A stretch of DNA of 64,000 nt, taken from NCBI GenBank assembly GCA_965221125.1, contig CBDCRW010000004.1:928001-992000 (forward strand), given 5' to 3'. This document shows positions 1 to 64,000 of the stretch, piece after piece. The notes beneath the pieces are model-generated. The model saw nothing but the letters and a program-made list of their open reading frames with translations, was not told the DNA's origin and searched no databases. The translations under genes were made by a program, and so were the position numbers. Each line of letters opens with the position of its first letter. Position 1 is the first letter of the stretch. This stretch comes from Alphaproteobacteria bacterium (GTDB lineage Bacteria > Pseudomonadota > Alphaproteobacteria > UBA828).

Positions 1-1204
1 AGAAGACCACCGCGACGCTGACCGCGCCAAGCAGCCATAGCCCCGCGTCGAACCCGCCCGTGAGGTCCGACGCCGCGCCGATCGCGAGCGGCCCCAGTAC
101 GCCGCCGATTTCCGCCGCCGAGAAGAAGAGCCCGACCGCTGCCCCGGTGTTGCGGGGATCGACGCCGCGCGATTCCATCAGCACCAGGATCAGCACGGCG
201 ATCAGCGAGCCCCGGCCGATGCCTTGCAGGATCATCGCCACCACCAGCGCCGGCGTGCCGGCCACCAGCAGCATCAGCGCGCCCGCGCCGCCGCAGAGCG
301 TCAGTCCGAACAGGATCGCAAAGCGCCGGGACGGAGTCGCATGGCGCGGGATCAGCAGCGCGCCGACGATGCCGATGGCGGTGGGCACCGCCGACCAGAT
401 GCCGGCGACATCCGGCGCCATGCCGCCCGTGCGCAGGATCTCCGGCAGCCAGTTGCTGAGCGCGTGATGGAAGAAGAAGGCGCCGATGCCGATGGCGAGG
501 ATGACCTGGATGTTCGGCAGGCGCAGCAGCGTGGCGAAGACCGCCATCTGGCCCGCGATGGTCTCGCGGTGGCGCCCGGCGCTCTCCACCACGCGGTTGA
601 TGGGGTGGCTCCCCAGCAGGAACCAGGCGAGGCCGGTGGCGAGGATGAAGCCCGCGTAGATCAGCAGCACATGGCGCCAGTTCCCGCCCGTGAGCGGCAT
701 CAGGACGCTGTTGGTCAGCATCAGCGCCAGCATGTTGCCGAGCGCGGGGCCGGTGATGTAGACGCCCATGGCGAAGCCGCGCTCCGCGCCCTGGAACCAC
801 TGCGCGATCGCCTTCGGCGCACCGATGGAGATGAGCGGACCGCCGATGCCGAAGAGCCCGACGGCCACGAACAGCGTCGCCCCGTCGAAGGCCACGGCGC
901 GCAAGCCCCCCGACGCGCCGATGACGAGCACCGCGAGGAACAGCGACCACTTCAGGCCCACGCGGTCGACGAAGGCGCCGCAGGGCGCGGCGGCGACGAT
1001 GTAGACCAGCGGCCAGGCGCCCAGGATGGCGCCCATGGTGGTGTAGCTGAGGCCGAGGTCGCGGCTGATGGGGTCGACCAGCGGCGCCATCGCCACCGAG
1101 AGCAGGCCGAAGCCGAAGTAGATCAGCCACACGCCCCCCAGCATGGCCCAGCGGTAGCCATGCTCGTGCGGCGGCACGCCGGGCGACGGGTCGGCGGGCC
1201 GCAC
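1..1204 (-). CDS. MFS transporter (CynX/NimT-like), runs off the left edge
   Basis: Manual minus-strand translation: YRWAMLGGVWLIYFGFGLLSVAMAPLVDPISRDLGLSYTTMGAILGAWPLVY...GAFVDRVGLK (MFS motif A-like), many TM segments. GTG start at 1204 is tentative. Confidence 0.8.
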   Translation of the reverse strand, partial: MRPADPSPGVPPHEHGYRWAMLGGVWLIYFGFGLLSVAMAPLVDPISRDLGLSYTTMGAILGAWPLVYIVAAAPCGAFVDRVGLKWSLFLAVLVIGASGGLRAVAFDGATLFVAVGLFGIGGPLISIGAPKAIAQWFQGAERGFAMGVYITGPALGNMLALMLTNSVLMPLTGGNWRHVLLIYAGFILATGLAWFLLGSHPINRVVESAGRHRETIAGQMAVFATLLRLPNIQVILAIGIGAFFFHHALSNWLPEILRTGGMAPDVAGIWSAVPTAIGIVGALLIPRHATPSRRFAILFGLTLCGGAGALMLLVAGTPALVVAMILQGIGRGSLIAVLILVLMESRGVDPRNTGAAVGLFFSAAEIGGVLGPLAIGAASDLTGGFDAGLWLLGAVSVAVVF

Positions 1205-1237
1205 GCGCTGATGCGGGTGTCGGCGGTGCTGCGGCCG

Positions 1238-1813
1238 TCAGCCGCGCAGCCAGGTCTCGGACCAGGCCAGGCAGCTCGAGCTCGACGGGTGCCCGAACAT
1301 GACGTTCTCGTAAGCCGCGCCCTGAGCGCGCGTTCCCGCGACGTCCAGCGTCGCGGTGCGGCACGGTATGAGGCAGCTGTAAACCGCCCACGGGCCGGTG
1401 TCGGGATTGTCCGGCGGGAGCGTCAGCATGAAGGGCTCGCCCATGTCGGACCAGCTCAGCTCGATCCGCCCGTCGGCCGAGTCCACGATCTCGCGATAGC
1501 TGGAGCGGTAGGCGCCTTCGCGCGAGAACGCGGCTTCGGCGATGGGCATGGCGGTATCGGCGAAGGGCGGGTTCAAGATCGCCTCCAGCTCGCCCTGGAG
1601 CCAGCGCGCCATCCCGACGTTGTCGGCGTAGAGCTTCACTTCGCCGCCGGTGGCGTCGGAGCGGAGGAAGAGGCAGGTGCCCGGCCCGGACGGCGAGATC
1701 AACGTGCGCCAGTGGGCGACGACGGTGGTCTCATCCCCGTCGGCCTCGGCCTTGAGCCGCATGAACGAGTTCTCTCCGGTGAAGTGAATCTTGTTGGGAT
1801 CGATGGCGGTCAT
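1238..1813 (-). CDS. hypothetical protein (191 aa)
   Basis: ORF with GGAGG RBS and host-like codon usage; co-oriented with the MFS gene. Confidence 0.7.
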   Translation of the reverse strand: MTAIDPNKIHFTGENSFMRLKAEADGDETTVVAHWRTLISPSGPGTCLFLRSDATGGEVKLYADNVGMARWLQGELEAILNPPFADTAMPIAEAAFSREGAYRSSYREIVDSADGRIELSWSDMGEPFMLTLPPDNPDTGPWAVYSCLIPCRTATLDVAGTRAQGAAYENVMFGHPSSSSCLAWSETWLRG

Positions 1814-1905
1814 TTCGGTGCACCTCCCTTTGTGCGATACCCGGAGCTTAAGGCCGCAGGCGCCGGATGCGAAAGGTCCGTGGCGGCGATGCAGGGGAGA
1901 GAAGC

Positions 1906-2946
1906 ATGACGGGCAACCACGTCGATCTCAGGAGCGACACGGTGACGCGGCCGACGGCGGCCATGCGCGAGGCCATGGCCGGGGCCGAGGTCGGCGACGA
2001 GCAGCGGGGCGAGGACCCGTCCACCAACGCGCTCCAGGCGCGCGTCGCCGCGCTGCTGGGCAAGGAGGCTTCTGTCTTCCTGCCCTCCGGCACCATGTGC
2101 AACGAGATCGCGCTGCTGGTCCATTGCCGCCCCGGCGAGGAGGTGATCTGCGACCGCACCGCCCACATCATCACGGCGGAAGGCGGCGGCCCGGCGGCGC
2201 TCGCCGGCGCCATGGTCCGCGCGCTGGACGGCGAGGCCGGGGTGTATTCGCCGGAGCAGCTCGCCGGCGCGGTCCGCGCCGTCAACCGCTACGCGCCGCG
2301 CTCGCGGCTCGCGGTGGTGGAGCAGACCTCGAACCAGGGAGGCGGCACGATCTGGCCGCTCGAGACCATCGAGGCGGTGGGCGAGACGGCGAAGGCGCAC
2401 GGCCTGCTGCTCCACATGGACGGCGCGCGGCTCTTCAACGCGGTGGTGGAGACGGGGGTGGACGCCGCGCGCTACGCCGCCCCCTTCGATTCGCTCTGGG
2501 TCGACTTCAGCAAGGGGCTCGGCTGCCCGGTGGGCGCCGTCCTCGCCGGCTCCGCCGAATTCATCGAGGCCGCGTGGCAGTGGAAGCAGCGCCTCGGCGG
2601 GTCCATGCGCCAATCCGGCATCGTCGCCGCGGCCGCATCCTACGCGCTCGACCACCACGTCGCGCGGCTTGCCGAGGATCACGCCAACGCCCGCGCCCTC
2701 GCCGATGCCGTGCGCGCGCTGCCCCGGCTCTCCCTCGACCAGCCGCGCGTCGACAGCAACCTCGTCTTCTTCGATTGCGCCGCGACCGGGCTCAGCGCCG
2801 CGGCGCTCTCGGACGCGCTCAAGACCAGGGGTGTGCTGATCGGCGCCATGGGCCCGCATCGCTTGCGCGCGGTCACGCACCTCGATGTCGATGCGGCGGC
2901 CGTGGCCGAGGCCGGCGAGGCGCTGCAGGCCGTGGTCGGCGAGTAG
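1906..2946 (+). CDS. ltaE: low-specificity L-threonine aldolase
   Basis: DLRSDTVTRPT, PSGTMCN, HMDGARLFNA, DFSKGLGCPVG (PLP lysine) motifs. Confidence 0.9.
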   Translation: MTGNHVDLRSDTVTRPTAAMREAMAGAEVGDEQRGEDPSTNALQARVAALLGKEASVFLPSGTMCNEIALLVHCRPGEEVICDRTAHIITAEGGGPAALAGAMVRALDGEAGVYSPEQLAGAVRAVNRYAPRSRLAVVEQTSNQGGGTIWPLETIEAVGETAKAHGLLLHMDGARLFNAVVETGVDAARYAAPFDSLWVDFSKGLGCPVGAVLAGSAEFIEAAWQWKQRLGGSMRQSGIVAAAASYALDHHVARLAEDHANARALADAVRALPRLSLDQPRVDSNLVFFDCAATGLSAAALSDALKTRGVLIGAMGPHRLRAVTHLDVDAAAVAEAGEALQAVVGE

Positions 2947-2965
2947 GGGGCGGTCGCCCCGCCCC

Positions 2966-3580
2966 TCAGCGCAGGTAGAGCGCCAGGTACTGGCGGATCG
3001 CCGTCTCCTGGCTGGCATTGTAGTCGTGGAGCAGCGCCGCGATGACCGCGTCGTAGACCCGATCGCGCTCGATCAGCGTGATGCCCTCCGCCAGCGTGCG
3101 GGAGCGCGAGGCTTGCGCGGTGGCGCTGCCGTTGACCTCGCCGTTGTGGTCGATCGCCTCGATGGTGACGCGAAGCCTCACGTCCAGGCGCTCGGCCTGC
3201 TCCTTGGTGAAGATGTCCTCGAATTCGATGTCGGTCTCCAGCAGGGTCAGCCTGGCGCTGGCCTCCTCCACCGTGACCCGCAGTGCACCCACGGTGCCCC
3301 TCGCCCGCAGCCTGTCGTTCACCCAGATCCCGATCGCGGTGGCGGGCGAGGTCGGCAGGAGGTGATCGACGTCGTCTGGGTGCGGCGCGGCCGGGCGCTC
3401 CACGACCTCGATCCGGTCAAGGTCGAAGACCAGCGGCGGCAGCGCGGCGAAGGAGGGGGGCGTGCTCTCGTAGCGCTGCGGCGGTGTATCGCAGCCAGCG
3501 GCGACGACCGCCACGGCGAGCAGCGCGGCCGCGGCCAGGCCCAGGTGGCCGAGCCTGCCGCGCACCGTCTCGATCCCCAT
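2966..3580 (-). CDS. putative lipoprotein
   Basis: Hydrophobic signal with lipobox VAAGC; start uncertain (3580 or 3601). Confidence 0.7.
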   Translation of the reverse strand: MGIETVRGRLGHLGLAAAALLAVAVVAAGCDTPPQRYESTPPSFAALPPLVFDLDRIEVVERPAAPHPDDVDHLLPTSPATAIGIWVNDRLRARGTVGALRVTVEEASARLTLLETDIEFEDIFTKEQAERLDVRLRVTIEAIDHNGEVNGSATAQASRSRTLAEGITLIERDRVYDAVIAALLHDYNASQETAIRQYLALYLR

Positions 3581-3782
3581 CGCCAATCCCTTGCCGACCA
3601 TTGCCTGCCCCCTCGATCCAGAATCGTCGCGCGCGGCCGCGACTCGACCGGCGAGACTGCTGCCATAGGTGCGCACGGGGGCGCCGCAATTCAAGTCAGG
3701 GCAGGGGCGCAATGGCGACGAGGATTGGCTCGCTCGGCGCACGCTGCGCTACACTCGCCGGCGGGTGACAGGGGAGCGCGCC

Positions 3783-4586
3783 ATGCTGCCGACACAGGCC
3801 GAGATCGACGCCTATCATGCCGACGGCGTGGTCTGCCTGCGTGGCGCCATCGCCCCGGAGTGGATCGCGTGCCTGCGCGACGGCGTCGCCGCCGACATGG
3901 CCGAGCCCGGCCCCAACGTCGAAATCTATACGGAGGCATCGGACCCCGGCCTCTTCTTCAACGATTTCGACCTCTGGCGTCACGTGCCGCAGATGAAGGA
4001 ATTTGCGCTCGAGGGGCCGTGCGCCGCGATCGCCGCCGCGCTCTCGGGCTCGTCCGCGATCACCTTCTTCTACGACCAGATCTTCGTGAAGGAGCCGGGC
4101 ACCGAGGGCCTCACCCGCTGGCACCAGGACCAGCCCTACATGGCGGTGGACGGCGCGCAGCTATGCTCCAACTGGATCCCGCTCGACCCCATCAGGCCGG
4201 AGACGACGCTGGAGTTCGTGCGGGGCTCGCACCGCTGGGGGCGCTGGTTCGCGCCCTTCGACAGCATGCTGGACGGCACGCGCCACCCCGGCACCGTGTT
4301 CGAGCGCTGCCCGGACATCGAGGCCGCGCGCGGGGACTACGACATCGTCTCGTGGGAGCTGGAGCCGGGGGACTGCATCTTCTTCCAGGGGCTGATCGTG
4401 CACCAGGGCCGCAACAACCCGACGGAAAGCACGCGGCGCCGCACCGTCACCCACCGCTGGCTCGGCGACGACGTGCGCTTCATCCTGCGCGACCCGCCGG
4501 CCGAGTTCCCGAAGCATCCCACCGCGCTCCGCACCGGCCAGCCCTTCCACGAGGACCCGCAATACCCGGTCGTCTGGCGCGCGTGA
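3783..4586 (+). CDS. phytanoyl-CoA dioxygenase (PhyH) family 2OG-Fe(II) oxygenase
   Basis: KEPG...TRWHQD, WIPLD, GSHRW, PGDCIFF...VH motifs. Confidence 0.85.
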   Translation: MLPTQAEIDAYHADGVVCLRGAIAPEWIACLRDGVAADMAEPGPNVEIYTEASDPGLFFNDFDLWRHVPQMKEFALEGPCAAIAAALSGSSAITFFYDQIFVKEPGTEGLTRWHQDQPYMAVDGAQLCSNWIPLDPIRPETTLEFVRGSHRWGRWFAPFDSMLDGTRHPGTVFERCPDIEAARGDYDIVSWELEPGDCIFFQGLIVHQGRNNPTESTRRRTVTHRWLGDDVRFILRDPPAEFPKHPTALRTGQPFHEDPQYPVVWRA

Positions 4587-4647
4587 GCGCTTTCGGACGG
4601 CCGAGACATTATGTTAGGGACGGCGCACGGCCACGGAGGAGCGGGCG

Positions 4648-5307
4648 ATGAGCGGTGAATTGGTCATGGTGCACACGGTGGCGCCCCTTGCCGACCTGTT
4701 CGACGAGCTGCGGGCCGAGATCGACCCCGGCGTGCCGGTTCGCCACGTGGTGCAGGCGGCGCTGCTCAACGACGCCATCGACGCGGGCCGGCTCACGGAC
4801 GAGATCAGGGCGCGCACCTGCCGGGCGTTGCTGGAGGCGACGGAAGGCGCCGGGCTCGTGCTGTGCACCTGCTCGACGGTGGGCCCCGGCGCCGACGACG
4901 CGGCCCTGCAGTCCGGCGTGCCGGTCCTGCGGGTCGACCGGCCCATGGCGGAGGCGGCGGTGGAAGCCGGGCGGCGCATCACCGTGGCGGCGACGCTCGC
5001 CACCACCATCGAGCCCACCGCCAGCCTCGTGGCGGACGCCGCACGCCGCGCCGGCAAGGAGGTCGAGATCGGCTCGGTGGTGTTCGCCGAAGCCCGCGCC
5101 AGGCTCGTGGCGGGCGACGCCGAGGGCCACGAGCGCATCATCGCCGACGGCCTGCACGAAGCCGCGTCCTCGGCCGACGCCATCGTGCTGGCGCAGGCCT
5201 CCATGACGCCGGCGCTCGCGCGCTGCGCCGGCATTTCGATCCCGCTGCTCACCAGCCCGCGCTCAGGACTGGAGGCCGCCATCGCCCGCTGGCGCGCGGC
5301 GGCGTAG
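4648..5307 (+). CDS. Asp/Glu/hydantoin racemase-like protein
   Basis: LCTCSTVG, RVDRPMAE, ATLATT, VLAQASM, LTSP motifs. Confidence 0.7.
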   Translation: MSGELVMVHTVAPLADLFDELRAEIDPGVPVRHVVQAALLNDAIDAGRLTDEIRARTCRALLEATEGAGLVLCTCSTVGPGADDAALQSGVPVLRVDRPMAEAAVEAGRRITVAATLATTIEPTASLVADAARRAGKEVEIGSVVFAEARARLVAGDAEGHERIIADGLHEAASSADAIVLAQASMTPALARCAGISIPLLTSPRSGLEAAIARWRAAA

Positions 5308-5327
5308 CGGGGCGACGGGGGGCGCAC

Positions 5328-5810
5328 ATGCCCGCGGCCAAGACGCTTTACCTCGCGAACCCCTACGGCTTCTCCGCCCAGCAGAAGGACGGGCCGCTGC
5401 AGGCGCTGGTCGCGGCGCTGGAGGGGCTCGGCGCCGAGGTCTGGGAGCCCTTCGCCCGCAACAACCAGGTCGACAAGGCCGCCGCCGGCTGGGCCTGGCG
5501 CATCGGCCAGGCGGACCTGCGGGACGTACGCGACGCCGACGGCATCTTCGCCGTGGTGAACGGGTGCCCGCCGGATGAAGGGGTGATGGTGGAGCTCGGC
5601 ATGGCGATCGCCTGGGGGAAGGCGGTGTTCCTCTTCCGCGACGATTTTCGGCGCTGCACCGACAGCGAGGCCTATCCGCTCAACCTGATGGTCTTCACCG
5701 GGCTGCCGGAGCAGGGCTGGGAGGCGTATTGGTACGCCTCGGCGGACGAGATCGCCGATCCCGACAAGGCGCTCGCGCGCTGGCTCAGGGAGGACGGTGC
5801 GCCGGGCTGA
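5328..5810 (+). CDS. nucleoside 2-deoxyribosyltransferase family protein
   Basis: YLANPYGFS, DEGVMVELGMAIA, NLMV motifs. Confidence 0.85.
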   Translation: MPAAKTLYLANPYGFSAQQKDGPLQALVAALEGLGAEVWEPFARNNQVDKAAAGWAWRIGQADLRDVRDADGIFAVVNGCPPDEGVMVELGMAIAWGKAVFLFRDDFRRCTDSEAYPLNLMVFTGLPEQGWEAYWYASADEIADPDKALARWLREDGAPG

Positions 5811-5877
5811 GCCGGGCCGAGCCGTCAGGCCCGGACGGCGCAAGCGCCCGGCGACCGCGGGAAATGAGTAGAAACTG

Positions 5878-5898
5878 CCGGACGGCGTCGCCGTCCGG
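5878..5898. terminator. hairpin between convergent genes
   Basis: CCGGACGGC-gtc-GCCGTCCGG perfect 9-bp stem. Confidence 0.45.
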
Positions 5899-6342
5899 TC
5901 ACTCCACGCGAGTCCAGGTCTCGGTCTTGCAGACGAACCACACGCAGCCGCTCACCTTGACCGTGTTCGCATCGACGAGTTCGAGCTCCGCGTCGTAGGT
6001 CCCGCCGTCCCTGGCATTGTAGACCTCGCCGTCTTCCCACTGGCCGCCGCCCTGATCCTCCAGGTCAAACAGCATCTGGATGCCCAGCACCGGCCGGTCG
6101 CGGAGGGATTCGTCCTCGTTCTCGACGTCCCGCCTCGGCTTGCCGTCCTTGCCGAGCGGACTCTTGAGCCAGACGATCTCGCCGCACAGTTCGTCGCCGT
6201 TGCAGGAATAGAGCTTTACGTGCGCGTCCTGCGGCTCGTTGAGCCAGACGCCATAGGGGTCTGCCGCGAGCGCACCGCTCGTGATACCGCCAACGATCAG
6301 CGCACCCGCCAGCACGCTGCATGTCTTGATCCGTCCCGTCAT
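5899..6342 (-). CDS. DUF2147 family secreted protein
   Basis: Signal peptide; G-x-W, LCGEIVWL, D-x-x-N, W-x-x-G-x-VYNARDG-x-TY, GC...CKTETWTR pattern. Confidence 0.85.
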   Translation of the reverse strand: MTGRIKTCSVLAGALIVGGITSGALAADPYGVWLNEPQDAHVKLYSCNGDELCGEIVWLKSPLGKDGKPRRDVENEDESLRDRPVLGIQMLFDLEDQGGGQWEDGEVYNARDGGTYDAELELVDANTVKVSGCVWFVCKTETWTRVE

Positions 6343-6601
6343 CTCGCCAGCCTCCGTCCTCGCCCATGGTCGGCCTACGCCCCTCCAGAATAGCCGACCG
6401 CGCGCGCTACTGGCAGCCCGAAGCTTGGGGCCATCGAGAGGGGGGCTCCGCTGTCTCCCTGGGTCCGCGCCCTTCAGCCGCACGAAACGCTACGCCCATA
6501 CGGTCCGCCGATCCCAACGGATAAACCAATTGAACATATTAGTTTTTGTGTTATATCTATTTTGATACATTAAGTTTAGGGCAGGTGGAGACAGAGGGGG
6601 C

Positions 6602-8632
6602 ATGCCGATGGTGGCCGGTAGGCAAGCGGAGAGCAGCGCCGTGGGGCTCTCGGGCGAGGACAACGACATGCGCTCGAAGAACGGGGTAGCACAGTACATG
6701 CACTCGCCATTGGGGCGCATGGCACTGCTGATCAACACCAGCCGCGTCCGCAACATGTCGGACGCAACCGGCAACCGGTTCTACGAGTCCTGGCGCGTCT
6801 TGCGAGCACTTGCCACGCTGGTCGGCCTTCGCCACTTCGCGCGTGCACACGGCCTTCGGCTGAAACTAGTACCGGTCAGCTCAATACCTAGGCCTTCCAT
6901 GATCGCCTTCCCGCTAGTACTGGTATCAGCTTGTCTAATGTTGCCTTCGTGTGAAAAAACAGAAAGGTCGGGAACAACATTCCGAACATTCTCGGCTATT
7001 GAAGGGGAAAGCATCTCTATCGATGCCCATCAGAGAGCCATTATCACTACAGAGGTTCGTGACGAGAGTGGCCAATCTCGCCTCATATATTGCGCCGAGC
7101 CGAGTCCCGACGCTTTTGCAAGTATAAACTCGACATTAAATCGTTCGATAGCAGCTGAGGTGGAGAACAGGGGAGAAATATCCGCGGAAAATATAGAGAC
7201 TTTAACATCCGCAGCTTCCAATGCACTCAATGCTCGCAACGCCACTATTCAGCTTCTTAGGGACGGACTGTACCGAGCCTGCGAGGCTTATGCTACAGGC
7301 GCGTTAAGCAAAAATGAGTACGTCGGAATAGTTGGCCAATATCAAAATGTTATATTGGCTCTTCTATCTGTAGAGCTACTAACTACTATCAATAGGCGCG
7401 AGGAAAATGGTTCTGAGCCAGGAACTCCTGAAGCGGGTGCTTCTAAAAAAGGCACTTCGGATTACGGTTTTACAGGTCTTGGCGAAACGTCGATTGCAGA
7501 AATAGCTCAGACGGCAGAAGACCTTGTACTGCGCGTGTTAGACATCGAACGGGAAAGGGCACTACAGCCACGCTTCGCCGAGTGCGTTCAGCGGACGCGT
7601 CACGACGACTCAGAACTTAGCGAAAGCTTATCTCGTTGGTGTGAGATTATGCTAAAGCACATTGCAAAGGAAAGCGTAAGTAGAGGGGACGATTCGGGTC
7701 CAACACTGGATGACTTGGCAGAAGCGCTGGTCAATCCGGAGGGTGATGTTCATGTCGGAGAGCCATACCAAGTGAGTCTTAAGCAGGACGATCACCTGAA
7801 GGTTTATGACTGGACTAATGTAACTAACGCGGTTTATGAGATAGATCTAATAGATAAATCTCCGATAACTGTTGGCGATCCAGCTCTTATAATTGTCAAA
7901 GCTGAAACTTCTGAAATAATAAATAGCGATGATGACTCGGGAAATGGGTTAAACGCAAATATTACTATGCAGTTTGCGCCGGGCACATACCAAATTCTGG
8001 TTATCAACAATGCCGAGGAAGGCACTGCCACGTTCGAGTTGCTCATAACGCAAGCCCAAGAACAGGACGCAGCTGATCGCGAGGCGCACGTAGACACGCA
8101 GTCGAATGCGGAAACTGTGTCTACAAATGGGGCAAGCAATGTATACCAGGAAGGTGAAGCGGGGGACGAGTCCGTAGACTCGATTGGGTCGCTTGAAGAC
8201 TTGATAGAAGCGCTGGCCAATCCGGACGGTAACGCTTTTATCGAAAGGCCGGTTAAAGTGAGTCTTGACAAAGGTGAACACTTAAAGGTTTACAATTGGA
8301 CTAACGAGTCAGACGCGATTTATGAAATAAGTCTAATTGATCAATCTGTTTTAAGTGTGGGAGATCCGGCGCTCATAGTTATCAATGCCGATACTGCTGA
8401 AATATTGGCTGATGATGATGACTCTGGAACCGGACTAAACGCGGTAATTTCTATGAGGTTTGCCCCAGCGGACTATCAGTTGCTGATCGTCAACCATGCC
8501 CAGGATTCGACCGCTGCGTTCGAGTTGGTTATAAGGCAAGTCGAAGGTCAGAGCGAACGAGATCGCGAAGCACGCGCAAGCGCGCTGTCTCGTGCGAAAG
8601 GAGTGTCTCCAGGTGAGGACGGCAACGTATAG
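6602..8632 (+). CDS. low-GC putative lipoprotein with two tandem PPC-like beta-sandwich domains
   Basis: 676-aa ORF. Lipobox-like LMLPSC after Met at 6899 (likely true start), YCAEPSPDA...IQLLRDGLYRACEAY domain, then two about 115-aa repeats with GDP...DDDSG-x-GLNA. Confidence 0.7.
   Translation: MPMVAGRQAESSAVGLSGEDNDMRSKNGVAQYMHSPLGRMALLINTSRVRNMSDATGNRFYESWRVLRALATLVGLRHFARAHGLRLKLVPVSSIPRPSMIAFPLVLVSACLMLPSCEKTERSGTTFRTFSAIEGESISIDAHQRAIITTEVRDESGQSRLIYCAEPSPDAFASINSTLNRSIAAEVENRGEISAENIETLTSAASNALNARNATIQLLRDGLYRACEAYATGALSKNEYVGIVGQYQNVILALLSVELLTTINRREENGSEPGTPEAGASKKGTSDYGFTGLGETSIAEIAQTAEDLVLRVLDIERERALQPRFAECVQRTRHDDSELSESLSRWCEIMLKHIAKESVSRGDDSGPTLDDLAEALVNPEGDVHVGEPYQVSLKQDDHLKVYDWTNVTNAVYEIDLIDKSPITVGDPALIIVKAETSEIINSDDDSGNGLNANITMQFAPGTYQILVINNAEEGTATFELLITQAQEQDAADREAHVDTQSNAETVSTNGASNVYQEGEAGDESVDSIGSLEDLIEALANPDGNAFIERPVKVSLDKGEHLKVYNWTNESDAIYEISLIDQSVLSVGDPALIVINADTAEILADDDDSGTGLNAVISMRFAPADYQLLIVNHAQDSTAAFELVIRQVEGQSERDREARASALSRAKGVSPGEDGNV
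7708..8540 (+). repeat. intragenic domain duplication (about 7708-8055 and 8192-8540)
   Basis: DDLAEALVNPEG...HLKVYDWTN...VGDPALI...DDDSGNGLNA...FELLITQ versus EDLIEALANPDG...HLKVYNWTN...VGDPALI...DDDSGTGLNA...FELVIRQ. Confidence 0.85.
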
Positions 8633-8903
8633 CAGGAAAGCGACTTGGATGACGGGATGGGTGAGCAAGCGCGAGATGTATTCAAGGATTCGCTGGCGGT
8701 CAGAACAGTAATGGTTGTTGAAAGGGAAACGTGACTGCAGTGCATAGCAAGTGAAGTAAGGGGTTCATCCCTATTTTTATACTCAAAGAGGGAAGCGACA
8801 CATCAAGCGAGACGGCTGAAACATCGATCAACGCAACGCGCCAACCTAGCGTTGCGTGGTCGGGTCGCGGTACGGTGCCGCCGAGCTATGACCGGAGGCG
8901 GGG

Positions 8904-10211
8904 ATGGCCGAGGACATTCTGACGGCCGACTTCAAGGCGACGCCGTATTGGTGGGACCTCGCGCCGAGACCTGAGCCGACCGAGGCCGCGCCGCCGGCGG
9001 ACGCCGAGACCGTGATCGTCGGCGCGGGCAACGTCGGGTTGTCTGCCGCGCTCACGCTCGCGCGCCGGGGCAGGCAAGCGCTGGTGCTCGACGCCGAGGC
9101 CGCCGGCCACGGCGCGAGCACGCGGAACGCCGGCTACCTCGGCCGGCAAGTCTGGCACAAGTACGGCCACATGGTGCCGACGCTCGGCCGCGAGCGCGCC
9201 GCCGAGGTCTGCCGCGCGGCGATCGCCGCCCACGACTACGCGTCCTCGCTCATCGAGCGGGAGCAGATCGCCTGCTTCTACCGCAACAGCGGGCGCTTCA
9301 TCGCGGCGCCGTCCAAGCGCGTGTTCGACGAGCTCGCGCGCGACCTCGCCATGATGCGGGAGGACGGCATCCCCGTTGACGCGGAGATGGTCGAGCCCGA
9401 AGACGAGCCGCCCGCCTACCGCAAGGGCCACTACCACGGCGGGCAGATCCTGCGCGGCAACGGCACGATCCACGCGGGCCTCTACCACGCCGGCCTGCTG
9501 GAGCGGGCCACGCGCGAGGGCGCCGTGATCGTCGACCACTGCCCGGTGCAGGCCATCGAGCGCTCAAGACACGGCTTCCGCATCGCGACGCCGCGCGGCA
9601 CGGTGAGGGCGGGCCACGTGATCGTGGCCACCAACGGCTACACGCCCAAGGCCGCGCAATGGCTGCGCCGGCGCGTGGTGCCGGTGGACGCCTTCATGAT
9701 CGCGACCGAGCCCTTAGGCACGGAGCGGGTCGAGCACATCGCGCCCGGCGCCAAGCCCATGGTCGAGCACCGCTACTCGCCCTGCTGGATCCGGCCCAAC
9801 GAGGACGGCACGCGCATCCTCTTCGGCGGTCTCAGCGCCGAGCCGCCGGCCGACCTCGAGCTGAAGGCGCGCACGCTCCGCGACGCCATGGTGCAGATCG
9901 TGCCCTCGCTCGACGGCGTGAAGATCAGCCATTGCTGGACCGGCAAGACCGCGTTCACCTTCGACATGATGCCCCATACCGGGAGCCACGACGGGGTCGA
10001 GTACGCCATGGGCTGGTGCGGCTCCGGCGTGCCCATGGGTACCTACCTCGGCCACAAGACCGCGCTCCGCGTGCTGGGCGATCCCGAGTCAAGGTCCGCC
10101 TTCGACGGGCGGCCCTTCCCGTCCGCGCCGTTCTACACCGGCTGGCCCTGGTTCCTGCCGCTCGCGGTGGCGTGGCATAAGCGCAAGGACCGCAAGCTGT
10201 TTAAGGGTTAG
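8904..10211 (+). CDS. FAD-dependent oxidoreductase (DAO/PuuB-like)
   Basis: IVGAGNVG, GASTRNAG, VATNGYT, GWCGSGV motifs. Confidence 0.85.
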   Translation: MAEDILTADFKATPYWWDLAPRPEPTEAAPPADAETVIVGAGNVGLSAALTLARRGRQALVLDAEAAGHGASTRNAGYLGRQVWHKYGHMVPTLGRERAAEVCRAAIAAHDYASSLIEREQIACFYRNSGRFIAAPSKRVFDELARDLAMMREDGIPVDAEMVEPEDEPPAYRKGHYHGGQILRGNGTIHAGLYHAGLLERATREGAVIVDHCPVQAIERSRHGFRIATPRGTVRAGHVIVATNGYTPKAAQWLRRRVVPVDAFMIATEPLGTERVEHIAPGAKPMVEHRYSPCWIRPNEDGTRILFGGLSAEPPADLELKARTLRDAMVQIVPSLDGVKISHCWTGKTAFTFDMMPHTGSHDGVEYAMGWCGSGVPMGTYLGHKTALRVLGDPESRSAFDGRPFPSAPFYTGWPWFLPLAVAWHKRKDRKLFKG

Positions 10212-10274
10212 ACTGCGCGCCCCATCACCCGCCCACGCGGGCCGAACCGCCGCGACCGTTGGCACACGCCGGAC

Positions 10275-10904
10275 ATGACCGAGAACAGCGCCACGCCCGC
10301 GGCGAGAGAGCAGCGCCACCTCGTCCGCCGCGTCTACGACTGGGCGATCGAGAGCGCGGGCACGCGCCGCGCCGTCTGGGTGCTGGCGGGGCTCTGCTAC
10401 CTGCAGAGCCTGTTCCTGCCGGTGCCGCCGGACCTGCTGCTCATCCCGATGGTGCTGGCGAAGCGCGCCAAGGCGTGGTTCTTCGCCGGCATCGCCACGG
10501 TGTCGTCGGTCGCTGGCGGGCTCACCGGCTACATGATCGGCTACTTTCTCTACGACTGGCTGGGCGAGCCCCTGCTGGCGCTCTCCGGCCACTCCGGCGA
10601 CCTCACGACCTTCTACGAGTACCGCGACAGGTGGGGCGTCTGGTTCGTCGCCGCCGGCGCGCTCACGCCGCTGCCCTACAAGCTGGTCGCCATCGCGAGC
10701 GGCGCCGCCGGGCTCGAGGTGGGTGCCTTCATCCTGGCTTCGCTCGTTGCCAGGGGCATGCGCTTCTACGTCGAGGCCGGGATGCTCTGGTATCTCGGCC
10801 CCAGGGCGCGGCGGCTGATCGAGCACCGCTATGGCGCGGCGCTGGTGATCGGGGTTGCCGCCGCCACCCTCGGCATCCTGGTGCTCATCCCCTTTTTGAC
10901 CTGA
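10275..10904 (+). CDS. YqaA/DedA family membrane protein
   Basis: FLPVPPDLLLIPM, SVAGG, LTPLPYK, RGMRF motifs. Confidence 0.85.
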   Translation: MTENSATPAAREQRHLVRRVYDWAIESAGTRRAVWVLAGLCYLQSLFLPVPPDLLLIPMVLAKRAKAWFFAGIATVSSVAGGLTGYMIGYFLYDWLGEPLLALSGHSGDLTTFYEYRDRWGVWFVAAGALTPLPYKLVAIASGAAGLEVGAFILASLVARGMRFYVEAGMLWYLGPRARRLIEHRYGAALVIGVAAATLGILVLIPFLT

Positions 10905-10940
10905 GGGAGCGCGCCCACGCCGGCGCGCGCCCGCGCGGGG

Positions 10941-11891
10941 TCAATCCGGCAGCGCGCGCAGGAGCGCCTTGACGACTTCCGCCGCGTTGCCGGCCGCGAG
11001 GCCCAAAAAAACCTCCATCTGGTTCGCGCCCTCGCCGCCGCCTGCGAGATCCGCCAGGCTGCGGACGGCGATGAAGGGCACGTCGTTGGCGTAAGCCACG
11101 TGGGCGACGGCGGCGCTCTCCATGTCGAGCACGCGCGCGCCGAAGGTCTCGAAGGCCCAGGTGCGGATGGCCGCGTTGTCGATGAAGGCGCCGCCCGAGA
11201 CGCCTGAGCCGCCGACGACGATGGTGGGCGCCTGCTCAAGGCACGTCTCTTCCGCCGTGCAGCGGGCGAGCGCCACATCGGCCGCCGCGCTGCCGGCGCT
11301 GGCGAGCAGGGCGTCGTCCACGGGGAACCAGAAGCGGGTCTCGGGCTGCTCGGCGTGCGCGCGGAGCACGGTGACCGAGCGCGGGAACATCATGCCGAAG
11401 TTCCCGTAGGGGTACTCGAAGAAGGGCATCGTCATCCAGCCGCCGTCCACCTCGCGGGCGAAGAGCATTTCCAGGTACTGCCCCCAGCGCTCCGCGATCA
11501 CCACGTCGCCGATGTTGAGGCCGGGGTCCACGCCGCCCGCGATGCCGGAGAACACGATGCGCTCCACGGCGAAGTGGTCGAGCGCGAGTTGCACCGTCAT
11601 CGCCGCGTTGACGACGCTGATGCCGCTCAGGAAGAGGACCACGTCCTGCCCCTCCAAGGTGCCGGTGGTGAAGGCGACGCCGTTCACCGCGTGCGACGAC
11701 GCGCCGTCCAGCTCCGCCTGGAGAATTCCGAGTTCCGGCGCGAAGGCGGAGACCACGGCGGTGCGCCGGGTCTCGTCGCGGATCGCGTGCGCGTCTGCCG
11801 GCGCGGGCGCGACGGCGGCGAGCAGCAGCGCGGCGGCGAGGGCCGCGATCAGGGTCCGAGCCGTGCGCGGCATGAGCGAGAGGAGGATCAT
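10941..11891 (-). CDS. secreted MTA/SAH nucleosidase-like protein (PNP/UDP phosphorylase fold)
   Basis: Signal peptide; LSGISVVNAA, FSGIAGG, LDMESAAVA, RSLADLAGG motifs. Confidence 0.85.
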   Translation of the reverse strand: MILLSLMPRTARTLIAALAAALLLAAVAPAPADAHAIRDETRRTAVVSAFAPELGILQAELDGASSHAVNGVAFTTGTLEGQDVVLFLSGISVVNAAMTVQLALDHFAVERIVFSGIAGGVDPGLNIGDVVIAERWGQYLEMLFAREVDGGWMTMPFFEYPYGNFGMMFPRSVTVLRAHAEQPETRFWFPVDDALLASAGSAAADVALARCTAEETCLEQAPTIVVGGSGVSGGAFIDNAAIRTWAFETFGARVLDMESAAVAHVAYANDVPFIAVRSLADLAGGGEGANQMEVFLGLAAGNAAEVVKALLRALPD

Positions 11892-11997
11892 CGTCGCGTG
11901 CTCCCTGATTTTCGAGAGGTCGTTGCGGGCGTCGGGCGGCGCGACCGTGACGCGAAACCGGCCGGTCCGCAATCGCGTCGTGCAGTCGCGATGCGCG

Positions 11998-13548
11998 TCA
12001 ATCCTCGCGCGTGATCCGCCCCTCGATCACGGGCGCGACCGTGCCGGCGGCTGTGATGTGGTCGATGAGCTGGCCCGCCATGAGTTTGCCGGACGCCGAA
12101 TCGATCAGCACCTCGCCGGCCTTGAACACGCGATAGTCGTCGCCGCCGCGCGCGAGGAAATCGTTGGTGGCGAGCGTGTACGTTGCGGTGTCCTCCAGCG
12201 GCGCGCCGCCCACCGTGACGCGCGTCACGCGTTCGCCCGGCGGCAGACGCGCGTCGAAGGCGAAGGCGAGGCCCGCGACCTGCGGAAAGCGGCCCGAGGG
12301 ATGCGGGGCCCGGCTCACGCCGTTCTCCAGCGCGCCCCGCACTTGCGCGCCGGTGAGGCGGAGCACCACGGTCTTGTTGCCGAAGGGCAGCTCGGTCAGC
12401 ACCATCTTGCGCGTGAGCCGGGTGCCTGGCGGGTAGACCGTGTCGCCCCGGATGCCGCCGCCGTTGCTGAGCGCGATGTCGCTGCCCGTGGCCTGGCGCA
12501 TGGCGTCGGCCAGCAGGTTGCCGAAGGCGGTCTCGCTCGCGCCGGAGAGGAAGCCGCGCGTGTCGAGCTCCGTGGCGGTCTCGCCCATCGCCACGTCCAG
12601 GGTTTCGTCGAGGCGCGCCTGATAGTCGCGCACCCTGGCGGCGAGCGCGGCGTCACCCTCTATGCCGGCGGTCGAGCGCAGGCGAAAGTCGGGCGTCCAG
12701 ACCACCCTGGGCGCGCCGCCGCGGCCCTCGATGCGCTCGATCGTGAGCGTGAGGACGCCGACGTGGCGGCCCTGGGCGCCGGCCTTCATCACCGCCTGGC
12801 GGCCGTCGTGGTTGGCGACGAGCAGATGATCGTGGCCGCCGAGCACCATGTCGATCCCGCGCACCGTGCGCAGCAGCTCGAGGTCCGCGCCGAGCCCCTG
12901 GTGGGTCAGCGCGATGACGATGTCGGCGCCGTCCGCTCTCAAGGACTCGGCCAGCCGGGCGCCCGCGTCTGCCACGGGCGCGAAGGAGACGTCTGGGCCG
13001 GGGCTCGAGATCACGGGTGTTTCCGGCGTGACGAGACCGAGGAAGCCGATGCGGTAGCCGTCCCTCTCCAGCATCGTCGTGGCCTGGGTGCCGGGGAAGC
13101 CCGCGCCCGCCATGCTCACGTTGCCCGCGAGCCACACCGTCTCGGATTCCGCGAGCCGCTGCTGCAGCACGTCCGGACCGAAGTCGAACTCGTGATTGCC
13201 GAGCACCGCCACGTCGAAGCCAAGGGCGTTGGCGAGGTCGATCATGTGCGCGCCCTTGTCGATGCCCGAGAGCACGGAGGGCGAGATCATGTCGCCGCCG
13301 AAGGTGAGCACGGCATGGGCGCCCTCGGTTGCGGCCCGTGCGCGCTCTTCCGCCGCGACGGCGGCGATCTTCGCCGCGCCGCCCGCGCCCTTGATGCCCG
13401 CCATCTGGTCCCAGTCGTTGACGTGAACGAGCGTGAGCCGGAGCTGCGCCGCCTCGGCGGGCGGGGTCGGCGCCGCGAGCGTCACGGCGGCCAGGACGGC
13501 GAGCAATGGCGCGACTGCCAACGCCCTCAAATGGTGGATCGTTCTCAT
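11998..13548 (-). CDS. periplasmic 5'-nucleotidase / UDP-sugar hydrolase
   Basis: HVND, GGD, LGNHEFDFG, GGHDH, NGGGIR, LPFGN, F-x-x-x-GGDDY motifs; signal peptide. Confidence 0.9.
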   Translation of the reverse strand: MRTIHHLRALAVAPLLAVLAAVTLAAPTPPAEAAQLRLTLVHVNDWDQMAGIKGAGGAAKIAAVAAEERARAATEGAHAVLTFGGDMISPSVLSGIDKGAHMIDLANALGFDVAVLGNHEFDFGPDVLQQRLAESETVWLAGNVSMAGAGFPGTQATTMLERDGYRIGFLGLVTPETPVISSPGPDVSFAPVADAGARLAESLRADGADIVIALTHQGLGADLELLRTVRGIDMVLGGHDHLLVANHDGRQAVMKAGAQGRHVGVLTLTIERIEGRGGAPRVVWTPDFRLRSTAGIEGDAALAARVRDYQARLDETLDVAMGETATELDTRGFLSGASETAFGNLLADAMRQATGSDIALSNGGGIRGDTVYPPGTRLTRKMVLTELPFGNKTVVLRLTGAQVRGALENGVSRAPHPSGRFPQVAGLAFAFDARLPPGERVTRVTVGGAPLEDTATYTLATNDFLARGGDDYRVFKAGEVLIDSASGKLMAGQLIDHITAAGTVAPVIEGRITRED

Positions 13549-13648
13549 GGGCTGCCCTCGCGTAACCCATCGGTGACGGACGCCAAGGGTGACGGAGCCC
13601 GCCGGCGCTGTCACGCTGCCGTTCAAGGTGAGTGCAGCCGAGGCCCCG

Positions 13649-14602
13649 ATGCCCCTCTTCCACACCCATATCGTCGTCGACTGGTCGGCGCGGTCGAAGC
13701 CGAGTCCGAAGAAGCCCACCAGGGACTCGATCTGGTGGGCGGTGGCGCGCATCGCGGGCGGAGTCGACGTTGAAGAGCCGCAGTATGCGCGTACCCGGCA
13801 TGAGGCGCTGGACCGGCTTGGCCGGCTGATCGCCAGCGAGGTGGATGCCGGTCGGCGCGTGCTGGTGGGGTTCGACTTTCCCTTCGGCTATCCGAAGGGT
13901 GTGGCCAAGCACCTTGCGGGCCGGGCGTCGGCCTTGGCGCTCTGGGACTGGCTGGCGACGGAAATCGAGGACGCGCCCGATAACGGCAACAACCGCTACA
14001 AGGTCGCGGAGGCAATCAACGAAAAATATCAAGGTGTCGTCGGTCCATGTTGGGGCCGCCCGGCCAAGTGGAATCACCCAACCATTCCGCTGAAGAAATC
14101 GGAGCGCACATGCCGGGAACCACACCCGTTGGAGCGGCGCATCTGCGACGTCCGTGCCAAGGGTGCCAAGACAGTCTGGCAGCTGGCCTACGCCGGCTCC
14201 GTCGGCTCGCAGATGCTGCTGGGCCTGCCCGCCCTCAAGTGCCTGAAGGCCGACCGGCGCATCGCGAACCGCGCGATGGTGTGGCCCTTCGAGACCGGCT
14301 TGCGAACGCCCGACGCGCCGGCGGTGATCGCCGAGGTCTACCCCTCGCTTCTCAGGGACGAGGTTCGCGCGCGCCGGGGCGAGGGCGAAATCCTGGACAG
14401 CGCGCAAGTGCGCGTGAATGCGGACGCCTTCGCCCGGCTGGACGCCGGCGGCGGGCTCGCGCCCCTCTTCGCCGGCGCACCCGGCCTCACGCACGAGGAG
14501 CGCCGGATCGTGGAGACGGAGGAAGCCTGGATCCTCGGCCTCGGCCACGCAGAAGCGCTCAAGGGCGCGCTCCCGCCGGCCCGACTTCGTCCCGAGAGTT
14601 GA
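13649..14602 (+). CDS. DUF429-like / RNase H-fold protein
   Basis: VVDWSA, LVGFDFPFGYP, GSVGSQ, WPFETG, AEVYPS, EEAWILG motifs. Confidence 0.65.
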   Translation: MPLFHTHIVVDWSARSKPSPKKPTRDSIWWAVARIAGGVDVEEPQYARTRHEALDRLGRLIASEVDAGRRVLVGFDFPFGYPKGVAKHLAGRASALALWDWLATEIEDAPDNGNNRYKVAEAINEKYQGVVGPCWGRPAKWNHPTIPLKKSERTCREPHPLERRICDVRAKGAKTVWQLAYAGSVGSQMLLGLPALKCLKADRRIANRAMVWPFETGLRTPDAPAVIAEVYPSLLRDEVRARRGEGEILDSAQVRVNADAFARLDAGGGLAPLFAGAPGLTHEERRIVETEEAWILGLGHAEALKGALPPARLRPES

Positions 14603-15006
14603 CATCGCTCGGCTGTGGAAAACTCTCAGGGTCCAGCGCTCCGTTCCGAGAGTTATTCGGCCTTCCGTATACTGGCAACGAGATGGTGGCATATGGATTG
14701 GTCTGACATTATCAATTGGTCAAACCACTGGACATCAATGACTAATTGGTCGAACCAATAAATGCTTATGCCACAATAACCTAATTCTATTTTGCATATA
14801 TATCAGAAGATTAGAGATAATCCAATATGCCATACGAGATATACCTTTAGGTCAACAAAGTATATTGATTCGGCAAAAATCTCCTGCGAAAGTCCCACGA
14901 CGTTTGGCTATACCCGGATTCGTAATATCGCAGTTCATCGAGCGTAGCGAGTCTAAAGAAGGATGTTGCAGTGCAAAAAGAATGCCTGCTGCAAGGAAAG
15001 AGACCG

Positions 15007-15102
15007 ATGTTCGAGTTGGAAGTATCCGCCCCGCTCGGGCGCGAGGAATCGGCAAGTGCATCGGGACGTATCCGCGCCCGTCGCGAGGAGGCGTTTCGAT
15101 GA
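15007..15102 (+). CDS. putative small protein (31 aa)
   Basis: AAGGAAAG upstream; MFELEVSAPLGREESASASGRIRARREEAFR*; ATGA overlap with the next sORF. Confidence 0.35.
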   Translation: MFELEVSAPLGREESASASGRIRARREEAFR

Positions 15103-15188
15103 TCTGGACAGTCGCCGTGGGTACGGCGTGGGTGGTGGGCGTAGGCCTCATGCTCGCGGCCTTCCTTCTCTCCGCAACGGGCGTGTAG
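15099..15188 (+). CDS. putative single-TM small protein (29 aa)
   Basis: GAGGAGG RBS; MIWTVAVGTAWVVGVGLMLAAFLLSATGV*. Confidence 0.45.
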   Translation: MIWTVAVGTAWVVGVGLMLAAFLLSATGV

Positions 15189-16010
15189 GCCGAGACGGCC
15201 GGCCTGAGACGATGCGCCCGGCGTCGAAACACGAATCGCGTGCTGAGGGGATGGGAACGTGTGCGCGCCCTTCAGCCTCCGTTTCTCGTCACGGTCATGG
15301 TCTGCGCACCTCCCTGGCGTTCGATCAGCTGCCCGCCTGTCCCTCCCTGCGGGTCGAGCAGCGCCGCGCAGACCATGACCGTGGCGAGAGGCGCGGAGTC
15401 ACATCACGAATGCGGGGACGAACGGTCCGAACGTCCCCGTTGGGTTCGGCAACGACGGCAGCGCGGATTCCCGCCCAGCCGGTTCGGGAAAGCAATGTTG
15501 GGCCGATGGAGGACGGCCGGGCGGCTACCCTTGCCCGAAGCGGCAGGCGTTCGGGGGTGGGCCCGCGCCGCTCGCAGCCAAGGCGGAACGGCACGTTTCG
15601 GTCGAGGTCTGGTCGGCCGCGCGCGTGCCGTCCGCCCGGCTGCCACTGAGCACGCAACCCTCCACCTCATTTTCCAGCACACGCGTGGGCTCGCGGGCGA
15701 GCGCCCGGCGCCTGAGGGATTAGAACCCCGGGCCGCAGGCCCGGACGGCGCGACCGCGCCGCGCGCCGAATGGCGCGTAGACTTGCGAGTATATGTATCT
15801 TTAAGTGTATGCGAGAGGACATAGAAGGACATTATATGAGCTTTGACAGTAGCTTGTCGGAATTATGCGTAGCTTTTCCCTTTTGCGAGACGACATAAGA
15901 TAACATTCAGTGCCTTTCACGTGTTGAGCAATGTGTTGACAGATCGACAGCCACATGGTCAAATCCCCCCATGAACACGAGTAACTCTTCGGTCCTCGGG
16001 TGATGGAGGG

Positions 16011-17399
16011 ATGATGGCGCCAGGCAAAGATGGCTGTGATCCTTGCAGATGGCCGGCTTCACGGTCGGTTCCGTCGCCTCCGTCATCGTCATCACCCGAC
16101 AACCGAAGGCTTTCGAACACGAAGCCCGGAAAACGCATCGCCAAGACCAAGATTACCATCAACAAGCGTGCCGTCGAGGCCCTCAAGCCCGGCGACAAGC
16201 CCTGGATCGCGTGGGACGACAGGCTCACAGGCTTCGGCGTCAGGGTGCACCCCACCGGCGCCAAGTCCTTCATCGTCAACTACCGTGCCGGTGACGGCGG
16301 CAGGAAGGCGCCGAACAAGCAGGTCGTGCTCGGTCGATATGGCAAGATCGCGCCCGGTCAGGCTAGGCGCTTGGCCCAGACCACCCTCGGCAAAGTGGCC
16401 AGCGGCGAGGACCCGGCTGAGGAACGTTCGCAGGCGCGAGGGATGCCGACCCTGGCGGATGCGCTCAAGGATTACCTGGGTGCCAATCCCAACCGCTCCG
16501 AGAGCACCAACAGGCTCTACCGCTACGAGGCCGAGCGCTATCTCGGCGACTGGCTCGGCCGCCCACTCGATTCCATCACGCGGCGCGAGGTGGAGGCGCG
16601 CTTCAACCGCATTACCGTGGACCACGGCTGGTCGCCGGCCAACCACGCGATGTCCCTGCTGCGTTCGGTCTACCGCCGTCCCTGCGTCGATCTCGAAGGT
16701 CTGCGCAACCCGGTCGACCTCTGGCTTGGCGCAGGCGGGAAGTTCCATCGCAAGACGCGACGCAAGATCTCCACGCCCGCCGAGGTGCTGCCCTGCTGGC
16801 GAACCGGCATCGAGGCCGAGGTCAAGATGCCGGCCATGAGTGACGCACTGTGGTTCGGGCTCTACACCGGCATGCGGCTGAGAGAAGTCCTGACACTGCG
16901 CTGGGAGAGAGTGGACATGGCGTCCCTCACCTTCCGCGTCGAGCAGACCAAGACCGGCGTCCCTCTCGAGCTTCCGATCACGCGGCAACTGGAACTCATC
17001 CTCGAGAGGCGCCGGGCGGCGAGGGCGGCGATGCCGGTCACCGTGCGGGACTGGGTGTTCCCTTCACCGGCCAGCAAGTCCGGGCATGTCGAGGACCCGC
17101 ACTATCTGTACCCGCGCATCACGAAGACGGGCGGTGCGAAGTTTTGGTTCCATGCGTTCCGTAACTGCTTCATCACGGTGGCCGAACGGGACTTGATGCT
17201 TCCCTCGCCGTTGACCAAGCGCCTTGTGAACCACGCCAGACCCAACGACGTGACGGAGGGCTACGCTGCGGACTGGACGATCGCCCAGCTGCGCGAGCCA
17301 GCTCAGAGGGTTGCCGATCGGATAGAAGCACTGATGAGCCATTTGCCGGAGGACACCGCCGAACAGGATGGGATTCCAGTCGGCGCCGGGGCTGGCTGA
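16011..17399 (+). CDS. tyrosine integrase with N-terminal arm-binding (DUF4102-like) domain
   Basis: WDDRLTGFGVRV...GAKSFIVNYR; catalytic residues R (TGMR), K (TKTG), HAFR, NH, Y (TEGY). Confidence 0.9.
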   Translation: MMAPGKDGCDPCRWPASRSVPSPPSSSSPDNRRLSNTKPGKRIAKTKITINKRAVEALKPGDKPWIAWDDRLTGFGVRVHPTGAKSFIVNYRAGDGGRKAPNKQVVLGRYGKIAPGQARRLAQTTLGKVASGEDPAEERSQARGMPTLADALKDYLGANPNRSESTNRLYRYEAERYLGDWLGRPLDSITRREVEARFNRITVDHGWSPANHAMSLLRSVYRRPCVDLEGLRNPVDLWLGAGGKFHRKTRRKISTPAEVLPCWRTGIEAEVKMPAMSDALWFGLYTGMRLREVLTLRWERVDMASLTFRVEQTKTGVPLELPITRQLELILERRRAARAAMPVTVRDWVFPSPASKSGHVEDPHYLYPRITKTGGAKFWFHAFRNCFITVAERDLMLPSPLTKRLVNHARPNDVTEGYAADWTIAQLREPAQRVADRIEALMSHLPEDTAEQDGIPVGAGAG

Positions 17400-17445
17400 G
17401 ACGCGGCCGGCAAGCAACGCATTTTCGATCGTCGCTCCCTCGCGG

Positions 17446-18898
17446 GATCGTGTCCCGAGGAGTGGTGTAAGAGCGTCGCGCTTTACGCGGCATCCGGCGG
17501 GTAGGGCCGGGTTATTCAGGCTGCCACAGCGGACAGCTTGATCGTGGGATTGTCGCTCAGGGGAGCGATCGATTCCAGCGTCATGTACCTCCTTCCGACG
17601 GTCCATTCGTCGTTCTGCTCGAGCAGCACGGCGCCGACGAGGCGGGTGATGGCGTCCTCGTTGGGGAAGATGCCGACGACGTTGGTGCGTCGCTTGATCT
17701 CGCCGTTGACGCGTTCGAGCGGGTTGGTCGAGTGAAGCTTGACCCGGTGCTCCTTGGGGAAGCTCATGTAGGCGAGGACGTCGTGCTGGGCCTCGTCCAT
17801 GAGGGCCGCCAGCTTGGAGGCCTTGGGCCTGAGCTGGTCGGCGATCAGGCGCCACTGGGCGGCAGCGGCCTCGGCATCGTCCTGGGCGAAGGCGGTGGCG
17901 ACGAAGGCGGAGACGACGCGCCGGCCCTGCTTGCCGGCATGGGCCAGCAGGTTGCGCATGAAGTGGACGCGGCATCTCTGCCAGGTGGCGCCGAGGATCC
18001 GGGTGGTGGCGGCCTTCAGGCCCTTGTGGTCGTCGGAGATCACCAGCTGCACGCCGCGCAGGCCGCGCCTGGTCAGCGAGCGCAGGAACTCGGTCCAGAA
18101 GGTCTCGGCCTCGGAGGCGCCGATCGCCATGCCGAGGATCTCGCGCCGGCCCTGGTCGTTGACCGCGACGGCCACGGTGACCGCGACCGGGACGATGCGC
18201 CCGGCCTCGCGCACCTTCACGTAAGTCGCATCCAGCCAGAGATAGGGCCAGTCGCCTTCGAGCGGGCGGTCGAGGAAGCTGCGGATCTTGTCGTCTATCT
18301 CCCCGCAAAGGCGCGAGACCTGGCTCTTCGATATCCCGCTCATGCCCATGGCCTGAACCAGTTCGTCGACCGAGCGGGTCGATACCCCCTGGATGTAGGC
18401 CTCCTGGATCACCGCCGTGAGCGCCTTCTCCGCCGTCCGTCGGGGCTCCAGGAAGCCGGGGAAGTAGCTCCCCTTCCTGAGCTTCGGAATCTTCAGGTCG
18501 ACCGTGCCGGCCCGGGTCTCCCAAGGCCGATCGCGGTAGCCGTTGCGCTGGTTGATCCGCTCCGGCGTCCGCGCGCCATGCTCGGCGCCGGTCAGGCCCT
18601 CGACTTCCAGCTCCATAAGGCGCTGCGCAGAGAAGGCGATCATCTCACGCAGCAGATCGGCGTCAGAGCTCTTCTCCAACAGCGTCCGCAGGGTAAGCTT
18701 GTCATCGGTCATCGTGGTTCTCCTTAGGCTCGGGTCGATTCGGATTCACCCAAACCCTAAACCGGAACCGCGATGGCCACCCCGCTGTGGATAACCGGCT
18801 TGGCGCCACCAGACTCGAGGGCGGTCGCGGCGCCAAGCCGGTTACCCACAGCTACCGGGGGTAGCGGGAGCTCCTACACCACGTCTGGGGACACAACC
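17446..18898 (-). mobile_element. IS256-family insertion sequence
   Basis: Imperfect IRs GATCGTGTCCCGAGGAGTGGTGTAAG / rc GGTTGTGTCCCCAGACGTGGTGTAGG; 8-bp TSD CCTCGCGG at 17438-17445 and 18899-18906. Confidence 0.95.
17516..18712 (-). CDS. IS256 family transposase
   Basis: [53 protein letters not shown] motifs. Confidence 0.95.
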
Positions 18899-19211
18899 CC
18901 TCGCGGCTCAGTCCTGGATAGTCCTGGTCCGGGCGTGTTGGCGCTGTCGATCAACTCGCGACCGCGGTCTCCAACGAGGCGCTGTGTCGCGGCCGGGCGC
19001 ACATGAGCGCACGAAGTCTCGCGCATACGCCCTTGCAGAGAGGTGGCGGTGATCCGTCCCACGCGCCGAGCAGCTCTCGGGATGCGGCCAATGCATCGGC
19101 AGCGAGGATTACGGCCGGCATCGGCCACGACATCCGTTGCGGCAAAGACCGATCCTCCGACTCCTGAGCACCGGCAATCTCGGGAACGCGCGTTGTGGGG
19201 TGCTCTGAACA

Positions 19212-21417
19212 TCACGGCGTAGGGACACAGCGCTGCGGGAAGCGGCCCAGCCATTCGTTGAGCTTCGACCAGCGCCGCCGTCCCGAAACGTTGCGCACTG
19301 CAATGGCCACCGCCTTCTTCTGGCCCACCAGCACCACCAGCCGCTTGCCCCGCGTAACGCCTGTGTAAAGGAGATTCCGCCGTAGCATCGCGTAGTGCTG
19401 GGTCAGCACCGGGACGATCACCGCCGGGTACTCGGAACCCTGGCTTTTGTGCACGGTCGCGGCATAGGCCGGCACCAGCGTGTCGAGCTCGCCGAACCCG
19501 TAGACGTGATCGCTTCCCTCGAATTGCGCGGTGAGTTCTCCCGTTTCGGGTTCCACGTCGACGACGTGGCCGATGTCGCCGTTGTAGACCTCCTTGTCGT
19601 AGTCGTTCTCGATCTGCATCACCTTGTCGCCAAGCGCGAAGGTTCAGCCGAAGCGCTCGACCTTGCGTTCGCCGACAGGGTTGAGGGCGGACTGGAGCTC
19701 GATGTTGAGCGACCGCGCGCCCGCCCCACCACGGTTTATCGGGCACAGCACCTGGATGTCGCGGACCGGGTCGAGGCCGAAGCGCTTCGGGATGCGCGTC
19801 TTCACCAACTCGACGATCCTCGCGGCGGCGGTTTCCGGGCCGTCCACCGGCACGAAGTAGAAGTTGCTCTCGCCTTCCGGCCGGGATAGGTCGGGGATGG
19901 CGCCCCGGTTGATGCCGTGGGCCGTCGTGACGATCCGGCTCCGCGCTGCCTGACGGAAGACCTCGGTCAAGCGCACCACCGGAAACGCGCCGGAGGCGAT
20001 GATGTCCGCGAGTACCTGGCCGGGACCCACCGAGGGCAGCTGGTCGACGTCGCCCACGATCAGCGGCGCGGCCTCGTCGGGCACCGCAGCCAGCAGCGAG
20101 CGCATCAGCATGACGTCCACCATGGACGTCTCGTCGATCACCAGGAGACTGCAGTCGAGGGGGTTGTCCCCGTCGCGCCTGAAGCCGCCGTGCCTGGGAT
20201 CGACCTCGAGCAGGCGGTGGACGGTCTTCGCCTCCAGGCCGGTCGCCTCGCTCATGCGCTTCGCGGCGCGCCCGGTCGGCGCGCACAGGAGAAGCTCCAC
20301 GCCCTTGGCCGACAGGATGCGCAGGATGGCGTTGACGATCGTCGTTTTGCCCACTCCCGGCCCGCCGGTGACGACAGTGACCTTGGAGCGCCAGACGCAC
20401 CGCCTCGGCCTGACCGGCCGCCAGCGTGAGCCCCGTCATACGCTCGACCCACGGCAGCGCCTTGTCCGCGTCGATGTGGGGCCAGGGCAGCCTGCCCGCG
20501 GCGATGCTCGACAACCGCTCCGCGATCGCCTGTTCTGCCCGGTAGAGGCCGCCGAGGAAGATGCAGAGGGTGTCTTCCGCCGTGTCCGCGACCACGGTGC
20601 CTTCGGCCAACTCCAGATCGAGCGCGGTGCGGAGCGGGCCGTCGGACACTTCCAGAAGCCGGGATGCCAGCGATCCCAGCTCGTCCGCCGGCAGCCCGCA
20701 ATGCCCCTCGTCCATAGCCTCGGTCAGAGCATACGAGATGCCGGCGCGCACCCGGATCGTCGCCGTCTTCTCGATGCCGAGCTTCATCGCGATCGCGTCG
20801 GCCGTCTTGAATGCGATGCCGCGGATGTCTTGGGCGAACCGGTACGGGTTCTCCGTCATGACCTCGACCGCGTCGGCGCCGTAGGCCTTGAATATGCGCA
20901 CCGCACGCGCCGTGCCCACGCCGTGGCCGTGGAGGAACACCATGATGCGCACCACCTTCTGCTCCGCCCAGGCGTCGGTGATACGTCCGGCGCGCATCGG
21001 CCCGATGCCCGTCACCTCGCGCAGCCGACCGGGCTCCGCCTCGATGACGTCGAAGACCTTCTCGCCGAACGCGCGGACCAGCTTGCCGGCGTAGACCGGG
21101 CCGATGCCCCGGATCATGCCCGAGCCCAGGTACTTCTCGATGCCCTCCACGGACGACGGCGTGGAGGTGCGCACGAAGCGCGCCTTGAACTGGTGGCCGT
21201 GGGTGCGGTCGTTGATCCACTCGCCGGACGCTGTGATCCATTCCCCGGCCCCCACCATCGCGGCTTGGCCGACCACGGTGACGAGGTCGCGGTGGCCCCG
21301 CGCCTTGGTCCTGAGCACCCAGAAGCCGTTCTCGGGATTGTGGAAGGTGACACGCTCGACCAGGCCCGCCAGAACCTCGCGGTCCGGTGACGGCGCCGGC
21401 CGGACGCCCGGCTTCAC
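19212..21417 (-). pseudogene. recD2: RecD2-like ATP-dependent helicase, disrupted
   Basis: N-terminus VERVTFHNPENGF...YLGSGMIRGIGP. Frameshift near 20385 just before Walker A (TGGPGVGKT), in-frame TGA at 19644-19646 (FG*TF), C-terminus YAATVHKSQGSE...LLYTGVTRGK. Confidence 0.9.
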
Positions 21418-21791
21418 GATGTCCCGAGCGCGGGCGCGAACAGCAACTCCCTGAGCAGGCCCAGCTGCCGCGCACGCTCGGCGATCGCCTCCGGATCATA
21501 AATGCTCAGTTCGGGCTCTTCCGCCGCGGCCTCTTCCATGTCGTGCAACAACTGCTCGAACCGGGCGAAATTGTCCTGCATTTCCTCGGGTGTGAACATG
21601 CTCCGCAGCCTCGACACGAAACCGGGCAGCGCCTGCGGGAACTCGGGACGTTCCGCAGCCGCCTGCGCGAAGGTGACAAGCTTCTCGCCGACGACGTAGT
21701 AGAAGGCCGATTCGACTCCAAAACCGTGCATGATCTCCTCGGCTGCCTCGCACTGCTCCATCCAGATGTCCTGCCAGCGACGCTCGGTCAT
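21414..21791 (-). CDS. hypothetical protein coupled to recD2
   Basis: MTERRWQDIWMEQCEAA...; its stop overlaps the recD2 GTG start. Confidence 0.6.
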   Translation of the reverse strand: MTERRWQDIWMEQCEAAEEIMHGFGVESAFYYVVGEKLVTFAQAAAERPEFPQALPGFVSRLRSMFTPEEMQDNFARFEQLLHDMEEAAAEEPELSIYDPEAIAERARQLGLLRELLFAPALGTS

Positions 21792-22351
21792 ACCTGGAGT
21801 TCCTTCTCGGCAGTGAGGCCTCAAAGCGTTGCCAGACTCGCCGTGATCGAGAACCGGCAGCCAATCGATCCAGCCGATATTCTGAGGCGTCCGCGGGAAA
21901 CCGGCAATGTCATCCCCACGCACCCAATCTTCTTGCTGGCATTGTGCGGAGCTTGCGCGGGCTCGACGGCTGGATCTCGCGGACACGGATGTCCTTTCGG
22001 TTCCCGAGATCCCCATGCGGTACTCGCCATCCGCCGCGAGCAACGGCGAGTAGCCGTGATGCCCTTCAACCTGATCCGCGTTCGCTACCCCGATGTTGTT
22101 CGCGCTCTTGCTGGGTCACCAATCAGACGCGGACGTCGGGTGCCATCGGTAAGACGCGGGCCGCTCAGGCCCTCGGAGAGGCGGTGCACGTGCCGAGGCC
22201 CAAGCAGCAGCGAATGGATCGCCACTCGATGCGGGACCGGCGAACCGCCAGCCCTCTTCCGCTGCGAAGATCCTCCCCCGCCACATCGCGGCACCCTCGC
22301 TTTTCCGATAACCTTCCCCGGCGAGCGATCCGGGCGCGGGAGGCGGGGGCC

Positions 22352-22741
22352 ATGAACGAAAGTGAGCGACAGACCTTGTCGATCGTGGCCAAGCTGATGG
22401 CCCTGACCTGCGTCCGCAACACCAAGCTCGAGGACATCCACGCCGGCATCGTCCCGGTCACCCGCACCGGCGACTACTCCGACGTGACGGTCGTCGACGC
22501 CGACGGGCAGCAGATACCGTGGCCGCGCGTGTCCCATTTCGACGACGATGCGATGCGCGATCTCATGCGGCAAGTTGTCGACCGCCTCTACACGTTCCAT
22601 GCGAAGATCGACGATCCGCGCTTTCGGTCCATGCTGGAGTTCTGGCGCTCCTCCGTCCGGACGTGGGATGAGCCGAAGCTGGACGCCGACCTGATGGTGG
22701 CTCTCAAGCCTCTCGGAAAAGTGGACGGCGATGAAGGTTGA
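22352..22741 (+). CDS. hypothetical protein (129 aa)
   Basis: GGAGG RBS; MALTCVRNTKLEDIHAG...DDDAMRDLMRQVVDRLYTF...WDEP; good codon bias. Confidence 0.7.
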   Translation: MNESERQTLSIVAKLMALTCVRNTKLEDIHAGIVPVTRTGDYSDVTVVDADGQQIPWPRVSHFDDDAMRDLMRQVVDRLYTFHAKIDDPRFRSMLEFWRSSVRTWDEPKLDADLMVALKPLGKVDGDEG

Positions 22742-23015
22742 CGCGACTCACGACGCTGCCCCAGCCAACGCCTGGCACTCCGGTGCGATGACTCCCGCCC
22801 TGCGCCCGCTCGGTGGACCGACCCGTCGCTTCACCGCTGGTCGGTTGGGTTGCGCTACGTCAGTTCAGGGCGAGAAGCGGATCAGCAATCCAATGTTCCC
22901 GGCCGATAGTTCGCGTCCCTTCGCAAACTCGGGGTCGAACGATATTGCCAATTCCCATCCCGTGCAGGCGCCCCGCAAATGATCGCGGGCACGGTCATTC
23001 AACTTCCGCGGTCTC

Positions 23016-24965
23016 CTACATTCTCATGTGTCCGGGAAGGTGGCCGATCACGACCTGCCGTGTCGTCTCGTCCCAGGTGAAGTACACGCGAAGGCAGTGT
23101 CTTGGATCGCGCGTCCTCGTGTTGTTCTTCAGGTGGCGGTCCAGCATGAGCCTGCGGCCGTCCCACTCCATCGAGAAATCGTCGCGCGCCTTGCCCTGCC
23201 GGTCCCTGCCGATGCTCTTCGTTTCCTGCAGCCGCAGCTCGCGTAGTTCGTCCTCGAAGGCATTGCGCAGCGCCTTGCCGCCGCCACCGCTCTTCATCCG
23301 CCAGTAACTTCCTGCCAGCACCTCGACCGCCCTGCCGACCAAGCCCACGTCCTCGAACCCCGCACTCTTGAGCGCCCTGAGCGCGCGTCCGGCGAGCACC
23401 ACGCGCCCCTCAAAATGCCGCTCCGCCCAGGCCGGAAGATCGGCATAGCTCTCAAGCGCAGGCACGGTCTCGCCTTCCGCCGGGGAGGGAGTCCCTGCGC
23501 CATCCACGGCGGCGAGCCGCCGCTGCAGCCGGTGCCTCTCGCGCCGCAGCCCGTCGTTTTTCTCCCCGGCGTCGGCGAGAGCCTGCTCCAGGACGGAAAT
23601 CCGCTCCTCCGACGTCCGGTTCGCAGCCTTCAGCTCGGCGATCTCGGCGCGCAGCGCGCGCTCCCGATCACGCGTCCTGCCGCCGAACGCCTCCCGGCCG
23701 TCCAAGTCCTCCTCTTCCGCTCCCTTGCCGTCCGCCAGGGAGCCAAAGCGCTGAACGAGATCTCCGAGACAGGCGGCAACCTCTCCCAGCGCCTTCTTCG
23801 CCGGCTCCAGCGAGCGGGGGTTCTCGCGCTCGGCCGCTGCCGCCGCGTGAAGCGCCTCGAGATTCTCCGTGCTGGGGTTCTCCGCGTAGCGTCCGGACGC
23901 CTCCCGCAGGGCAAGCTCGTGCGAGCCCGGCTCGACGATCGCGCTGCGGAAGCGTTCCGCCTGCTCCCGGCACATCTCCCACTCGGGATCGGGGATGCAG
24001 CGCGGCAGGGCGGTGTCCAGCAACAGCGCTTGGATTTGCCCCGTCAGCGCATCCGCCTCCCCGGCAGGCGCCGTTTGCCCCGCCGCCTCGGCGGCTCCCT
24101 TCAGCAGCGTGCGCAGGGCCACGTGGCGGCTGCGGGCAAGAGCCTCGTTGCGCACGGTCTCGATCTCGTCGAGCTCGTCCGCGAGAGCCGCAAACCCAAG
24201 GACCATGTACGACAGAAGATTCGCCGAGGGCCGATCGTCGTCATGCTCGACGACATACGTCTTCAGCCGGCCGTAGGCATCGGCCATGTCCTTGCGCAGC
24301 AAGGCGCATTCTGCGTCGGCACGCGCGGCCAGCCTCTCCAGATGCGGCCCGCCCGCCTCGCGGGCCAGACGATCCACCAGATCGTCGCGCCCACCGAGTC
24401 CCCGGAATCGGCTGCGATGGACCGCGTGCCCCACCAGGCGCTCGATCTCGGGCTCATCCAGCCATGACGACATCATGTAGGCGGATTCGGGACCTCCGGA
24501 ACACCACAGAACCCAGACCGATTGTGCCACCAGGACACGCTCACCCTCCTCCCAGAGCGCCTCCAGGTGGTCGAGAATGAAATCCTCGGGGCCACCCGGC
24601 GCGGCGGGCCGCAGCGCCAGCGCCCGCTGCGCGGCGGACTTGAGAATAAGCCGGCCGAGCTGCTTCTTGCGTCCCTTCACCCGGCCGAACAGTTCGAGGA
24701 TCCGCTCCTCGAACAGCCACAGAAACCACGCCCAACGCTGCGCGAGGGTGTGAACGGCGCGCCAGAACGCCGCGTCGTCGCTGCCGTCCACCGCCGCCGG
24801 CCAGTCCGAATACTCCTCCGCCATCGCCGACGCCAGCTTCCGCAGGTCGGCCCGCATCAGGTGGTGGTTCTCCTTAAGCCACTCCGGCGTCGCGAACTCC
24901 GGAAGCATCCCCGGCAGCAGACCGTCTTCCGCGGCTGCCTCCGGCACGCAAGCAATGGGTTGCAC
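23016..24965 (-). CDS. coiled-coil protein with C-terminal RelE-like domain (inferred)
   Basis: Long helical/coiled-coil body ending HLKNNTRTRDPRHCLRVYFTWDETTRQVVIGHLPGHM. Start uncertain (GTG 24965 or ATG 24908). Confidence 0.65.
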   Translation of the reverse strand: MQPIACVPEAAAEDGLLPGMLPEFATPEWLKENHHLMRADLRKLASAMAEEYSDWPAAVDGSDDAAFWRAVHTLAQRWAWFLWLFEERILELFGRVKGRKKQLGRLILKSAAQRALALRPAAPGGPEDFILDHLEALWEEGERVLVAQSVWVLWCSGGPESAYMMSSWLDEPEIERLVGHAVHRSRFRGLGGRDDLVDRLAREAGGPHLERLAARADAECALLRKDMADAYGRLKTYVVEHDDDRPSANLLSYMVLGFAALADELDEIETVRNEALARSRHVALRTLLKGAAEAAGQTAPAGEADALTGQIQALLLDTALPRCIPDPEWEMCREQAERFRSAIVEPGSHELALREASGRYAENPSTENLEALHAAAAAERENPRSLEPAKKALGEVAACLGDLVQRFGSLADGKGAEEEDLDGREAFGGRTRDRERALRAEIAELKAANRTSEERISVLEQALADAGEKNDGLRRERHRLQRRLAAVDGAGTPSPAEGETVPALESYADLPAWAERHFEGRVVLAGRALRALKSAGFEDVGLVGRAVEVLAGSYWRMKSGGGGKALRNAFEDELRELRLQETKSIGRDRQGKARDDFSMEWDGRRLMLDRHLKNNTRTRDPRHCLRVYFTWDETTRQVVIGHLPGHMRM

Positions 24966-25368
24966 CAGGATCGACCCTTTCTTCCGTTCGAGACCGCCGT
25001 CGCCCGCCGGCGCGCCTGCGTTGCTCGATGCGGACCGACGACGGTGAAACCATTCCGCGTCAGGATGGGAAGATTCCCGACTGCGTTCAAGCCCGGGAGC
25101 ACGACCTCGCCGGGCCGTCAACGCCGTTCGTGACACCCCGCAAGCCCGACTGGCTCGCAACCATTGCCTCCTCCGCGTCGGCTGCCTCGCCGGCGGCACC
25201 CCTCTCGTGCACACCGCGCCGCAGCGCGCCTGATCGCCCTTCGCCACTCTCATCGCGTACTTTCATGCACCTGCCGCCATTTCCCGAAGGGTCAGAGGGC
25301 CGCCCGTTGGAAGTGTGGCTCGGCTCCCAGAGGAGTCGACGCCCTCTTCCTGCCATCCGGAGGCGCCC

Positions 25369-26394
25369 ATGCCCGATCCCGACACCATCTCCGCCGACTA
25401 CACGCTGCGCCCCAGCGAGTTCGCCGCCACCCTCAAGATCCTGGTCGAGGCCAGGCAGCCGGTCATGGTCTGGGGTGGGCCCGGGTGCGGCAAGAGCGAG
25501 GTGGCGCAGCAGGTCGCCGCCGAGGGCGGCCGCACCTACTACGACGTGCGCGCCCTGCTGCTCGATCCCGTCGACCTGCGCGGCATCCCCTGGCGCGACG
25601 GGGACAACCGTACCCGCTGGGCGCCCCCCGACTTTCTCCCGCCCAGCGCCAGCACCGACCTCTATCTCGTCAATCTGGAGGAGCTTCCCTCCGGCGTTCC
25701 GATGGTGCAGGCGGCGCTGTTCCAGCTCGTCCGCGACCGCAAGTGCGGCGAGTACGAGCTCCCCGAAGGCGCCTCGCTCATGGCCTGCGGCAACCGCGAG
25801 GGCGACCGCGGCGTCACTCACCGCATGCCGGCGCCTTTGGCCTCGCGCTTCGTCCACCTCGAGATCAAGGTCGATCCGTCGGACTGGTTGGAATGGGGAG
25901 CGGCGCACGGAATCGCGCCCGAGACCCTCTTCTTCATCCAGCTCAGGCCGGAGCTTCTGAATGTGTTCGATCCCCAGTCGCGCGAGGCGGCTTTCGCGTG
26001 TCCCCGCACGTGGGAGTTCGTCTCAAACGTCGTGAACCAGCGCGGCAGCCTCGACCCGGCCGCAGAGCGCGCGCTGTTCCGGGGTGCCGTCGGCGAAGCC
26101 GCGGCGGTCGAGTTCTCGGCCTTCCTCAAGGTCTGGCGGGAGCTGCCCCACCCGAGGGCCGTCATCGACGATCCCGAAAACGCGGATGTGCCCGAGAACG
26201 CGAGCGCGCTGATCGCCCTCTGCGGCTCGCTCTACCGCATGGCCGACGACGTCAATCTCGGCTCCATCGTCTCTTACGCGATGAGGCTCAGGCGCGAGGT
26301 GGGCGAGTTCCTCGTCGGCTCATGCGTGCGCCGCGAGCCCGCCCTCCAGCACACCGACGCGTTCATCCGCTGGGCCGCGGCCCGGACCCAGTGA
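25369..26394 (+). CDS. MoxR/CobS-like AAA+ ATPase
   Basis: Walker A WGGPGCGKS, Walker B-like VNLEEL, ACGN, PLASRF, CPRTW. Confidence 0.9.
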   Translation: MPDPDTISADYTLRPSEFAATLKILVEARQPVMVWGGPGCGKSEVAQQVAAEGGRTYYDVRALLLDPVDLRGIPWRDGDNRTRWAPPDFLPPSASTDLYLVNLEELPSGVPMVQAALFQLVRDRKCGEYELPEGASLMACGNREGDRGVTHRMPAPLASRFVHLEIKVDPSDWLEWGAAHGIAPETLFFIQLRPELLNVFDPQSREAAFACPRTWEFVSNVVNQRGSLDPAAERALFRGAVGEAAAVEFSAFLKVWRELPHPRAVIDDPENADVPENASALIALCGSLYRMADDVNLGSIVSYAMRLRREVGEFLVGSCVRREPALQHTDAFIRWAAARTQ

Positions 26395-26421
26395 ACCCCA
26401 GCCCATCGGGAGACCCCGACC

Positions 26422-27318
26422 ATGAACCTCACCCACGACGCCATGCTGGTCAGTCTGCGCATCACCGCCTGGTCCGGCCGGCTCTACGACCGCCAGGCGA
26501 GCAACCACGTCGCCGCCCAGCACGACGCGGCCGCCAGCGCCGGCAGATACAACAAGCGCCTGCTGCCCAAGGCCGCCTTCGCCGCGCTCACCGCGACCGT
26601 GAGCGAGGCACGCAGTTCACATTACGCCAACTCGCTTCCCTGGGACGACCAGGGCTCGCGGCTGCTCACCGTATCCAACTACGAGGCCTATACCGAGCTC
26701 ATGGACGGGTTGCGCGAGCGCATGGTGCGCGAACGCGCCCGCTTCATCGAGGACTACGACGACAACATCGACCGGGCCCGGCTCGACCTCGGCAAGCTCT
26801 TCCGCATCGGGGACTACCCCTCCAAGGAGGCACTGCAGGGCAAGTTCGGCATCCGCTACCGCATCGTGCCGGTTCCCGACGCCGACCACTTCATGGCGAA
26901 GCTCGCGTCCGACGACACCGAGCGGGTCAAGCGCGGCATCGAGCGCGAGATCGAGGAGCGCCTGCACGATGCCGTGGGCGATCTCTACCGGCGCCTCGGC
27001 GAGGCGGTCGAGCGTGTCTCCGAGCGTCTCACCGAGGACGGCGAGGGCAAGCCTCTGGTCTTCCGCGACACGATGATCTCCAACGTCCGGGACCTGGTCG
27101 ACGTCGTGCCCCGCCTCAACATTTTTGGGGACGACCGGCTCGCGCAGCTCTGCCAGGAGGTGCAGGACAGGATCGCTCACGCCGATCCCGCCACGCTCAG
27201 GCCGTCGCCGAACTTCAACCCCAACGTGCGGCGCCAGGTGAAGCGCGATGCCGATGCGCTGGTGGAGAAGTTCGCGGGGTACTTCGGTACCCCTGCCGTT
27301 GACCGGGAGGCCGCCTGA
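26422..27318 (+). CDS. DUF3150-like protein
   Basis: MLVSLRITAWSG, YNKRLL, LPWDDQGSRLL, LF...DYPS, FRDTMISN pattern; lies between AAA and VWA genes. Confidence 0.6.
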   Translation: MNLTHDAMLVSLRITAWSGRLYDRQASNHVAAQHDAAASAGRYNKRLLPKAAFAALTATVSEARSSHYANSLPWDDQGSRLLTVSNYEAYTELMDGLRERMVRERARFIEDYDDNIDRARLDLGKLFRIGDYPSKEALQGKFGIRYRIVPVPDADHFMAKLASDDTERVKRGIEREIEERLHDAVGDLYRRLGEAVERVSERLTEDGEGKPLVFRDTMISNVRDLVDVVPRLNIFGDDRLAQLCQEVQDRIAHADPATLRPSPNFNPNVRRQVKRDADALVEKFAGYFGTPAVDREAA

Positions 27319-28718
27319 TGGCCGCCCGCGCCCGCAAGGAGTCCGCGCGCCGCGTCAGCGACTGCGTGACGGCGCTGCTGCGCGACCAGCCCTTCTTCGG
27401 CAGCCTCGCGCTGCGGCTGCCGATCCGTCCCGACGCGGCGCGCGAGACGCTGGCGAGCGACGGGCGCGAGATCCGCTATTCCCCCGACTGGGTAGCGAAC
27501 ACCGACGCCGATCTCATCAAGACCGCGATCGGCCGCGTGGTGCTGGCCTGCGCGCTCAAGCACCACACGCGCCGGGCCGAGCGCGATCCCGGGCGCTGGC
27601 AGCAGGCCTCGCAGCTCGTCACCCACGGGCTCTTGCGCGACGCGGGCTTCAAGCTCCCGCCGGACGCCGAAGCCTGGGACGGGATCAGCGTAGAGCAGGC
27701 CTACGATCGGCTGCCCGAGCCGCAGGAGGACGGTGGGGAAGGGAGCGACGGCCCGCCATCGGCCGGCGACGGCGGCGGCGCAGCCGGTCCGCGACCCAAC
27801 GCGGACGATGACGACCGCGGCGGCGACGACGATGACAGCGAACCGCAGCAGCAGGAGCCTCAGGACGAGGACGGCCGCGCCGACGATGGCACTGACAACC
27901 AGGACGATTCCGCCGATGGCGCGGACCCGCAGCCCCGAGACGACTCCTCCGGCGACGGCGACTCCGGCACGCCGCCGAGCTGCGATCCGTCCGGCACCGG
28001 AGAGGTGATTGACGCACCGGCCGGCAGCCACGACGAGGCCCGCGCCGGCCAGGCCGCGCCCGACGTTTCCGCCGAGGAGCAGGCCTGGGACGAGGCGATG
28101 CACCAGGCCCTCAACCTCGCCAAGGCCCAGGGCAAGGCGCCGGGCGCGGTGGAGGAGACTATTCAGAGCGCCCACCGCAGCACCCTCGACTGGCGCTCGC
28201 TGCTGCGGCGCTACATGACCGACGCGGCAGCCCGCGACTATTCCTGGAGCGTCCCCAACCGCCGCTTCATCGACTCAGGCCTCTATCTCCCCTCGATCCG
28301 CTCCGAGGGGATGGGCACGCTCGCCGTCATCATCGACACCTCGGGCTCCGTGGACAGCGACGCCCTCGCCGCGTTCTGGTCGGAGGTGCGCGAGGTCGCG
28401 GCCGAGATCGAGCCCGAGCGCATCGTGGTGCTGCAGGTCGATGCCGCCGTGCAGGACGAGGAGCACTACGCGCCGGGCGAGCTGCCCGAGCGCATCGTCG
28501 TCAAGGGGCGGTGGGGCACCGACTTCCGGCCGGGCTTCGAGCGCCTCTCGGAGCAGGGAATCCGGCCGGCCGTGTGCCTCTATTTCACGGACATGGATTG
28601 CGACCGCTACCCCGATGCAGAGCCCAGCTATGACGTGCTCTGGTGCGACTGGAGCGAAGGCGTCGGCCTCTGGTGCCAGCCGCCGCCCTGGGGCGAGCAC
28701 ATCAGGATCAGGGACTGA
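27318..28718 (+). CDS. DUF2201 family protein (peptidase-like N-domain + VWA)
   Basis: QPFFGSLAL, SDG, acidic linker, MIDAS IDTSGS, GTDF, YFTD motifs. Confidence 0.85.
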   Translation: MAARARKESARRVSDCVTALLRDQPFFGSLALRLPIRPDAARETLASDGREIRYSPDWVANTDADLIKTAIGRVVLACALKHHTRRAERDPGRWQQASQLVTHGLLRDAGFKLPPDAEAWDGISVEQAYDRLPEPQEDGGEGSDGPPSAGDGGGAAGPRPNADDDDRGGDDDDSEPQQQEPQDEDGRADDGTDNQDDSADGADPQPRDDSSGDGDSGTPPSCDPSGTGEVIDAPAGSHDEARAGQAAPDVSAEEQAWDEAMHQALNLAKAQGKAPGAVEETIQSAHRSTLDWRSLLRRYMTDAAARDYSWSVPNRRFIDSGLYLPSIRSEGMGTLAVIIDTSGSVDSDALAAFWSEVREVAAEIEPERIVVLQVDAAVQDEEHYAPGELPERIVVKGRWGTDFRPGFERLSEQGIRPAVCLYFTDMDCDRYPDAEPSYDVLWCDWSEGVGLWCQPPPWGEHIRIRD

Positions 28719-28785
28719 CCCTCAGCAGTGGGGCGGCATGTCCGCCCTACCAACGAGCGCCAGTCCGAAACCGAAGGATCACGCC

Positions 28786-29172
28786 ATGATGCCCACGGCC
28801 ACCTGCCAGTATTGCGGCTGGAACGGGCCGGCAGACCAATGCGGCCCGCTCAAGAACGCCTGGGAGCGCCTCCAACCGGGAGACACGGTGCCGGCCGGCG
28901 AATGCCCGAAGTGCAATGCCTCCGCGATGCTCGACGAGACGAGGCAAGAACCCAGCGCCACGATCGTCACCACGCTGGTGCCGGAGCGCGCCACGAAGTT
29001 CGGCGTCCACTCGACCGCGCTGGCCCTCGCCGACGTCATGTGGCTTGCCGCCAACAGGTACAGCTACCGCGTGGAGGACCTCGGGTCATCCGGCTTCCGG
29101 GTCGCGGTCTACCGCGAGACACCGAAGCGCGAGACCGTCCCGCGCGGGTACCTGCGCATCGAGACCGCGTGA
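28786..29172 (+). CDS. Zn-ribbon domain protein (paralogue A)
   Basis: CQYCGW...W-x-R-x-x-PGD-x-x-PAGECPKC. Confidence 0.65.
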   Translation: MMPTATCQYCGWNGPADQCGPLKNAWERLQPGDTVPAGECPKCNASAMLDETRQEPSATIVTTLVPERATKFGVHSTALALADVMWLAANRYSYRVEDLGSSGFRVAVYRETPKRETVPRGYLRIETA

Positions 29173-29188
29173 GCACAGCGGCGCCCTC

Positions 29189-29293
29189 GGGGCGTGAGGC
29201 TCTGGAGAAATTGCGAACGCGCGTCTTGCGCGGGAGTACCCGGAGTCAGCTGGAGGGGACAACCTCGCGGGTTCGAATCCCGCCCGCCCCACC
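29189..29293 (+). ncRNA. tRNA-like structured element
   Basis: GGGGCG/CGCCCC acceptor-like stem, canonical T-arm GCGGG-TTCGAAT-CCCGC, then A-CC. Core is not a standard cloverleaf. Confidence 0.5.
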
Positions 29294-29322
29294 GTCACCC
29301 CCGCACTACGAGGACCGAAACC

Positions 29323-29829
29323 ATGACCAAGGTAGAGACCGCCACTTGCCAGGACTGCGGCTGGCAGGGTCCGGTGGAAGAGACGAAAGAGTTCCGCAAC
29401 GTCTGGGACCGTGTTCTGCCGGGCGACGTCATGCCGGCCGGCGAGTGCCCCGAGGAAGGCTGCGGCGGCGCGGCAATGCTGGATACGGATCGCGGAGGCG
29501 CGAACGATCTCCGTCCCCGGATGGTCGCGCTCATGCTCGGTCTCGACCGGCTGCGCGACGACCTCCGCAACGGCGTGCCGCGCTCTCCGATATCCTTCCA
29601 CCTCAAGGAGCTTGCCGACTACGCCCGCAGGGCGCTGGCGGCAGGGCCCCCTGTTCGCCCCGTCTGCAATGCCTGCGGCGGCACGAACGTCCGGGTGGAC
29701 GCCTGGGCGCGCTGGGACACTCACTGGCAGCGCTGGGAGCTGCACTCCACCTGCGAGGCGGTCGCCATCTGCGCGGATTGCGACCTCGAGTGCAGCTACA
29801 CGATGAAGCCCGTCACGGAGCCGGCGTGA
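29323..29829 (+). CDS. Zn-ribbon domain protein (paralogue B) with a second C-terminal Zn ribbon
   Basis: CQDCGW...WDRVLPGDVMPAGECPEEGC; C-terminal CNACGG...CADC. Confidence 0.7.
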   Translation: MTKVETATCQDCGWQGPVEETKEFRNVWDRVLPGDVMPAGECPEEGCGGAAMLDTDRGGANDLRPRMVALMLGLDRLRDDLRNGVPRSPISFHLKELADYARRALAAGPPVRPVCNACGGTNVRVDAWARWDTHWQRWELHSTCEAVAICADCDLECSYTMKPVTEPA

Positions 29830-30167
29830 TGCAGGAGAGAAGCGCGTTCGATTTCGGCGGCAACCGGATCGTCCGCCAGTCGGAGCCGATGAAGATCGGC
29901 AAGCACGAATGGCGGCTCACCCTCTACCGCTCTCCGCATCACGAGCACCCGCTGATCGGCTACGAATGGCGCCGCGCCGACGGCGCGCACATCCGCCGCA
30001 CGTGCCCCGGCGGCGCCTACTGGCTCGACGGCTCCATCTGGATGCGCGACCGGGACTGGCCTTCCTACAACCACAACGACGGGGAGTGGGGCGGCATGCC
30101 GCGCACCCTGCGCAAGCTCTGGGAAAACTGCCCCTGGGCTCACACGCGCGAGGCGCGCCCCGCCTGA
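29829..30167 (+). CDS. hypothetical Trp-rich protein (112 aa)
   Basis: TGATG coupling to the upstream gene; MQERSAFDFGG...YNHNDGEWGGMPRTLRKLW. Confidence 0.6.
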   Translation: MQERSAFDFGGNRIVRQSEPMKIGKHEWRLTLYRSPHHEHPLIGYEWRRADGAHIRRTCPGGAYWLDGSIWMRDRDWPSYNHNDGEWGGMPRTLRKLWENCPWAHTREARPA

Positions 30168-30354
30168 CCCTCGCATCCCGTCCGCGCCGCTAACCCGCCG
30201 CCTGCAGCACGGCCCGGCCTCCCGCCGCCGGGAGGTCCGGGCAGCCCCGCGCGGGCCGGCCGGCCGGGGCCTGGAGGGGGCAATCCCTCCCCGTCCCACC
30301 GGGCCGCACTGCCGCCCTGACGCGCCCCCTGCGCGAGCCACGGAGGAACACCGC

Positions 30355-31110
30355 ATGATGCCTTCGACCGAGACGCTCGGCCGCCACACCGTCCTTGCGG
30401 CCATTCTCGTCACCGCCCGCGCGATCGTCGCCGATCCCGCGCGCTGGTGCCACTACCACCACGCCAAGGACGCCAACGGTCACACCTGCGAAGGACGTTC
30501 GGACCGCGCCGCCGCCTGGGGCGCCGTCGGCGCCCTCGACCGCGCGGCCGCTGACGCCGGCGCGGCGCACGTCAACTTCCTCGACGCCCAGCAGCACCTG
30601 AAGGACGCGTCCGTCATCGCCGGGCGCAAGTGGACCGGCACACCCTGGCTCCTCAGCACCGAGGCCGCGCACGCCATGACCGTGGCGTGTTTCGACGAAG
30701 CGCTCGACATCCTGCGCAAGCCGCCCGCTCCCGGCCCGCTCCACGCCCTCGCCGTGGCCCGCACCCTGATCGCCCGGCCCGAGCGCTGGGCGCAGGGCGC
30801 CATCGCCCTCGACCGGCGCGGCCGCGCCCTCGTCACCTTCGACGGCGGCTGCCGCTTCTGCGCCGCCGGCGCGCTCGGCCTTGCCAGCCACGTGCTGACC
30901 GAGCGGCCCCTGGACGGCAAGCTCACCGGGTCCCCCTTCGACCAGGCCGAGCGCCTGCTCGACTCCGCCGCCTACAAGCTCGGCGAGTACCCGAGCTACA
31001 TCGGCCTCAACGAGCACGACAGCCACGCCAAGGTCGTCGCCATGTTCGACCACGCCCTCGACATGGCGCGCGCGGACTCCGCCCCAGACAAGGAGGCAAG
31101 CCGGCCATGA
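30355..31110 (+). CDS. DUF6197-like protein, two tandem domains
   Basis: Twice: AR-x-(L/I)-(I/V)-A-x-P-x-RW...GA(L/V)...H...FD-x-AL. Confidence 0.6.
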   Translation: MMPSTETLGRHTVLAAILVTARAIVADPARWCHYHHAKDANGHTCEGRSDRAAAWGAVGALDRAAADAGAAHVNFLDAQQHLKDASVIAGRKWTGTPWLLSTEAAHAMTVACFDEALDILRKPPAPGPLHALAVARTLIARPERWAQGAIALDRRGRALVTFDGGCRFCAAGALGLASHVLTERPLDGKLTGSPFDQAERLLDSAAYKLGEYPSYIGLNEHDSHAKVVAMFDHALDMARADSAPDKEASRP

Positions 31111-31529
31111 CCGCCACCGCCCCCTCTCCGCGCGACCTCCTCGTCGAGGCCCGCACGCTCATCGCCCACCCCGAGGCCTGGACCCAGGGTGCCGCCGCGC
31201 GCGATGCCGAGGGCGAGACCGTCGGCGTCGAGCACGAGGACGCCGTCTCTTGGTGCGCCACCGGCGCGATCAACTGCGCCATGTACCGCCATGCTGATTC
31301 CCTGGACGTCCCGCCGCCGCTGCAGCAGGCCCGCAACCAGGCCGAGACCATCCTCACCAAGACCGTGCGGGCGCTCACCCTCGGCCACTACACGGAGGCC
31401 ACGACCTACAACGATCAGACCAATCACGGCTGCGTCGTCCATGCCTTCGACATCGCGATCGCCGACGCCGACAGGCTTAGCGACAAGCACTCCAGCAGCC
31501 GCGCCAGTGGCACGGAGCGCGCACGATGA
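31107..31529 (+). CDS. DUF6197-like protein, single domain
   Basis: ARTLIAHPEAWTQGAAARD...WCATGAI...YND...HGCVVHAFDIAI; ATGA-coupled. Confidence 0.65.
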   Translation: MTATAPSPRDLLVEARTLIAHPEAWTQGAAARDAEGETVGVEHEDAVSWCATGAINCAMYRHADSLDVPPPLQQARNQAETILTKTVRALTLGHYTEATTYNDQTNHGCVVHAFDIAIADADRLSDKHSSSRASGTERAR

Positions 31530-32434
31530 CCGCCACTGCTCGCCTCCCCCGAACGATCCGGAATCCATACCGCGTGCCGCGTCCGGCCGTCATCAGCTTC
31601 AGCGGCGGCAGGACCTCGGGATTCCTGCTGAAGCACGTCATCGACGCCTACGGAGGCCGGCTTCCCGACGGGGTCTTCGTCGTCTTCGCGAACACGGCCA
31701 TGGAACGGCCGGAGACTCTCGACTTTGTCGACACGTGCGCCGCAGCCTGGTCGGTCACGGTGCACTGGGTCGAGTAGGACTGGGACGCGCCGCACCGCAC
31801 CCGCGTCGTCGACTTCGCCACCGCGTCCAGGAAGGGCGAGCCCTATGCCGCGCTTATCGATCGCAAGGGATTCGTCCCAAACATCACCACTAAATTCTGC
31901 TCCTCGTTTCTGAAGCGCGACAGGATCGACTCCTTCGCTCGCTACCGCCTCGGCCTCAAGCGCTGGCATTCGGTGATCGGGCTGCGCGCCGACGAACAGC
32001 GACGTGTCTTGAGGATGCGCGCCCGTAACTGCGGCTCGCGCACCGGCGCCCGCGCCGTGCTGCCGCTGGCCGATGACGGGGTCCGCGAGGCGGACGTCCT
32101 CGACTGGTGGAAGCGCCAACCCTTCGATCTCGGCATTCCCTCCTACGCCGGAAACTGCACGCTCTGCATGGTGAAGGCTCGTTCCAAGCTGATCCGCCTC
32201 ATCCGCGAGGACGCCACTCTCGCCGACTGGTGGATCGAACAGGAGGCCAGGGTGGCGAAGCGCACCGGCCCCGACGGACGCGCCTGCGAATCCATGAAGC
32301 GCTTCCGCCTCGCCGAGACCTACGCCGAGCTCAAGGCCGCGGCGCTTGCCCACCGCGACCTGTTCGACGATGCGGCGGCATCCTCCGGCGAGAGCGCCGA
32401 GTCGGACTCCTTCGACTGCCACTGCACCGACTGA
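31526..32434 (+). pseudogene. PAPS reductase-like (PP-loop) protein with one in-frame TAG
   Basis: ISFSGGRTSG, FANTAME-x-x-ETLDFV, TAG at 31775-31777, then in frame FCS-x-x-LK, IGLRADE, GNCTLC, C-terminal CHCTD. Confidence 0.85.
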
Positions 32435-32560
32435 ATCTTTCCCACCTGCCCCCGCCGATTCGGCGACGAGTGTCCCGGTCAGCCCGGCCGCGTGGCGAGG
32501 ATCGATTTCCGTGGAGGGAGTCGCTCCTCTCCCCATCCACGCATTCCCGGAGACCGTTTC

Positions 32561-35149
32561 ATGCACGACCCCGTCATCCGATCCATCCCGCTACACCGCC
32601 TGGAGCTCTCGCCCGCCAACGTCCGCAGGACCGAGGCCGGCAAGACCGCCTTCGCCGAGCTCAAGGCATCCATCGCCGCCCACGGCCTGATCAAGAACCT
32701 CGTGGCCCGCTCCATCGGTCCCGGCGAGGACGGCGGCGAGCGCTTCGCCGTCATCGCCGGAGCCCGGCGCCTGGCCGCGCTCAACGAGCTCGCCAGCAAG
32801 GGCACCATCGCTTCCGACTTCCCCGTGCCCTGCCGCGTCATCGAGAACGGCGTGAGCGACACCGAGATCTCGCTCGCCGAGAACGTGCTCCACGTCGCAA
32901 TGCACCCCGCAGACCAAGTCCAGGCCTTCGGCGCCCTGGCGCTCGCCGGCGCCACCGTCGCCGACATCGCCGCCCGCTTCGGCGTCTCCGAGCGCATCGT
33001 CGAGCAGCGCCTCCGCCTCGGCCACGCCGCGCCGGAGCTGCTCGACGCCTACCGGGAGAACGCCATCGACCTGGAGACGCTGAAGGCCTTCGCCGTCACC
33101 ACCGACACCGCGCGCCAGGTGGCGGTATGGGAGCAGGTCAGGGACCAGGGCTACCGACCCACCGGCTGGCAGATCAAGCGCATGCTCACCGAGGACCGCA
33201 TCCCCGCCGGCGCCGCGCTCGCCCGCTACGTCGGCATCGACGCCTACGAGGCGGCCGGGGGTCCGGTGTTGCGCGACCTCTTCGCCGACGAGCACGAGAA
33301 CGGCGTCTGGCTGGAGGACCCGGTGCTGCTGATGCAGCTCGCCATGGACCGGCTGAAGGTGGCGGCGGACGAGCTCGCGACGCGGTGGAAGTGGGCCGAA
33401 GCCCGTCTCGACGTCGAGTGGTCCGACCTCGCCCGCTTCGGGCGCGTGCGCCCCACGCCGGCCGAGCAGACCTGCGAGGAGCAGGCCGAGATCGAGCGGC
33501 TGCACACCCGACAGGGCGAGTTCGCCGAGTTGGACGACGACGAGTGGACCGAGACCCTGGCCGAGGAAGCCGAGGGCATCGACACCCGCCTCGCGGAGAT
33601 CGACGAGGCCATCAAGGCCCGCGCCGTCTTCAAGCCCGAGGATATCGCCATCGCCGGATGCATCGTCACAGTCGGCAACGACGGCACGCTGCAAGTCGTG
33701 CAGGGACTCGTGAAGCCCGAGGACATGCCGGCCGATCCCGACACCGCCACGTCGGACGCCGCCTCCCAGGACGGTGTCGGTCAGGACGACGGCCGACAGG
33801 TCGGCTCCGGCATCCAGTCCCCCGCCATCTCCGGCCCGGCCATGCCGCCCGCGCGGCCCGACCCGGATGCCGAGGCGCGCAAGGAGGCCGGTGTGGGTAT
33901 CGGTCTCGCCGAGGACCTCCGCGCTATCAGGACCACGCTGGTCAAGGCGCATCTCGCCGAGGACTTCGGGGCCGCCTTCGACCTCATGCTGTTCCAGATG
34001 GCACGCGCCGTGTTCACCCCAGGCTATCACGACCATGCGCTCGACATCGCCGTGCGCGAGACCCCGGACCGGCCGCCGCTCCGCGCCAACGACGACACGT
34101 TCCACGAGTCGAGCCCCGGCGAGGCCATGCTGGAAGATCGCTCCTCGCTCCCCTCCGACTGGCTGGAGATCGAGGACGGCGCGGAATCCTTCGCCGCGCT
34201 GAGGGCACTTGCCCCTAAGGACAAGAAGCGGCTGTTCGCCGCCTGCGTCGCGCGCACGCTCAAGGGCCAGCTCGCCTTCGAGGCCAATGCGCGGCCCGAG
34301 ACGGAAGCGACGGTGGCGCGGCTCGACATCGAGTTCGCGGACCACGTCCGGCCCGGCGCCGAAATGTTCTGGTCGCGCGTCCGCAAGGATCGGATGCTCA
34401 AGGTCGCCCGCGAGACCCTGGGCATCGAGTGGGCGCACACCCACCGCAAGGACAAGAAGGCGGCCCTCGCCACGGCAATGGAAACCGCCTTCGCCGCCGG
34501 AGACGCAGTGCCTCTGGGCGTCCCGAAAGAAGGACGCGCGGCTGCGCTGGCCTGGGTGCCGCCCGGCTTCGCCGCTTTCGACACAGGCCACGTCGACAGC
34601 GGCGACGCGGCGACGCCGGCCCAGGCCGAGGGCGCAGCGTCCGGTCAGACGGTGACAGAGCCCGCGCCCTGTGCGGCCGAGGCCGCCTCCGCGCAGGAGA
34701 CTTCACCTGTGGACGCGGAACCTTCGGACGACGCGCAGTCCGGTGGACAGCAGGAGGCCGCGGCGGAGCAGCCCGAACCGGACGCCGGCGGCGAGGCCCC
34801 CGAGAGCCGGGCGCTCGATACCGCCGATGCGGAACAGGCTGATCCGTCCGAACCGTCCAACGGGACCCCTGTGCCGGAGACCACCGGATCGCCCGGCGCA
34901 CCCGATGGGGAAACCGTCGCTCCTACCGGCCACGAGGCGATCGACGCCGTGAACGCCGTCCCCGTCGCGGGCGGCGGGCCCAGGGTGATCGTGAACACCG
35001 TGGGCTTCGAGAACGGAGATGACGGCGACGCCGATGCGTCCACCGAAGATGTCCCGCCCGCACCGCCTGTTCCCGGCAACGGCCACGATGCCGCCAGTGC
35101 GAGCGGCAGCGACGCGCTGGATATCCCCGCCTTCCTGCGCCGCACGTAG
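32561..35149 (+). CDS. ParB/RepB/Spo0J family protein with long acidic C-terminal extension
   Basis: PANVRR, L-x-ASI-x-x-HGL-x-x-NL, VIAGARRL, SLAEN...MHPADQ, HTH IAARFGVSERIV-x-QRLRL. Confidence 0.9.
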   Translation: MHDPVIRSIPLHRLELSPANVRRTEAGKTAFAELKASIAAHGLIKNLVARSIGPGEDGGERFAVIAGARRLAALNELASKGTIASDFPVPCRVIENGVSDTEISLAENVLHVAMHPADQVQAFGALALAGATVADIAARFGVSERIVEQRLRLGHAAPELLDAYRENAIDLETLKAFAVTTDTARQVAVWEQVRDQGYRPTGWQIKRMLTEDRIPAGAALARYVGIDAYEAAGGPVLRDLFADEHENGVWLEDPVLLMQLAMDRLKVAADELATRWKWAEARLDVEWSDLARFGRVRPTPAEQTCEEQAEIERLHTRQGEFAELDDDEWTETLAEEAEGIDTRLAEIDEAIKARAVFKPEDIAIAGCIVTVGNDGTLQVVQGLVKPEDMPADPDTATSDAASQDGVGQDDGRQVGSGIQSPAISGPAMPPARPDPDAEARKEAGVGIGLAEDLRAIRTTLVKAHLAEDFGAAFDLMLFQMARAVFTPGYHDHALDIAVRETPDRPPLRANDDTFHESSPGEAMLEDRSSLPSDWLEIEDGAESFAALRALAPKDKKRLFAACVARTLKGQLAFEANARPETEATVARLDIEFADHVRPGAEMFWSRVRKDRMLKVARETLGIEWAHTHRKDKKAALATAMETAFAAGDAVPLGVPKEGRAAALAWVPPGFAAFDTGHVDSGDAATPAQAEGAASGQTVTEPAPCAAEAASAQETSPVDAEPSDDAQSGGQQEAAAEQPEPDAGGEAPESRALDTADAEQADPSEPSNGTPVPETTGSPGAPDGETVAPTGHEAIDAVNAVPVAGGGPRVIVNTVGFENGDDGDADASTEDVPPAPPVPGNGHDAASASGSDALDIPAFLRRT

Positions 35150-35245
35150 GCGCCACGTTCCTTCCTTGCGCCCCGCCGGTCAGCGGCCTTCGGGCCGGCA
35201 GCCGACGGGGCGCCTTTCCATTCACCGCTTTCATTGGAGACCACC

Positions 35246-37000
35246 ATGACCGATCCTTTCCACCTGCCCGCCACGATCCGGGCCCGCGTTCACGAAGGCG
35301 CCATCGACCGGGTCTCGAGATTCTTCAACGCCTCCGTCGCGGACGCGGCGGCGGAGCTGATCCAGAACTCACGCCGCAGCGGCGCCACGCGGCTCGACGT
35401 TTCCACCGAGGACGTGCCCGAGGGCGGCACCGTCGTCACCGTCACCGACGACGGTTTCGGCATCGCCGACCCGGCCGTCCTCCTCTCCTTCGGCGAGAGC
35501 GGCTGGGACGCCGCCACGGCAAAGCGCGAAGACCCCGCCGGCATGGGCGTCTATGCGCTGTCCAAGCGCGGCTGTGTCATCTCATCGCGGCCGGGCACCG
35601 CCGGGCGCGCACCCATGCCCGGCTGGCGCGTCGAACTTACGCCCGACTGCTTCATCGGAAAGCAGGAAGCCCGGATCGTTTCCTGCGAAGATGCACCCCT
35701 GCCCAGCGGCACCGCGATCTCCTTCCGCGCGGACCAGAGCAGTGAGGGCATCCGCGCCGCCTTCGGCGTCGCGGCGCGCCACTGCCCGCTGGCTGTGGCC
35801 ATCAACGGCGAGGCCGTCGAGCGCACGTCCTTCCTGGACGGCGCCCTCCACGTCGAGCGCTGGCAGGGACTCTCCTTCGGCGTCTTCGACAGCAGGTTCC
35901 CCGGCTTCAACAACTCCGACCTCAACTTCCACGGGCTCACGTTCTCCGTATGCCTGCCCACGATGGACACCATCGACGGCGGCACTTGGTCGGTGTGCGC
36001 CGACGTCGACGCGTGCCCCGAGCTGGAGCTGGTGCTCCCCGCCCGCCGCGAGGCGGTGCAGACGCCCTTCCTGGACGAGATGCGCAAGGCGGCCCGTATC
36101 GCCATCTACCGGGCCATGCGCCGCGCCGACCGCACGCCTGCGCTCTCCCACGCCCGCTTCACCGCGGCCCGGAAGGCGGGCATCGACATGCCCATCGCGC
36201 CTGCCGTCCTGCGTCCCTGGCACCCGGCCATCGCCGACATCGACGACTGGCGCGACACACCGAACCGTGAGCCGGTCCGCCCCGGCACCCTGGTCATGGC
36301 GGTCGATCCCGAGACCCAGGACCAGCAGTGCCTCTGGCGGGCAGCGGAACGGGCAGGGATCGCCGGCCGCCTGTTCGAGGCCGACACGCGCCTGGAGGGC
36401 TACGCCTGGTACGACGCGCTGGCGCGGGTGGAGAGCGTGCGCATCGACGTCACCGAGGCGGACGTCACCCAATCGCTCGATGCCCTGCGCGGCACGGACG
36501 GGTCTTCTTCGCCGGATACCGTCACGGCGCCGGGCCTGCCGGACACGCTGGCGCGGCCCGAGGCCATCAACATTCACCTTGACGTGGTGCACAGGGACGG
36601 GCCGCCCGAGACCATCGCCATCCCCGCCGACGTCGCCTTCATCGGCGAGGAGGGGACCTGGGTCGAGGATGCGTATCCGCTCGTTACCAGGGACAGCGAC
36701 CTGCAGCCCCCGGCACTCTGCCAGCTCCTGCAGGCGGCGTATTTCTCGGTCTCCGACGACCCGGACGCGGACAGCCACGACACCCAGCGCCGCCGCTTTC
36801 GCGAGGACGCGACGCACATGGCGATCAAGCTGCTCGCCACGGAGGACGAAGCCAGGAAGCACACCATCGCGGAAGCCGTCTGGCGCGAGATCTTCTGGGT
36901 GATGCCGCGCGACCGCGAGGTCTCCATCAAGGTCAGCGGCGGCAAGGTCGCGGTGGAATTAGGGCCCGAGACCCCGGCGCCGGAGGGGGTGGCGGCATGA
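35246..37000 (+). CDS. GHKL (HATPase_c) ATP-binding protein
   Basis: ELIQNSRRSGA, VTDDGFGI, GESGW, PAGMG, GT motifs. Confidence 0.8.
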   Translation: MTDPFHLPATIRARVHEGAIDRVSRFFNASVADAAAELIQNSRRSGATRLDVSTEDVPEGGTVVTVTDDGFGIADPAVLLSFGESGWDAATAKREDPAGMGVYALSKRGCVISSRPGTAGRAPMPGWRVELTPDCFIGKQEARIVSCEDAPLPSGTAISFRADQSSEGIRAAFGVAARHCPLAVAINGEAVERTSFLDGALHVERWQGLSFGVFDSRFPGFNNSDLNFHGLTFSVCLPTMDTIDGGTWSVCADVDACPELELVLPARREAVQTPFLDEMRKAARIAIYRAMRRADRTPALSHARFTAARKAGIDMPIAPAVLRPWHPAIADIDDWRDTPNREPVRPGTLVMAVDPETQDQQCLWRAAERAGIAGRLFEADTRLEGYAWYDALARVESVRIDVTEADVTQSLDALRGTDGSSSPDTVTAPGLPDTLARPEAINIHLDVVHRDGPPETIAIPADVAFIGEEGTWVEDAYPLVTRDSDLQPPALCQLLQAAYFSVSDDPDADSHDTQRRRFREDATHMAIKLLATEDEARKHTIAEAVWREIFWVMPRDREVSIKVSGGKVAVELGPETPAPEGVAA

Positions 37001-37494
37001 AGAAGCAATTCACTGTGCAGTGCGGGTTCGCCGCCTACCACGCCAACACGGTCTCGGTCGAAGCCGACACCCTCGAGGAGGCGCTGGAGAAGGCCATCCA
37101 GGTGGCCAACCAGGACCCCAACTGGAAGTCGCAGGATCATTGTGGCCCGACTCACGTCCATGCGTGCTGCATGGGCCGGGACGAAGATCCGTGGGACGAC
37201 GGCAAGTCTCTGCCCGTCCCGGCCAGGTTTGCGGAGCTGGGCGAGCCCCCAGTCGTCACCCTCACCGGACCCCGCCCGCCCGGCGGCGTCGAGGTAACGG
37301 GCGGCGCGGTCCACATACGCTTCGTTGACCCTGCCGCCACCCTCACCACGGAGGTTTCCGATCCGCCTCCGCACCCCGGCAACAAGCCGATGGTCACGGT
37401 CCGGCCCCGCCCCGATCGCGCCCCTGAAGTGGAGGTCACCCGCGGCAAGGCCATCGTAAGGATCGAGGGCTGGGAGGGAGGCAACCATGCCTGA
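36997..37494 (+). CDS. hypothetical protein
   Basis: ATGA-coupled ORF; VSVEADTLEEALEKA. Confidence 0.6.
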   Translation: MKKQFTVQCGFAAYHANTVSVEADTLEEALEKAIQVANQDPNWKSQDHCGPTHVHACCMGRDEDPWDDGKSLPVPARFAELGEPPVVTLTGPRPPGGVEVTGGAVHIRFVDPAATLTTEVSDPPPHPGNKPMVTVRPRPDRAPEVEVTRGKAIVRIEGWEGGNHA

Positions 37495-37903
37495 GCCCGG
37501 CAACGCCTCCGCATTGGATCCCGTGATCTCGGCCTACACCCGCGCCCAGGCGATCGAGGACGGCATTCTCGTCGACGTCTCCGACACCGCGCGCGAGGCG
37601 GGCTTCACCATCCCCGTCGCGCTCACGCGCTCGGTCTGGAACCGGCTCGTCGCCCTTCCCGAGGGGTACCGCGGTTTCCAGGACGAGCGCGGCCGGCTCT
37701 GGGACGTCCTCTGGATGGCGCGCCACTACGCGCTCCGCGCCTCCAACAGCGACCGCGTGACCATGTGCGTGCTGGTGCGCGACATCCGCAAGGATCTCCG
37801 CGACAGCCACCGGCCGCCCCGCAAGCACTTCCCCATCGTGGCGATCGGCGCCGGCGACGAGGGTCGGGCCGCAATCACCATCATGTTCCCCGAAGACGAC
37901 TGA
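37487..37903 (+). CDS. DUF6573-like protein
   Basis: VISAYTRAQAIEDGILVDVS...AREAGF...QDERGRLWDVLWM...GDEG...ITIMFPED. Confidence 0.7.
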   Translation: MPEPGNASALDPVISAYTRAQAIEDGILVDVSDTAREAGFTIPVALTRSVWNRLVALPEGYRGFQDERGRLWDVLWMARHYALRASNSDRVTMCVLVRDIRKDLRDSHRPPRKHFPIVAIGAGDEGRAAITIMFPEDD

Positions 37904-38077
37904 GCGCGCCTTCCCCCTGGTGTCTCCGGCACCACCAGGAGCGGAGGCCGGCTCCGGTCGGGCGAGCGGCGCGGAACCTGGAGGACTCCGGCGCCGCCTC
38001 CCGCTCTCCTTCGGCGCCCCGCCGCGGTCTGTCCTCCCGCGGCGGGGCGTTTCCATTCCCCGTCATGGAGCCGTGCC

Positions 38078-38422
38078 ATGTCTCATTCCAGCGCCGCCCT
38101 CGCGATCCCCGATCTGCCTCCCGCACCGCACCGGGCCATGCACCCCATGGACCCGCGCCGGGGCGAGAACCTCTCGCCGATGTTCGCCGCATTCCTGTGC
38201 TGGCTGCTGGTCCTGGAACCGATGACCGACCCCGCCATCACCGGCATCGCCGTCTCCGGCAACTCCGTTCTGGCGGCCACGACCGACGATCCGCTCTTCG
38301 ACGCCCATCTCGGGGCGCTGGAGGAATTCGAGCGCAACCTGCGTGGCTGGGGCCAGGTCTGCGGCGCCGACCCGCACATGATCGATGCGCTGGTGGCCAG
38401 ACTCCAGAGCGCCGGGCGATGA
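38078..38422 (+). CDS. hypothetical protein
   Basis: ORF with GGAG RBS, ATGA-coupled to radC. Confidence 0.6.
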   Translation: MSHSSAALAIPDLPPAPHRAMHPMDPRRGENLSPMFAAFLCWLLVLEPMTDPAITGIAVSGNSVLAATTDDPLFDAHLGALEEFERNLRGWGQVCGADPHMIDALVARLQSAGR

Positions 38423-39162
38423 GCCTCTCCGATGCGCCCGCTCCCGGCCTGCGCGACGTGACGCCGTTCCCCGCGCCCGCAGTGCAGCACCCCACCGGCA
38501 CCGGTCACGACGACCTGCAAGCGCGCCTCCTCCGCGCCGGGCGCGAGGCCGTCGACGACCGGGAGCTTCTCCAGCTCCTGCTCGCAGGGTCGCACCCCGC
38601 CGCCGAAGCCCGGGATCTCGCCGGGGTCCTGCTCGACACCTTCGGCTCGCCCGCGCGCGTCCTCGCCGCCAGGACCGACACGCTCCGCGCCGTGGCCGGA
38701 CTCGGCGAAGCCGGCATCGCCGCAATCAAGACCGCCGAAGCCCTCGGCATCGCGATGGCCAGGGCCGCGCTGCCCGAGAGATTCCATCCCCAGCTCGCGA
38801 CCTACGACAAGGTCGTCGAGTATTGCCGCACCCTGGCGGCGCACCGCGACGTCGAGGAGTTCCGCGCGTTGTACCTCGACACCAAGAACCGGCTGATTCG
38901 CGACGAGCTGCTGCAGACCGGCACGGTCAACCACACCCCCGTCTATCCCAGCCAGGTCTGCGTCCGCGCGCTGGAGGTCGGCGCGTCCGCCCTCGTCGTC
39001 TTGCACCCGCACCCGTCTCAGGATCCTACACCGTCCAGGGCGGACGTAGAGATGACCGCCCGCCTGCGCGACGCCCTCAAGACCATCGACGTCGATCTCC
39101 ACGACCATATCGTCGTCGCGCCGAGCGACGCCTTCAGCTTCCACACCAAAGGCCTGCTCTGA
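38419..39162 (+). CDS. radC: RadC/JAB (MPN) family protein
   Basis: ELLQLLL HhH region, EEFRALYLD, GTVN, HPHPS-x-DPTPS-x-AD, LHDHIVV. Confidence 0.9.
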   Translation: MSLSDAPAPGLRDVTPFPAPAVQHPTGTGHDDLQARLLRAGREAVDDRELLQLLLAGSHPAAEARDLAGVLLDTFGSPARVLAARTDTLRAVAGLGEAGIAAIKTAEALGIAMARAALPERFHPQLATYDKVVEYCRTLAAHRDVEEFRALYLDTKNRLIRDELLQTGTVNHTPVYPSQVCVRALEVGASALVVLHPHPSQDPTPSRADVEMTARLRDALKTIDVDLHDHIVVAPSDAFSFHTKGLL

Positions 39163-39419
39163 AGCGCCCCGGCCCCATCATCCGCCCGGCGCGCCGTCCG
39201 GGCGACCAGGCCGCAGCCCAGACCGCAGCCCTCCGACCGGCCCGCCCCTTCCTTCCCGAACCTGTCCACCCCACCCCGCTGCCAATCTGCTCCGCCGCCG
39301 CACCCCACCACGGAAGGAGGTCGGCCAGCCGGCCGGGGGCAGTCCGGCGGGGCGGGGCGGAGTGATGCTTCGCGTCCAGCCTGCGCCGGTTCCATGCAAT
39401 TCAAGCACGGAGCCTGCTC

Positions 39420-41584
39420 ATGCTCGACGCCCACCCGGCGCCGGATGCCCCCGCGCGTCCGCCCGCCCCCGTCCCCGCCATTGCCGAAGCCGCCGAACCG
39501 CAGCCCCCCTCCGCGCCTGCCGCGCTGCTGACCGCGGCCCGCACCATACTCCCGGTCCTGGAGACCGGTTGGGCGCTGGATGCCCGCACGATGCGCGAGG
39601 CGATGACCTCCGCTTTCGGCGCCTCCGACACGGACGGCGCCTGGATCTGGAAGGATTCCTACGAGGCGGCCGAGGCGGCGCTGGTGCTCTTCCTCCAGCG
39701 CTACGGCCGCGCCATGCGGCGCGAGGCCGGTGCAGGTCCGGCCGGACCCACCGCCATGCTGCGCATGCTGGAGATCCTGGCGGCCCTGGAGCCCTCGCAG
39801 ACCAGGCGCTCAGAGGAGCAGCTCAGGTATCAGCAGTTCTCGACGCCGCTGCCCCTGGCCTACGCGGCGCTGCAGGCCGCCATGATCCGGCCCGGCGACG
39901 TCGTGCTCGAACCCTCGGCCGGCACCGGCATGCTGGCCGTCATGGCGCAGCTTGCGCTCGGCAACGGAGCCGCCGGCGCGCTTCACCTCAACGAGATCAC
40001 CGCCACGCGCGCGGGCCTTCTCGCGGGCCTCTTCCCCGGCTGCACCGTCACCCGCCACAACGCCGAGTCCATCAGGGACCGGCTGCCCGAGCTGCGGCCC
40101 ACCGTGGTGCTGATGAACCCGCCCTTCTCGGCCAGCCCCGGCGTGGACCGCATTCGCCATCACGTCGATCTGCATCACATCCGCTCGGCCGTCTCGATGC
40201 TGCCGCCGGGCGGGCGGCTGGTGGCAATTTCTTCCTCGCACTGCGTCCCCGGCGATACCGCGTGGGCGGATGCCTTCGCATCGCTCGACCCGCCGGCCCA
40301 TGCGGTGTTCACCGCCCCCATCCACGGCCGCGCCTACGCACGGCGCGGCACCACCTTCGACACCCGCCTCACCGTCCTCGATCGGGGAGGCGAGAAGCCC
40401 GCGCGGGTCTATGCCGGCCACCCCGTGCGCGACGCCGGCCACCTGTTGCAGGCGGTCACCGGCACCGTGCCGGCGCGGCGCCCCATCGAGCCGGTGCCGG
40501 GCGCGGATCTATTCGGTCAGGCGCCGGCGCCGTCGAGACGGCCCCGGCCCACGCGAGCGAAACGGACCCGGACCGCCCCGGAAGAGGCGCGGCCCCACGA
40601 CTGGGGGGTTGTGTCCGAACTTGCCTACCAGGCGGTGCCGGCCGGCGCCGGTTCCGCCGGGGCCGCGCAGCCCTCCGGTCCCTACGCACGATGGCAAGCA
40701 TCCGGCATCCACGTGCCGGGCGCGGTCGAGCACCCGACGCCGCTGGTGCAGTCCGGCGCCATGGCGGCGGTGGCGCATCCCATGCCGTCCTACCGCCCCA
40801 TGCTGCCCGAGAAAGTGGTGGCCGAGGGGCTGCTGTCCGACGCCCAGCTCGAGAGCGCGGTCCTCGCCGGCCAGGCGCACGAGTGCCATCTCGCCGCCGA
40901 GTACCGCATCGGTGCCGGCTGGGAGACGGTGCAGCGCGTCGACGTCGACGCCGACGGCGACAGCGATGAATCCGCTTCCGCCTCCGAAGACGACGGCAAG
41001 ACCGTCGACCCCGACGAGCCGCTGTCCGAACCGGTCCGCTTTCGGCGCGGCTGGATGCTGGGCGACGGCACCGGATGCGGCAAGGGCAGGCAGGTCGCCG
41101 CCATCGTCCTCGACCAGTGGCTCCGAGGCCGGAAGCGGGCGCTCTGGCTCTCCCAGTCCGACAAGCTGCTGGAGGACGCGCGCCGGGACTGGTGCGCCGT
41201 CGGCGGGCGCGCCGAAGACGTCATCCCCCTCGGCAAGGTCCGCCAGGGGGCCGACATCCCGCATGCCCAAGGCATCCTGTTCGCCACCTATGCCACGCTG
41301 CGCTCCCCCGCCCGGCAGGGCAAGCCCTCGCGCCTCGACCAGATCGTGGCCTGGCTCGCGGACGGCGACGGCGAGCAAAAGCGCCACGCATACCAGGGCG
41401 TCATCGTCTTCGACGAAGCGCACGCGATGGCCAACGCGGCGGGGTCGAAGGGCTCGCGCGGCGAGGTGAAGCCCTCGCAGCAGGGACGTGCGGGCCTGCG
41501 GCTGCAGAACGCGCTGCCCGATGCCCGTATCCTCTACGTCTCCGCCACCGGGGCCACCACCGTCCCCGGCCTCGCCTACGCGCG
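39420..41584 (+). pseudogene. strawberry-notch family methylase/helicase, 5' part (interrupted)
   Basis: QQFSTP, VLEPSAGTG, MNPPFS (amino-MTase); LSDAQLE, GDGTGCGKGR, FDEAH, YVSATG (SF2-like). Interrupted at GLAYA/R. Confidence 0.9.
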
Positions 41585-41599
41585 AGAGTACGCTTCATA

Positions 41600-43675
41600 C
41601 TACACCTCATCTATTCCTGTGGGGGCAAGGTTGCAGCTCGGTTTGCGCAGAGACAGCTTTCGCCCCGGTTGTTTGGTCGGCGGAGGGTCGGGAATCTCGT
41701 ACAAGTAGTCGGATCCGCCGGTGTAGGCGTGTCCGCGCAAGAGCCCGGCCTTGCGCCATTGGTTGACTGTGCCGACGGAGACCGCGAGGCGCTCGGCGGC
41801 CTCGTTGACCGTCAACAGCCCGCGATCGCGCAGCCGTTCATAGCGTGGCTTGAGAGCGTAGTTCGCTCGCAGCACCCCCACCAACTTCGGGGTAAAGGCG
41901 TGGCCGTAACCGCTTCGGTATCCGCGCTCGTTGAGGATTTTGGCGATCTCGCCATAGTTGTGGTCGTTCAACAGGCTGTCGACCTCGGCGACGATCTCGG
42001 CCTTGGTCTTGAAGGTCTCACATCCGAGAGGATCCGGCGCCCAGGTGAGCTGGCGGGTCGCGCCGCCGCGCAGACGCACCCCCAGGCTCCGCGTGGCCCT
42101 GGTCAGCGTCACGTCCTCGATCAGCAGCCGCGCCATCCGCTTGCGCTCGCGGTGCGGCGTCGCAGGATCGTTCCACAGGCGGGGGAAGTCGCTGGCCAGC
42201 GCGAGGATTCGCTTGCGTTGCCCTTCGTCCAACCCCTGGCCCGGATCCGCGCGGCTGCGCTCGAGCTCTCGCTGCGCCTCGTCCAGCGTCCGAAGCTTCG
42301 CGTTCCACTCCGCCTCCAGCACGTCGGCTACTATCCGGTTGTCGGGATGGGTCTGCATGAACCTCTGCCGCGCCAGGTCCGCTTCCTCGCGGGCGCGCTG
42401 CACTCGCTGAGCGCGCCACAGATCGGCCTCCTCGGCGCGCGCGGTGAGTTCGTCCTGCACCTGCAACGCCACCTCCAGCGTCAACGGCGTCATCAGCTCC
42501 ACCAGCAACTCGCCGACCGCGCGGTCGATGGCAGCGCCGGGGATGCTCTGACACCAGGCGCTCGCCGTCTGCGCACCTTCATGGCTGCACAGGTAGTAGG
42601 GGTGCAGCTCCTTTGATTTTTGCTTGTAGTAGCGCACCCCCATGCTCCGGCCGCACACGCCGCAGACAGCCAGTCCCTGCAGCAGTGCCGGCCCCTCGCG
42701 TGGGGGAGGGCGGCGCTCCGCGCCGCGCGCTCGGGCAGCATTGTTGTCGCGAAGCTGGCTCTCGTTCTGTTCGAACCGCTCCCAGGTGATGTAGCCCGGG
42801 TGCGCATCGCGCAGCTCCACCATCCATTCCTCACGTGGCAGACGTTGGGTCTCGACACCGCCGCCGGGACGCCGCCGGCTGCGGCTGCGCCCGTACGCGT
42901 AAGCGCCGGCGTATCGCGGATTGCGCAGCACTCGCAGTGCCCGCGCGAACCTCAGCGGCTTCCAATGCAGCTCGCCCTTGTGCGGCCCGTGGAGAGGACG
43001 GTAGGGGAAAAGCAGGTTCTCGGCCCTGAAATACTTGACCGTGGCATTAGCCGAGCCGAGCCGGGTGAAGGTATCGAAGAACAGGCGCAGGCTATGCTGC
43101 ACTTGTTCGTCGGGGTCGAGCACCACGTTGCCGAGCGGGTCATAGACCAGTCCCACCGGCAGCGGCAACTTCAACTCCCCACGCTTGGCCGCGTTCAGCG
43201 TCCCACCGCGCAGCCGGGCGCGCATCATGTGCAGCTCCGCTTCCGACATGGTCCCTTTGAGCCCGAGCAGGAGCCTGTCGTTGAAGTCTCCTGGATTGTA
43301 GAGGCCGTCCTCGTCGAGGATCAGCGTCTCGCTCAGGTCACAGATCTCGACCAGCCGATGCCACTCGGTGGAATTGCGCGCGAGCCTTGACACCTCGAGC
43401 CCGAGCACGATCCCGGCCCGGCCCAAGCTGACGTCGGCGACCAGACGCTGGAAGCCTTCGCGGTCCTTGTCGGCGCCGGACAGGCCCTGATCGCAATCGA
43501 TCACGACGACGTTCTCGGTCGGCCAGCCCAGGGCCACGGCCCGCTCGCGCAGCGCGTACTGGCGGCGCGTGCTCTCGCCATGTTCGAACACCTGGCGCAC
43601 GGTGGACTGACGCACGTACAGGTAAGCATCGCGGCTCAGGTGGTTCGCGCTCACCTTCTGATAGGCAGTGCTCAT
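41600..43675 (-). CDS. large serine recombinase (resolvase + recombinase + Zn ribbon + HTH)
   Basis: AYLYVRQST, D-x-GLSG, EVSRLARN, GTMSEAEL, LLQGLAVCGVCG, terminal HTH. Confidence 0.95.
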   Translation of the reverse strand: MSTAYQKVSANHLSRDAYLYVRQSTVRQVFEHGESTRRQYALRERAVALGWPTENVVVIDCDQGLSGADKDREGFQRLVADVSLGRAGIVLGLEVSRLARNSTEWHRLVEICDLSETLILDEDGLYNPGDFNDRLLLGLKGTMSEAELHMMRARLRGGTLNAAKRGELKLPLPVGLVYDPLGNVVLDPDEQVQHSLRLFFDTFTRLGSANATVKYFRAENLLFPYRPLHGPHKGELHWKPLRFARALRVLRNPRYAGAYAYGRSRSRRRPGGGVETQRLPREEWMVELRDAHPGYITWERFEQNESQLRDNNAARARGAERRPPPREGPALLQGLAVCGVCGRSMGVRYYKQKSKELHPYYLCSHEGAQTASAWCQSIPGAAIDRAVGELLVELMTPLTLEVALQVQDELTARAEEADLWRAQRVQRAREEADLARQRFMQTHPDNRIVADVLEAEWNAKLRTLDEAQRELERSRADPGQGLDEGQRKRILALASDFPRLWNDPATPHRERKRMARLLIEDVTLTRATRSLGVRLRGGATRQLTWAPDPLGCETFKTKAEIVAEVDSLLNDHNYGEIAKILNERGYRSGYGHAFTPKLVGVLRANYALKPRYERLRDRGLLTVNEAAERLAVSVGTVNQWRKAGLLRGHAYTGGSDYLYEIPDPPPTKQPGRKLSLRKPSCNLAPTGIDEV

Positions 43676-43974
43676 GCCAACTCTCCTTCCATATGGCCCT
43701 TGAGCATCGCGAGAAGAATGTCGATCAGCGACTTCTCGACCCCGCCGGGCAGCGGCTCGGTCGAGGCGCCGGCGCAAACGGCGGCCGGCGGGGCGGGCAA
43801 CTCGGCCACGGCGTGCAGCCAGGCCGCGACGCCGCGCAACGCCACCACGGCAAGCCCGTGACGGTTGTGCTCTGTGCCGGGCTCGACCGCATGACGGCGC
43901 AGCCGCTCGTAGCCGTCCCCATAGGCGGAATGTTCCAGCGGGAGCAGCCCGGCGAGCGGCGGCCGGCACTTCAT
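43672..43974 (-). CDS. hypothetical protein of the LSR element
   Basis: YERLR...GLAVVALRGVAAW; ATGA-coupled on both sides. Confidence 0.7.
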   Translation of the reverse strand: MKCRPPLAGLLPLEHSAYGDGYERLRRHAVEPGTEHNRHGLAVVALRGVAAWLHAVAELPAPPAAVCAGASTEPLPGGVEKSLIDILLAMLKGHMEGELA

Positions 43975-44432
43975 CGGCTTTTTTTTACCTGCGCGAGCAT
44001 GCGGCCGATGCTGCGGCGATGGATGGTGATGCCAAAGCGCGCGCGCACCAGATCGACCAGCGCGGCGGCGGTCAACTCCGGCTGTTCGCTCTTCGCCGCG
44101 AGCAGCGCCTCGACCACCTCGTCGCTGAGCTTGTGGCGTCGGCGGGGTCCCGGCTTCTCCGGCAGCAGGCCCGGCAGCCCGCCCGCATCGTAGGCGCGCT
44201 GCGCCTGGTACCAGGTGGGCCGCGAGACGCCGAAGCTGGCCGCGGCGTGGCTCACCGGCACGCCGTCCTCGCGCACACGGCGCAGCATCTCGTACCTGAC
44301 CTGGACCAGGTCGCGCGGGTCGAAGAACGCGTTGGACAGGAACAGCTCGTCGCGCACCGTCTCCGCGTTCGGGTTGAGGCAGCCGTGCTCCTTGAGGGAG
44401 CGGGTCTTGGCGTCGGCGGGGCGTCTGGCCAT
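43971..44432 (-). CDS. HTH domain protein of the LSR element
   Basis: FFDPRDLVQVRYEMLR...AAASFGVSRPTWYQ...GLPGLLPEKPGPR...IHRRSIGR. Confidence 0.85.
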   Translation of the reverse strand: MARRPADAKTRSLKEHGCLNPNAETVRDELFLSNAFFDPRDLVQVRYEMLRRVREDGVPVSHAAASFGVSRPTWYQAQRAYDAGGLPGLLPEKPGPRRRHKLSDEVVEALLAAKSEQPELTAAALVDLVRARFGITIHRRSIGRMLAQVKKSR

Positions 44433-44614
44433 TGCGTGGGCTCCGGCGGCGGAGGAATGTAAGTATATTTATGCACACCCCTGGCATCGCATCAAACCCT
44501 TTCTTGCCCCATATCGACGAAAACAGGCCGAAATACCGTGTATATTGGTCGATCATGACCGCCCTTCCAGTCCATACGACAACCTCCGACCGCCAGGTAT
44601 GGACAAAAACGCTC

Positions 44615-44923
44615 TTACACATGCGGCAAAATCTCCTTGACACCGCTCGCGCCGCCGGCCGCCTCCTTTCCAACCCTCTCGCCGCCGCCCAAGCCATCCA
44701 GCAACGCCGACAACGTCAGCAGATCCGAGACACGGAACGCCGACCGGCCCGCCGCTACCCGCGCAAACGGATCCACCGCTGCAACGCTGGTAAAAGCCTG
44801 ACGAATCGTGCGCAGCGTCCCGTCGTCAGCCGTGTAATGGACCAGCCCCACCCCAAGCATCGACGTGGTCTCGATCAGTTCGAACTCACGTCCGAGAAGA
44901 GGATGAAACGGGTGCGTCACCAC
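44615..44923 (-). CDS. DUF5372-like protein (5' end apparently supplied by the other element end)
   Basis: VTHPFHPL-x-G...DPF...GRSAFRVSDL; frame stays open to the element end at 44975. Confidence 0.75.
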   Translation of the reverse strand: MVTHPFHPLLGREFELIETTSMLGVGLVHYTADDGTLRTIRQAFTSVAAVDPFARVAAGRSAFRVSDLLTLSALLDGLGGGERVGKEAAGGASGVKEILPHV

Positions 44924-44975
44924 AAAGCGTTGCTGCTCAACGCATGAACGACGTGCAGTTGAAAGCCTGGTGCCG

Positions 44976-47331
44976 GCGCCTCGGACTCTGGGCCTCCGGC
45001 GAGACCCCCTTCGAGACCCGAACGGCCTTCGTCGCCGCCATGGAGGCCGGCGGCGTGGCGGCGATGGAGGTGGTGGCCCGCGACCTCAAGGCTTTGGGTC
45101 TCTACCAGGCCCGGGCCTTGAGCTACGACGGAGTCGAGGTCGACATCCTGGAACATCCGCTCACGCCGGAGCAGCGGCGCATCTACGACTCCTATGCGGG
45201 CGCCTTCAAGATCATCCACGCCAACATCCAGGATGCGCTGAAGGCGACCGGCATCGTCGACGGAGAGGCCACCCTCAACAAGAACGCCAAGTCCGCCGCG
45301 ATTTCGGCCTTCGAGGGCGCCAAGCAGCGCTTCTTCGGCCATCTGCTGACCTCCATGAAGTGCCCCTCGCTGATCCGCGCCATCGAGGCGGACCTCGACG
45401 GCGGACGGTCGGCGGTGGTGCAGCTGGTCTCCACCGGCGAGGCGCTGATGGAGCGGCGCATCGCGGAGATACCGGCCTCCGAGTGGGACGACCTCTCCAT
45501 CGACCTGACGCCCCGCGAGTACGTGCTCGACTTTCTCGAGCACGCCTTTCCGGTGCAGCTGCAGGAGCCCTTCGAGGACGATGACGGCAACCTCATGTCG
45601 CGCCCCGTCTTCGATGCCGACAACAACCCGGTGCTATGCCAGGAAGCCCTGGCCAAGCGCGACGCCCTGATCCAGAAGCTCGGCGCTCTGCCGCCGGTGC
45701 AGTCGGCGCTGGACCAGATCGTTCACCGCTTCGGGCACGACGCCGTGGCCGAGATCACCGGGCGTTCGCGCCGGGTGCTGAGGATCGAGGACGCGAAGGG
45801 CGAGCGCCTCGCGCTCCGATCGCGGCCCGCCTCCGCGAACTTGGCCGAGACCGCCGCCTTCATGGACGGGAGCAAGAAGATCCTGGTGTTCTCGATGGCG
45901 GGCGGCATCGGGCGCAGCTACCACGCCGATCTCGGCTGTCCCAATACCGAGCGCCGCATCCACTACTTGCTGGAGCCCGGATGGCGGGCCGACCAGGCGA
46001 TCCAGGGGTTGGGCCGGACCCATCGCACGCACCAAGCGTTCGCGCCGCTCTTCCGTCCCGTCGCCACCGACGTGAAGGGCGAGCGCAGGTTCATCGCCAC
46101 CATCGCGCGCAGGCTGGACAGCCTGGGCGCCATCACGCGGGGACAACGGGATTCCCAGACCGCCATGGGGGGCGACGACACCGCGCTGTTCAGGGCCAGC
46201 GACAACCTGGAGAGCCTCTACGCCAAGTCGGCGCTCAGGCAGTTCTACATCGCGCTTTGGCGGGGCCACATCGCGGGCTGGTCACTCAAGGACTTCGAGG
46301 AGGCCACCGGGCTCAAGCTCACTTACGAGGGCAACCTCAAGGAGGACCTGCCGCCCATGCCGCAGTTCCTCAACCGCCTGCTGGCGCTTCCCATCGACGA
46401 GCAGAACCAGCTCTTCGCCGCGCTCGAGACCCGGATCGAGGCCAACATCGAGATCGCCATCGAGGCCGGCACCTTCGAGCGCGGCGTCGAGACCATCGTT
46501 GCCGACTCTCTCTCGGTCGCCAGCCGCGAGTCCGTCTTCACCCACGACGGCTCCGGCGCCGAGACCGAGATCGTCGAGATCGCGCGCAAGGACCGGCTGG
46601 AGCCTCTCGCCGCCGATGCCGCCATCGAGCTCCACGCGACCACCTCCAGCAACCCGCCGCTTCTCATCGTCAACGCCCAGTCGAAGCGTGCGGCGCTGGT
46701 CATGGACGCGCCCGCGCGCACGCTCGACGACGGGGACGTGCAGGAGCGCGTGCGCCTGGTGCGTCCCGCCGCCCGAGAGACCATGGCCAGGGCGGCGCTG
46801 GAGGCCTCGCAGTGGCGCGCCGCCGGCGAGCACCGCTGGCGGGCCCTCTGGGACGCGGAGATCGCGGGCCTGCCGGCGCACCGCGAGTCCCGCTTCTGGC
46901 TGGTCGCCGGCCTGCTGCTGCCGATCTGGGATCGCCTGCCCGAAGAGAGCATGCGGGTCCGCCGCCTCGTCTGCGACGACGGCGAGCACCTGATCGGCCG
47001 CGTGCTCGGTCCCGCCGAGGTCACCCAGTTTCGTGCCGCGCTCGGTCTCGACGGCGGCCCCGGCCTCACCGCCGCCGAGGTCCACGACGAGATCATGAAA
47101 TGCGGCGCTTCCTTCCATCTCTCCAATGGCTGGAAGCTCGCGCGCCGCCGCCTGATGGGGGCCAACCGTATCGAGATCGTGGGCCCCACGGACGGCGATA
47201 CCGACGCGCTCAAGCGCATGGGCTGCATCGCCGAGATCGTCTCGTGGCGCACCCGACTGTTCGCGCCCGACCGCGAAACCCTGGAGCGCATCGTGGACCG
47301 CTGGTCCATCGCGGCGCCCGAGACGTCCTGA
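44976..47331 (+). pseudogene. strawberry-notch family protein, 3' part (helicase C-terminal domain)
   Basis: RLGLW...GGVAAMEVVARDLKALGLY, AEITGR, GWRADQAIQGLGRTHR, IARRLDSLGAITRGQR. Rejoined gene would be 1506 aa. Confidence 0.9.
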
Positions 47332-47424
47332 CATCCTGCCGCCGGCGCCGATCCGCCGCACGGCGCACGTTGCCGCCCGCATCCGCGCGGGCGGCTCCGC
47401 CCCACCGCAACAAGGACATATTCG

Positions 47425-47685
47425 ATGACCACGCACGAGCTACCCGAGGAGCCGGTCTACGCCTTCGCGCCCTCCTACGAGCTGCCCGACCAGCCGCAGC
47501 AGATCCGCATCGTCTTCGAGGGAATGGACGGCTACATCCCCACCGCGCTCGTAGCGCTCACTCTCGCCGATGCGGAGCGGCTGTGCGACAGGCTTAACCG
47601 GCGCCTCGGACTCGACCGCGACGCCTGGAGCCGGCTGGTCGCCCGATCCATGGCCACAGGTCCCCGCGACGAGACCCTGCACTGA
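47425..47685 (+). CDS. hypothetical protein (86 aa)
   Basis: AAGGA RBS; ...CDRLNRRLGL...LVARSM. Confidence 0.6.
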   Translation: MTTHELPEEPVYAFAPSYELPDQPQQIRIVFEGMDGYIPTALVALTLADAERLCDRLNRRLGLDRDAWSRLVARSMATGPRDETLH

Positions 47686-47800
47686 GAATTCGATCGTGGC
47701 CCGTCGTGCGTCCGGTCATGGCCCCACGGGCAAGCGAAAGTGGATCGAGCCGACTGGACGCTGCCGCCCGACAGCCGCCGAAGTACCACCCGCTTGCCCG

Positions 47801-47832
47801 ATGTCATATGCAGAAGTAAAAATGTACGACAT
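47801..47832 (+). promoter_or_regulatory. putative TA operator/promoter
   Basis: AT-rich patch with inverted repeat ATGTCATA...TACGACAT and TTGCCC just upstream, in front of the antitoxin gene. Confidence 0.4.
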
Positions 47833-47858
47833 TCCAACTCATGCCGCGCGAGGACGCC

Positions 47859-48152
47859 ATGCCCCTGGTCACCGTCAAGTCGAAGTTCCAGGTCACCATT
47901 CCCGCCAGACTGCGAAAGGGCATCGATCTTCGTGAGGGCGACATCATGGAGGCGACCCTCGTCGGCGACGGCATCCTCTTCCGCCCCAAGCAGGTGGTGG
48001 ACCGCGACGCGGCCGCCGACCGCATCGCGGCCGCGCTCGCCTCAAGACCGCCCTTGCCCGAGGACATCGGACGCTCCGAAGACGAGATCATGCAGGACGT
48101 CATCGCCGATATCGACGAATCGCGCCGGGAACGCCGCAGCCGTGAGACATGA
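47859..48152 (+). CDS. AbrB/MazE family antitoxin
   Basis: VTVKSKFQVTIPARLRKGIDLREGD...ILFRP. Confidence 0.85.
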   Translation: MPLVTVKSKFQVTIPARLRKGIDLREGDIMEATLVGDGILFRPKQVVDRDAAADRIAAALASRPPLPEDIGRSEDEIMQDVIADIDESRRERRSRET

Positions 48153-48541
48153 CGGTCGTCCTCGACTGCAACGTCATCGTGTCGGCGGCGCGCATCGACG
48201 GCACCTGCCGGGCAGTCGTCGACAACGTGGTACGGAACCACGATATCGTCCTCTCCGAGCCCGTCCTGGCCGAGTACAAGTCCGTCGCCGCACGGCCCAA
48301 ACACGCTGCCTACCGCGATGACTTGAAAGCGATGATCGGCGACATCGAGCGTGTAGCCGTCATCGTCGAGCCCTCCGATATCGCGTTCGGACTGCGCGAT
48401 CCCGACGACGAGATCTATCTCGCCACCGCGATGGCCGGCGGCGCCGTTCTGATCACGGGCAACACGCGCGACTTCACCGAGCCGCGATACGCGACGGTCG
48501 AGGTGCTCTCTCCACGCGCCTTCCTCGATCGGACCGCGTGA
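48149..48541 (+). CDS. PIN domain toxin
   Basis: VVLDCNVIVSA, LAEY, RDPDDE-x-YL, ITGNTRDF; ATGA-coupled to the antitoxin. Confidence 0.85.
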   Translation: MTVVLDCNVIVSAARIDGTCRAVVDNVVRNHDIVLSEPVLAEYKSVAARPKHAAYRDDLKAMIGDIERVAVIVEPSDIAFGLRDPDDEIYLATAMAGGAVLITGNTRDFTEPRYATVEVLSPRAFLDRTA

Positions 48542-48817
48542 ACGGCGCCGCTGCGGACTCACGCCCCCTCCCTGCCAGCCTCTGCCCGCCGCGCCCCTAC
48601 CGGCGCGCTCATCCCGCGCTTTGGCGGTCTCGTTCCTGCACGCAGGACACGCATTGCCGATCCGTGACCCGGCCGCGCCGCACCTGTCCCACCTGCCGGC
48701 GACGGCTGCTCCCCTCCCCGGCGATCCGACGAGCGCCGTCGCCGCTATCGCGGACCCGCGAGGAGAGTGGGTGACGAGCTTCCTTCGGGTGAAGCCATCC
48801 GAGGAGGGAGAGAACCC

Positions 48818-49363
48818 GTGACTCAGCTCGTCTATGCCGGCATCGGATCGCGCGCCACGCCATCGTCCGTGCTCGAAGTCATGACCACCATGGCCGCCTG
48901 GCTCGCACGCCGCGGCTGGCATCTGCATAGCGGCGGCGCGGCGGGGGCCGACACGGCCTTTGCGGCGGGAGCCCCGGCCGAGTGCCGTTCCGTGTTCCTG
49001 CCGTGGCCCGGATACCGCGGGAACGCGGGACCCGACTGCTGCACCCTCTCGCCCAACCGGATGCGCACCTGCCTCGCCATCGCCGCCGATCTGCATCCCG
49101 CATGGCACCGCTGCTCGCCCGCGGCGCGGAAGCTCCACGCCCGGAACGTGAGCATCCTCGCGGTGGACACCGACACGCCCGTCCATGCCGTGGTGGCGTG
49201 GACCGTCGGCGGAGCGGTGCGCGGCGGCACCGGGATGGGCATCCGCATCGCGCACGATCGCGGTATTCCCGTGTTGAACCTCGGCGTGCTCCACCCCCGT
49301 GCCGTGTGCGAGCGGTTGGAGGAGATCCGCGCCGCGGCATTCCCCGACACCCGCCGCGCCTGA
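48818..49363 (+). CDS. SLOG (DprA/Smf-like) family protein
   Basis: YAGIGSRATP, LHSGGAAGADTAF, FLPW, HP-x-W, LHARN, GGTG...IPVLNL. Confidence 0.8.
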   Translation: MTQLVYAGIGSRATPSSVLEVMTTMAAWLARRGWHLHSGGAAGADTAFAAGAPAECRSVFLPWPGYRGNAGPDCCTLSPNRMRTCLAIAADLHPAWHRCSPAARKLHARNVSILAVDTDTPVHAVVAWTVGGAVRGGTGMGIRIAHDRGIPVLNLGVLHPRAVCERLEEIRAAAFPDTRRA

Positions 49364-49395
49364 TCCGGCCCCCCCCTGGAAGATGGGAGCATGCC

Positions 49396-50114
49396 ATGAT
49401 CCGTTTCACGCACGGCGATATCTTCGCCCAGCCTGTCGAGGCCATCGTCAATCCCATCAATTGCGTCGGCGTCGCAGGCGCCGGCCTCGCCCTCCAGTTC
49501 AGGCGCCGCCACCCCGACGCCTTCCTCGCCTACCGCCGCGCCTGCGCTGAGGACCGGCTGCGGCCGGGCCGCATGTTCGTGTTCGACACCGGCCGCGACA
49601 GCCCCCGGTGGATCGTCCACTTCCCCACCAAGCGTCACTGGCGCGACCGCAGCGCGATCGGCGACATCGAGGCCGGGCTGCGCGGCCTCGCCGCGGCCCT
49701 CGCCGGCCGCGGCATCCGCTCCATCGCCATCCCGCCACTCGGGTGCGGGCTGGGCGGTCTCGACTGGCGCGCTGTGCGCCCCCTCGTGACCGCCTGTCTC
49801 GCGGACCTGCCGGGCACGGTCATCGTTCTCGAGCCGGCGCCGGAGGCGGAGCCGCGCGCAGGTGCGGGCGTCCGCTTACGGGAGGAGAGAGAGCCCATGA
49901 CGCGCGATACCACGAGCATCTTCGACCACGGCGCCACGCTGGTGCCCGATATCATCACCGAGGCCGAGGAGGAGCGCATCCTGCTGCGCATCTCCCAGGC
50001 GCCCTGGATGACCGACCTCAGCCGCCGCGTTCAGCATTACGGCTACCGATACGACTACAGGGCGCCGGGCAACGGCCGCCACGCCCCGGCTCCGCCCTTC
50101 CCGCGGTGGGCCAC
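49396..50114 (+). pseudogene. Macro domain (DarG/TARG1-like) in frame with the AlkB N-terminus; interrupted by RIT
   Basis: GDIF...IVNPINCVGVAGAGLA...FPTKRHWR...SIAIPPLGCGLGGLDW; then LSRRVQHYGYRYDY. Confidence 0.85.
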
Positions 50115-50196
50115 TAATGTGCTGGTGGACCATATGTTGCGGTCAGCCCGGTACCCCCCGGCCAGCGCGGAGAGGCCCGGAATCACCGCAACATTA
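50115..50196. repeat. RIT left 82-bp inverted repeat
   Basis: Exact reverse complement of 53444-53525. Confidence 0.95.
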
Positions 50197-50254
50197 TTTT
50201 CTCGCCAATGCTACGTGAGCATGATTGTGAGACCTGCAACAGGGAGCCACAATC

Positions 50255-51505
50255 ATGTTCGAAGAACTCTTCTCAGTTCCTCACGTCATCGAGAGATACC
50301 GCGTAGCAGCACTTGTCGAAGACCGGCTGCGATATCTCCAGCATCTAAAGGACACAGGTTCCGGTCGAAGAACCTTGAGGGACAACGCAATCAACCAACT
50401 CAGCTTGGTGCGCCTTCTCGATTTGAAAGATGGCGATAGAGTAAGTGTCCGCGAAGTCGAGCTCGCGGCAGCGAAGTGGTCGCAACCGGGAGGGCGTAGA
50501 TGGAAACGGGCCGCTTCATCCAAGAGCAAGTCAAGGTTTACGCATCACGCGCTCCAATGGTTACGTTTTCTTGGCGCGCTCGACGAACCCGATAACGTGC
50601 GTCATCCCTATGGTGACGAGGTTGCGGTATATCAGCAGTGGATGCGCGAAGAGCGCGGATTGTCCGAACAGACAATCCGCACCCAACTATTCAACGTCAA
50701 GATCTTCTTCGATTGGTTGGCGGTCAGTGAAACACCACTAGCTTCTGTTAAGGTGACCGATATCGACTCTGCCATTGCGGCGAGGCATGCTCAGGGAACC
50801 TGCAATCGAAGGACGATACACGACTACGCCCGACATCTAAAAAGCTTCATTCGTTTCGCCGAGGACCGTAGCTGGTGCAGGCCAGGAATGGCCAAGGGCA
50901 TAAGGCCACTAAGGATGTATCCCGACGAGACAGTGCCGAAAGGGATTAGTCGAACAAATGTCCTGCGCTTGCTGGAGACCACCGAAGGTAACCGGCCAGT
51001 TGACAAGCGCGACCGCGCTATTCTGATGCTGTTGATCGCCTACGGGTTGCGGGCTGGTGAAGTTAGTGCCCTACGCCTCGATGACCTTGACTGGGAAAAG
51101 GAGACCTTGACGGTCCGGCGTTCGAAGTCGGGGCGAACAAATCTCTATCCCCTTTCCCGAGGCGTCGGACAAGCGACCCTCCGCTACATCCTCGAGGTCC
51201 GTCCCAAGCGTCCTGAACGCACCCTCTTCTTCACCCTTGTAGCCCCTATTCGACCGGTCACCCCGGGGGCGTTGTGGGAAATCGTCAGCAAACGTTTAGG
51301 GAGCCTGGGTATTGTAACTGGACCCCGGGGACCGCACGCTCTGCGGCATGCGGCGGCCCAGCATCTTCTTGACCAAGGCATGTCGATGAAGGTGATTGGA
51401 GATTTTCTGGGACACCGTGACCCTGACTCCACCGCAACCTACGCCAAAGTGAATCTTTCCGCCCTTCGGGAAGTGGCTGACTTCGACTTGGAGGGCCTGG
51501 CATGA
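50255..51505 (+). CDS. RIT tyrosine recombinase A
   Basis: YGLRAGE, SKSG, HALRH, LGH, TATYAKV. Confidence 0.9.
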   Translation: MFEELFSVPHVIERYRVAALVEDRLRYLQHLKDTGSGRRTLRDNAINQLSLVRLLDLKDGDRVSVREVELAAAKWSQPGGRRWKRAASSKSKSRFTHHALQWLRFLGALDEPDNVRHPYGDEVAVYQQWMREERGLSEQTIRTQLFNVKIFFDWLAVSETPLASVKVTDIDSAIAARHAQGTCNRRTIHDYARHLKSFIRFAEDRSWCRPGMAKGIRPLRMYPDETVPKGISRTNVLRLLETTEGNRPVDKRDRAILMLLIAYGLRAGEVSALRLDDLDWEKETLTVRRSKSGRTNLYPLSRGVGQATLRYILEVRPKRPERTLFFTLVAPIRPVTPGALWEIVSKRLGSLGIVTGPRGPHALRHAAAQHLLDQGMSMKVIGDFLGHRDPDSTATYAKVNLSALREVADFDLEGLA

Positions 51506-52446
51506 AACTTCGGGACGCAATCTCTCAGTACATCGAATGGCGACGAGTCCACGGCGCCAAGTTCGAAACCGGTGCCATCACCCTCAACCTGTTTCTAAGG
51601 AGCGTCAATGCGGACATTGACTGTGACGCTGTCACGCGGGCGCAGATCTGCGCATTCCTTGCGGGCGATGGCCGACTTACCCGAAATCGGGAGAACAAGT
51701 ACGGCGCGCTAAATGGATTTTATCAGTTTGCGACTAGCCGCGGATACGCAAGTTCTTCGCCGCTGCCGGACAACGAACCGAGACCTCCAAAGTCAGCACG
51801 GTCTTACATCTTCTCTCGCGATGAGATTCGGCGCATGTTCGACGCTATAGAGTTTAGCCGGCGACATGCGCTGCAGTTAGATGCGGATACCTTCCGCACT
51901 CTGCTTCTGCTTCTTTACGGAACCGGTCTAAGGGGCCAGGAGGCCCGGAAGCTCACGGTGGCGGACGTTGACTTGTCGGCTGCAGTGCTCACCGTGCGTA
52001 ACACTAAGTTCTTCAAGAACCGCTTAGTACCAGTCGGACCGCAACTCAACGGTGCGTTGAAAACATATGCGGTGAAGCGTGCAACTCGATCGTTCCCGCA
52101 GGGGAGAGATTCCGCCTTTCTGGCAAATCGGGACGGAACGCCGCTGCATAAAGATACGATACAGTGCGCCTTTGCCGGGCTGCTTCGCACAGCAGGGATA
52201 CAGGGAACGGACGGTACATGCCGACCTCCGTGCCTTCATGCCTTCAGGCACACCTTCGCCGTACACAGGCTGACAGAGTGGTATCGGAAGGGCGCGGATG
52301 TGCAGCGGCTGTTGCCGTATCTCTCCACTTATCTCGGCCATTCAGAGCTGGCCTACACCCAAGTCTATCTTCCAATGACGCCGGAGCTTCTGCATGAAGC
52401 GGCGCTCCGCTTGGAACGCTATCTGCGGGGAGGGAACGATGAATAA
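51502..52446 (+). CDS. RIT tyrosine recombinase B
   Basis: GTGLR, TKFFKNR, HAFRHTFAV, LSTYLGH, TQVYL. Confidence 0.9.
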   Translation: MKLRDAISQYIEWRRVHGAKFETGAITLNLFLRSVNADIDCDAVTRAQICAFLAGDGRLTRNRENKYGALNGFYQFATSRGYASSSPLPDNEPRPPKSARSYIFSRDEIRRMFDAIEFSRRHALQLDADTFRTLLLLLYGTGLRGQEARKLTVADVDLSAAVLTVRNTKFFKNRLVPVGPQLNGALKTYAVKRATRSFPQGRDSAFLANRDGTPLHKDTIQCAFAGLLRTAGIQGTDGTCRPPCLHAFRHTFAVHRLTEWYRKGADVQRLLPYLSTYLGHSELAYTQVYLPMTPELLHEAALRLERYLRGGNDE

Positions 52447-53434
52447 CAATCAAGTGCTGGGACCTTGGGTCCAACGCTTCTTCCAAGAATACCTTGTAAC
52501 TGAGCGCAATGTAGCTCAAACCACCTGGGAGAACTACCTCTGGACTTTCAAACTGTTTGTGCCGTTTCTCTGCACGACGCTCAAGAAGGCCGACTACAAG
52601 CTAGCTGTTCACGACATCACGTCAGAACTCCTTCTGAAATTCCTCGCTCACGTTGAGCAAGGTCGGAGCTGTTCTGTGCAGACTCGAAACCAACGGTTGA
52701 CAGCCATCCGAGGCTTTGCCCGCTTCGTCGGCGGCCGAGATCCTACACATGTCGGATGGTGCGGTCGAATTTGCAGCGTTCCTTTCAAGAAGGCGATACA
52801 ACAGCCGATAGTCGCGCTCAGCAAGGTTGATGCGGATGCCATGCTTGATGTTCCGGACCGGTCAACGGAGCGAGGCCGTATCGAATACGCCGTTCTTCAC
52901 CTTCTTCGACATGTCGGGGCACGCGTCTCCGAAGCCACTCAACTACGAGTGGGTGATGTGCAAGTCGGGCGCCGCGACGGGCGCCATGCTCTTGTGACGC
53001 TGCACGGAAAGGGCGGCAAGATACGTCAATGCCCGTTGGTGCCGGAAACCGAGCGCGCGTTGACGCCACTGGTCCAAGGTCGCGAGACAAGCAAGGCTGT
53101 CTTCCTCAGCAGGTATGGAAGGCCGTACACTCGGTTCGGAATCTATCGACTTGTCGAGCGTTGTGCCAGCCAAGTTCCTGCCTTGGTCGATAGGAAAGTA
53201 ACTCCTCACGTCTTGAGACACACCGCAGCCTGCGAAATGGTGCGTGCGAGAGTGGACCTCAACACGATTCGGGCAGTGCTGGGGCATGCCAGTCTCGACA
53301 CGACAAACGTCTATGCGGAGATCGATCTCGAACTCAAGGCGCAGGCGCTCGCACTATGCGATGCCGCCGAGCCGGGGCCGGACCGACCGTGGAAGGAGAA
53401 AAAGGGCCTGATGGCCTTTCTGAACTCGTTGTAG
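52439..53434 (+). CDS. RIT tyrosine recombinase C
   Basis: TRNQRL, GARVSE, GKGGK, TPHVLRH, LGHASLDTTNVYAE. Confidence 0.9.
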   Translation: MNNNQVLGPWVQRFFQEYLVTERNVAQTTWENYLWTFKLFVPFLCTTLKKADYKLAVHDITSELLLKFLAHVEQGRSCSVQTRNQRLTAIRGFARFVGGRDPTHVGWCGRICSVPFKKAIQQPIVALSKVDADAMLDVPDRSTERGRIEYAVLHLLRHVGARVSEATQLRVGDVQVGRRDGRHALVTLHGKGGKIRQCPLVPETERALTPLVQGRETSKAVFLSRYGRPYTRFGIYRLVERCASQVPALVDRKVTPHVLRHTAACEMVRARVDLNTIRAVLGHASLDTTNVYAEIDLELKAQALALCDAAEPGPDRPWKEKKGLMAFLNSL

Positions 53435-53443
53435 CCCAGAAAG

Positions 53444-53525
53444 TAATGTTGCGGTGATTCCGGGCCTCTCCGCGCTGGCCGGGGGGTACCGGGCTGACCG
53501 CAACATATGGTCCACCAGCACATTA
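53444..53525. repeat. RIT right 82-bp inverted repeat
   Basis: Exact reverse complement of 50115-50196. Confidence 0.95.
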
Positions 53526-53530
53526 GAAGC

Positions 53531-53552
53531 CAAATGTTGCGCGCAACATTTG
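53531..53552. repeat. perfect 22-bp palindrome CAAATGTTGCGCGCAACATTTG
   Basis: Directly visible; shares ATGTTGCG with the RIT IRs. Confidence 0.9.
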
Positions 53553-53557
53553 GCCAC

Positions 53558-53915
53558 TGTCATCGGCGATCGGCTGGCGCCGTACTTCGACGGGGCCATG
53601 CCCGAGCAGTGCATCGTCAACGAGTACCGCCCCGGCCAGGGCATCGGCATGCACGCCGATCACAGTTCGTTCGGCGACGTGGTGGTCTCGCTCTCGCTTG
53701 GCGACGCCTGGACGATGAACTTCCGGCCCCGTTCGGCCCGCCCCTACGTCCGCGAGGGGCTGGCGTCCGACGAGGTGGCGCTGCTTCCCCGCCGCTCCGC
53801 CCTTGTCCTGCGCGGACCCGCCAGGAGCGCCTTCATGCACGGGATCGATCCCGCCGCCAACGCCAGCCGCACCGAGACGCGCGTCTCTGCGACATTCCGG
53901 ACGCTCTCCCGGTGA
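53558..53915 (+). pseudogene. AlkB-like 2OG-Fe(II) dioxygenase, C-terminal part
   Basis: QCIVNEY-x-PGQGIGMHAD (HxD), SLSLG, MHGI, RVSATFR. Confidence 0.9.
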
Positions 53916-54096
53916 TCACCACCGCCGTTTTCGTCCGTGCCGCAGGCAAGGTCGTCGGCCACCCGGCGGGCCTCGGAGCAGGCGGCAGACGAGAGTGAAG
54001 GGAGGCTTGGAGAAGGTGAGCAGGGCGGGGCCGAGGAGAGGCTCCAGCCCGCTCGTCAACCTTCGTCATCAACTCGAATCGCAAGGAGACACGATC

Positions 54097-54540
54097 ATGG
54101 CGTTCGGACTCAACTCCGCTCAGATCATCGGCCGGCTGGGCGCCGATGCGACCATCAGCAACCTCGCCTCCGGCGGCCGCGTCGCCAATATGTCGGTGGC
54201 GACCGACGAATCCTATATCGATCGCCAGAGCGGCGAGCGGGTGGATCGGACAGAGTGGCACAGGGTCGTCAGCTTCCAGAGCGGGCTGATCGACATGCTG
54301 GAGAAGCACGCGAAGAAGGGCCGGTTGGTCTACGTCGCGGGCAAGCTGCAGACCAGGAAGTGGCGCAAGGACGGCGAGGACAGCGACCGGTTCTCGACCG
54401 AGATCCTGCTCGTGCCCGGTGGCCGCGTGCAGTTCCTGGATCGCCCCGCCGGCACCAACGGCAACGGTGCCCAGACGCCCGACGGTGAGGCTGCGCCGGC
54501 CGCCGACGCCGATCCCGCTGACAGCACCATACCGTTCTGA
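54097..54540 (+). CDS. ssb: single-stranded DNA-binding protein
   Basis: IIGRLGAD, SVATDE, TEWHRVV, KGRLVYVAGKLQTRKW, tail DSTIPF. Confidence 0.95.
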   Translation: MAFGLNSAQIIGRLGADATISNLASGGRVANMSVATDESYIDRQSGERVDRTEWHRVVSFQSGLIDMLEKHAKKGRLVYVAGKLQTRKWRKDGEDSDRFSTEILLVPGGRVQFLDRPAGTNGNGAQTPDGEAAPAADADPADSTIPF

Positions 54541-54577
54541 GCGAAGGGTTTAGCGGGCTTCTCCCTTCCGCTGGCCT

Positions 54578-54619
54578 TGGCCGGACCCGCGTCCCTCCCG
54601 CGCGGGTCCGGCCATTTTT
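54578..54619 (+). terminator. intrinsic terminator after ssb
   Basis: 14-bp perfect stem TGGCCGGACCCGCG/CGCGGGTCCGGCCA followed by TTTTT. Confidence 0.75.
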
Positions 54620-54821
54620 GTGCAGCTTGTTCCGAGTCCCTCACGGGCCGGACGGTGGGGCTCGCGCTTCGCGCGCCGCCCGCCGTCCCGGCTCCCATAA
54701 GAGAAAGAGTGAGGCCGGGACCGGGGGCGTCCCACTCAGCGGTCAGCGAGGTCCCCATGCTCCCCATCACCGCCGACGGTCCCGGCTTCGCCGGGTCCCG
54801 TTCGATCCCGAAGAGTGCGCC

Positions 54822-55802
54822 ATGAACACGGCCGCCGTCGCCGCCGCACTCGCCGAGCGCGCCGAGGAGGTCTGCCGCCGATACCTGCCCTACGGACGCC
54901 GCCGGGGCAGGTACTGGGTCGCGGGCGACCTCGACGGCGGGCGCGGCCGATCCCTCTACGTCCGCCTCGCGCCTCCGGGTGCACCCGGAAAATTCACCGA
55001 TGCGGCCACGGCCGAGCATGGCGATCTGCTCGACATCATCCGTCACCGCATCAACGCGCCGACGCTTCGCGCGGCGCTCGACGAAGCGCGCGCCTTCCTC
55101 GCCCGGCCGGCTGCGCCGGCCCAGGGCGCGGGCGACGTCTACGACGCCACCGAGGCGGCACGCCGCCTATGGCGGCGTTGCCGCGCCATCGACGGCACCC
55201 ATGCCGAGGCCTACCTGCACGCCAGGGGGCTCGACCGCTGCCGCTTCGCCGCTCTGCGCTACCACCCTGCGTTGCTCTACAGGGGTGTCGGTGGCGCGCG
55301 CCGACTGCCCGCGCTGGTCGCCGCCGTCACCGGCTCCGATGAAGCCGTCTGCGGCGTGCTGCGAACGTGGTTGCACCCGACCAGGCCCGCCAAGGCGAAT
55401 CTCTCATCGCCGCGCAAGGCCCTCGGACGGATCTTCGGACATGCCGTCCGCTTCGGCGACCCCGCCGACGGAGCTTCGCTCCTCGTCGGCGAGGGCATAG
55501 AGACCGTGCTCTCGCTGGTGACCGCCGTGCCCTCGATCGCTGCCGCCGCGGCGCTCTCCGCCGGCAGCCTCGGCGCATTCGCGCCTCCGCCGGGCGTCGC
55601 CCGCCTCGTCATCGCCAGGGACAACGACGAAGAAGGCGAGCGCGCGGCTCTCCGTCTCGCCCGGCGCTGCGCGCGGGCGGGCTTCGCCACCACCGTCATC
55701 GTGCCTCGCGGCGCCGACTTCAACGAGGACTTGCTCACCTTCGGTCCCGCCGCGCTCGCCGCCTGGACGGCGGCCGCGCTCGGAGACCGGGAGCTCGGGT
55801 GA
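54822..55802 (+). CDS. Toprim domain (primase-like) protein
   Basis: YW-x-x-GD-x-x-G-x-x-GRSL, EHGDLLD, AEAYL-x-x-RG, VGEGIET, IARDND, DFNEDL. Confidence 0.85.
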   Translation: MNTAAVAAALAERAEEVCRRYLPYGRRRGRYWVAGDLDGGRGRSLYVRLAPPGAPGKFTDAATAEHGDLLDIIRHRINAPTLRAALDEARAFLARPAAPAQGAGDVYDATEAARRLWRRCRAIDGTHAEAYLHARGLDRCRFAALRYHPALLYRGVGGARRLPALVAAVTGSDEAVCGVLRTWLHPTRPAKANLSSPRKALGRIFGHAVRFGDPADGASLLVGEGIETVLSLVTAVPSIAAAAALSAGSLGAFAPPPGVARLVIARDNDEEGERAALRLARRCARAGFATTVIVPRGADFNEDLLTFGPAALAAWTAAALGDRELG

Positions 55803-55879
55803 GGGCAGCCAGGGGGCGAGCCGCACGGAGAGGAGAGAGAGTTCTCTCCGCGCCAGCATCACGCTACGGGGAGAGCACA

Positions 55880-56107
55880 ATGAGCAGCGACATCAGGTTC
55901 CGGCGGGTGGGCGAGAACGAGGCCCACATCTATCAGCACGGCGACCACGTTGGCGACCTCTATCGCCATGACGACATCCTCAACCGCGGCGAGGTGTTCT
56001 ACGTGGTGCATCTCAGCGAAGACCCCCGCGGTCCCGTCAGGGTGCACGAGCGCCATCGCGTCCGCGAGGTCGCCCGCCGCCTCCTCGACACCCACCCGAT
56101 GCTGTGA
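55880..56107 (+). CDS. hypothetical protein (75 aa)
   Basis: GGAG RBS; MSSDIRFRR...VVHLSEDPRGPVRVHER. Confidence 0.6.
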   Translation: MSSDIRFRRVGENEAHIYQHGDHVGDLYRHDDILNRGEVFYVVHLSEDPRGPVRVHERHRVREVARRLLDTHPML

Positions 56108-56761
56108 GCGGTGACGAGCGCCACCGGCGGTGTCATCGGCGGCACCGGGAGCGGCTCGCTCTCAATCCCCTTGCCCGGCCGGCGGCCGGCACCGTGCCTC
56201 CACTCGCCTCGACGGTGCCGCGCCGCTTGCAGGAAAAGAAACAAAGGGTCCGTCCGTCGTGTCCTTACATGATGTCACGCGTGCTCGCGGCAGCAACCCT
56301 GCGGGTGTTCCACCCTTCGGGTGCTTCGGTCGCTGCGCTCCCTGCGCCCTGGCCCAAGGAAGTCTAAGGCGGGCCGTGAAGTTCGGCGACCGTGAAGATG
56401 GCTTGCGTGTAATCACCAACCGCCTCGTCTTGCAGCGCGCCGGCCCCTCGCGCGGGGCCGCCGCGTCACGCTGCACCGCATCAAATCCATTCGCGGAACC
56501 ATTCGTCGCGGCGCCTAGACGCCGGGCAGGCCCAAGCGGGCCCGCCCAGCCCGGCGCCGTAATGACCACTGGAATGGATTTGCTGCGGAGCACCGTTTCC
56601 ATCGGCACGCCGGCGCCATCTTCCGCACCAACATCGCCGAACTTCCGCACCTAAACCCGCCCAAGACTTCCTAGGGCCAGGTGCTGCCACTGCGCGCGCG
56701 TGAATCACAAAGGACATCACGACGGGGCACAGGGTCCCGGAGGATGACAAGGGAGATCGTC

Positions 56762-57679
56762 ATGATCGATACTTCAAGCGCTACAGCGTCTGCAACTGCC
56801 ACCGTTTGCGAGAGCATGGCCCTCTACGGCGCAGCGCCCGAGCGCGGCGAGCTCGACAGCAGGGTCGTCTGGGACGAGGACGATGCCATCGACGCGCTGA
56901 ACGAAGCCATCCGCATCATCGTCGACGGCATCACCGTCGACGGCACTCAGATGGCCGACGAGCGCGAGCCCCTCATGTGGGGCCTGACCAACATGCTGCA
57001 CAGCCAGCTCACCCGCCTCGACCGCGCCGTCGATCGCATCGCGCCCGAGATGCGCGACCTCGAGAAGGCGCAGGATGGATCGGAGGTCAAGGCCTGGGAG
57101 CTGCAGACTATGACCGACCGCGCGCAGAGCCTCGGCGATCGCAGAGACGCCTTCGAGAAGCTCCGCGACCTCGCCGCCGACGCCTACCGCGTCGAGACCG
57201 GAGACACCTGGCGCCCGCGCCACGGCTCGCACGCGAGCCAGACCGGACAGCTCACCTCCGCCGCCATCGACGCACGCGACTTCCGCAGAGCACGCAAGGA
57301 CCGCGAGACCCGCGCGCACCTGCCCGAGGGCACCCTGGTCGCCATCACCGGCGGCAAGACCGTCAGCGATGCCGACGCGGTCTGGAGCACGCTCGACATG
57401 GCGCGCGCGAAGTACGGCGACATGGTCCTGCTACATGGCGGCGGGCCCGGCGTCGAGAAGATCGCCGCGAGCTGGGCCGAGGCCAGAGGCGTCAACCAGG
57501 TCGTCTGCCGCCCCGACTGGAGCGCGCACGGCAAGGCCGCGCCCTTCCGCCGCAACGACGAGCTGCTGAACTTCCTGCCCAAGTGCGTCATCGCCTTCCC
57601 CGGTAGCGGCATCACCGGCAACCTCGTCGACAAGGCGAAGACATTGGGCATACCGGTCATGCAGGTACAGGCCGCGTAG
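56762..57679 (+). CDS. DUF2493 (YspA-like SLOG) domain protein
   Basis: VAITGG, LLHGGGPGVEKIAASWA, PDW-x-x-HGKAAPFRRND, IAFPGSGIT-x-NLVDKA. Confidence 0.85.
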   Translation: MIDTSSATASATATVCESMALYGAAPERGELDSRVVWDEDDAIDALNEAIRIIVDGITVDGTQMADEREPLMWGLTNMLHSQLTRLDRAVDRIAPEMRDLEKAQDGSEVKAWELQTMTDRAQSLGDRRDAFEKLRDLAADAYRVETGDTWRPRHGSHASQTGQLTSAAIDARDFRRARKDRETRAHLPEGTLVAITGGKTVSDADAVWSTLDMARAKYGDMVLLHGGGPGVEKIAASWAEARGVNQVVCRPDWSAHGKAAPFRRNDELLNFLPKCVIAFPGSGITGNLVDKAKTLGIPVMQVQAA

Positions 57680-57696
57680 CAGCGCGCATCCACGAC

Positions 57697-57731
57697 AGCG
57701 GCCGATCCCCGATGCGGGATCGGCCGCTTTC
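57697..57731 (+). terminator. hairpin terminator after the DUF2493 gene
   Basis: 13-bp perfect stem AGCGGCCGATCCC/GGGATCGGCCGCT with a short T run. Confidence 0.65.
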
Positions 57732-58567
57732 GTCATGTTTCACCACGGGCGTCATCAGCGTCGGCCTGTGCGCCGGCACATCGGCATGCGCACCGGAAAA
57801 CCGAGTGCGTGCGCTCAGGCCGGTGCCGCCGCGCTTCGCGCCGGCGACGTCCGCGCTCTGTGCGCCGTCTGATCTTCTCTCGAGAAACTCCGCCGCCATG
57901 CGTCCGGCTCGGCGCGTGCGCGCCATCGCCGGACGCTCGCCTCGCAGCGGCGCGCGCATGGACAGCGCGCGCTCCCGCTTGTGCCGGTGACGATGATCGC
58001 GGCGATGAAGATGGCGAGGATGCAACCGGCGAGTACAGCCGCCGACATCGTGCCGCAAATCACCTTCGACCCATGGACTGCATCTCCCATGCGCGTGCTC
58101 GGCGTCAGCGCCGTCGCCGATGGCGACGAGCGCCACGACACCGCGCCCGACATCGCCGCCGCCGATGGCGACGAGCGCTACGACGCCTCGCCCGACACTG
58201 GTGCCGCCTCGCCTGAACGGCCCGGCGTCACCGAGCCCCGCACTCGTGACGATCATGGTGATCGGTCAACTGCGCCTGCCATGATCGCATGCCCGATCCG
58301 GTCGCGATGCACATCGTTGCGTGCCCGACCCGATCGCCCCTAAGCCCTGCGGACTCCGGTCTTATTCCTGCCGCAATTCAAAAGGGCTGGCCCTGACCGC
58401 TTCTATATCGAACTTGTGTCCCCCTCGACGCTTGCGCGCTTCTGTCCTCACACCCCACGCGCCTGAAGGCGCAAAGCTATTCTGAGGCGACATAGCCTGT
58501 CATGGCCGGACACGAGAGGACGGAATTGTAGCGAATCCACAGGCGGCGGCGTTGGAACGAGCGAATC

Positions 58568-58682
58568 ACATTGAAATACGGCCCCTAGCCGCCTGATTGG
58601 ACGCATGTCTTGACAGGTAGAAATACATTGAAATACGAAGGCGCTTTGCGACTCTAACCGGTTCGTAGTTCTTTGAAACACG
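58568..58682. promoter_or_regulatory. direct repeats in candidate oriT / RHH operator region
   Basis: ACATTGAAATACG at 58568-58580 and 58625-58637, plus GAAATAC at 58620 and TTGAAACACG at 58673. Confidence 0.5.
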
Positions 58683-58775
58683 CGACTTGAAGGGCTGACA
58701 GGGCGACACATGTCCGCAATCCGGGGCGCGAAAGGGTGAACGCCCAGCAAGATTGCCTTGCGGGAGAGTGCTATC

Positions 58776-59159
58776 GTGACGAACAAGAGCAAGACAAGAC
58801 CCCGCCCCAAGACCCAAGTCGACGAAAAATCGACCGGGACTCGCTCGCCGCGGACCATCAGATTCACAGATGCCGAGTGGGCGAAGGTCCAGCGCGCCGC
58901 AGCAGCAGCCAACATTTCGACGGCCACCTTCGCGCGAAACGCCGTCCTGAACGCCTTAGTCGAACCCACGGAGGCCTCGGACGGCGCCCTTCCGCCCGGC
59001 CTGCTCGAGCTGGTCAAGCGCACTTATCGCAGCGCCTACATCCTTTCGACGCTCAAGCGGGACGACATGATCCGCGAAGGGCGGCAGGAACAACTCGAAC
59101 GTACGGTTCAGGCAGCCCGCGATGCCGAGGCTCACGTCCTGGGCGACGCGTCCGAGTAG
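58776..59159 (+). CDS. ribbon-helix-helix relaxosome accessory-like protein
   Basis: RTIRFTDAEWAKVQRAA...ISTATFARNAVL (RHH pattern); GTG start. Confidence 0.7.
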   Translation: MTNKSKTRPRPKTQVDEKSTGTRSPRTIRFTDAEWAKVQRAAAAANISTATFARNAVLNALVEPTEASDGALPPGLLELVKRTYRSAYILSTLKRDDMIREGRQEQLERTVQAARDAEAHVLGDASE

Positions 59160-59344
59160 GTCGTAGTACCCGCCACCTCAGCCTCTCGGCACGGCATTCA
59201 TCGGAGCGCTTGACGGCGGCAAGCGCACCGAGCAGATGTTCGTTGCCGACCGGCACGGCCATACGGCCGGAATGCACAGGCTATTCGCGATCCGGAGGAT
59301 ATCTTGAGCCCGGAGCATCATGGCTTGGGACAACTCGAAAGGAC

Positions 59345-59747
59345 GCCGTCATAAGAGTCCGTGAGACAGCTTCCTTGGCGCTGTCGGCGCTGCCCGCTGC
59401 GGCGATGGCAACAGAGACGGTGCTGATCGATATCGGCGCATTGCCATCCCAAATAGGTCTACGCTGTCGCGGATATCATACCTCTGGCCGTTTCGCCGTC
59501 GAGCAAGCTGGCTGTTGTCTTGCTCGACCTTGAGGAAGGCGAGGTCTTGCCGCCTCATGCTACCGAGAGCGGTTTGCGCCTGCTGACGGTGATTTCGAGT
59601 ACGATGTCCTGGGGCGATGGCAGCGAGGTCGACGAGACGAAGGAAACCGTCTGTCCACCCGGAAGTGTGCTGACCATCCCCGCTAAGCTCGACCATTGGC
59701 TGGCCGCGCAGCGAACCGGTTCGCATTCAACTGATCTTGCTCGATGA
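59345..59747 (+). pseudogene. degraded cupin-like gene
   Basis: LEEGEVLPPHAT...LLTVIS...PGSVLTIPAKLDHWL in one frame; signal-like N-terminus in another. Confidence 0.4.
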
Positions 59748-59884
59748 AGAAGCCTTGGTTCCAGGAATACTGGAACAGATGAAGGAAAGGCGGTCCCGCC
59801 GGCTCAGTATGGTCGCTGCTCGCCCAGGGTCGGCCTTGCGAGCAACGGCACATAGCAGCATCTCGCCTGATCGTCACTGATCGC

Positions 59885-60529
59885 CTATCGGCGATAGATG
59901 CTGATGAGCCGCGCAACCAGAAGGGCTATGTAAAGTACGCCGGCGACCGCCTCCAGAGACGTCCAAATCCGCGCCACAGCGGTCACCGGACGGATGTCGC
60001 CGTAGCCCAGGGTCGTCAACGTCGTGAGGCTGAAGTATAGGAAATCGTTCCAGCCGACCGACGCGCCCGTTCCCGTCAGATCGAATGAACCCGGCACAAG
60101 GGTCTCGATGAACCGATACGACACTCCCCACACGACGCCGATCAGCAGATAAACGGCCACCGCTCCGCAGAGCGTGTCGAAATCAGCCTCACTGACTGCG
60201 ATTATCCGACGAAGCATTGGGCCGAGCGCGTACATAAGGAGGCAGATCGCCAGACCGTCGGAGATCAGGACCGTGACATCTCCCGTGAACGGCCTAGCCC
60301 ATGTCACCACGGTCCACGCGACGGCCAACCCTGTCGCGGCGACCAGGCCGGCTTTGCGGTTGCTCGCCACATATGCCGAGGCGGCCAGAAGAAGAGAAAA
60401 CAGGGTCAGAAGGACTGCCCGGCCCACGGCGGCCTCCTCCGCTACAGGTCCGAGGATGACCAGAAGCAGCAGAGCTGCGAGCAACCCGGAGAAGCGAAAA
60501 CGTCCGAAAAGCCTATTGTTGATTCTCAT
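59885..60529 (-). CDS. potassium channel domain membrane protein
   Basis: LYFSLTTLTTLGYGDIRP selectivity filter; multiple TM helices. Confidence 0.85.
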   Translation of the reverse strand: MRINNRLFGRFRFSGLLAALLLLVILGPVAEEAAVGRAVLLTLFSLLLAASAYVASNRKAGLVAATGLAVAWTVVTWARPFTGDVTVLISDGLAICLLMYALGPMLRRIIAVSEADFDTLCGAVAVYLLIGVVWGVSYRFIETLVPGSFDLTGTGASVGWNDFLYFSLTTLTTLGYGDIRPVTAVARIWTSLEAVAGVLYIALLVARLISIYRR

Positions 60530-60946
60530 CACCAAGACCATGCGAAGAGACGGGGAGTCAGACTGAGCAGCCTCGTCAAACGGCTCACGGCGCCGGTCAG
60601 CGGTTCCGGCCGCAACCGCCCATTGTCCCGTCGACCCCGACAGTCCCGGCAAAATAGACCGCTGTATGGATCACGGTCTTGAGCCGGTGCGTCGCACCTT
60701 CTGTCATTGTGAACAGTTTGAGGCCGATGAAGCCGCCGACGGCACCCGTCACTGCGGAAATGAAGCGCAGTACCTGCTTCTGCCTCAAGGGCAGATGTCT
60801 TCCGTGAAGAGGTTACGCCGTCAGCGCATCTGCTCATGGCGCGGCACTGTCGAGGGAATTGAAGCAAGTCGGATTGGATCTTCAAGGCTGTTCTGCGAAC
60901 GGGCTCATGCTACTGCACAGGCAGTGATACGGGCGAGAATTGCGGG

Positions 60947-62020
60947 CTAGGCTCTGGGCGGCAGACGTGGCTCGCTTTCGCCCCAGCCGACACGGCCGTC
61001 GGTGGACAGCATGACCGCAATGGGCCGCGTACGCGGGAAGTAAGCGAAGACGATCATCGTGATCACGGTGATGGGCACGCAGAGGAACATCCCCGGTATA
61101 CCCCAGATCGAGCCCCACACCGCGAGCGAGACCAGCGTCGCGAAGGGACTGATGTTGAGCGAGGAGCCCATCAGCATCGGCTCCAGGAAGTTACCGATGA
61201 AGACTTGGATCACGGCGAGGCTCGGGGTGACGATGAGGAAGGGCACGAAGGTGTCGAACTGCACCAGCGCCAACAGTGCTGGAAAGATGATGCCGAGCAG
61301 CGAGCCGATGGTCGGGATGTAGTTCAGCAGGAAGATGATGACCGCCCAGAAGCCGGCGAAGTCGACCCCGACGGCTGCCAGCACGACGTAACCAAGGCTC
61401 GCCGTGAGCGCACTGGTGAAGGTCTTGATCCAGAGGTAGTTCTGAATCTCACGGGTCATTTGGCTGAGGATGCTGCGCACCCGTTCCTCCCGCTCCCGGT
61501 TCGGGAAAAGCGCCTTCATCTTGCGGCCGAAGCTACCCTGCTCGACGAACAGGAAGAGCACGTAGATCAGGATCAACCCGGCTTCGCCGGCAATCTCGGT
61601 CAGCGTTGCAGCAATACTGCTGACCACGGCCCTGAAGTCGATGCGATCGAGGAGGTCAGTCAGATTTGGCGTCTTTTCGAGGCCGAAGCGTGCGGCCACC
61701 TCGCCGATCAGGCGCTGGAGATTGGCCTGATAGGTGGGGATAGCATCGACCACGGCACTGAAGTTGCCGCTCACCATTTCGGCCAGCGACATGACCGCCG
61801 CGACGACGGCCAGCACCGTGAGCGTGAGCGCGCCCCAGCGCGGCGGGTGAGCGCCGCGTATGCTGAGCCTCATTACCCCGCGCGCAATCGCGTTGATCAG
61901 GTACCAGGCCATGACGGCGATGGCGATCGGGATCAGGATGTTCCGCCCGGAGACGAGAAGGTAAATGGTGAGGGCGGCGATACCGGCCGAGGCGGCGAAG
62001 AGGATGGGTCTTGGCTGCAT
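60947..62020 (-). CDS. AI-2E (PerM/TqsA) family transporter
   Basis: ILIPIAIA, YLWIKT, LNYIPTIGS, GNFLEP-x-LMG-x-x-LNISP, WGIPGMFLCVP. Confidence 0.9.
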   Translation of the reverse strand: MQPRPILFAASAGIAALTIYLLVSGRNILIPIAIAVMAWYLINAIARGVMRLSIRGAHPPRWGALTLTVLAVVAAVMSLAEMVSGNFSAVVDAIPTYQANLQRLIGEVAARFGLEKTPNLTDLLDRIDFRAVVSSIAATLTEIAGEAGLILIYVLFLFVEQGSFGRKMKALFPNREREERVRSILSQMTREIQNYLWIKTFTSALTASLGYVVLAAVGVDFAGFWAVIIFLLNYIPTIGSLLGIIFPALLALVQFDTFVPFLIVTPSLAVIQVFIGNFLEPMLMGSSLNISPFATLVSLAVWGSIWGIPGMFLCVPITVITMIVFAYFPRTRPIAVMLSTDGRVGWGESEPRLPPRA

Positions 62021-62831
62021 GGCGGCTGGACTTCCTGAGCGCTCCCGGCATTGTTGGGCCGGGCCGGACAACGGTCAACCAGCCGGAACTGGAATGGAAA
62101 CGCGCAGTCGGTGCATCCTCGTCCACGGTCTCGCCTCGTGGCCGTTCGTATAAACTCCGAACTGTTTCCCGAAATCCGTCCCGATGACACTCTTGCTCAC
62201 ATCGAAAAGGAGAGTTCCGAGGAGCTCGGCGAGGCCTCCCGCAAACGCACCGCGGAACTAACACGAGCGCGAGCGTGTTGAGCTGACAGTCGTTGCGCTT
62301 CCGCTTGGAGCGCCGGAACCCGAAAAGCGGCGAGGCGGTGTCGATCTTGGCGCGCTGTGTGGTTTTCCGGGCCTCGAAAGTTCTGAAGCCACGAGTCGCC
62401 TCGTCCATGCAGGACCTGGTTGGCAGCGGCCCGAGCACTCGGGACAGACCTTAGGCCGGGCAAGGCGGGTGAGAGCGGGGATTCCTAATCCGATGATGGG
62501 GCAACGCCGAAGATCGCGCAGGCGGTGCGGACGAGCGTGCTGCATCCCTGCGTAGGTGGAAGCCGATCAGCGGACGCACCTCGCTTGTAGGGTTGCCCTG
62601 CAACTATGACATTCCCGCTCGCGGGCTCCGTCCCGATAAGGTCCGGCACTATTCCGATGCCGCACGTCGGGTTGGGGCAACCACCCCGTTCACCGATCTC
62701 GAACACTGGCACGGGCTGGTGGATCACGACGTCAATCCCATGAGAAGGCGCAACCGAAAGATTGGTGCATGAGCACCAGATGCCGTTGCCTACCTCGCTG
62801 ATAATACCGGTCGCAGTCGCCTGCATCTTCG

Positions 62832-63926
62832 TCAGGTCCCCACGTCCACGATCGCCACCACGGGGCCGCCGCCCTGCGGCCCCTGGTGCATCGCATCGAC
62901 CGAGACGAACACGGCGGGATCGCCAATCGCCGCCGCCGCGACGCCGCCCACCGCGCCCTTGGAATGGCGGTGATGGTGAACGTCGGAATCGTCCAGCATA
63001 ATCTGGCGGCGGCCGCGCAGCCGCGCCGTGCGGTCGGCCTCGCACTTGATGAAGCAGTTCACCAGCCGGTCGCCGAGATCGGCGGCGCGCGGGCGCTCCG
63101 GCAGGTCGAGGCCGGCATTGCGAATGCCGTCGTAGATGCCGTCGATGTCGAGCGCGTCCTGCATCACGCCGTGGCCGATGCGGAAGCGACCGCCAGCCCC
63201 CGGCGCGTTGCCGAAGAGGACGATCTGCCCGCGTTCGAGCTCCACGCCTGACGAGCACGACGCGACCGAGGAGTAGAGATCGAGGTTGCGGCAAATGTCT
63301 TCGGCCCGGGGCATGCTCACCTCGCCGAGCGCGACGGCGATGCCGAGACCGGTGGTGCCGTTGGAGACCCCCATCGATTCATGGACCTCGCAGGCCACGG
63401 TCTCGCCGCGCCCGTGCGCCTCCCGCACCGTGTCGATGGTGAGCAGCGGAGTCTTGGTTTGTACGTAGTGGACGTCCGCCGGGTCGCTGATCCCCGCGTC
63501 AGCCATCGCCGTGCGGACGCCGTCCGCGATCTTCTCCACCATCGCAGGCCGACCGATATCCTCCGGCAGGATCGGCGCGCTCATGGCGGTGCCCATGGCG
63601 AGGCGAGCCGCGTCCGCGGGCCCGGTCTCGTCGTTGCTGGCGAAGACGGTCGCGTGGGGGGTGAGCACGCCGTCGCAGCCGCCCGACCAGACCATGGGGA
63701 TTTCGCCGACCTCGGCCTCGCTGCGCGTTCCGTGCTTGAGCAGGACGCCGCGGAAGGCGGTGTCCGACAGGATGCGGGTGAAGTCGTTGACCCCGCCGTT
63801 GCCCTCCGTCTTGCCGATCACGGCCACGACCTCATCCGCCGCCATGCGGCCCGACGCGATCAGCTCCTCCAGGCCGGAGGCGTCCGAGACCGACTTGATC
63901 TCGACCTTTGCAACGTCGATGGCCAT
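62832..63926 (-). CDS. barbiturase-like ring-opening amidohydrolase (AtzD/barbiturase family)
   Basis: [15 protein letters not shown]-x-[27 protein letters not shown]...HQGP-x-GGGPV. Confidence 0.9.
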
Positions 63927-64000
63927 ATCTCACTCCCTCGCGGCTCTCAGGCCCAGGCCGTGCTGCGTTGTGTCACGGTCTCGGCGACCACCCTGCCGCG

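Follow-up and report, generated by a model that had tools for sequence, protein, structure and literature searches.

The 64,000-nucleotide window analyzed here contains a DUF5372 gene body that runs open to one end of a mobile element, and a ribosome-binding site and ATG that stand at the other end. How, then, is this gene expressed, and what would its product do? We favor, with a probability of roughly 0.65, the explanation that the full DUF5372 protein would be assembled only on the excised circle, where it would bind the large serine recombinase (LSR) of the element and alter its choice of sites.

An IS-like element of 3.39 kb occupies 41583-44975 of the window (3391 bp plus the 2-bp crossover, or 3393 bp with both CGs counted) and interrupts a target gene:

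39420-41582, plus strand: 5' part of the target gene (methylase/strawberry-notch-type helicase), AAA_34 positions 1-234 of 306
41583-41584, no strand: crossover dinucleotide CG, recombinase-side junction
44974-44975, no strand: crossover dinucleotide CG, DUF5372-side junction
44976-47331, plus strand: 3' part of the target gene, AAA_34 positions 236-305 and Helicase_C_4

Three copies of the 3393-bp stretch, 100% identical, were found at unrelated sites in the genome. Since the flanks of these copies are unrelated and have only the CG at each junction in common, the CG is the real boundary of the element. An uninterrupted paralogue of the target gene in contig C2 reads straight through the insertion site and serves as an empty paralogous site. 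Contigs from public runs break at 41582/41583 and at 44975, and additional flanks were seen there. Up to eight matches were found in genomes of the same genus. The best explanation is that the element is autonomous and is moved conservatively by its LSR.

The original prediction had placed the crossover at this CG, with imperfect half-sites 7 bp inside each end. All of its sequence statements held: the half-sites (41592-41608, read on the minus strand, and 44950-44966) are identical at 12 of 17 positions. The core of the recombinase-side arm, GTG[CT]A[GA]T, recurs in relatives. With the geometry fixed, the two ends had the same crossover dinucleotide in 30 of 32 elements (TT in 19, CG in 5, TG in 3, and AC, CT and AG), the boundaries on metagenome contigs resting on geometry and matching dinucleotides rather than on empty sites. 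Shifted controls matched in at most 7 of 32. The exceptions were L070 and L009, and the sister copies of L009 (L011 and L013) do match.

All genes of the element lie on the minus strand, in the order DUF5372, conserved promoter, HTH gene, small ORF and LSR:

44615-44974, minus strand: DUF5372 gene body, 119 codons from the crossover G and then a stop (PF17342, Pfam E 6.5e-21)
44467-44495, minus strand: sigma-70-like promoter (TTGATG, 17 nt, ATAAAT preceded by TG), a conserved block in 11 aligned elements
43971-44432, minus strand: HTH protein, 153 aa (HTH_32, HTH_23, HTH_28)
43672-43974, minus strand: small ORF, 100 aa, with ATGA overlaps with both neighbours
41600-43675, minus strand: large serine recombinase, 691 aa (Resolvase, Recombinase, Zn_ribbon_recom, C-terminal HTH_17), 53% identical to y4bA of NGR234

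The Resolvase, Recombinase and Zn_ribbon_recom architecture of the recombinase was assigned with Pfam, and its best partial NCBIfam match, below the cut-off, was XisF. The HTH protein resembles the N-terminal DNA-binding part of IS630/IS481 transposases, with partial matches under the cut-offs of those models. The small ORF had no family match in the profile databases searched and no detectable likeness to its NGR234 counterpart. The operon genes are linked by ATGA overlaps, and the one between the small ORF and the recombinase start was found in 26 of 29 elements. The promoter, which is absent from the list of a strict consensus scan, lies between DUF5372 and the HTH gene and is directed at the HTH gene, the small ORF and the recombinase, away from DUF5372. 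Domain and family searches revealed no evident replication function. A two-gene form with DUF5372 and LSR only is present in a Chlorohelix plasmid.

Read from 44974, the DUF5372 frame meets no stop until 44615-44617, and its first in-frame ATG, GTG or TTG in the window is the GTG at 44923. One explanation is an ordinary DUF5372 gene with its start at this GTG, whose product, 102 aa long in the window, would be made when the element is integrated, the start signals at the other end being merely part of the recombinase binding site. Indeed, the Pfam model begins one residue past this GTG. Comparison with 66 distinct DUF5372-side arms, which come from related sequences so that counts overstate their independence, argues against this explanation. 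The codon matching the GTG of the window, just before the domain, was GTG in 31 arms, GTC in 18, GTA in 5, GTT in 4, ATC in 5 and ATA in 3; the "GTG start" of the window is an ordinary Val/Ile codon in relatives. No in-frame ATG, GTG or TTG was present in 34 of the 66 arms, an in-frame ATG was found in none of the 66, and a Shine-Dalgarno (SD)-like run preceded the GTG-equivalent codon in only 9. In the diverged NGR234 copy, the GTG annotated as the start by RefSeq is missing. Also, less than 60 nt of element DNA lies ahead of DUF5372, which leaves no room for a promoter within the element. We therefore consider a local GTG start quite unlikely, though the window's copy and the 31 arms with GTG may allow one.

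Ahead of this codon, the frame is kept open. Over the 19 in-element codons leading up to the conserved T-H-P-F-H-P motif, no stop was present in the DUF5372 frame in any of the 66 arms, compared to stops in 41 and 52 of the 66 in the other two frames. For codons 13-24, pN/pS was 0.56 in the DUF5372 frame versus 1.20 and 1.81 in the other two; a coding signature was absent from codons 6-12 (pN/pS 0.90). Variants in arm length were all multiples of three (+3 and +9 nt), with an arm of 62 nt in NGR234 and Aromatoleum and of 68 nt in Caballeronia and a Streptomyces plasmid. In 100 loci, the motif AACTGCAC was found at a distance of 13 nt from the crossover. Gene callers placed the starts of 122 proteins 1 to 127 residues ahead of the T-H-P-F-H-P motif, with no common place. 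The idea that integration splits the DUF5372 gene is thus supported by the relatives, among which a conserved internal start was sought and not found.

The missing start signals are found at the recombinase end, where the original prediction had located them:

41585-41608, minus strand: recombinase-side arm, a 7-bp spacer and a 17-bp half-site that holds the start signals
41605-41608, minus strand: SD-like GAGG, 6 nt ahead of the ATG
41596-41598, minus strand: ATG that starts the junction-spanning DUF5372 ORF, followed by four codons and then the crossover
44950-44973, plus strand: DUF5372-side arm, a 17-bp half-site and a 7-bp spacer, encoding residues 6-13 of the junction ORF

In the window, the recombinase stop is the TAG at 41600-41602. 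The ATG was found 14 nt from the crossover in 35 of 35 distinct elements with both ends, and an SD-like run was present in all 32 evaluated elements and, by reading, in 3 others; since the inverted-repeat half-site includes the ATG and a portion of the SD run, as the local-GTG explanation would have it, DNA-binding constraint may explain part of this conservation. At the mirror place on the DUF5372-side arm, though, none of the 66 had an ATG and only 24 had an SD-like run, so the pair is specific to one arm. Relative to the LSR stop, the ATG overlaps it or follows by up to 49 nt. It overlaps the stop as ATGA in 9 elements, and in 16 it stands 20-49 nt past the stop, in non-coding DNA that still carries GGAAGGAG-type runs.

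When the ends are joined at CG, 5 codons are gained ahead of the 119 within the element, which yields the continuous 124-codon ORF that had been proposed. In-silico joins of 34 elements with paired ends kept the frame in all, including the +3 and +9 nt arm variants, and gave ORFs of 109-125 aa; in most elements, site geometry sets the spacing between ATG and arm motif, so this frame is not an independent test. The out-of-frame joins expected by chance did not occur. Recurrence in distant relatives puts the pattern as a whole far outside what chance would produce. A promoter hexamer pair spanning the junction was found in 0 of the 34 joins. The joined form was absent from the loci, viral contigs and phage records examined, and no circle junction was present in the public runs, which are kept as contigs and drop rare forms.

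Another way to use a frame that is open to the very end would be from outside, with DUF5372 translated as a host-gene fusion or a read-through product. In copy 3, the frame continues without a stop through 949 codons of flanking DNA, and gene callers often extend DUF5372 into flanks. Yet copy 2 has an in-frame stop four codons before the junction, and copies 1 and 3, like the site-specific subfamilies, are antisense to their target genes. Only four longer proteins were found, with no recurrent fusion, and the conserved SD-ATG at the opposite end would be left unexplained. Expression from the flanks is therefore highly improbable.

The original prediction proposed that the protein could be a circle-specific directionality, integration or targeting factor, to which a model of the DUF5372-LSR complex lends indirect support. 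The model scored 0.72 (0.74, 0.71 and 0.72 in three runs), and the best of three controls scored 0.00. Of 80 solved complexes, 58 reached this score mark, as did 2 of 110 mismatched pairs. The pLDDT of the partner was at least 67, and at least 80% of contacts were common to the runs. The predicted interface comprises DUF5372 residues 21-26 and 68-96, with 10 of the 12 invariant columns, and LSR residues 337-342, 394-413, 482-518 and 523-542. The model thus places the invariant motifs of DUF5372 on the zinc-ribbon/coiled-coil hinge of the LSR, a region reported as the binding place of the phage RDF gp3 (PMC5814800). DUF5372 would probably be a directionality factor made on the circle. It had no sequence match among solved proteins; structurally, it is a generic SH3/KOW-like barrel (Z about 5), a match that yields no functional clue.

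Such barrels often bind nucleic acid, and the N-terminal extension of the junction ORF is mildly basic (median net charge +2). With the strongly conserved block around the promoter, this could mean that circle-made DUF5372 is mainly a DNA-binding regulator of that promoter, providing feedback on the HTH-LSR operon, and not a recombinase partner. We regard this as very unlikely since the predicted contacts with the LSR involve the invariant residues, DUF5372 would be translationally coupled to the LSR, the two-gene form retains just these two genes and the element already encodes a dedicated HTH protein.

In the mechanism that we favor, the internal promoter of the integrated element would drive the translationally coupled HTH-small ORF-LSR operon, with the transcript leaving the element at the LSR end. 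DUF5372 lies upstream of the promoter and has no ribosome-binding site or start codon. On excision, the LSR would join both ends at the common dinucleotide, and the SD run, ATG and four codons behind or over the LSR stop would be fused in frame to the DUF5372 body. DUF5372 would then be the last gene of the operon, coupled to the LSR, so that the full 124-aa protein would be made solely in the excised state or in a head-to-tail tandem. We infer that, in cells, it is expressed from the circle only. Binding at the hinge would alter which site pair recombines, most likely favoring insertion of the circle and blocking immediate re-excision. Insertion would split the gene again and reset the switch.

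The sign of this effect was chosen by logic. A classical RDF promotes excision, a sign that sits poorly with a factor produced only once excision has taken place. The gene could still be split as described and DUF5372 be a classical RDF that blocks insertion: a rare first excision would trigger excision of sister copies in trans, and the circle would be kept from the vacated site. Multicopy genomes are common (three copies here and up to eight matches within the genus), and the predicted LSR site is the site reported for RDFs on phage integrases (PMC5814800). However, the protein would be hidden exactly when excision must begin, and a circle that steadily made its own insertion inhibitor would be lost because it has no evident replication function. 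This explanation is unlikely.

One of the closest known arrangements is in the y4bA-y4bD/y4pH-y4pK repeats of Sinorhizobium fredii NGR234, which have the same order of DUF5372 (Y4bD/Y4pK family), HTH, small ORF and a recombinase 53% identical to that of the window. They occur in three copies bounded by TT, and their recombinase end carries a start codon (GTG, then ATG) whose frame matches that of the DUF5372 body. They differ in an arm 3 nt longer and a TT crossover, and they target the antisense strand of a motif conserved in DDE transposase genes. Literature searches for DUF5372 and y4bD/y4pK/y4bA/y4pH found no relevant paper; these are annotated genes of undescribed function.

Phage large serine integrases with their RDF, such as phiC31 Int and gp3, share the recombinase architecture (Resolvase, Recombinase and a zinc ribbon bearing the coiled coil) and the 2-bp crossover. 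The small partner of phiC31 Int is reported at the same hinge as predicted here (PMC5814800). In contrast to phages, the window element is a 3.4-kb multicopy IS-like unit, and unlike a phage RDF gene, DUF5372 is cut by the attachment site and startless when integrated, and the sign of its effect may be reversed.

Archaeal "suicidal" SSV-type integrases carry the attachment site inside an element gene, which is split on integration and whole only on the circle, and a review likens this arrangement to the control of directionality (PMC8371274). In these archaeal elements, it is the tyrosine recombinase gene that is split, and such enzymes are stated to be known only in archaea (PMC8371274). The likeness lies in a gene that integration splits and that the free circle alone holds whole. 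In the window element, however, the recombinase is whole and of the serine type, the split gene encodes an accessory partner, the hosts are bacterial and just five codons and the ribosome-binding site are detached.

Circle-junction promoters are formed in the IS3, IS30 and IS110 families, and Tn4451 TnpX also has a junction promoter. ICEKp1 switches its int promoter between the integrated and excised states (PMC13023037). Expression likewise depends on abutted ends in these systems, but the window promoter is internal, and the junction joins a translation start to a coding body rather than forming a promoter. In the skin, SPbeta, gin and fdxN elements, a serine recombinase excises precisely at a short core and thereby restores an interrupted reading frame (PMC5025042, PMC5595907). 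That frame belongs to a host gene on the chromosome, whereas the window element would also rebuild a gene of its own on the excised circle.

Finally, IS607-family and Tn4451/Tn5397-type LSR transposons transpose as circles through a serine recombinase with a 2-bp crossover. Unlike IS607 TnpA, the window recombinase matches large serine recombinases in domain order and size, and unlike these transposons, the element carries three accessory genes, including the split DUF5372. Target specificity is low in some of their members, and the three sites in the window's genome share only CG; many subfamilies of the element's relatives differ in being site-specific for conserved motifs of other mobile-element genes.

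The element at 41583-44975 is a mobile, conservative serine-recombinase element whose DUF5372 body lacks a start and whose far end carries start signals in frame across a crossover of fixed position. An open reading frame (ORF) listing of 41400-45200 placed its genes on the minus strand in the order DUF5372, a 182-nt gap, HTH, a 100-aa ORF, and recombinase. The features are as follows.

44974 down to the stop at 44615-44617, minus strand: DUF5372 frame (PF17342, E 6.5e-21)
44495-44467, minus strand: promoter-like block directed toward the HTH gene, the small ORF, and the recombinase
44432-43971, minus strand: HTH gene (Pfam HTH_32/23/28)
43974-43672, minus strand: small ORF of 100 aa (ORF listing)
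43675-41600, minus strand: recombinase of 691 aa (Resolvase, Recombinase, Zn_ribbon_recom, and HTH_17)
41600-41602, minus strand: recombinase stop codon TAG (sequence reading)
41596-41598, minus strand: ATG, one base past the recombinase TAG, with GAGG six bases upstream

The ORF listing showed that the HTH gene, small ORF, and recombinase border one another through ATGA overlaps. Four codons beyond the ATG, the window sequence reaches the CG at 41583-84, and at the other end the DUF5372 frame runs without a stop as far as the CG at 44974-75. The earliest in-frame ATG, GTG, or TTG of that frame is the GTG at 44923. All statements of the original prediction on the element sequence held when 41400-45200 was read and compared with the ORF listing. 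DUF5372 matched Pfam PF17342 at 74.6 bits (cut-off 25) over residues 19-95 of the 119-aa read, and plasmid relatives carry the annotation DUF5372 or Y4bD/Y4pK. The recombinase matched PF00239 (E 2.6e-20), PF07508 (E 1.1e-14), and PF13408 (E 1.5e-9), all above cut-offs, and belongs to the large serine recombinases, with the domain order resolvase, recombinase, zinc ribbon. The small ORF overlaps the recombinase start as ATGA in 26/29 elements. Its place and ATGA overlaps are kept between the window (43672-43974) and Sinorhizobium fredii NGR234 (L146:5918-6181), with no detectable sequence likeness between the two (E 5.4) and no family match. No meaningful internal repeats were found in the element, and an Rfam search gave no credible match.

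The window's genome contains three copies of the 3393-bp stretch that are 100% identical. Their flanks are unrelated, the CG at each junction is the sole sequence they share, and a paralogue of the interrupted gene on contig C2 runs uninterrupted through the insertion point, providing an empty site. These observations establish the CG, previously proposed from the sequence, as the real crossover. In the window, the interrupted gene encodes a methylase/strawberry-notch-type helicase by Pfam; copy 2 follows a SulP-STAS gene at a distance of 9 nt, and copy 3 lies inside a TrwC relaxase gene adjoining a TrwB-type coupling protein gene. In copy 3 (L003, G000:C4:1072841-1079233), the DUF5372 frame extends beyond the element into the flank without a stop for 949 codons, on the strand antisense to the relaxase. 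In four public runs, contigs end at 41582/3 and 44975, where additional flanks were seen. The identical copies occupy unrelated sites, the ends are defined, an empty site exists, and a recombinase is encoded within, which makes this an autonomous insertion-sequence-like element. Exchange is conservative at a 2-bp core that is the same at both junctions, without target duplication.

The 24 public runs listed for circle evidence are all stored as contigs. Among the joints listed in the contigs of four of them, empty-site joints in paralogues were seen and no circle back-joint was found. The joined form, in which the DUF5372 motif would follow the recombinase-end motif, was absent from all fetched loci. 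The sole viral contig with the element holds an integrated copy, and the phage collection gave no match. A 3405-nt contig (L074) was considered as a circular permutation and ruled out, as an ordinary flank is present. Elsewhere in the window, 50255-53434 holds three tandem tyrosine-recombinase genes, all three with Phage_integrase, that resemble a recombinase-in-trio element. Around them lie a ParB-like gene, RadC, a macro-domain gene, and a Toprim/DUF7146 gene, which together with the trio place the window copy in an ICE- or plasmid-like region.

Relatives with context were drawn from the species-genome collection (7 loci), genomes of the window's genus that hold several copies, metagenome contigs (the best 80 of 141), and 61 plasmid records, including NGR234, where the counterparts are y4bD-y4bA. 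Judged by sequence, the element and the NGR234 y4bA-D repeats are members of one family. In NGR234 the repeats occur as three copies with TT at their borders. The motif T-H-P-F/Y-H-P occurred 115 times in the loci, and in 100 of these AACTGCAC or a closely similar arm motif was found at a fixed place, giving 66 distinct sequences. The 15 omitted were arm-length variants, truncated contigs, the L062 group, one aberrant arm, and L096, L098, and L103. The last three are one element from three metagenome records with a 1-nt deletion in the N-terminal extension; the deletion puts a stop in the DUF5372 frame and, therefore, this is probably a decaying copy. All these counts rest on related sequences.

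Over the 19 codons of the element that precede the motif, stops occurred in 0/66 arms in this frame and in 41/66 and 52/66 in the other two. An in-frame ATG, GTG, or TTG is missing in 34/66 arms, and ATG is found in none of the 66. At the position of the window's GTG, the codon is GTG in 31 arms, GTC in 18, GTA in 5, GTT in 4, ATC in 5, and ATA in 3, and so reads as an ordinary Val/Ile codon. The homologues, thus, have no conserved internal start, a point on which the original prediction depended. Another possible explanation is that translation may begin locally at the GTG in the 31 arms that have it, the window's included; a Shine-Dalgarno (SD)-like run precedes this codon in 9/66 arms. The pattern of substitution was compared between frames as follows.

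pN/pS of the DUF5372 gene, pooled over related pairs (descriptive only)
Codons 6-12, overlapping the recombinase site: this frame 0.90; other two 1.32 and 0.54
Codons 13-24: this frame 0.56; other two 1.20 and 1.81
Domain: this frame 0.34; other two 1.25 and 1.73

Besides 59 nt, arm lengths of 62 (NGR234, Aromatoleum) and 68 (Caballeronia, a Streptomyces plasmid) were seen, all in-frame changes. The annotated starts of DUF5372 genes disagree, in keeping with a body that has no start of its own. In the library clustered at 50% identity, 122 of the 150 best representatives' proteins contain the motif, and the residues called before it number 1 in 20 proteins, 3-18 in 34, 19-24 in 13, and at least 25 in 55. 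The RefSeq start lies behind the motif in the Caballeronia plasmid, and in NGR234 it is a GTG missing from a 78%-identical sister copy. Only 4 longer proteins were found, with no recurrent fusion. Two called proteins from long contigs (P0022 and P0027) share identical first six residues, which lie in the expected flank at differing distances from the element end.

Both ends were present in 49 loci, representing 35 distinct elements. The recombinase end was found by motif search, since the best inverted-repeat score failed on account of the repeat being too imperfect. In 35/35 elements, an SD-like run (GGAGG, GGAAGGAG, GCAAGGAG, or GAGG) stands ahead of an ATG at this end; it was seen in 32/32 evaluated computationally and in the remaining three by reading the sequence. 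The ATG takes various positions relative to the recombinase stop.

Placement of the ATG with respect to this stop in 35 elements
Overlap as ATGA: 9
Within the recombinase gene by 10-11 nt: 4
Past the stop by 1-8 nt: 4
Past the stop by 20-49 nt, outside the recombinase coding sequence: 16
No long ORF in the vicinity: 2

The two arms form an imperfect inverted repeat, and part of the start signal falls within the recombinase half-site. At the mirror place of the DUF5372 arm, ATG was found in 0/66 and an SD-like run in 24/66. NGR234 and the Streptomyces plasmid have a GTG followed directly by the ATG at the canonical place, in frame.

The crossover dinucleotide lies 14 bases past the A of the ATG, and at the DUF5372 end it lies 13 nt before the arm motif. 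At these places, the dinucleotides are equal at both ends in 30/32 elements (TT 19, CG 5, TG 3, AC 1, CT 1, AG 1), and control places shifted by 1-4 nt agreed in at most 7/32. The match at fixed geometry fixes the boundaries, with a crossover sequence that varies and a geometry that is constant; boundaries on metagenome contigs mostly rest on this geometry and the matching dinucleotides. The two mismatches are L070 and L009, and a further locus that was filtered out of the count, L047, matches (TG) by reading. L009 has CG and TT with an extra border base, and its sister copies L011 and L013 (MAG OZ241969.1) have CT at both ends; L009 may be immobilized, or it may have arisen from a mismatched event. 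Joined in silico end to end, the elements gave open frames in 34/34 cases, of 109-125 aa with a median of 124. The frame across the joined ends is, therefore, conserved, as had been anticipated from the window alone.

A promoter-like block common to 11 aligned elements lies in the gap between DUF5372 and HTH and consists of TTGAT(G), 17 nt, and ATAAAT with a preceding TG. Since it is directed to HTH, the only conserved promoter is downstream of DUF5372, which has less than 60 nt of element DNA before it. A strict consensus promoter scan found none and did not list the conserved block, and hairpins were terminator-like at chance level only. Circle-dependent expression via junction promoters is known, and in such (Pjunc) elements the joining of the ends pairs a -35 with a -10 hexamer. 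Here, a -35/-10 hexamer pair spanning the in-silico junction was found in 0/34 elements by the same rule as the promoter scan; this is, therefore, not a junction promoter, and the Pjunc feature is absent. TTTTTG directly 3' of the DUF5372 stop (window 44600-44617) is conserved in the 11 aligned elements. The region 3' of this stop folds no better than shuffles (z 0.71) and shows no conspicuous terminator-like fold.

On the circle, the operon transcript would simply continue into DUF5372, which we infer would be made only there, as the last, coupled gene of the operon. The protein would then alter which reaction the recombinase prefers. We favor the sign in which DUF5372 promotes insertion and blocks re-excision, because a factor that is hidden when the element is integrated and made after excision would serve the element only in this way; insertion would switch DUF5372 off again. 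The classical sign, in which DUF5372 promotes excision, is kept as the rival. With the insertion-promoting sign, we consider it possible, at a probability of roughly 0.3, that the DUF5372 proteins make up a previously unrecognized and widespread class of serine-recombinase directionality factor that works in the reverse sense. Such a factor would be translated only from the circle, as its start codon and ribosome-binding site are on the far side of the attachment site, would license insertion and lock the new copy, and would form a self-resetting two-state switch built into DNA topology.

Neither DUF5372 nor the small ORF matched anything in NCBIfam or PHROGs. Against PDB sequences, the best E for DUF5372 was 0.26, and the protein atlas returned DUF5372 clusters only. 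The structure model (mean pLDDT 72; 92-94 over residues 21-60) predicts a small beta-barrel followed by a helix. The best match of the barrel was to an Spt5 KOW domain (Z 5.0, with 44 residues superposed at rmsd 1.5); SH3 and NdhS entries reached the same Z, and Foldseek with the model gave no match at E <= 0.001. The likeness of the predicted barrel to KOW/SH3-type domains is generic only.

The recombinase and DUF5372 were modeled as a complex from alignments of 12 and 35, respectively. The predicted complex scored 0.72 (runs 0.74, 0.71, and 0.72), with the best of three controls at 0.00; 58/80 solved complexes and 2/110 mismatched pairs attain the 0.72 mark. Partner pLDDT was at least 67, and at least 80% of the predicted contacts were common to the runs. 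The predicted DUF5372 interface (residues 21-26 and 68-96) takes in 10 of the family's 12 invariant columns, and the N-terminal extension is placed outside it. On the recombinase, the predicted interface comprises 337-342 (the zinc ribbon CxxC), 394-413 and 482-518 (the coiled-coil ends), and 523-542. The model supports binding of DUF5372 to the recombinase hinge. A two-gene form, DUF5372 then recombinase without HTH or the small ORF, occurs on a plasmid of Candidatus Chlorohelix allophototropha (L152, NZ_CP128402.1) and fits a direct partnership. Its recombinase end keeps AGGAGG and the ATG, and both predicted junctions have TT.

Serine recombinases reassemble host genes (skin, SPbeta, gin), an arrangement of which this element is the mirror image. 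Suicidal integrases are an example of a gene divided by integration and, according to a review (PMC8371274), occur in archaea only. There, integration splits the recombinase gene; here, the DUF5372 gene is split instead and the recombinase is whole. In contrast to the SSV type, the recombinase ORF of the window terminates within the element, 16 nt short of the crossover, and that of the relatives ends at or before the start codon region. All that integration removes from the accessory gene is the ribosome-binding site and five codons. Circle-dependent expression by promoter switching is also known (PMC13023037). IS607-family elements have a small serine transposase in which the DNA-binding domain precedes the catalytic one, whereas this recombinase has 691 aa with a catalytic domain at 17-167, followed by the recombinase and zinc ribbon domains. 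A literature search found no paper on the NGR234 y4bA-D repeats or DUF5372, and no description of the split-start arrangement was found among the articles searched.

Large serine recombinases serve as genome-engineering tools, and DUF5372, if the proposed switch is true, would be a candidate control protein for them. The switch would be a simple, general means for mobile DNA to sense its own state, acting via translation and not a junction promoter. It would also do so in bacteria, where the review reports gene-splitting attachment sites to be unknown (PMC8371274). It would account for the scattered annotated starts of the DUF5372 family and give a function and a partner to an unknown-function family of at least 2069 sequence clusters, the number of representatives found by the PF17342 profile at E <= 0.001 in the library clustered at 50% identity. 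PF17342 was present in 11/49 genomes of the order, all 11 belonging to the window's genus, and the family is rare in the phylum sample (7/401 genomes, the window's own among them). The elements make up a broad family of recombinase-driven, IS-like elements extending from sponge symbionts to rhizobia, Burkholderia, and Streptomyces.

Many elements of the family insert in conserved motifs of the recombinase or transposase genes of other mobile elements. Many subfamilies are site-specific in this way, with insertions always antisense; the motif names come from manual reading of translated flanks and not from a family search. Four loci (L062, L063, L159, and L160) target the 'TEWHR' box of serine recombinases, antisense, and were omitted from every count since their recombinase-side end could not be fixed. 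The soil group (L090-L144) targets the 'KG.KER..PLW' box of tyrosine recombinases. The plasmid groups (L146-L157 and L147-L154) target the 'GK(V/L)E' box of DDE (rve-type) transposases, in hosts that include NGR234, Bradyrhizobium, Aromatoleum, Caballeronia, and Streptomyces.
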